DNA of 8,003 nucleotides from Candidatus Hodarchaeota archaeon (GTDB taxonomy: Archaea > Asgardarchaeota > Heimdallarchaeia > Hodarchaeales > Hodarchaeaceae): NCBI GenBank assembly GCA_016839785.1, contig JAEOTQ010000090.1, forward strand, positions 1 to 8,003. Direction: 5' to 3'. The translations under genes and the position numbers were made by a program. Below are positions 1 to 8,003 of this stretch, one piece after another. Under the pieces are notes generated by a model, which did not search any database, was not told where the DNA came from, and saw only the letters and a program-made list of their open reading frames with translations. How positions within the stretch are numbered: the first letter of the stretch is position 1; each line of letters begins with the position of its first letter.

Positions 1-1271
1 GCATAGATTTTCTGTGGCGCGGAATATTGAACCATTTCCACGAGGCCTTCTAATGAAGAATGACCAGAAAATTGAAATTGTTTAATTTCAAGATTTAAAA
101 CGACATCGAATACTTGGCCAAATCCATTATCTAGTGAAACTTCTTTTCGTCCAGCTGCGATCTCTGATCCCATTGTTCCTTCCACTTGATAACCTACAAT
201 ATACAGGCCATTTTGGATATTATTTCCACCCATTCGTAAATAATCATAAACTGGCCCTCCTTCCATCATACCAGATGTCGTTAAAATTATACTCTGCTGT
301 TCACGATTAATTAAAAGCTCCCGTTTCTTAGATCGTTTCATTTTCATGGCTACATCATCTAAAACACGAATTCCTTCATGATCAAATGGAGTTCTATACC
401 CTCTCTCTTTGAGTTCAATTAAAACACGGGGAGAAACCCATTTATCATTCATGTATCGTTCATAAATGGCATTCATATCAAGAATCATACCATCAATATA
501 AAGAGGGAACTTATGAAGGAAAGAATCAAAATCACTCGCTAGGTAAGCCTGGATTTCTTGTGATCTCCCAAGGGCAAAGGATGGAATAATGGCTTTTCCA
601 CCCCTAGAGTAACAACTGAGTAATGATTTTGTCAATTTTGAAGTAACTGTTTTTCGTCCCTCGATTCGCCTGTTTGCATTTGTTGTTTCAGTTATCAATA
701 TATCAATCGGATCATCTGGATCTGGAAATTGGATGGGATCATGATAGGGAGTTTTTGCATTGTTAAAATCACCAGTATATAAAATTCGGGTCCCTTCCCA
801 GTCTAGAAGGATGAGCGCACTACCTAATATATGGCTAGCATCCAAAAATTCTGCAGTTATTCCATTAGCAATTTTGAATTTTCTCCGATAATTATGAGTT
901 TCTATTTTCATTAATGAAGTTTGAAGATGGGAAACACCATAATGGTGGGGACCTTCAATTTTTAAATGATCTTTCCAAAGAATATGAACAATATCCTTTG
1001 TTGGCGTCGTCATATGGATTGGTCCATGATATCCAGCACGATAGAGAGCTGGTGTATATCCAGAATGATCAATGTGAGCATGGGAAATAAGAACTGCGTC
1101 AGTATCCTGTGCAAATCTGTCAACATCGGGAGGAGTAGAAACACGGCCTGTTCGTCGGGGGTGCAATTGAATCCCAGCGTCAAGTATTACTCTTCGATCA
1201 TCGCTATCAGAGATCATTACACAAGATTTTCCCACAGAGTCATAAGCACCGAGTACACTAATTTCTAACAT
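1..1271 (-). CDS. beta-CASP metallo-beta-lactamase-fold ribonuclease (aCPSF2 / RNase J-like, no N-terminal KH domains); C-terminus runs off the left edge
   Basis: ATG at 1271-1269 is preceded by an in-frame TGA (1277-1275). The frame stays open to position 3 (423 codons). It is absent from the ORF track because the window holds no stop codon. My own translation begins MLEISVLGAYDSVGKSCVMISDSDDRRVILDAG. MBL motifs: HAHIDH (1065-1082), DASHILGS, LYTGDF. beta-CASP motif A is ILITETT and motif B is FSGHSS, near the left edge. Motif C would lie outside the window. Confidence 0.85.
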   Translation of the reverse strand, partial: MLEISVLGAYDSVGKSCVMISDSDDRRVILDAGIQLHPRRTGRVSTPPDVDRFAQDTDAVLISHAHIDHSGYTPALYRAGYHGPIHMTTPTKDIVHILWKDHLKIEGPHHYGVSHLQTSLMKIETHNYRRKFKIANGITAEFLDASHILGSALILLDWEGTRILYTGDFNNAKTPYHDPIQFPDPDDPIDILITETTNANRRIEGRKTVTSKLTKSLLSCYSRGGKAIIPSFALGRSQEIQAYLASDFDSFLHKFPLYIDGMILDMNAIYERYMNDKWVSPRVLIELKERGYRTPFDHEGIRVLDDVAMKMKRSKKRELLINREQQSIILTTSGMMEGGPVYDYLRMGGNNIQNGLYIVGYQVEGTMGSEIAAGRKEVSLDNGFGQVFDVVLNLEIKQFQFSGHSSLEGLVEMVQYSAPQKIY

Positions 1272-1452
1272 TTTTCATCAATTATTTCAAAATTTGTAAC
1301 ATGAGAGTTTCTTAATTTTGGTTTTCCAATTAGTTAAGGTCATCACATCAAGCGATCTACTCAATATAGCAATGGTTGCCCAATACTAAAAGGACTCTTC
1401 CGTGAGGTAAAACACTTTAAGATGGAGTTAGTCTTCTATCATTCGATTAATA

Positions 1453-2166
1453 ATGATATCTGATCTTCAGGAGATTTCAATTTCCGCAATTTTACTGGGT
1501 GTAATTCTACTCTTTTCTGGGTCTTTCCTTGATATTCCAGATTTGTATAATATAGGATTTATTATTCTGGCATTGGGATTCTTCTTGATAGTCATCCAAT
1601 GGATCGCAAGCGGTGGCGCCATTGAAATATTAAATTGGCTTCCTATCATTCTCATATTCACTATCATTACTTCCTTAAGTAGTGATTTTGTCTCTCAATC
1701 AAGTACAACCCAAATTCTAACTTGGCCATCCGTTGCAATTATTTTGATTGTCATAGTCTTTTTCGTTCTCTTCCAAGGTGGAGATTTAACTTTTTTAATG
1801 CAGTTCTTACCCGTTATTCTCGGTCTAAGCCTACTTGGATTAGTATTTGGCCAATTAATTTGGGCGGACGCATTTAGAGGATTGGCATATAGTATTGGAT
1901 TTCTAGGAATAGTAATTTTACTTCTATGGATAAATGTCCGAAAATCTCAACAAAAACCCCCTGCAACGGGTGAATTATCAACAATTTTAGGAGAAGATGG
2001 TATTGCGACAACTGATATTTCTAGTGTCTATGGAGGAAAAGTTAAAATAGGAACAACTATTTGGAGGGCAACTAGTGAGTTTAATATTCAAGAAGGAGAA
2101 ATGGTTCGAGTAGTTGGAACTGGAGAGAAAAATTTAGTTTTAGAGGTTCAAAGAATTGAGTCCTAA
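1453..2166 (+). CDS. polytopic membrane protein with C-terminal NfeD-like (OB-fold) domain
   Basis: 237-aa ORF starting at ATG 1453. About 170 N-terminal residues form several hydrophobic helices (LLGVILLFSG, IGFIILALGFFLIV, ILIFTIITSL, VAIILIVIVFFVLF, VILGLSLLGLVFG, IGFLGIVILLLWI). The soluble tail GKVKIGTTIWRATSEFNIQEGEMVRVVGTGEKNLVLEVQRI matches the pattern of the NfeD C-terminal domain. Confidence 0.7.
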   Translation: MISDLQEISISAILLGVILLFSGSFLDIPDLYNIGFIILALGFFLIVIQWIASGGAIEILNWLPIILIFTIITSLSSDFVSQSSTTQILTWPSVAIILIVIVFFVLFQGGDLTFLMQFLPVILGLSLLGLVFGQLIWADAFRGLAYSIGFLGIVILLLWINVRKSQQKPPATGELSTILGEDGIATTDISSVYGGKVKIGTTIWRATSEFNIQEGEMVRVVGTGEKNLVLEVQRIES

Positions 2167-2195
2167 GCAGTGTAGTTCTTTATAGTCAGAGACAA

Positions 2196-2202
2196 TTTTT
2201 TT
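2196..2202 (+). terminator. oligo-T tract (T7), candidate archaeal terminator for the NfeD-like gene
   Basis: A run of seven T lies 30 nt downstream of the stop at 2164-2166. Archaeal RNA polymerase terminates at oligo-T stretches. Confidence 0.35.
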
Positions 2203-2302
2203 GAAATGTTGGTAGCGACATTACTCTGGTAAGTAAATACCTATCTAGTACTAAAAAAGGCATATAATTTTCCTTAAAATGCCGCTATATAACAAAAAAA
2301 TT

Positions 2303-2379
2303 GGGCCGGTGGTCTAGCTCGGTATGACGCTAGTCTCACACACTAGAAGTCGGTAGTTCAAATCTGCCTCGGCCCACCA
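2303..2379 (+). tRNA. tRNA-Val, anticodon CAC, genomically encoded CCA
   Basis: Hand-folded cloverleaf. Acceptor stem GGGCCGG (2303-2309) pairs with TCGGCCC (2369-2375). D arm is GTCT/TGAC. Anticodon stem CTAGT (2330-2334) pairs with ACTAG (2342-2346), with loop CTCACAC (anticodon CAC at 2337-2339). Variable loop is AAGTC. T arm GGTAG (2352-2356) pairs with CTGCC (2364-2368), with loop TTCAAAT. Discriminator is A2376 and CCA is 2377-2379. The gene is a GC-rich island in AT-rich surroundings. Confidence 0.93.
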
Positions 2380-2391
2380 CCCTTATCATCA

Positions 2392-2399
2392 TTTTCTTT
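2392..2399 (+). terminator. T-rich tract (TTTTCTTT) downstream of the tRNA
   Basis: It lies 13 nt past the tRNA 3' end. This is an oligo-T type archaeal termination signal and is weak on its own. Confidence 0.3.
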
Positions 2400-2515
2400 A
2401 TCAGAAACACAAAGATTTTAACGTAAGTATGTAAAAATTACTAGGTGAGTTAGATCCCAATAATTTTTCGTAATAAGAAACTAAATTCTTTTTACCTATA
2501 TCACTAACTTTACTC

Positions 2516-3601
2516 ATGATGGAGAGAAACTACAAACGAAGATTTCCTATATCAGATTGGGTTCTTATTACTCTATACGTTCTTATATACCCACTAGCTG
2601 TAAGTTTGACCTTAATTTTCTTTTTCTACAATTTTAGTAACAAAATTAGTCAATTAATATTTTTAAACCTTATAATATTCATATTCCTCCTTATTTCTCT
2701 GTATTTTTATCAATCTGTCTTCCGTAAACTTGATTTATACGCTAAAAAAGTAGATTTCTATCATTTTACTCCCTCTCTAGTCGATTTAGTTATTCATTTG
2801 ATAAAACAGGTATATTACGTGCTTTTTCTTGGTTTGTTACTCACTTTTTTCTTGGAATTCTTAATTTCTGTTTCCAAGAACGATTTAACTGTTTATCTGG
2901 GATTTTCTATCAGCATCTCCCTCCTTTTAGAAGGAATATTAATTGTTATTCGCATGCGAAGCAAAATTGCTTTAATAAATACAGCACAAGAACCTGTAAA
3001 AGAGAATATTATTGCAAATTTGAATCTTGACTATCCAGAAAGTATGAAAATCAGTGAATATCGATTTGCTGATATTCAAGTTCCATCGTTATTTCTCTCA
3101 GCTGGAGTAACAACATTTGGTCTAAATAATTATATTTGCTTAGTTTCTAGGTATTTTAATTGGAAATTAAATGATGAGGAATTAATTGCTGTCTTACTAC
3201 ATGAAGTAGGTCATGTTAAAAACAATCACATAAGGAAAACATATATGATCATTGGAACAGAGGTAATTTTAAGGTCGATAAGGATCTTTAGCGTATTACT
3301 ACTGCTCTTAAGCATTTCAGGCAATCTTGAACTTTTCAAGATTGACCCATTCTCGTTCCTCTATTTAGTTTTGATTCTTAGTGTATTCCTTGCTTCCGCG
3401 TTTCTAACGTTTTTTCTGAGATATCGAACCTATTTAGCAGAAATTTCGGCTGATGAATATTCTGCAAACGAGATAGGTGCATTAGAACTGGCAAAAGTCT
3501 TACGAAAATTACCAAAACTAATTCCTTCCCCTTTGGTATATGATCAATCTTCGTTTTTAGGTTTCAGAGTAAATCTCCTTCGAGATTCGGCAAAAAAATA
3601 A
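2516..3601 (+). CDS. integral-membrane zinc metalloprotease, M48 (HtpX/Ste24)-like
   Basis: 361-aa ORF with tandem ATGs at 2516 and 2519. HEVGH sits at 3200-3214 (LLHEVGHVKNNH). A downstream AEISADEYSA (3437-3466) fits the M48 third-ligand E-x3-AD motif. Hydrophobic segments lie both before the HEXXH (residues about 15-150) and between HEXXH and the Glu motif. Confidence 0.72.
   Translation: MMERNYKRRFPISDWVLITLYVLIYPLAVSLTLIFFFYNFSNKISQLIFLNLIIFIFLLISLYFYQSVFRKLDLYAKKVDFYHFTPSLVDLVIHLIKQVYYVLFLGLLLTFFLEFLISVSKNDLTVYLGFSISISLLLEGILIVIRMRSKIALINTAQEPVKENIIANLNLDYPESMKISEYRFADIQVPSLFLSAGVTTFGLNNYICLVSRYFNWKLNDEELIAVLLHEVGHVKNNHIRKTYMIIGTEVILRSIRIFSVLLLLLSISGNLELFKIDPFSFLYLVLILSVFLASAFLTFFLRYRTYLAEISADEYSANEIGALELAKVLRKLPKLIPSPLVYDQSSFLGFRVNLLRDSAKK
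3592..3598 (-). terminator. oligo-T (T7 on the - strand), candidate terminator of the SNM1-like/MutS-like/longin-like gene cluster
   Basis: The + strand A7 run at 3592-3598 reads TTTTTTT on the - strand. It lies 27-33 nt downstream of the stop of the 3625-4374 gene and overlaps the last codons of the convergent M48-like gene. No T run of 5 or more occurs on the - strand in the two intergenic gaps inside the cluster. Confidence 0.35.
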
Positions 3602-3624
3602 AGTAAATATAAGTAGTCAAGAAA

Positions 3625-4374
3625 TCATTCAATAAGTGCAAGTTCTACGTCTTCAATTCCTAAGGATGATAGAAGAGATGATAAGAACTCTTCAAAAAAA
3701 CATCCGCTTTTTTCAATTTGACAAAAAAAGCAGCCGTCACAATGAAGAAAATACCTAAGATCTTCTCGCTTAACATGCTCGCCATCTAACTGCATAACTA
3801 GCTTATCAATTCGTGCTAAAACAAAATTTTGACCTTTTGATAATGCCTGTTTAAAGGAATCATGATGTTTCTCTAGTAGCCGATTTCCTATTTTGCGTCC
3901 TAAGGTATCCAAACCTTCTTGCAAGTATTCTTCCTCTGTAAGTAATCCATCTTCAATTAGAAATAATAAAAGTGCTATTTTCTTTCCTAGGGGAATGAGG
4001 ATTTCATCGGCGTCCTTCGAAAAACTCTCAAAAATTGAAATGTCTACTACTTCACGTTGCCACATTACTTCAGGAAATCTAATAAAAAATCGTTCTAGGA
4101 GAAAATCTATTTCCTTTTCACACCATTGGGGATTAATTGTCGATTCGATGAAAATGACAAATAATAGGGGTTGTTCACGCTTTTTAAAGAATAATGATAC
4201 TTTAGACATCTGTAATATATCTATCGCGTCATTTTCTACCGCGGTGGCATAATTATAGAGGGCACTGATAAGCCCTGAGCGAAGGATTATATCCGTGGAA
4301 TTTCCTGTCTGATATTTTCTATGGAATAAAACCGTACCTGATTCGTGAATACAGAGAAATTCCCTGATTATCAT
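3625..4374 (-). CDS. hypothetical protein: longin/roadblock-like N-terminal domain plus Cys-rich V4R-like C-terminal region
   Basis: 249-aa ORF with ATG at 4374-4372 and a GAGG Shine-Dalgarno-like element 8 nt upstream. The N-terminus MIIREFLCIHESGTVLFHRKYQ...DIILRSGLISALYNYA...LLFVIFIES...IDFLLERFF has the hydrophobic periodicity of longin/AP-sigma/roadblock folds. The C-terminus contains LGRKIGNRLL and the cluster HCDGCFFCQIEKSGC (3700-3744) followed by FFEEFLSSLLSSLG, which resembles the Cys-containing end of V4R domains. That it is coding is confident. The domain calls are pattern-based only. Confidence 0.6.
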   Translation of the reverse strand: MIIREFLCIHESGTVLFHRKYQTGNSTDIILRSGLISALYNYATAVENDAIDILQMSKVSLFFKKREQPLLFVIFIESTINPQWCEKEIDFLLERFFIRFPEVMWQREVVDISIFESFSKDADEILIPLGKKIALLLFLIEDGLLTEEEYLQEGLDTLGRKIGNRLLEKHHDSFKQALSKGQNFVLARIDKLVMQLDGEHVKREDLRYFLHCDGCFFCQIEKSGCFFEEFLSSLLSSLGIEDVELALIE

Positions 4375-4382
4375 TTTTCATT

Positions 4383-4386
4383 CCTC
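4383..4386 (-). promoter_or_regulatory. Shine-Dalgarno-like GAGG upstream of the 3625-4374 gene
   Basis: The - strand reads AAAUGAGGAAUGAAAA-AUG. GAGG sits 8 nt before the ATG and is complementary to the conserved CCUC at the 16S rRNA 3' end. This is typical of internal genes in archaeal operons. Confidence 0.45.
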
Positions 4387-4423
4387 ATTTTGCAGAGAAT
4401 TACTCTAATGTCGAAGGTGCTTG

Positions 4424-6619
4424 TTAAGAATCGAAAGTTTCTAGAATATATGTATAGATTTCCTTTTCAGCACCTTTCGAGATATGTTGTAATCGTTGAA
4501 CGATTAATTCGGGGGTAGATTTTGCGTATTTGTAATATTTTGGTGTTCTATCGACAATGAGATCCAAGTTCTCCGAAAGACCTTTTGCCTCAATTCCATC
4601 AATACGTAATCCTTCCTTGGTATATTTACTAATCTCTTGTGCTAAGTGAGTTACAAAAATACCCACTGAATCTGGAGATCGCCCTAATAAATCCAAAAAT
4701 GCTGCAATTACTCGAGCAGATGCTCCAGGCTCAGAAATACTCTCCATTTCGTCGGCTAGGACTAACCTTGAGTTGGGGCTCATAATCATTTGTGAAAGAG
4801 TTCTCAAGGTCGATTCAAAAGCTCCAGCGTTCATATGATCCGTAGATTTTCTATAATAATGTAATTCTTTGAATCCTCCAATTTTTGCTTCGTAACATGG
4901 GACAGGTAATCCCATTTGGCTAAGTATGACAATTACTGCGATGGCAACAAGTAAAGTTGTTTTTCCACCACTATTTGCTCCTGATAATAGTACGATGCGC
5001 TCTCCATCCACTCCATCGGTTATTTTCCCGATTTCTCCAATAGCGTAAGAGACAGGATCCAATTTTATCTGTCCTCGTAGTTCTTGATGCGCTAAAAATA
5101 AATTTTTCCCTTCTTTAAAGAATAATCCTGTTCCCCTACCTTCAAGAAAAGATGGTAAAGATAATTTATATGTCCCAGCAAATTTACCAATCATCAATAG
5201 ATAATCTAATTCCAACATACAATTTAATCCTTCTATTGCTACTCTCTCATATCCCTTCAATTTCTGGGCTAAATCAACTTTAAGTTCAAAAGCTTTACTC
5301 GATCGTTTCTTACGTATAAATTCAATAAATCGATTTTTAATATCATCTTGAGGGTCGATAGGAAATTTCAGCTCGCGGGGAAAGACGCCGTTTAAATAAT
5401 CGGTCTCTTCGTCCGATAAATTCAATTTAGCGGCTAGTTCAATCTCAGCCCTATTGATGATTTCTTCCACAGCCAAGAATAATTCATCATCCAGATATTC
5501 ACGTAAATCCTCACGGCTGGAGCTAGTAGAATAACCTTGACCCTCAGTTGAAAAGCCCTTAAGCAGCGCGAGAATTTTTTCACCTTCTAAATGAATCGTG
5601 GTATCCTGTAGTTTTTTTTCTAATTCATCATTAAGCTTCAATAATACTTCTTCCAAGACCATTTCAAAGGTCGTTTCAACCTTTAAAAGACGTGAAAAAT
5701 CCTTATTGAGTCTAGAACTTGGTTCTCCGGTTTCCTCTAGATTTGTTAACTCTTTACCCATATTAACCAACATATTTAGATCTAAATCTCCAATAAAGTT
5801 TTTCAATTTTTCAGAGGGAATCTCACGAAGAAGCAACGCTAGTTTAGATATTGTGATCAAAGTGTTTTTGTTCTGTGCGAAAAAAATCAATGATTTCTCT
5901 GGAAGAATGCGATTGACCTCATGACGTTGAGATTCAGAAACAGTAATAATATTTGGGAATTCATCATCAAGGATGTAATCACTGCCAATCCAAATTATTT
6001 CATCTAAACCAGCAAGAGTATCATTAATCTTCTCATAGTCTTCTATGAATAGAATTTCACAATACTTTCCTATTATATTAGAAAGAAGTTCATTATAGAT
6101 GCCTTTATCGGTAGTTGCCACAGCTCGAGATGCAGTATCAATGGATTCTGAATGTTCCTTTAAAGGAAGTAATTGGCGTAAATATGAATCATATTCAACA
6201 AGGGCATTTTTAGATCCTTGGACTATTGTGAATAATTCTTGTCCGAGTCGAGTTATTTCCTGACGATTTTTTATCTTATTTAATGCAGTAATGGGTAAGG
6301 GGAAGTACAAGTAAAGTTTTGAACGAGAGTAGAAAGTATTTCCAAATTTTGAAACCAGATCAATAATACGATTGTAAATTAGAATTGTATCTTCGGTTTT
6401 TAGAAAATCCTGTATTTGTTCACCAGTCTCTTGATAATGCAAATTTCGACACAAGCTAAGGGCAAATCGTTCCCCAATTCCATCAATAGAGGAGATTTCA
6501 GCAATTCGTGACCCTCGTAGGGCATTTAGAACTAGATTTTCGCTTCCAAAATATGAAACGAGTTTCTTTTCAATGGAAGGGCCAACTCCCCTTATATCAC
6601 GAAGTTTTATCACATTCAA
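4424..6619 (-). CDS. MutS-family (MutS2-like domain V) ABC ATPase with N-terminal (HhH)2 domain; no mismatch-recognition domain and no Smr domain
   Basis: 731-aa ORF. Walker A is GANSGGKTT (4955-4981), followed by MGLPVPCYEAKIG, GAFESTL, Walker B LVLADE and FVTHL. ISEPGASARVIAAFLDLL resembles the MutS2 DP-EGAALA-AILE segment. The N-terminal LRDIRGVGPSIEKKLVSYFGS...EISSIDGIGERFALSL gives two helix-hairpin-helix motifs (about 6440-6607). The start codon is TTG (6619-6617). The only in-frame ATG lies about 280 codons downstream and would delete the HhH region. Confidence 0.88.
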   Translation of the reverse strand: MNVIKLRDIRGVGPSIEKKLVSYFGSENLVLNALRGSRIAEISSIDGIGERFALSLCRNLHYQETGEQIQDFLKTEDTILIYNRIIDLVSKFGNTFYSRSKLYLYFPLPITALNKIKNRQEITRLGQELFTIVQGSKNALVEYDSYLRQLLPLKEHSESIDTASRAVATTDKGIYNELLSNIIGKYCEILFIEDYEKINDTLAGLDEIIWIGSDYILDDEFPNIITVSESQRHEVNRILPEKSLIFFAQNKNTLITISKLALLLREIPSEKLKNFIGDLDLNMLVNMGKELTNLEETGEPSSRLNKDFSRLLKVETTFEMVLEEVLLKLNDELEKKLQDTTIHLEGEKILALLKGFSTEGQGYSTSSSREDLREYLDDELFLAVEEIINRAEIELAAKLNLSDEETDYLNGVFPRELKFPIDPQDDIKNRFIEFIRKKRSSKAFELKVDLAQKLKGYERVAIEGLNCMLELDYLLMIGKFAGTYKLSLPSFLEGRGTGLFFKEGKNLFLAHQELRGQIKLDPVSYAIGEIGKITDGVDGERIVLLSGANSGGKTTLLVAIAVIVILSQMGLPVPCYEAKIGGFKELHYYRKSTDHMNAGAFESTLRTLSQMIMSPNSRLVLADEMESISEPGASARVIAAFLDLLGRSPDSVGIFVTHLAQEISKYTKEGLRIDGIEAKGLSENLDLIVDRTPKYYKYAKSTPELIVQRLQHISKGAEKEIYTYILETFDS

Positions 6620-6691
6620 TTCTATTACCGCTCTTTTTACATACTACAGGATATTCTAATATTAAGTCATTATTATCAGTTCGGTTTTTTC

Positions 6692-7603
6692 TTAAATTTT
6701 TGTGATTTCCTGCGCATTTACGAGTCCAATAAACTCATGTACCTCATCGTAAGAACAATGATCGGAATATGGGAAATAATGGACATCTAATCGTTTGGAA
6801 ATTAATTCAATTGCCCAACCTGTAGGGGAGATCCGTAAGGAATTTATTAAACGTGCTTCCGTTTGTTGGTCCAATCCAGAAAGATTTTCAACTCTCCTTC
6901 TACTCTCAACACAGATTCCTGACTCTGGATCATCGGTAAAAATATCCCAATCTCCACCAATCTCTTTATAGATTTTAACTTTTTTATCTGGAGCGAATAT
7001 TTTCACTTTCAGCGCATCACTAATTGTTTTCAATAGTTTTTCCTTCCCTATTTGATAGGCAGCAATCCAGATCTCTTTCTGTGGATAATTTCCATCAGCT
7101 AACATAAGAGAAAGGATTTCTGAGATTAAATCCTTTCGTGAAGGAAAAGTGTATTTAGGATTTTTTCCATAGGTATAATCTAACCATAAATGATCTGCAT
7201 CACGAATGAGTTCTATTTCATCCAGAATTGGCTGACCCAGACGGAAATCGCCTGTGTAAACTTCTTTTCTATTTTCTGGTGTCTCAGTTACAAACATTAA
7301 ACTTCCTAAACAATGATTTGCATCAATAGCATGAATTACAAAGTCATCGAAATCTAAAGATTGATTCTTATTAATTACTAAACATTTCTCTTTAGGAATT
7401 CGATGAAGCACTTTTATAGCTGCGGCTGTCTCTTTTGAGCAAACTATTGTTGAATCTGGTGAAGAGAGAATAGATTTTATTCCAGTAGTGTGATCACTGT
7501 GAGCGTGAGATAGAAAATAGTAATCTGATGATGTGGAGTGTTTTTTTCTTTTCCGAAGTGGAAATTCATCAAAATAACTATTGGATAACTTTGAAAAAAC
7601 CAT
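6692..7603 (-). CDS. SNM1/PSO2/Artemis-type (DRMBL) beta-CASP DNA nuclease
   Basis: 303-aa ORF with ATG at 7603-7601. Motifs: FLSHAHSDH (HAHSDH = 7490-7507), DANHC(LGS) (7310-7324), YTGDFR, WLDYTY (beta-CASP motif A), AAYQIGKEK, SPTGW (motif B) and YSDHCSYDE (about 6752-6766, motif C). All of these mirror the signature strings of eukaryotic SNM1A/Apollo/Artemis: HFHSDH, ANHCPG, TGDFR, LDTTY, YSIGKEK, PTGW, YSEHSS. Confidence 0.88.
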   Translation of the reverse strand: MVFSKLSNSYFDEFPLRKRKKHSTSSDYYFLSHAHSDHTTGIKSILSSPDSTIVCSKETAAAIKVLHRIPKEKCLVINKNQSLDFDDFVIHAIDANHCLGSLMFVTETPENRKEVYTGDFRLGQPILDEIELIRDADHLWLDYTYGKNPKYTFPSRKDLISEILSLMLADGNYPQKEIWIAAYQIGKEKLLKTISDALKVKIFAPDKKVKIYKEIGGDWDIFTDDPESGICVESRRRVENLSGLDQQTEARLINSLRISPTGWAIELISKRLDVHYFPYSDHCSYDEVHEFIGLVNAQEITKI

Positions 7604-7627
7604 TTATCTGCCCCAAGAGTAACTTAA

Positions 7628-7635
7628 TCTATAAT
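7628..7635 (-). promoter_or_regulatory. TATA-box-like element (ATTATAGA on the - strand) upstream of the SNM1-like gene
   Basis: It is centred about 28 nt upstream of ATG 7603. That spacing suits an archaeal TATA box driving a leaderless or very short-leader transcript, which is common for the first gene of an archaeal operon. Confidence 0.35.
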
Positions 7636-7796
7636 CCATCTTTTCTCAATTGACAAATTACGATAAATTGCTAAATTAATTAATTTTAGGATTATTGGTT
7701 GGTATTTTATGTTAATAATCTAAAGGAAAATTGTTGTCTAATCTACTGGATTAGTATGTGAACAATTTGTTTGTATTGAAATCCCTTAAAATTATT

Positions 7797-7814
7797 GAGA
7801 AAGAAAGAAAAAAG
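7797..7814 (-). terminator. pyrimidine/oligo-T tract (CUUUUUUCUUUCUUUCUC on the - strand) downstream of the 5S locus
   Basis: The + strand purine tract gagaaagaaagaaaaaag reads as a T-rich run, including T6 at 7808-7813, on the - strand. It lies about 50 nt past the end of the 5S-derived sequence. Confidence 0.45.
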
Positions 7815-7857
7815 TAATAGAAAGGAGTTTGTATCTCATGGCGCATTTTCACCAGGG

Positions 7858-7867
7858 GATATTGTTT
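7858..7867 (-). other. trailer arm of a putative BHB-like processing motif (AAA bulge plus CAAUAUC)
   Basis: It lies immediately 3' of the 5S 5'-part. A7867-A7865 are unpaired. CAAUAUC (7864-7858) is perfectly complementary to GAUAUUG (7998-7992) in the leader. Confidence 0.55.
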
Positions 7868-7985
7868 CCGGGTTCGGAATGAGACCGGGTGTGACTCAGG
7901 CCCTTTGGCCGAAGAACCTTCAGCTTTCCGATTTTCCCGTAGGCGCGAGCACAACAGTACAGATCAGAACGGAGCCTGACTTAAC
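7866..7985 (-). rRNA. 5S rRNA, circularly permuted gene order (3' two-thirds first, then a capped helix I, then the 5' third)
   Basis: The - strand contains every 5S element, but in rotated order.
- GUUAAG plus the helix II 3' strand: 7985-7972.
- Helix V: UUCUGAU (7969-7963) pairs with AUCGGAA (7932-7926).
- Loop E and helix IV, with a CUCG loop at 7949-7946.
- Helix I as a closed hairpin: GCUGAAG-GUU-CUUCGGC (7924-7908).
- Helix II 5' strand GGGCCUGA (7903-7896) pairs with 7979-7972.
- Helix III and loop C: CACACCCGGUCUCAUUCCGAACCCGGAA (7893-7866).
The total is 120 nt, forming a GC-rich island. Confidence 0.75.
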
Positions 7986-7998
7986 TTTCGGCAATATC
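7986..7998 (-). other. leader arm of a putative BHB-like processing motif (GAUAUUG plus CCG plus AAA bulge)
   Basis: It lies immediately 5' of the GUUAAG that begins the 5S 3'-part. GAUAUUG (7998-7992) pairs with the trailer. CCG (7991-7989) can pair with CGG (7870-7868). AAA (7988-7986) is unpaired. Confidence 0.55.
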
Positions 7999-8003
7999 TC
8001 ACA

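Follow-up and report, generated by a model that had tools for sequence, protein, structure and literature searches.

Bacterial MutS2 combines a MutS core with a C-terminal Smr endonuclease and is now known also as a ribosome-rescue factor, MutS2/RqcU being able to split collided ribosomes. RNases are likewise numerous among the beta-CASP enzymes, the group in which the SNM1-type DNA nucleases are found. To our knowledge, a gene for such a nuclease beside a gene for a MutS-type ATPase is an arrangement unknown in eukaryotes. The archaeal MutS5 proteins of Pyrococcus furiosus and P. horikoshii are archaea-specific and resemble other MutS proteins in their MutSac ATPase domain only (Lin et al. 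2007, PMC2190696); binding of MutS5 to Holliday junctions has been reported (Ohshita 2017, as cited in PMC11276520). In Heimdall-group archaea, a longin-TRAPPC3 fusion has been described in the context of membrane traffic (Commun Biol 2024, PMC10933270).

The window analyzed here is a stretch of 8,003 nt from a Candidatus Hodarchaeota archaeon (contig JAEOTQ010000090.1). It contains three co-directional open reading frames on the minus strand, referred to as genes A, B and C, which were found where the initial annotation had placed them, with the intergenic gaps of 72 and 49 nt that it had given (Table 1). Gene B opens with a TTG codon, as it does in 17 of 18 related loci. The families proposed for the three proteins were confirmed by HMM searches (Lactamase_B_2, DRMBL, MutS_V and a weak Fuz_longin_1). 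The proposal of a three-gene unit was contradicted by comparison of the gene neighborhoods, in which solely genes A and B stay together. With a probability of about 0.55, the real unit is this A-B pair, which Hodarchaeales and certain other Heimdallarchaeia have conserved and which acts as a lineage-specific sensor-plus-exonuclease system for branched or damaged DNA.

Table 1. Features of the locus (nucleotide positions in the window, residue numbers in the respective protein).
Feature	Position (nt)	Strand	Residues	Remarks
AT-rich block AATCCTAAAATTAATTAATTT	7673-7693	-		-90 to -71; candidate BRE/TATA promoter of gene A
GGGG Shine-Dalgarno-like motif, gene A	7611-7614	-		8-11 nt 5' of ATG
Gene A	6692-7603	-	303 aa	SNM1/Apollo-type MBL/beta-CASP DNA nuclease (Pfam, PDB, family profile)
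HxHxDH of gene A	7507-7490	-	33-38	
DRMBL region of gene A	6886-6704	-	240-300	
A-B intergenic gap	6620-6691	-		72 nt; GGTAAT Shine-Dalgarno-like motif at 6629-6624
Gene B	4424-6619	-	731 aa	MutS-family ATPase lacking domain I and Smr
N-terminal (HhH)2 of gene B	6613-6446	-	3-58	
MutS domain V of gene B	4990-4589	-	544-677	
Walker A GANSGGKT of gene B			547-554	
Walker B of gene B			D623-E624	
His motif of gene B			H658	
Gene C	3625-4374	-	249 aa	Longin domain (aa 1-100) plus helical/beta C-terminal domain

Judged from its sequence, the gene A product is a compact, full-length SNM1/Apollo-type MBL/beta-CASP nuclease. The Pfam matches to Lactamase_B_2 (8e-9) and DRMBL (5e-5) both exceed the cut-offs, and a phmmer comparison with the PDB retrieved Apollo (3.7e-26), SNM1A (1.8e-20) and Artemis (4e-12). 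The profile of the A family scored 147 bits against Apollo, 130 against SNM1A, 85 against Artemis and 36 against CPSF73. Its match to Apollo (6e-42) covers residues 22-300, over which the MBL and beta-CASP core of the human crosslink-repair enzymes SNM1B/Apollo and SNM1A (DCLRE1B, DCLRE1A) and of yeast Pso2 can be aligned. All metal-binding motifs and the PYSDH signature of these enzymes are present; HxHxDH, H97, D119, D142 and H282 are invariant among 18 homologues, as are the equivalents of the Apollo 5'-phosphate pocket (R156, Y183, K187, T261, S280 and D281). Six of the seven aligned pocket positions are identical in gene A, while S258 and R259 of Apollo are replaced by Gly and Trp. Unlike Apollo and SNM1A, the protein, whose activity is predicted, consists of the core alone, without TRF2-, PCNA- or ubiquitin-binding extensions, and its gene adjoins that of a MutS-type ATPase.

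Gene B encodes a MutS-like core, lever and clamp with an intact ABC ATPase, devoid of a mismatch-binding domain and of an Smr nuclease. Pfam returned MutS_V above its cut-off (3.7e-10), HhH families below theirs and no Smr domain. In profile comparisons with the PDB, MutS2/MSH3 were matched over residues 536-660 only and the HhH region of Topo V over residues 3-56, the best sequence match of the ATPase domain being a bacterial MutS2 (7vuf, 1.4e-10). Foldseek aligned the AlphaFold model (pLDDT 81) with E. coli MutS and with MSH3 (700-800 columns, E about 1e-13), and the predicted fold agrees with that of MutS/MSH over the full length. Both Walker motifs and the His motif show no variation across 42 homologues. 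Full-length homologues occur across archaea and include Methanothermobacter proteins traditionally named 'MutS2'. The family is thus an archaea-wide HhH-MutS family and probably corresponds to MutS5; it is by features, such as the same lack of mismatch-binding and Smr domains, that gene B is likened to the Pyrococcus proteins. A nuclease gene lies beside gene B of the window, in contrast to the homologues examined outside Heimdallarchaeia, where none does. With bacterial MutS2 the protein shares a MutS core plus ATPase without domain I, and the pair shares with it the logic of joining a sensor of branched DNA to a nuclease. It differs in having an (HhH)2 module at the N-terminus and no Smr domain, the nuclease being a separate SNM1-type protein of an unrelated fold family.

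Among 22 genome loci of the Heimdall/Hodarchaeales type, 20 have gene A directly upstream of gene B and in the same direction, and the pair is also carried by the independent metagenome contigs L050 and L051. It is kept in L018 (B 42% and A 37% identical) and in the divergent metagenomic locus L043 (B 42% identical), there amid unrelated flanks. No gene A was found near the B homologues of L012 (64% identical), L021, L044 and L046, nor in 14 loci of Methanoperedens and related MAGs. This near-universal adjacency among the relatives examined suggests that A and B work together, and it supports the earlier idea of an Smr-less MutS-like ATPase partnered by a separate SNM1-type nuclease. The initial interpretation is thus upheld for genes A and B only.

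It is very improbable that, as initially proposed, the nuclease, the ATPase and the longin/V4R-like protein are the products of a single operon and make up a DNA-processing module. All three genes do point the same way in the window and its four closest relatives, the B-C gap is free of oligo-T, as is the A-B gap (no run of at least four T on the minus strand), and the reported GAGG Shine-Dalgarno element is indeed present 8-11 nt 5' of the third ATG. However, gene C directly follows gene B only in L001, L002, L003 and L015, where B is at least 80% identical, and is missing from this place in every locus where B is at most 66% identical; its homologues in L039-L042 occupy unrelated neighborhoods, for example after a CCG-domain gene or an HMG-CoA reductase gene. 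The sequence 3' of B varies by lineage (C and M48, a luciferase-like gene, a PP2C-like gene or nothing), and outside the C-bearing genomes tRNA-Val/NfeD or other inserted genes come after B. Gene C is accordingly a recent, lineage-specific neighbor outside the conserved pair; along with the M48 peptidase gene, it entered the variable region that separates B from tRNA-Val. The T7 run noted 3' of gene C exists (3598-3592) and falls within the final codons of this convergent peptidase gene. The protein itself is of the membrane-traffic type and functionally unrelated to the pair. Fuz_longin_1 is matched weakly by gene C of the window and by 25 of 29 homologues (best 1.4e-7), and Foldseek related the AlphaFold model (pLDDT 84) to the longin/roadblock folds of sigma-adaptin, zeta-COP, MglB, Fuzzy and Mon1, a fold of the vesicle-traffic/GTPase-regulator type. 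Gene C resembles the Heimdall longin-TRAPPC3 fusion in its N-terminal longin fold and in a helical/beta C-terminal domain whose conserved cysteines are the invariant C212, C215 and C225. The C-terminal domain of gene C nevertheless has no V4R or TRAPP sequence match, and the fusion (MBD3190748.1) may be a different protein. Even less credible is an anti-phage defense system, an alternative that the initial annotation had kept and for which only the generic layout of an ATPase beside a nuclease speaks. PADLOC returned nothing for A or C, and its P-loop matches to B all fell short of the threshold (E 0.02-0.09); the pair has a fixed position within a housekeeping block, A and B identities rise and fall together across genomes, as expected under vertical descent, and there are no mobile-element or island features.

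The pair could also target RNA or stalled ribosomes in the manner of MutS2/RqcU, with gene A encoding an RNase. MutS2 ribosome complexes (7qv3, 8qpp) are among the PDB relatives of the ATPase domain of gene B, and genes for rRNA, tRNA and a beta-CASP RNase adjoin the pair. In NCBIfam, gene B comes closest to the non-DNA reactivase KamC, at 63 bits and far under the cut-off; together with ribosome rescue by MutS2, this indicates that MutS-like ATPases need not act on DNA. This reading is nonetheless improbable, since gene A belongs to the DNA-specific SNM1 branch, has DRMBL and not RMMBL, scores much higher against Apollo than against CPSF73 and retains the 5'-phosphate pocket, and since gene B carries a Topo V-like N-terminal (HhH)2 DNA-binding module and has neither KOW nor Smr, both of which belong to MutS2. 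A less remote, though still unlikely, explanation is that a stand-alone SNM1-type repair exonuclease and a solitary MutS5 are neighbors by inherited order only. The whole block PTPS-MptE-5S-A-B-tRNA-Val-NfeD-beta-CASP, flanking genes included, is equally syntenic within Hodarchaeales, so that much of the A-B adjacency could reflect inheritance and not selection for coupling. B is moreover solitary in Methanoperedens and other archaea, the pair is broken or interrupted in L012 and L052, and candidate promoter elements lie in the A-B gap, which in some relatives also has T-runs. Against this, the pair persists at about 40% identity in L018 and in L043, where both flanks differ. The site 3' of B was repeatedly remodelled, yet of 18 related loci 16 have an A-B gap of 72-84 nt, the other two having one of about 190 nt, and in the searches run the A family was found solely in the lineage having the pair.

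Should A and B indeed act as a sensor and an exonuclease, a B dimer would bind branched or distorted DNA, such as Holliday junctions, stalled forks or structures associated with crosslinks, through its HhH modules and clamp, as has been reported for P. horikoshii MutS5. ATP binding would switch the state of B, which would then recruit or license A, and A, like SNM1A and Apollo, would resect in the 5'->3' direction, starting at a nick or end that bears a 5'-phosphate. Structure prediction covered single proteins (B and C), and the A-B interaction is a proposal from gene order. The sensor and nuclease functions that bacterial MutS2 unites in one polypeptide through its Smr domain would here be split over two proteins.

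Being co-directional and 72 nt apart, A and B may be co-transcribed, and gene B probably has a promoter of its own as well. A TATA-like TTAATATT is located in the gap about 40-47 nt 5' of the TTG start; the TATA-like and Shine-Dalgarno-like elements of the gap are conserved, the latter reading GGTGAT in L003, which matches the anti-SD core. The absence of T-runs, taken earlier as an operon signal, does not generalize because L005 and L006 carry T5-T6 runs in this gap. These runs, the promoter-like elements and, in L052, a 1-kb insert with opposite-strand ORFs that separates A from B make an A-B operon uncertain. The TATA-like box reported ahead of gene A exists (TATAGATTAA, at -30 to -21 relative to the ATG of gene A), but it is not conserved even in the closest relatives, and the leaderless arrangement deduced from it was not confirmed. 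The ATG-proximal sequence, box included, varies among the window, L001, L002, L003 and L015, and the AT-rich block is nearly identical in all of them. A GGGG/GGAGG motif stands 6-11 nt ahead of the ATG in 15 of 19 compared upstream regions, and such a conserved Shine-Dalgarno-like motif argues that the gene A mRNA is probably not leaderless. The 5S rRNA gene located just upstream of gene A is circularly permuted; it is conserved and bears a splicing-endonuclease-like site.

The three genes of interest, coding for an SNM1/Apollo-type nuclease (gene A), an HhH-MutS-type ATPase (gene B) and a longin protein (gene C), are co-directional ORFs of the minus strand whose coordinates agree with those of the initial annotation. 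As annotated, the gaps measure 72 nt between A and B and 49 nt between B and C, the coding strand displays no T-run of four or more in either of them, and a GAGG element is present 8-11 nt 5' of the ATG of gene C. The T7 run described 3' of gene C is present as well and falls within the final codons of the M48 peptidase gene, which is convergent with C. The G+C content of the window is about 35%, and all close homologues originate from Hodarchaeales or Heimdallarchaeia MAGs (Asgard archaea).

Coordinates of the features located in the window and of their equivalents in related loci (L numbers)
Feature	Position	Strand	Remarks
Putative beta-CASP/RMMBL RNase region	~1-1270	minus	ORF runs past window start; equivalent to L001:15352-16725
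NfeD-like membrane protein	1453-2166	plus	
tRNA-Val(CAC)	2303-2379	plus	
M48/HtpX-like membrane peptidase	2516-3601	plus	convergent with gene C
Gene C	4374-3625	minus	ORF, 249 aa
Gene B	6619-4424	minus	ORF, 731 aa, TTG start
Gene A	7603-6692	minus	ORF, 303 aa
Putative permuted 5S rRNA gene	8003-7797	minus	promoter beyond window end
Putative permuted 5S core	7985-7866	minus	
Putative 5S leader helix	8000-7992	minus	
Putative 5S trailer helix	7864-7856	minus	
Putative 5S T-run	7813-7808	minus	
Putative permuted 5S genes elsewhere	L001:8607-8775; L007:8576-8744		also in ten other loci and in L049-L053

One genome per species was scanned for homologues of gene B, and the 38 loci obtained were checked by TBLASTN and HMM searches. 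Of the 22 Heimdall-type loci with DNA upstream of B, 20 have a homologue of gene A immediately 5' of it and in the same orientation. The pair is kept in L018, where B and A are respectively 42% and 37% identical to the window proteins, and in the metagenomic locus L043 (B 42% identical), where A is directly upstream of B, both flanks are unrelated and the genes downstream of the pair code for methylmalonyl-CoA mutase and MeaB. Two independent metagenome contigs (L050 and L051) also display A followed by B, and in L052 the two genes are parted by a 1-kb insert with two small ORFs on the opposite strand. Gene A is absent from the vicinity of B in L012, L021, L044 and L046 (B 64, 36, 41 and 33% identical, respectively) and in 14 out of 14 Methanoperedens-type loci (Methanoperedens and related MAGs, B about 30% identical), where B is surrounded by housekeeping genes of other kinds. 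Outside Heimdallarchaeia, no nuclease gene was found among the immediate neighbours of B homologues in the Methanoperedens-type and other loci, the neighbours being genes for Usp, SOD, GXGXG, PhoU and JAB proteins and for RNA polymerase subunits.

The distribution of gene C is of another kind. It lies 3' of B in L001, L002, L003 and L015 only, where B is at least 80% identical, and is missing from 16 loci that retain A-B; elsewhere, its homologues are preceded by a CCG-domain gene or by an HMG-CoA reductase gene. In the group with 60-66% B identity, B is usually followed directly by the tRNA-Val gene and then by a convergent NfeD gene, with an extra gene inserted between B and the tRNA in L009 (luciferase-like) and L013 (PP2C-like). 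Genes C and M48 fill this variable slot beside the tRNA gene. Since the adjacency of C is limited to close relatives and A-B is kept more widely, the conserved unit consists of A and B. Of the three-gene DNA-processing module originally proposed, the nuclease-ATPase gene pair is kept beyond close relatives and across different flanks, and gene C is removed.

Within Hodarchaeales the pair belongs to a syntenic block comprising, in order, PTPS, MptE-like, 5S, A, B, tRNA-Val, NfeD and beta-CASP RNase genes. In the loci checked, tRNA-Val and NfeD keep their synteny with B. In related loci, NfeD is followed by a gene for a 457-aa beta-CASP/RMMBL RNase (aCPSF/RNase J-like), so that the conserved block holds two MBL nucleases, this one of the RNA-specific branch and the SNM1 protein of the DNA type.

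The SNM1-type identity attributed to gene A is confirmed by profile searches, in which both Lactamase_B_2 and DRMBL exceed their Pfam cut-offs. With 23.8 bits, DRMBL lies above its cut-off of 22, and 18 of 20 gene A homologues match it; RMMBL, the RNA-type C-terminal region, was looked for in gene A and gave no match. Comparison of gene A to PDB chains using phmmer returned SNM1 proteins only as top matches (Apollo 3.7e-26, SNM1A 1.8e-20, Artemis 4e-12). With a profile of the A family, these become 6e-42 for Apollo (147 bits), 9e-37 for SNM1A (130 bits) and 7e-23 for Artemis, in alignments spanning residues ~20-300 of 303, and the next-best PDB match is CPSF73 (4e-8, 36 bits) over ~70-110 residues only. 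Scored with the same profile, the best non-Heimdall prokaryotic relatives retrieved reach at most 100 bits, below the scores of Apollo and SNM1A; their retrieval was pre-filtered by shared words and may have missed closer prokaryotic relatives. The MBL motifs H33-A-H35-S-D37-H38 (HxHxDH), H97 (motif 3) and D119 (motif 4), as well as the beta-CASP motifs A (D142) and B (H282, within PYSDH), are invariant across 18 full-length homologues. Gene A codes for a bona fide SNM1-family nuclease.

The residues forming the 5'-phosphate pocket of Apollo (Y182, K186, T257, S258, S274, D275 and R158; Baddock et al., PMC8450094) were mapped to gene A via the phmmer PDB alignment. The equivalents Y183, K187, T261, S280, D281 and R156 are all invariant in the 18 homologues, and the single pocket change with respect to Apollo is the replacement of S258 by G262. 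Because the catalytic motifs and the pocket residues are kept, we infer that gene A encodes an Apollo/SNM1A-like 5'-phosphate-dependent 5'-to-3' exonuclease rather than an Artemis-like endonuclease. In one close relative (L003:456-1367) gene A is broken into two ORFs (456-986 and 1023-1367), by a frameshift or pseudogene formation or by an assembly error.

Gene B had been described as a MutS-like ATPase devoid of Smr, and this description holds. MutS_V is matched at 3.7e-10 (40.5 bits, Pfam cut-off 30.2), HhH families are matched more weakly at residues 4-58, and no MutS domain I, connector domain II or Smr is detected by sequence with Pfam and NCBIfam. The Walker A motif (GANSGGKT), Walker B (D623-E624) and H658 are invariant across 42 B homologues. 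Over 700-800 columns, the AlphaFold model (pLDDT 81, pTM 0.77) aligns to E. coli MutS, MSH3 and MutS2 with E-values of ~1e-13; the central residues 60-500 therefore form a MutS-like connector, lever and clamp, although sequence searches detect domain V alone. The NCBIfam matches are far below threshold, with 63 bits for KamC, the best of them, and 39 bits for mutS2 (TIGR01069, cut-off 400); the C-terminal Smr endonuclease domain of bacterial MutS2 has no counterpart in gene B. KamC is a MutS-like B12-mutase reactivase, and the combination of this match with the methylmalonyl-CoA mutase/MeaB neighbourhood of L043 is probably a coincidence. The B homologue of that locus (L043:2998-5526, 842 aa) carries an extra winged-helix-like C-terminal tail of ~110 aa.

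Gene B shares 99% identity with a 'MutS-related protein' of Hodarchaeales. An exhaustive HMMER search returned 231 cluster representatives at E<=1e-30, the best ones being mostly full-length matches. Named members of the family, with full-length homology, are found in Methanothermobacter ('endonuclease MutS2', 'helix-hairpin-helix domain-containing'), Methanocella and Methanothrix, and further ones in Thermoplasmatota, Nitrososphaeria and Methanoperedens; in the cluster look-ups, the names were those of Methanothermobacter, Methanocella and Thermoplasmata, with no Thermococcales among them. This is consistent with the archaea-specific MutS5 subfamily defined by Lin et al. 2007 (PMC2190696).

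The longin fold assigned to the N-terminus of gene C is supported by Fuz_longin_1, which matches 25 of 29 C homologues. When the gene C model (pLDDT 84) was submitted to Foldseek, sigma-adaptins, zeta-COP, MglB, Fuzzy and Mon1 were retrieved at a probability of 1.0. Gene C is a membrane-traffic-type protein and not a DNA-repair component, which removes a false lead; as the longin gene proved to be of this nature, genes that are neighbours in just one genome cannot be taken to form an operon. In the model, the C-terminal half consists of helices followed by a sheet, the whole-chain fold search being dominated by the longin domain. This helical/beta domain holds three invariant cysteines (C212, C215 and C225). 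The homologues of gene C give no V4R or TRAPP sequence match, and comparison of the C-terminal domain to PDB chains produced weak MntR-like matches only (E ~0.006), which were judged meaningless. Gene C looks like a protein of the same kind as the Heimdall longin-TRAPPC3 fusion described previously (PMC10933270), with a putative V4R/TRAPPC3 fold in its C-terminal half, the accession of the published protein not being among the gene C cluster members. A weak paralogue (L042:7017-7616; E 5e-9 with the C-family HMM) is located just 3' of a C homologue on a Hodarchaeales contig and suggests that the longin gene was duplicated locally.

Gene A had been considered leaderless on account of a TATA-like box at -28. 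This box varies even among the closest relatives, and comparison of 19 upstream regions shows a Shine-Dalgarno-like motif (GGGG or GGAGG, 6-11 nt before the ATG) in 15; together these observations indicate that gene A is probably translated from a leadered mRNA. An AT-rich block upstream of gene A (7693-7673) is kept in close relatives. The A-B gap, 72-84 nt long in 16 of 18 loci, holds conserved TATA-like and Shine-Dalgarno-like elements. A GGT(A/G)AT-like motif precedes the TTG start of gene B (6617-6619), which is itself kept in 17 of 18 related loci; such conservation across Hodarchaeales is unusual and suggests a regulated, low-level translation of the MutS-like gene. The absence of a T-run from the A-B gap is true of the window and cannot be generalized, as the gaps of L005 and L006 carry T5-T6 runs. 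Judging from these sequence signals, co-transcription of A and B is possible. A scan for bacterial sigma-70 promoters and intrinsic terminators revealed no enrichment over shuffles, the models being bacterial and not relevant to an archaeon.

In vitro, archaeal MutS5 proteins are reported to act as ATPases and to bind DNA; to our knowledge, no cellular function has been established for them. With the families of both proteins identified and their gene order found to be conserved, the reading favored here, with a probability of about 0.55, is a Heimdallarchaeia-specific pairing of a MutS5-type sensor/clamp and an exonuclease of the Apollo type, with branched or damaged DNA as the substrate. Gene B would recruit or license the gene A exonuclease on such substrates. 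Both this step and the nature of the substrate are proposed on the basis of SNM1 enzymology and of the Holliday-junction binding reported for P. horikoshii MutS5, as cited in PMC11276520. Bacterial MutS2 follows the same logic, but its Smr nuclease is in one polypeptide with the ATPase.

The conservation of A-B may partly amount to inherited gene order, because the whole block is syntenic within Hodarchaeales. That A and B are neighbours by inheritance only is nevertheless somewhat unlikely: L043 and L018 keep the pair, the slot downstream of B varies, and these observations argue for more than inherited gene order. A single operon comprising A, B and C is very improbable, being contradicted by the neighbourhood data, in which C homologues sit elsewhere. 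An RNA- or ribosome-directed function of the pair, resembling that of MutS2/RqcU, is regarded as improbable. The defence system that the initial annotation had kept as an alternative is scarcely credible, since the genomic context is housekeeping and PADLOC was negative, with no match for gene A or C and only P-loop matches for gene B (E 0.02-0.09).

The coupling of a MutS-family ATPase to a nuclease is of a known kind; in the literature searched, no paper was found on a nuclease of SNM1 type from Asgard archaea or on a gene pair of MutS5 and a nuclease. The conserved nuclease partner provides a testable hypothesis for MutS5, namely that B stimulates or targets A on branched or crosslinked DNA. 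Gene A is a eukaryote-like repair nuclease flagged in Hodarchaeales, the archaeal order placed closest to eukaryotes, and it bears on the origin of eukaryotic crosslink-repair nucleases. A more far-reaching and doubtful extension of the sensor-exonuclease pairing would make gene A the archaeal forerunner of eukaryotic SNM1/Pso2/Apollo/Artemis. An ancestral pathway may then survive in the pair, with a clamp of MutS type that senses junctions or lesions and licenses an Apollo-type 5'-to-3' exonuclease. If true, eukaryotic crosslink and stalled-fork processing would have a prokaryotic prototype in A-B, and archaeal MutS5 would gain its first concrete function.

The 400-600-nt spacer upstream of gene A holds a near-invariant block of ~150 nt, with AAATATTTAAAG before it and oligo-T after it. 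Over this block the Rfam 5S model remains below threshold. The downstream part aligns with positions 1-55 of the model and the upstream part matches nt 47-109 of a canonical Haladaptatus 5S rRNA, which itself scores 93 bits in Rfam. The block is read as a conserved, circularly permuted 5S rRNA gene, in which the 3' two-thirds of 5S come first. The core, from GTTAAG to CCCGGAA, measures 120-121 nt in all 12 loci and, once rejoined in canonical order, gives the standard three-way junction fold, in a near bracket-for-bracket match to Haladaptatus 5S. The encoded order leaves helix I capped by a short loop, and a 9-bp leader-trailer helix clamps the new ends. Pairing is observed in 98% of the alignment cells, compared to 25-51% with the partners slid, and compensatory changes occur in 10 pairs (5 in the leader-trailer helix, 3 in the capped helix I and 2 in helix V).

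Two CCGG strands pair beside the leader-trailer helix, with a 3-nt bulge after each of them (AAG and AAA), an arrangement that resembles a bulge-helix-bulge site. In 5 of 12 loci the central helix of this candidate site is canonical, with 4 bp, and in the clade of the window it has 3 bp. If each strand were cut 3' of its second bulge nucleotide and the ends ligated, ...CCCGGAA would be joined to GUUAAG..., giving the canonical 5S sequence. The 5S rRNA so produced would be circular, or linear after a later opening of the cap. Wu et al. 2022 (PMC8813620) reported for closed Heimdallarchaeum genomes that 5S rRNA genes 'could not be predicted', and the permuted arrangement may be the reason. This arrangement is not an assembly artefact, since it is shared by five independent metagenome contigs (L049-L053).

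What the first reader, a model, noticed from the sequence alone, without database searches (positions are those of the whole stretch)
7851..8003. Leader/trailer complementarity with two AAA bulges flanking the permuted 5S: a relaxed bulge-helix-bulge (BHB) splicing/circularisation motif
The 7 nt just outside each end of the permuted unit are perfect reverse complements. Leader GAUAUUG (7998-7992) pairs with trailer CAAUAUC (7864-7858).

Moving inward, leader CCG (7991-7989) can pair with CGG (7870-7868) of the 5S body, plus an A7988.C7871 apposition. This leaves AAA (7867-7865) bulged on one strand and AAA/AA (7988-7986) on the other. A short inner helix follows: G7985-C7872, U7984-A7873, U7983-A7874.

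This is the helix-bulge-helix-bulge-helix geometry recognised by the archaeal tRNA-splicing endonuclease. That enzyme acts at introns, at 16S/23S processing stems, and at split or permuted tRNAs.

Cuts inside the two A bulges, followed by ligation, would recreate CCCGGAA(A)GUUAAG, which is the canonical helix III sequence. The product would be a covalently closed 120-121 nt 5S.

The central helix has only 3 Watson-Crick pairs, so the motif is relaxed rather than strict. The outer helix may continue beyond the window edge at 8003.
Basis: inference. Interest (0 to 1): 0.85.

Follow-up and report, generated by a model that had tools for sequence, protein, structure and literature searches.

The report
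BHB processing stem around permuted 5S
In an archaeon of the group closest to eukaryotes, the 5S ribosomal RNA gene is written back half first, and it is flanked by a conserved, covarying fold of the kind the tRNA-splicing enzyme cuts, so cutting and rejoining would restore a normal 5S, probably as a closed circle; this also explains why no 5S gene could be found in these genomes.

Summary
Window 7985-7866 (minus strand) is a 120-nt circularly permuted 5S rRNA gene in a Candidatus Hodarchaeales (Asgard) MAG, with helix I capped by a GUU loop.

The 7 nt on either side (7998-7992 and 7864-7858) are perfect complements. In 21 distinct related precursors the five pairs next to the junction are paired in 104 of 105 cells. 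Each varying pair shows 2-5 pair types, and no shuffle or slid control comes close.

The anatomy is the same in all 21:
- **Leader:** [helix]-G-CCGG-AA|G
- **Trailer:** CCGG-AA|N-C-[helix]

This gives a 4-bp central helix, a canonical 3-nt bulge on the trailer side, and a distal helix further out. The window's clade has CCGA (one A.C) where 12 of 21 have four Watson-Crick pairs. Only the leader-side bulge is relaxed.

Cutting after the second bulge nucleotide and ligating gives ...CCCGGAA-GUUAAG..., the universal 5S sequence, as a 120-nt circle.

Published work says Asgard EndA is the broad-specificity (alpha-beta)2 type. It also says no 5S gene could be predicted in closed Heimdallarchaeum genomes.

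Cleavage and ligation are inferred, not shown. The mechanism has a precedent in the Thermoproteus circular SRP RNA. I found no report of it for 5S.

The parts
7992..8000 (-). Leader strand of the proximal (outer) leader-trailer helix: G8000, A7999 (mismatch), GAUAUUG 7998-7992.
   Evidence: Sequence read. The five junction-proximal pairs are paired in 104 of 105 cells across 21 distinct precursors, with 2-5 pair types at each varying pair.
7988..7991 (-). Leader strand of the central BHB helix. It reads CCGA here and CCGG in most relatives, and pairs with CCGG 7871-7868.
   Evidence: Leader counts in 21 distinct sequences are CCGG 12, CCGA 9 and CUGG 1. The block is conserved although the adjacent leader varies freely.
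7986..7987 (-). Leader-side bulge nucleotides 1-2 (AA), which are discarded. The predicted 5' cut lies between 7986 and 7985. The third bulge position is G7985, the first nucleotide of the 5S.
   Evidence: AA in 20 of 21 and AG in 1. The cut position is inferred from the standard BHB rule and not mapped.
7866..7985 (-). Circularly permuted 5S rRNA, 120 nt.

Order of elements:
- GUUAAG
- helix II 3' strand, 7979-7972
- helices V/IV and loop E, 7969-7926
- helix I hairpin, 7924-7908, with a GUU cap at 7917-7915
- loop A
- helix II 5' strand, 7903-7896
- helix III and loop C, 7888-7868
- AA, 7867-7866
   Evidence: Rfam gives two sub-threshold pieces in swapped order. Model R1, built from the ligated-order sequences, hits the window in two pieces and bacterial 5S end-to-end. 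Helices I, II and V covary. The rotated sequence folds into the 5S Y-shape.
7868..7871 (-). Trailer-side strand of the central BHB helix (CCGG). The same four bases are the 3' strand of helix III in the mature fold, so the two pairings are alternatives.
   Evidence: Invariant in 21 of 21. The conformers differ by +1.3 kcal/mol in the window.
7865..7867 (-). Trailer-side 3-nt bulge AAA. The predicted 3' cut lies between 7866 and 7865. A7867 and A7866 stay in the 5S and A7865 is discarded.
   Evidence: Three unpaired nucleotides lie between the central and outer helices in 21 of 21. Positions 1-2 are always AA. Position 3 is A in 19 and U in 2.
7856..7864 (-). Trailer strand of the proximal helix: CAAUAUC 7864-7858, C7857 (mismatch), C7856.
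7832..7844 (-). Trailer strand of a distal leader-trailer helix: GCGC 7844-7841 and GAGAUA 7837-7832. Its leader partner lies beyond the window edge, at L004 about 6912-6921.
   Evidence: A cofold of leader and trailer gives a distal helix in all 19 complete loci. In close relatives it is built from quite different sequences.
7804..7823 (-). T-rich stretch that includes the T6 run 7813-7808. It is the likely archaeal oligo-T terminator of the 5S transcription unit.
   Evidence: Sequence. T runs sit at the same place in relatives. The role is inferred and not tested.

Best explanation
The window ends inside an independent transcription unit of a Hodarchaeales archaeon that encodes a circularly permuted 5S rRNA.

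The proposed pathway:
1. The primary transcript starts downstream of a TATA box about 90 nt upstream of the 5S, outside the window, and ends at a T run.
2. Leader and trailer pair into a processing stem made of a distal helix, an internal loop and a 7-9 bp proximal helix.
3. Directly inside the proximal helix, a leader-borne copy of CCGG (CCGA here) pairs with the CCGG that ends the 5S. This builds the 4-bp central helix of a bulge-helix-bulge motif. A 3-nt bulge (AAA) lies on the trailer strand and an AA(G) bulge lies on the leader strand.
4. The archaeal splicing endonuclease EndA cuts after the second nucleotide of each bulge, between 7986/7985 and between 7866/7865.
5. The RtcB ligase joins the two ends of the excised piece. 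The join ...CCCGGAA-GUUAAG... recreates the universal 5S sequence in the internal loop between helix III and helix II.
6. The released CCGG then refolds into helix III.

Because helix I is closed by a 3-5 nt loop, the product is most likely a covalently closed 120-nt circular 5S rRNA that enters the ribosome as such.

Shown: the permuted gene, the fold, its conservation and its covariation. Inferred: the enzyme, the exact cut sites, the ligation and the circular end state.
For: **Permuted 5S**
- Rfam 5S matches only as two sub-threshold pieces in swapped order.
- Model R1 was built from the ligated-order sequences. It finds bacterial 5S genes end-to-end at 39-51 bits, at Rfam's own coordinates. 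It splits the window into 7917-8003 (model 34-120, 67.8 bits) plus 7846-7916 (34.7 bits), and splits every Asgard locus the same way.
- The rotated sequence folds alone into the 5S Y-shape at -40.9 kcal/mol.

**Processing stem**
- All 17 full genome loci have the same anatomy in the same register. So do the 7 complete metagenome loci.
- For the outer helix, the covariation score is 0.589 against 0.189 for shuffles (0 of 500 reach it) and 0.03-0.20 for slid controls.
- The pairs at columns 5-8 show CG/UA/AU/UG/GC, AU/UA/CG/GC/UG, CG/UA/GC/AU and UA/CG, with 1 unpaired cell in 84. The closing G-C is invariant.
- The leader CCGR-AA block is conserved although neither search pattern constrained it.
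- Trailer bulge position 3 varies (A or U) while positions 1-2 are invariant AA, as expected if the cut falls after position 2.
- A distal helix is present in all 19 complete loci.

**Is it the organism's 5S?**
- An arrangement-neutral internal probe found 8 of 8 permuted and no canonical genes.
- Eight spurious antisense ORFs in the protein database are all in permuted order.
- None of 17 Asgard loci reaches the Rfam 5S threshold.
- Wu et al. 2022 could not predict any 5S gene in closed Heimdallarchaeum genomes (PMC8813620).

**Enzymes and precedents**
- Asgard EndA is (alpha-beta)2 with the L1 loop, which confers broad specificity (PMC5829648).
- EndA, RtcB and circular 16S/23S transcripts are reported in Asgard archaea (PMC12918454).
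- The Thermoproteus permuted SRP RNA is matured exactly this way (PMC4731332).
- Joining the native 5S ends is tolerated by E. coli ribosomes (PMC7283268).
Against: - No RNA data. No read, contig or ORF spanning the ligated junction was found, though those searches had little power for RNA.
- The central helix cannot be tested by covariation, because its trailer strand is also an invariant strand of helix III.
- In the window's clade the fourth central pair is A.C.
- The leader-side bulge is not a clean 3-nt bulge, because G7985 can pair with C7872.
- Folding does not favour the BHB conformer in the window. It is +1.3 kcal/mol relative to the conformer with helix III plus the outer helix. It is the minimum-energy fold in only 2 of 20 precursors.
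- Sister assemblies of this very locus carry indels inside the 5S unit. This is odd for an essential single-copy gene.
- Whole genomes could not be scanned for a second, canonical 5S.
Confidence: 0.72

Rival explanations
1. Linear permuted 5S. The stem is cut at or near the bulges, but the ends are not joined. The ribosome then carries a linear 120-nt 5S whose 5' and 3' ends lie in the internal loop between helices II and III.
For: A nick at this site leaves every helix intact, because helix III stays attached through its 5' strand (structure). Brown-algal mitochondrial 5S is permuted in the final RNA (PMC4267664). No junction-spanning sequence was found.
Against: The ends produced by EndA and held together in a BHB are the normal RtcB substrate. 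Excised archaeal introns, pre-16S, pre-23S and the permuted SRP RNA are all circularised (PMC12918454, PMC4731332). The break lies exactly where joining restores the universal sequence.
Confidence: 0.15
2. Circular intermediate only. The circle is reopened in the helix I cap, as happens with permuted tRNA precursors of Cyanidioschyzon, to give an ordinary linear 5S.
For: Circular pre-16S is relinearised in model archaea (PMC10515664). Permuted tRNA precursors are processed at the joined native ends (cited in PMC4267664).
Against: The cap is only 3-5 nt, has no conserved sequence and includes stable loops such as UUCG. It offers no recognisable processing signal and no spacer to trim.
Confidence: 0.06
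3. The leader-trailer stem is a generic processing helix cut by another nuclease. The leader CCGRAA is then only a leftover of the duplication that created the permutation. Alternatively, the leader copy, not the trailer copy, is the mature helix III strand.
For: In many minimum-energy folds the leader CCGG pairs with the 5' strand of helix III instead. The central helix shows no covariation. Non-EndA endonucleases process 5S precursors in other archaea (PMC10515664).
Against: A neutral leftover would have decayed like the neighbouring leader bases, but it is kept in 21 of 21 with only pairing-compatible or single changes. The trailer copy is invariant while the leader copy varies, so the trailer copy is the mature one. 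The spacing of outer helix, 4 nt and 3-nt bulge is exactly that of a BHB in every sequence.
Confidence: 0.05
4. Decaying or non-functional 5S fragment. The real 5S gene is canonical and lies elsewhere in the genome.
For: Indel variants of this locus occur in sister assemblies. A truncated copy exists in L040. Whole genomes were not scanned.
Against: Compensatory changes keep helices I, II and V and the processing stem intact across divergent lineages. The TATA box and T run are conserved. Arrangement-neutral searches find only permuted genes. No 5S was predictable in closed Heimdallarchaeum genomes (PMC8813620).
Confidence: 0.02

Closest known systems
Permuted, circularised SRP RNA of Thermoproteus tenax and T. 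uzoniensis (Plagens et al. 2015, PMC4731332)
   Same: It is a 'missing' universal non-coding RNA gene that turned out to be circularly permuted. Leader and trailer form a BHB. A heterotetrameric broad-specificity EndA cuts it and RtcB is proposed to close the circle. The circle is the functional form.
   Different: The RNA here is 5S rRNA, a ribosome component, rather than SRP RNA. The lineage is Asgard rather than Thermoproteales. The central BHB helix is built from a leader copy of a palindromic strand (CCGG) that competes with a mature helix. Here nothing has been shown at the RNA level.
Circularly permuted tRNA genes (Cyanidioschyzon merolae; Thermofilum pendens, Chan et al. 2011, PMC3218864)
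   Same: The 3' half is encoded upstream of the 5' half. The native ends are joined by a short linker. A BHB at the outer termini is processed by the splicing machinery through a circular RNA.
   Different: In tRNAs the circle is an intermediate that is reopened at the acceptor ends. Here the 3-5 nt helix I cap has no evident reopening signal.
[quoted passage not shown]
   Same: Leader-trailer helix carrying a BHB, followed by EndA cleavage, RtcB ligation and circular rRNA species.
   Different: Those genes are in normal order, and circularisation joins the native ends. In Pyrococcus the permutation arises at the RNA level. The literature states that 5S is not processed this way (PMC12918454). 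Here the gene itself is permuted and circularisation restores the normal order.
Permuted mitochondrial 5S rRNA of brown algae and other stramenopiles (Valach et al. 2014, PMC4267664)
   Same: A natural 5S whose helix I is replaced or closed by a hairpin, so that the termini lie elsewhere. Standard models miss it.
   Different: It is organellar. Only the alpha domain is rearranged and the termini lie at the alpha/gamma junction. The final RNA stays permuted and linear, with no BHB and no ligation.
Engineered circularly permuted 5S in E. coli (Huang et al. 2020, PMC7283268)
   Same: The native 5S ends are joined, and the ribosome still assembles and works.
   Different: It is artificial. The new ends lie in loop C or D and are tethered to 23S.

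Membership tests
5S rRNA (Rfam RF00001) | Three-helix-arm fold (helices I-V) with conserved helix III/loop C and loop E sequences. | tested here: met
   After rotation the sequence folds into the Y-shape. Helices I, II and V covary. Loop C/helix III matches model positions 27-51 base for base. The rotated-order model cross-detects bacterial 5S end-to-end.
5S rRNA (Rfam RF00001) | Canonical 5'-to-3' order in the gene, and a score above the Rfam gathering threshold of 38 bits. | tested here: not met
   The window gives two pieces in swapped order at 20.8 and 15.8 bits. No hit reaches threshold in the window or in 17 related loci. Control bacterial 5S genes score about 100 bits.
5S rRNA (Rfam RF00001) | Incorporated into the large ribosomal subunit. 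| not testable with these tools
   Needs ribosome purification or cryo-EM.
Archaeal bulge-helix-bulge (BHB) substrate of EndA | Central helix of 4 base pairs. | tested here: inconclusive
   The window has 3 Watson-Crick pairs plus A7988.C7871. Of 21 distinct relatives, 12 have 4 Watson-Crick pairs and 1 has a U.G. There is no covariation, because the trailer strand is invariant.
Archaeal bulge-helix-bulge (BHB) substrate of EndA | 3-nt bulge 3' of the central helix on each strand. At least one is required in relaxed forms (PMC4731332, PMC7714728). | tested here: met
   The trailer strand has exactly 3 unpaired nucleotides between CCGG and the outer helix in 21 of 21. The leader strand has AA plus G7985, which may pair with C7872. 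This gives 2 or 3 nt, so the motif is relaxed on that side.
Archaeal bulge-helix-bulge (BHB) substrate of EndA | Flanking helices (h and h'). | tested here: met
   The outer helix has 5-9 bp in all loci and strong covariation. The inner helix G-C, U-A, U-A is possible in 21 of 21 but invariant, so it is untestable.
Archaeal bulge-helix-bulge (BHB) substrate of EndA | Cleaved by the splicing endonuclease within the bulges. | not testable with these tools
   Only indirect support. The lineage has a broad-specificity (alpha-beta)2 EndA (PMC5829648). The predicted product equals the canonical sequence.
Permuted non-coding RNA genes matured through circularisation | The 3' part is encoded upstream of the 5' part, and the native ends are joined by a short linker. 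| tested here: met
   Helix I is capped by 3-5 nt in all loci.
Permuted non-coding RNA genes matured through circularisation | A circular RNA with the predicted junction exists in cells. | not testable with these tools
   No junction-spanning contig or ORF was found. These searches cover mostly DNA assemblies.

The most novel reading that the evidence does not exclude
The 5S rRNA inside the ribosomes of Hodarchaeales and other Heimdallarchaeia is an endless circle. It is made from a permuted gene that arose once, early in the Asgard branch from which eukaryotes are thought to derive. If so, the ordinary linear 5S gene of eukaryotes either marks a branch point outside the permuted clade, or had to be re-created from the circle, for example by a retro-copy opened at helix I. 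That would make the 5S arrangement a rare-genomic-change marker for eukaryogenesis.
Probability: 0.2. Interest if true: 0.95.

Novelty: new member of a known kind. Interest (0 to 1): 0.85.

Why it matters
5S rRNA is universal, and its gene is assumed to be easy to find. In closed Heimdallarchaeum genomes, however, none could be predicted (PMC8813620). MAG quality standards also count 5S as a required gene.

A permuted gene that standard models score below threshold explains that gap. It also gives a concrete search model for such genes.

It would be the first cellular rRNA gene that is permuted at the DNA level, and the first 5S matured by the tRNA-splicing machinery. Current reviews say that pathway does not act on 5S.

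If the product stays circular, these ribosomes contain an RNA with no ends.

The lineage is the one placed closest to eukaryotes, which have ordinary 5S genes. The distribution of the permutation across Asgard classes is therefore a testable rare-genomic-change character.

Tried and rejected
- **Rfam at gathering threshold:** nothing but a tRNA on the window and on 17 related loci. This shows that annotation pipelines miss the gene.
- **Bacterial hits of the genome scan (27 loci):** 12 were checked. All lie in ordinary bacterial rRNA operons, and 10 of them carry a canonical 5S at about 100 bits, next to 23S wherever the 23S falls inside the locus. The upstream GTACTG is fortuitous. They were rejected as permuted genes and used as positive controls.
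- **Minimum-energy folding of whole precursors:** it does not single out the BHB. Three conformers compete for the CCGG strands within a few kcal/mol, so thermodynamics alone neither supports nor refutes the motif.
- **De novo RNAalifold on the rotated alignment:** it recovered helix III, the 2-bp element spanning the junction, helix V/IV and part of helix II. It missed helix I because MAFFT shifts the ends of the divergent clade. I therefore supplied the structure by hand for the model.
- **Search for a ligated junction:** an arrangement-neutral DNA probe in metagenome contigs and a junction-spanning antisense peptide against 5.8 billion predicted proteins both returned only permuted-order sequences.
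- **Intron-containing tRNAs:** I looked for them in the fetched loci to calibrate the cleavage rule in this lineage. None was present.
- **Literature:** ten full-text searches for a permuted or circular archaeal 5S found no report. The library is incomplete, so absence there is not proof.
- **Alternative considered and rejected:** that the leader copy of CCGGAA is the mature helix III strand. The trailer copy is invariant, whereas the leader copy carries CCGA or CUGG.
Full report
**1. The observation**

On the minus strand the window ends with 5'-UGUGAGAUAUUG CCGA AA GUUAAG...(5S)...ACCCGG AAA CAAUAUC CCCUGG-3'.
- GAUAUUG 7998-7992 pairs with CAAUAUC 7864-7858.
- CCG 7991-7989 pairs with CGG 7870-7868.
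- A7988 faces C7871.
- AAA 7867-7865 lies on one strand and AAA 7988-7986 on the other.
- G7985-C7872, U7984-A7873 and U7983-A7874 are possible.

A 7-bp run anchored at exactly these two junctions has P = 2e-4 in random sequence of local composition. With 36 registers allowed, P = 5e-3.

**2. What lies between the two strands**

Rfam's 5S model matches only as two sub-threshold pieces in swapped order:
- 7866-7890 matches model positions 27-51 at 20.8 bits.
- 7915-8003 is reported as model positions 19-120 at 15.8 bits. Only the part from about position 45 on aligns to 5S sequence.

Read from G7985, the RNA runs in this order:
- GUUAAG
- helix II 3' strand
- helices V/IV with loop E
- helix I as a hairpin (GCUGAAG-GUU-CUUCGGC, 7924-7908)
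- loop A
- helix II 5' strand
- helix III and loop C
- ...CCCGGAA (7866)

Rotated so that it opens in the helix I cap, the 120-nt sequence folds on its own into the canonical 5S Y-shape at -40.9 kcal/mol.

I built covariance model R1 from 15 rotated relatives with that structure.
- It detects ordinary bacterial 5S genes end-to-end at 39-51 bits, at the same coordinates as Rfam.
- It splits the window into 7917-8003 (model 34-120, 67.8 bits) followed by 7846-7916 (34.7 bits).
- It splits every Asgard locus the same way.

This is a genuine circular permutation of 5S, with the break between canonical positions about 50 and 51.

**3. Source and relatives**

The window's proteins are named Candidatus Hodarchaeales archaeon by NCBI. 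Longer contigs carrying the same locus were fetched. Past 8003 they show a further leader and a TATA-like box (TAAATATATAAAG) about 90 nt upstream of the 5S.

A genome-collection scan looked for loop E lying upstream of helix III. It returned 19 Asgard loci, from MAGs labelled Heimdallarchaeota, Hodarchaeota, Hermodarchaeota, Promethearchaeota/Promethearchaeia or unclassified. It also returned 27 bacterial loci. The 12 checked are ordinary rRNA operons.

A second probe, internal to the 5S and therefore blind to the arrangement, found 8 metagenome loci. All 8 are permuted and none is canonical.

**4. Anatomy of the flanks in relatives**

All 17 complete genome loci have the same layout. So do the 7 complete metagenome loci.
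- **Leader:** 5'-[helix]-G-CCGG-AA|G-UUAA...
- **Trailer:** ...GAAC-CCGG-AA|N-C-[helix]-3'

The outer helix always starts immediately 5' of the leader CCGG, and exactly 3 nt after the trailer CCGG.

Its sequence differs between lineages while staying complementary. Examples are GAUAUUG/CAAUAUC, GAGACUCUG/CAGAGUCUC, GAAUCUCUG/CAGAGAUUC, GGGUG/CACCC, UAAACG/CGUUUA and AAAGCG/CGCUUU.

Counts on an alignment of 21 distinct precursors (A3):
- The five junction-proximal pairs are paired in 104 of 105 cells.
- The closing G-C is invariant. The other four pairs have 2, 4, 5 and 5 pair types.
- The covariation score is 0.589, against 0.189 +/- 0.030 for shuffles (0 of 500 reach it) and 0.03-0.20 for versions slid by 1-3 columns.

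The leader CCGR-AA block was not constrained by either search pattern. It is nevertheless kept in all sequences (CCGG 12, CCGA 9, CUGG 1).

Trailer bulge positions 1-2 are invariant AA. Position 3 is A in 19 and U in 2.

A cofold of leader and trailer alone gives the same picture in all 19 complete loci: the central helix, a 3-nt bulge, the proximal helix, an internal loop and a distal helix. The distal helix is built from unrelated sequences even among close relatives of the window.

**5. Relation to the BHB definition**

A BHB is a 4-bp helix flanked by two 3-nt bulges. Relaxed forms keep at least one such bulge (PMC7714728; PMC4731332).
- **Trailer side:** canonical in every sequence.
- **Central helix:** 4 Watson-Crick pairs in most lineages. 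The window's clade has A.C at the fourth position.
- **Leader side:** relaxed. After AA comes G7985, which can pair with C7872, giving a 2-nt bulge followed by a 3-bp inner helix. If G7985 stays unpaired, it faces C7872 in a small internal loop.

From established knowledge of BHB cleavage, the cut falls after the second bulge nucleotide. That rule places tRNA introns at 37/38. Applied here, the cuts fall between 7986/7985 and 7866/7865. The joined product reads ...GAACCCGGAA-GUUAAGUC..., identical to the universal 5S sequence with two As, 120 nt in total. The variable third nucleotide of the trailer bulge fits this cut.

**6. A conformational switch**

The trailer CCGG (7871-7868) is also the 3' strand of helix III in the mature fold. 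CCGG is its own complement, so the leader copy can pair either with it (the BHB) or with the 5' strand of helix III.

Constrained folding of 20 full precursors puts the BHB conformer between 5.7 kcal/mol more stable and 2.2 kcal/mol less stable than the conformer with helix III plus the outer helix. For the window the difference is +1.3. The BHB is the minimum-energy fold in only two precursors. Folding energy is therefore uninformative. Enzyme binding would have to select the BHB conformer, and after excision the strand returns to helix III.

**7. Is this the cell's 5S?**

For:
- Compensatory changes maintain helices I, II and V.
- The TATA box and T run are conserved.
- Arrangement-neutral searches find only permuted genes.
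- No Asgard locus here reaches the Rfam threshold.

Against:
- I could not scan whole genomes.
- Sister assemblies of this locus carry a 98-nt, an 11-nt and a 3-nt indel confined to the 5S unit.

Other Asgard MAGs (Borrarchaeum, Jordarchaeum) are reported with a 5S gene (PMC9723677). The permutation is therefore probably not pan-Asgard.

**8. Mechanism**

- **Shown:** the permuted gene, the conserved covarying processing stem with BHB geometry, and a product sequence that equals canonical 5S.
- **From the literature:** Asgard archaea have the (alpha-beta)2 EndA with the L1 loop that confers broad specificity (PMC5829648). EndA, RtcB and circular 16S/23S transcripts occur in Asgard archaea (PMC12918454). 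The permuted SRP RNA of Thermoproteus is cut at such a leader-trailer BHB by its EndA and is circular in vivo (PMC4731332). Ribosomes tolerate 5S with joined native ends (PMC7283268).
- **Inferred:** EndA cuts here, RtcB closes the circle, and the circle is the mature form, because the helix I cap is only 3-5 nt and has no conserved signal.

**9. Rivals**

1. A linear permuted 5S. This is structurally viable, because a nick at this site leaves all helices attached.
2. A circle reopened at helix I.
3. A non-EndA nuclease, with the leader CCGR as a relic.
4. A pseudogene.

Only RNA-level data separate the first two from the main model. The last two are disfavoured by the conservation pattern.

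**10. Novelty**

The mechanism has direct precedents in permuted tRNAs and the Thermoproteus SRP RNA, so this is a new member of that kind rather than a new kind.

I found no report of a permuted or BHB-processed 5S in any archaeon in ten full-text searches. A 2026 paper still states that circularisation concerns 16S and 23S 'but not 5S rRNAs' (PMC12918454).

The case is notable because the RNA is a universal ribosomal RNA and the lineage is the one placed nearest to eukaryotes. It also resolves a recorded annotation failure.

Noticed in passing
L001 9600-9640, L003 about 9620-9640 and L002 about 9750 (same locus as window 7850-8003 and beyond): Four assemblies of this very locus are identical in the flanks but differ by indels inside the 5S unit. 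L001 lacks 98 nt, covering the leader plus the first 25 nt of the 5S. L003 lacks 11 nt (CGTTCTGATCT) with the same right edge, just before GTACTG. L002 lacks TGG in the trailer. Whether these are real alleles or assembly artefacts is unresolved.
   Followed up: partly
L040 3125-3275 (+): A truncated extra copy lies about 340 nt upstream of the intact permuted 5S. It has the TATA box, the leader with GAGACUCUG-CUGG-AAG and the first 62 nt or so of the 5S (GTATTG instead of GTACTG), then unrelated sequence. It looks like a dead duplicate of the whole unit.
   Followed up: partly
L049 3016-3174 and L026 1-144 (MAG YT1_021): One contig ends and another begins inside the 5S unit, with exactly 127 nt of overlap in a k=127 assembly. 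The 5S unit is therefore a branching node in the assembly graph, meaning two or more copies or strains with different flanks.
   Followed up: no
window 7866-7985, antisense (+ strand); L002 9435-9809; P0001-P0008: One antisense reading frame of the 5S has no stop codon all the way round the circle (SGFGMRPGVTQALWPKNLQLSDFPVGASTTVQIRTEPDLT). Gene callers therefore predict 'hypothetical proteins' of 65-124 aa across the 5S gene in several Hodarchaeales contigs. These are spurious.
   Followed up: yes
window 2303-2379 (+); L042 1553-1627; L050 566-642; L026 5592-5666: tRNA-Val(CAC), without an intron, lies a few kb from the permuted 5S in several relatives, so local synteny is conserved. The window also carries genes for an MBL-fold hydrolase, a MutS domain V protein, an M48 peptidase and an NfeD-like protein.
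   Followed up: no
L002 and L004 leader, about 45-70 nt upstream of the 5S (beyond window 8003); same place in L038, L050, L052, L059 and L049: A conserved leader hairpin (CUGGUUUG-UAAUCUCG-CAAACAG) sits between the presumed transcription start and the distal helix. The other Heimdall-type clade has a different hairpin at the same place. Its role is unknown.
   Followed up: no
L014 5389-5505 and 5510-5623: A Streptomyces contig from the genome scan has two 5S genes in tandem, 4 nt apart. The second scores much lower (58.8 against 107.1 bits). This is unrelated to the finding.
   Followed up: no

What the first reader, a model, noticed from the sequence alone, without database searches (positions are those of the whole stretch)
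7866..7985. 5S rRNA gene appears circularly permuted: the 3' part precedes the 5' part and helix I is closed by a GUU triloop
Read on the - strand, the GC-rich island does not fold as a linear 5S. It has a near-perfect helix III/loop C (CACACCCGGUCUCAUUCCGAACCCGGAA, 7893-7866). This differs at one or two positions from the methanococcal and Sulfolobus 5S sequences as I remember them. It is not followed by GUUAAG or helices V/IV.

Those missing parts lie upstream instead.
- GUUAAG-UCAGGCUC: 7985-7972.
- Helix V: 7969-7963 pairs with 7932-7926.
- A GUACUG...GGGAAA loop E/helix IV arm: 7960-7933.

The two natural termini are joined as a 7-bp hairpin with a 3-nt loop (GCUGAAG-GUU-CUUCGGC, 7924-7908).

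Rotating the 120 nt to start at 7914 gives a fully canonical archaeal 5S, with helices I-V, loops A-E and helix II at 8 bp. In the DNA, the conserved GGAA|GUUAAG step of helix III is the break point, and its two sides are about 120 nt apart in swapped order.

Tandem 5S copies do not explain this. The sequence after the 5' part and the sequence before the 3' part are not 5S-like.

I know of permuted tRNA genes and RNA-level permutation or circular intermediates of large rRNAs. I do not know of a gene-level permuted 5S, but that needs a literature check.
Basis: partly seen in the sequence, partly recalled or inferred. Interest (0 to 1): 0.92.

Follow-up and report, generated by a model that had tools for sequence, protein, structure and literature searches.

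The report
Circularly permuted 5S rRNA gene (Asgard archaea)
This Heimdall-group Asgard archaeon, like about 45 other Asgard genomes, encodes its 5S ribosomal RNA with the back half before the front half, flanked by a tRNA-splicing-type cleavage motif that should cut and rejoin the RNA into a normal, probably circular, 5S; this would explain why 5S genes have gone undetected in Asgard genomes.

Summary
On the - strand, 7985-7866 holds a complete archaeal 5S rRNA whose 3' part (Rfam positions ~52-120) precedes its 5' part. Helix I is closed by a GUU loop. Rfam 5S hits it only as two sub-threshold pieces in swapped order. Folded as a circle or rotated, it adopts the canonical 5S fold.

- The leader (7998-7988) and trailer (7864-7858) pair into a relaxed bulge-helix-bulge (BHB) motif. 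Its two symmetric cut sites (7986|7985 and 7866|7865) would yield ...CCCGGAA-GUUAAG..., the universal 5S junction.
- The same permuted order, break point and BHB occur in 46 loci from 45 genomes. They cover Loki, Thor, Odin, Heimdall, Hod, Hermod, Jord, Frey and Njord lineages, with strong covariation.
- Neighbouring genes are about 79% identical to B3_Heim, but the 5S core is 119/120 identical, so the gene is functional.

Most likely the tRNA splicing endonuclease and RtcB make a circular 5S. I found no report of this in the searchable literature. One paper notes that no 5S could be predicted in closed Heimdallarchaeum genomes.

Caveats: there is no RNA-level evidence, the absence of co-linear copies is only partly tested, and two strain contigs carry unexplained deletions in this gene.

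The parts
7992..7998 (-). Leader strand (GAUAUUG) of the outer helix h of the BHB/processing stem; pairs with 7864-7858
   Evidence: Sequence. The cofold of the junction strands gives this helix in the window and in 35 of 37 distinct homologues. All 7 pairs show changes on both sides across lineages; the three pairs next to H are paired in 37/37 in the model-fitted alignment.
7988..7991 (-). Leader strand (CCGA) of the central helix H of the BHB; pairs with CCGG at 7871-7868 (3 bp plus an A.C mismatch here; a 4-bp CCGG/CCGG in most lineages; CGUG/CACG in Odin and Jord)
7985..7987 (-). 5' bulge A-A|G; predicted endonuclease cut between 7986 and 7985; G7985 becomes the first retained nucleotide
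   Evidence: b3 = G in 37/37. b2 varies (A, G, U, C), as expected for a discarded base. Cut position is from the established BHB rule plus the restored 5S junction.
7972..7985 (-). Start of the 3' part of 5S: helix III outer 3' strand and loop B side (GUUAAG, 7985-7980) and helix II 3' strand (UCAGGCUC, 7979-7972)
   Evidence: Rfam alignment to model ~52-65; folds; all 8 helix II pairs covary.
7926..7969 (-). Helix V (7969-7963 with 7932-7926), loop E (GUACUG / GGGAAA) and helix IV with a UCGC loop
   Evidence: Rfam alignment, PP ~1.0; folds; helix V 7/7 pairs covary, 92.9% paired.
7908..7924 (-). Helix I closed as a hairpin: 3' strand GCUGAAG (7924-7918), GUU loop (7917-7915), 5' strand CUUCGGC (7914-7908)
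   Evidence: Folds. Homologues have 7-8 bp (Njord-type longer) stems with compensatory changes, capped by UUCG, CUCG, CUUG, AUU, UUU and similar loops.
7866..7907 (-). 5' part of 5S: loop A (7907-7904), helix II 5' strand GGGCCUGA (7903-7896), loop B and helix III outer strand (7895-7889), helix III inner/loop C (7888-7868), bulge AA (7867-7866)
   Evidence: Rfam hit to model 27-51, PP 1.0; folds.
7865..7867 (-). 3' bulge A-A|A; predicted cut between 7866 and 7865; A7865 is discarded
   Evidence: b1b2 = AA in 37/37. b3 varies (A 24, U 9, C 2, G 2). It appears as a 3-nt bulge between H and h in the cofolds.
7858..7864 (-). Trailer strand (CAAUAUC) of the outer helix h
7827..7837 (-). Trailer strand (GAGAUACAAAC) of a distal leader-trailer stem. 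Its partner GGUUUGUAAUCUC lies beyond the window end, near the predicted transcription start.
   Evidence: MFE of the precursor from L002. The same pairing is possible in L076. Weak evidence.
7797..7813 (-). T-rich run (UUUUUUCUUUCUUUCUC), the likely archaeal transcription terminator of the 5S unit
   Evidence: Sequence only; inference.

Best explanation
Region 7985-7866 (- strand) is the functional 5S rRNA gene of a Heimdallarchaeia-group Asgard archaeon, encoded in circularly permuted order.

Transcription probably starts at a TATA-box promoter about 85 nt upstream of 7985, outside the window. It gives a precursor of leader, 3' part of 5S, 3-nt loop, 5' part of 5S, and trailer.

Leader and trailer pair into a processing stem. 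Its inner end is a relaxed bulge-helix-bulge motif: outer helix 7998-7992/7864-7858, central helix 7991-7988/7871-7868, and bulges AAG and AAA.

The archaeal tRNA splicing endonuclease cuts after the second bulge nucleotide on each strand. RtcB ligase then joins ...CCCGGAA to GUUAAG.... This restores helix III exactly as in every co-linear 5S.

Because helix I is already closed by a stable 3-5 nt loop, the product is a covalently closed circular 5S rRNA of about 120 nt, which is incorporated into the 50S subunit.

What is shown:
- the permuted order;
- the 5S fold;
- the BHB-like pairing and its covariation;
- the conservation pattern of the bulge nucleotides;
- the distribution across Asgard lineages;
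- purifying selection on the gene.

What is inferred: cleavage by EndA, ligation by RtcB, circularity of the mature form, and this being the only 5S gene in the genome.
For: Permuted order:
- Swapped partial RF00001 hits.
- The canonical fold is obtained on rotation or circular folding.

BHB motif:
- In 35 of 37 distinct homologues, an unconstrained cofold of the two junction strands gives helix h contiguous with a 3-4 bp helix H and a 3-nt bulge on the 3' strand.
- h+H are 82% paired against 64% in shuffles, and 17-47% when the partner is slid. The covariation score is 0.455 against 0.145.
- H covaries with helix III: Odin and Jord have CGUG in the leader opposite CACG.
- Retained bulge bases are invariant (G; AA) and discarded ones vary.
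- The predicted ligation product equals the Rfam consensus uCggAA-guUAAG.

5S helices:
- Over 44 pairs, 84% are paired against 66% in shuffles, and 321 cells have changes on both sides against 109, with 0/500 shuffles reaching the observed values.

Distribution:
- 46 of 69 hits of an order-specific pattern in GTDB species genomes carry this gene, from 45 genomes. 39 are labelled Asgard and the others are unclassified archaea or mislabelled contigs.
- The remaining 23 hits are bacterial chance matches, close to the number I expected by chance.

Selection:
- The flanks are ~79% identical to B3_Heim over 6.3 kb. The 5S core is 119/120 identical, and the one change is G.U to G-C.

No co-linear copy detected:
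- The co-linear junction of this sequence type gave 0 hits in the metagenome collection.
- Rfam finds no 5S at gathering score in 18 Asgard loci that carry the permuted gene.
- Wu et al. 2022 could not predict any 5S in closed Heimdallarchaeum genomes (PMC8813620).

Enzymes and tolerance:
- Asgard EndA is the broad-specificity (alpha-beta)2 type with the L1 loop (PMC5829648).
- Joining the native 5S ends with a 4-nt connector is compatible with active E. coli ribosomes (PMC7283268).
- A BHB-circularised permuted SRP RNA exists in Thermoproteus (PMC4731332).
Against: - There is no RNA-level evidence of any kind, so junction reads, circularity and ribosome incorporation are all untested.
- The BHB is relaxed. 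In this clade H is 3 bp plus an A.C mismatch. The helix beyond the 5' bulge is at best 3 bp (GUU/AAC), so the 5' site lies in a loop rather than a canonical 3-nt bulge.
- Forming H requires the 3' CCGG to leave its helix III partner. The MFE fold of the whole precursor does not show the BHB (z = 0.04).
- The absence of a co-linear 5S elsewhere in this genome could not be tested directly.
- Sun et al. 2021 list a '5S rRNA gene' in Borr- and Jordarchaeum MAGs, method unstated.
- Two strain-level contigs of this same locus carry deletions that would inactivate the gene: 98 nt in L001 and 11 nt in L003.
Confidence: 0.72

Rival explanations
1. The circular RNA is only an intermediate. After BHB cleavage and ligation, an unknown nuclease opens the helix I loop, giving a conventional linear 5S with ends in helix I. 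Permuted tRNAs and circular pre-16S/23S rRNAs behave this way.
For: Archaeal circular pre-rRNAs and the circular intermediates of permuted tRNAs are re-opened (background in PMC12918454; Soma 2007, cited in PMC4267664). All evidence for the BHB fits this reading equally well.
Against: The helix I cap is only 3-5 nt. It is variable in sequence and often a UUCG/CUCG/CUUG-type stable tetraloop. No conserved motif marks a second processing site. A closed helix I is tolerated in ribosomes (PMC7283268).
Confidence: 0.14
2. The mature 5S stays permuted and linear. Leader and trailer are trimmed, by EndA or other nucleases, but the ends in helix III are not ligated. The ribosome would carry a 'nicked' 5S, by analogy with the permuted mitochondrial 5S of brown algae.
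For: Permuted 5S molecules that stay permuted exist in brown-algal mitochondria (PMC4267664). Helix III outer and inner stems could hold the two ends together without ligation.
Against: The cut sites regenerate exactly the universal junction with no gain or loss of nucleotides. The bulge bases follow the retained/discarded pattern expected for a splice junction. EndA products (2',3'-cyclic phosphate and 5'-OH) are the natural RtcB substrates, and in the Thermoproteus SRP RNA the ends are ligated (PMC4731332).
Confidence: 0.1
3. The locus is a rearranged relic or pseudogene, or an assembly artefact. The working 5S would be a conventional co-linear gene elsewhere in the genome.
For: Two strain-level contigs carry inactivating deletions, and all indels in ~20 kb fall in this locus. 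YT1_021 contigs break at this gene. L055 has a truncated duplicate next to it. Some Asgard MAG descriptions list a 5S gene.
Against: The same arrangement was assembled independently in 45 genomes from many studies, plus 2 further metagenome contigs. The core is 119-120/120 identical where flanks are 75-80% identical. Compensatory changes occur in all helices and in the leader/trailer helix. The co-linear junction gave 0 hits in metagenomes. No 5S could be predicted in closed Heimdallarchaeum genomes.
Confidence: 0.04

Closest known systems
Permuted, BHB-circularised SRP RNA of Thermoproteus (Plagens et al. 2015, PMC4731332)
   Same: A universal structured ncRNA encoded as 3' part then 5' part. 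Leader and trailer fold into a BHB. In Thermoproteus this is cut by the tRNA splicing endonuclease and the ends are ligated, restoring a conserved element. The mature RNA is circular, and the natural ends are replaced by continuous sequence.
   Different: A different RNA (SRP rather than 5S rRNA). The SRP case is confined to a few Thermoproteus species, whereas this one spans most sampled Asgard lineages. In Thermoproteus, cleavage and circularity were shown experimentally; here they are only inferred.
Permuted tRNA genes (Cyanidioschyzon merolae, Soma 2007; Thermofilum, Chan 2011, cited)
   Same: Swapped gene halves, a BHB at the leader/trailer junction, and a circular RNA made by the splicing machinery.
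   Different: The tRNA circle is an intermediate, re-opened by RNase P and tRNase Z at the linker. Here no second processing signal is visible, and the linker is a stable 3-5 nt hairpin loop.
Permuted mitochondrial 5S rRNA of brown algae and other stramenopiles (Valach et al. 2014, PMC4267664; Rfam mtPerm-5S)
   Same: A 5S rRNA in which helix I is a closed hairpin and the molecule's ends lie elsewhere.
   Different: There the ends sit at the three-way junction between the alpha and gamma domains. The RNA stays permuted and linear, with no BHB and no ligation. Here the break is inside helix III, between the AA bulge and GUUAAG, and is predicted to be sealed. Rfam's 5S clan gave no mtPerm-5S hit.
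Archaeal circular pre-16S/23S rRNAs; circular or permuted mature 23S (PMC7758197, PMC12918454, bioRxiv 10.64898/2026.03.23.713588)
   Same: A leader-trailer processing stem carrying a BHB, with EndA/RtcB circularisation of an rRNA.
   Different: Those genes are co-linear, and any permutation arises at the RNA level. PMC12918454 states that this pathway applies to 16S and 23S 'but not 5S rRNAs'. Here the gene itself is permuted and it is the 5S.
Engineered cp5S rRNA in E. coli (Huang et al. 2020, PMC7283268)
   Same: Native 5S ends joined by a 4-nt connector and new ends opened elsewhere. The resulting ribosomes are active, which shows that a capped helix I is tolerated.
   Different: It is artificial. 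The new ends were placed in loop C or D and fused into 23S rRNA, not religated into a circle.

Membership tests
5S rRNA (Rfam RF00001) | Co-linear match to the covariance model at or above the gathering score (38 bits) | tested here: not met
   No hit at gathering score in the window or in 18 Asgard loci carrying the gene. The native strand gives two partial hits of 20.8 and 15.8 bits in swapped order.
5S rRNA (Rfam RF00001) | Helices I-V, the three-way junction, and the conserved loop C (CCGAAC), loop E (GUACUG/GGGAA) and GGAAGUUAAG motifs, once the order is restored | tested here: met
   The rotated and circular MFE folds give the full architecture. The motifs align to the Rfam consensus with PP ~1. 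There is covariation in helices II, IV and V, and compensatory changes in helix I.
BHB-processed permuted ncRNA genes (permuted tRNA, Thermoproteus SRP RNA) | The 3' part precedes the 5' part within one transcription unit | tested here: met
   The two parts are separated by only a 3-nt loop. There is a single TATA-like promoter upstream (L002, L075, L076) and a T-run downstream.
BHB-processed permuted ncRNA genes (permuted tRNA, Thermoproteus SRP RNA) | Leader and trailer form a bulge-helix-bulge (4-bp helix flanked by at least one 3-nt bulge) exactly at the two ends of the mature sequence | tested here: met
   An h-H-3-nt-bulge structure is recovered in 35 of 37 cofolds, with covariation. The motif is a relaxed form: the helix beyond the 5' bulge is weak or absent, and H is 3 bp plus a mismatch in the window's clade.
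BHB-processed permuted ncRNA genes (permuted tRNA, Thermoproteus SRP RNA) | Cleavage by the tRNA splicing endonuclease and ligation by RtcB, giving junction-spanning or circular RNA | not testable with these tools
   This needs RNA-seq, RNase R treatment or in vitro cleavage. The only indirect support is the retained/discarded conservation pattern of the bulge bases and the broad-specificity EndA type reported for Asgard archaea.
Stramenopile mitochondrial permuted 5S (mtPerm-5S) | Ends at the alpha/gamma junction, helix I replaced by a 5' hairpin, and a product that stays linear | tested here: not met
   Here the break lies in helix III, between the AA bulge and GUUAAG. No mtPerm-5S hit appeared in the relaxed Rfam scan. 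BHB flanks are present, unlike in that family.

The most novel reading that the evidence does not exclude
The mature 5S rRNA in Asgard ribosomes is a covalently closed circle made by the tRNA-splicing machinery from a permuted gene that arose once, at or before the Asgard ancestor.

All eukaryotes have a co-linear 5S gene. The permutation would therefore be a rare genomic change that bears on where eukaryotes branch. Either they diverged before it arose, or their lineage re-created a co-linear gene, for example by reverse transcription of a circle opened in helix I.

It would also be the first naturally circular 5S rRNA, and the first rRNA gene permuted at the DNA level and repaired by splicing.
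Probability: 0.5. Interest if true: 0.95.

Novelty: new variant of a known kind. Interest (0 to 1): 0.88.

Why it matters
1. It would explain a documented gap. 5S rRNA genes 'could not be predicted' in closed Asgard genomes (PMC8813620), and standard tools miss them, which also affects MIMAG 'high-quality' calls for Asgard MAGs. A permuted covariance model such as R1 here finds them at 100-156 bits.

2. It extends the moonlighting of the tRNA splicing endonuclease and RtcB from tRNA and one SRP RNA to a ribosomal RNA across a whole archaeal phylum.

3. It predicts a circular 5S inside ribosomes. That can be tested directly in the Asgard cultures and metatranscriptomes already available.

4. 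As a discrete, hard-to-reverse character shared by Loki, Thor, Odin, Heimdall, Hod, Njord and related lineages but absent from eukaryotes, it adds an independent marker to the debate on where eukaryotes branch.

Tried and rejected
- The Rfam gathering scan of the window found only tRNA-Val.
I used the swapped partial hits, folds and covariation instead.
- The MFE fold of the 281-nt precursor was uninformative (z = 0.04) and did not display the BHB. The junction-strand cofold was informative.
- The plain MAFFT alignment put helices I and II out of register between the Loki and Heimdall types (59-65% paired). Re-aligning to a CM improved helices II and V but not helix I, so I read helix I from per-sequence folds.
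- Tandem 5S copies are rejected. The flanks are unique, the halves are joined by 3 nt, and the co-linear junction is absent from metagenome contigs.
- An assembly artefact is rejected, given 45 independent genomes and 2 further metagenome contigs.
- A protein-coding reading of the overlapping ORFs (window 7751-7954; L002 9435-9809) is rejected. They have no Pfam hit, the indel variants shift their frames, and the covariation is RNA-type.
- Ten literature searches found no report of a permuted or circular 5S in Asgard or any other archaeon. Terms included 'permuted 5S', 'circular 5S', and Asgard + 5S rRNA + permuted/BHB/cryo-EM/RtcB. The library lacks most subscription-journal papers, so earlier publication cannot be excluded.
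- The second metagenome scan did not retrieve the window's own contigs. It therefore could not be used to count deletion alleles.

Full report
**1. What is in the window**

Read on the - strand, 7985-7866 is a GC-rich island (about 0.5 GC against 0.25-0.38 around it). Every element of an archaeal 5S rRNA is present, but the order is swapped.
- GUUAAG and the helix II 3' strand lie at 7985-7972.
- Helix V, loop E and helix IV lie at 7969-7926.
- Helix I is closed as a hairpin, GCUGAAG-GUU-CUUCGGC, at 7924-7908.
- Loop A and the helix II 5' strand lie at 7907-7896.
- Helix III and loop C lie at 7895-7866.

Rfam's 5S model finds nothing at its gathering score. At a relaxed threshold it gives two partial hits in swapped order: model 27-51 at 7890..7866 and model ~52-120 at 7985..7915. 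Rotated to start at 7914, the 120 nt fold without constraint into the textbook 5S structure (-40.7 kcal/mol, z = -1.73). The same structure is the MFE when the RNA is folded as a circle.

**2. The flanks carry a splicing-type motif**

The window ends 18 nt upstream of the gene. I therefore fetched the same contig from JGI metagenomes through the neighbouring Lactamase_B_2 protein (L001-L005).

The leader GAUAUUG (7998-7992) is the exact complement of the trailer CAAUAUC (7864-7858). Next to it, the leader CCGA (7991-7988) faces CCGG (7871-7868). A 3-nt bulge, AAA, lies on the 3' strand, and AAG follows on the 5' strand.

[quoted passage not shown] Applied here, the retained RNA starts at G7985 and ends at A7866. 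Ligation gives ...CCCGGAA-GUUAAG..., which is the Rfam consensus uCggAA-guUAAG.

Further upstream in L002, L004, L075 and L076 there is a TATA-like AAATATATAAAG about 85 nt before the gene. A T-run follows the trailer at 7813-7797. A distal leader/trailer stem is possible.

**3. It is not peculiar to this genome**

I scanned the 185,579 GTDB species genomes for GTACTG..GGGAA..YCGAACMCGGAA. This is an order of 5S motifs that occurs only if the 3' part precedes the 5' part. The scan gave 69 hits.
- 46 of them, from 45 genomes, are this gene.
- 39 are labelled as Asgard taxa: Promethearchaeota/-ia, Thor-, Odin-, Heimdall-, Hod-, Hermod-, Jord-, Frey- and Njordarchaeota.
- 5 are labelled 'archaeon'.
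- One is labelled Thermoproteota.
- One is labelled as a Nanopelagicaceae bacterium. Its 5S is identical to Loki-type contigs, so it is a mis-binned contig.
- The other 23 hits are bacterial chance matches, about the number I expected by chance.

All 46 share the same break point. All have helix I capped by a 3-5 nt loop (UUCG, CUCG, CUUG, AUU, GUU and others), with compensatory stem changes such as GCUGAAG/CUUCGGC, GCUGGGU/ACCCGGC, ACUGUAAG/CUUACGGU and GCUGCCAG/CUGGCGGC. Most fold as circles into the 5S architecture.

**4. Covariation**

On an alignment fitted to a model of the native order (R1), 84% of 1593 cells are paired, against 66% in shuffles and 34-50% when partners are slid. There are 321 cells with changes on both sides against 109 in shuffles, with 0/500 shuffles reaching the observed values. 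That alignment leans towards the structure, but the unfitted MAFFT alignment gives the same direction.

The leader/trailer helix h covaries at all 7 positions; one pair reads CG 12, GC 12, AU 8, UA 4. For h+H the covariation score is 0.455 against 0.145.

The central helix H covaries with helix III. Odin and Jord have CACGGAA in helix III and CGUG, not CACG, in the leader. The leader repeat is therefore a pairing partner, not a leftover duplicate.

The bulge bases follow the expected splice pattern.
- Retained bases never vary: G on the 5' side and AA on the 3' side, in 37/37.
- Discarded bases do vary: b2 on the 5' side is A, G, U or C; b3 on the 3' side is A 24, U 9, C 2, G 2.

An unconstrained cofold of the two junction strands gives h, H and the 3-nt bulge in 35 of 37 sequences.

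**5. The gene is functional**

The window is syntenic with Heimdallarchaeota B3_Heim (L071) at 79% nucleotide identity over 6.3 kb, and with Hodarchaeota YT MAGs at 75-77%. In contrast, the 120-nt core is 119/120 or 120/120 identical to these genomes. The single differences convert G.U pairs to G-C or A-U.

The organism is therefore a Heimdallarchaeia-group Asgard archaeon with a strongly constrained permuted 5S gene.

**6. Is there another, ordinary 5S?**

I could not scan whole genomes, but three lines argue against one.
- The co-linear junction of this sequence type (CCGAACCCGGAAGTTAAGTYAGGYTCC) has no match in the metagenome contig collection.
- Rfam finds no 5S at gathering score in 18 Asgard loci that contain the permuted gene. 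This shows why annotation pipelines miss it.
- Wu et al. [quoted passage not shown]

Against this, Sun et al. 2021 list a 5S gene in two Asgard MAG descriptions without giving details.

**7. Mechanism**

The best-supported reading runs as follows. The precursor's leader and trailer pair. The (alpha-beta)2 EndA cuts both sites; this enzyme is reported for Asgard archaea with the L1 loop that confers broad substrate specificity (PMC5829648). RtcB seals helix III. Because helix I is already capped, the product is a circle.

Two precedents support this. The permuted SRP RNA of Thermoproteus is cut at a BHB by EndA, and the circular form is the functional one (PMC4731332). E. coli ribosomes work with a 5S whose native ends are joined by a 4-nt connector (PMC7283268).

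The weak points are:
- the motif is relaxed: H is 3 bp plus A.C in this clade, and there is little or no helix beyond the 5' bulge;
- H competes with the inner stem of helix III;
- nothing here is RNA-level evidence.

The rival outcomes are a circle re-opened in the helix I loop and a nicked, unligated permuted 5S. Neither can be excluded. The stable, variable tetraloop caps, the lack of any second conserved signal, and the exact restoration of the junction make both less likely.

**8. Unexplained**

Four strain-level contigs are 99.85-99.92% identical over about 20.9 kb. Every indel among them lies inside this transcription unit.
- L001 has a 98-nt deletion, running from just after the TATA box to just before GUACUG.
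- L003 has an 11-nt deletion, which removes the helix V 5' strand.
- L002 has a 3-nt deletion in the trailer.

The first two would inactivate the gene. That is hard to reconcile with its conservation unless they are artefacts, minor alleles, or covered by a second copy.

Two related observations:
- The two YT1_021 contigs break at this gene.
- L055 carries a truncated duplicate of the leader plus 3' part about 200 nt upstream.

Both hint at local duplication and deletion, which is also how permuted genes are thought to arise.

**9. Novelty**

Permuted ncRNA genes repaired by BHB splicing are known for tRNA and one SRP RNA. A different, unligated permuted 5S is known in brown-algal mitochondria (PMC4267664). 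Circular pre-16S/23S rRNAs and even circular mature 23S rRNAs are known, explicitly 'but not 5S' (PMC12918454).

Ten full-text searches found no report of a permuted or BHB-circularised 5S gene in Asgard or any other archaeon. The library omits most subscription-journal papers, so earlier publication cannot be excluded.

I rate this a new variant of a known kind. Interest is high because it is phylum-wide, it fills a documented annotation gap, it predicts a circular rRNA in ribosomes, and it supplies a discrete character that bears on the Asgard-eukaryote relationship.

Noticed in passing
L001 9549-9646 equivalent (98-nt deletion); L003 (11-nt deletion, equivalent to window 7971-7961); L002 (3-nt deletion, window ~7853-7851): Among strain-level contigs of this locus (99.85-99.92% identical over ~20.9 kb), every indel falls inside the permuted 5S transcription unit. 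Two of them would inactivate the gene. They could be real alleles, evidence of a second copy, or an assembly or library artefact; I could not tell which.
   Followed up: partly
L055 3207-3360: A truncated duplicate of the leader plus the 3' part of the permuted 5S (through GGGA) lies ~200 nt upstream of the intact gene (34 bits against 156 bits with model R1). This suggests local duplication and deletion at the locus.
   Followed up: partly
L038 (DATKTW010000142.1, labelled Candidatus Nanopelagicaceae bacterium): This contig carries a Loki-type permuted 5S identical in its core to those of four Promethearchaeota MAGs. It is almost certainly an Asgard contig mis-binned into a bacterial MAG.
   Followed up: no
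L064 3915-4064 (JAPDJY010000015.1, labelled Thermoproteota archaeon S9B3_HD70): It has the same permuted order and a 13-bp leader/trailer helix with a BHB, in a GC-rich MAG labelled Thermoproteota. Either the label is wrong (Njord-like Asgard) or the feature extends beyond Asgard.
   Followed up: no
window 7751-7954 (-); L002 9435-9809 and L004 6763-7140 (opposite strand): ORF finders and the source annotation call hypothetical proteins of 67 to 125 aa with no Pfam hit across the 5S gene. These are likely spurious calls over an unrecognised RNA gene.
   Followed up: partly
L027 1-124 and L069 3077-3174 (both from Hodarchaeota MAG YT1_021): Two contigs of one MAG end inside or right after the permuted 5S gene. 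The assembly graph evidently branches here, through strain variation or more than one copy.
   Followed up: no
window 2303-2379 (+): A tRNA-Val(CAC) scoring 57.9 bits, GC-rich in an AT-rich genome. The same tRNA recurs in the syntenic B3_Heim locus (L071 566-639).
   Followed up: no
window 4424-7603 (-), and L039, L046, L060, L028, L050: The MutS_V-domain gene and the Lactamase_B_2 gene next to the 5S are syntenic, at ~66% nucleotide identity, across several Heimdall, Hod and Hermod MAGs. The position of the 5S gene is conserved within this class.
   Followed up: partly
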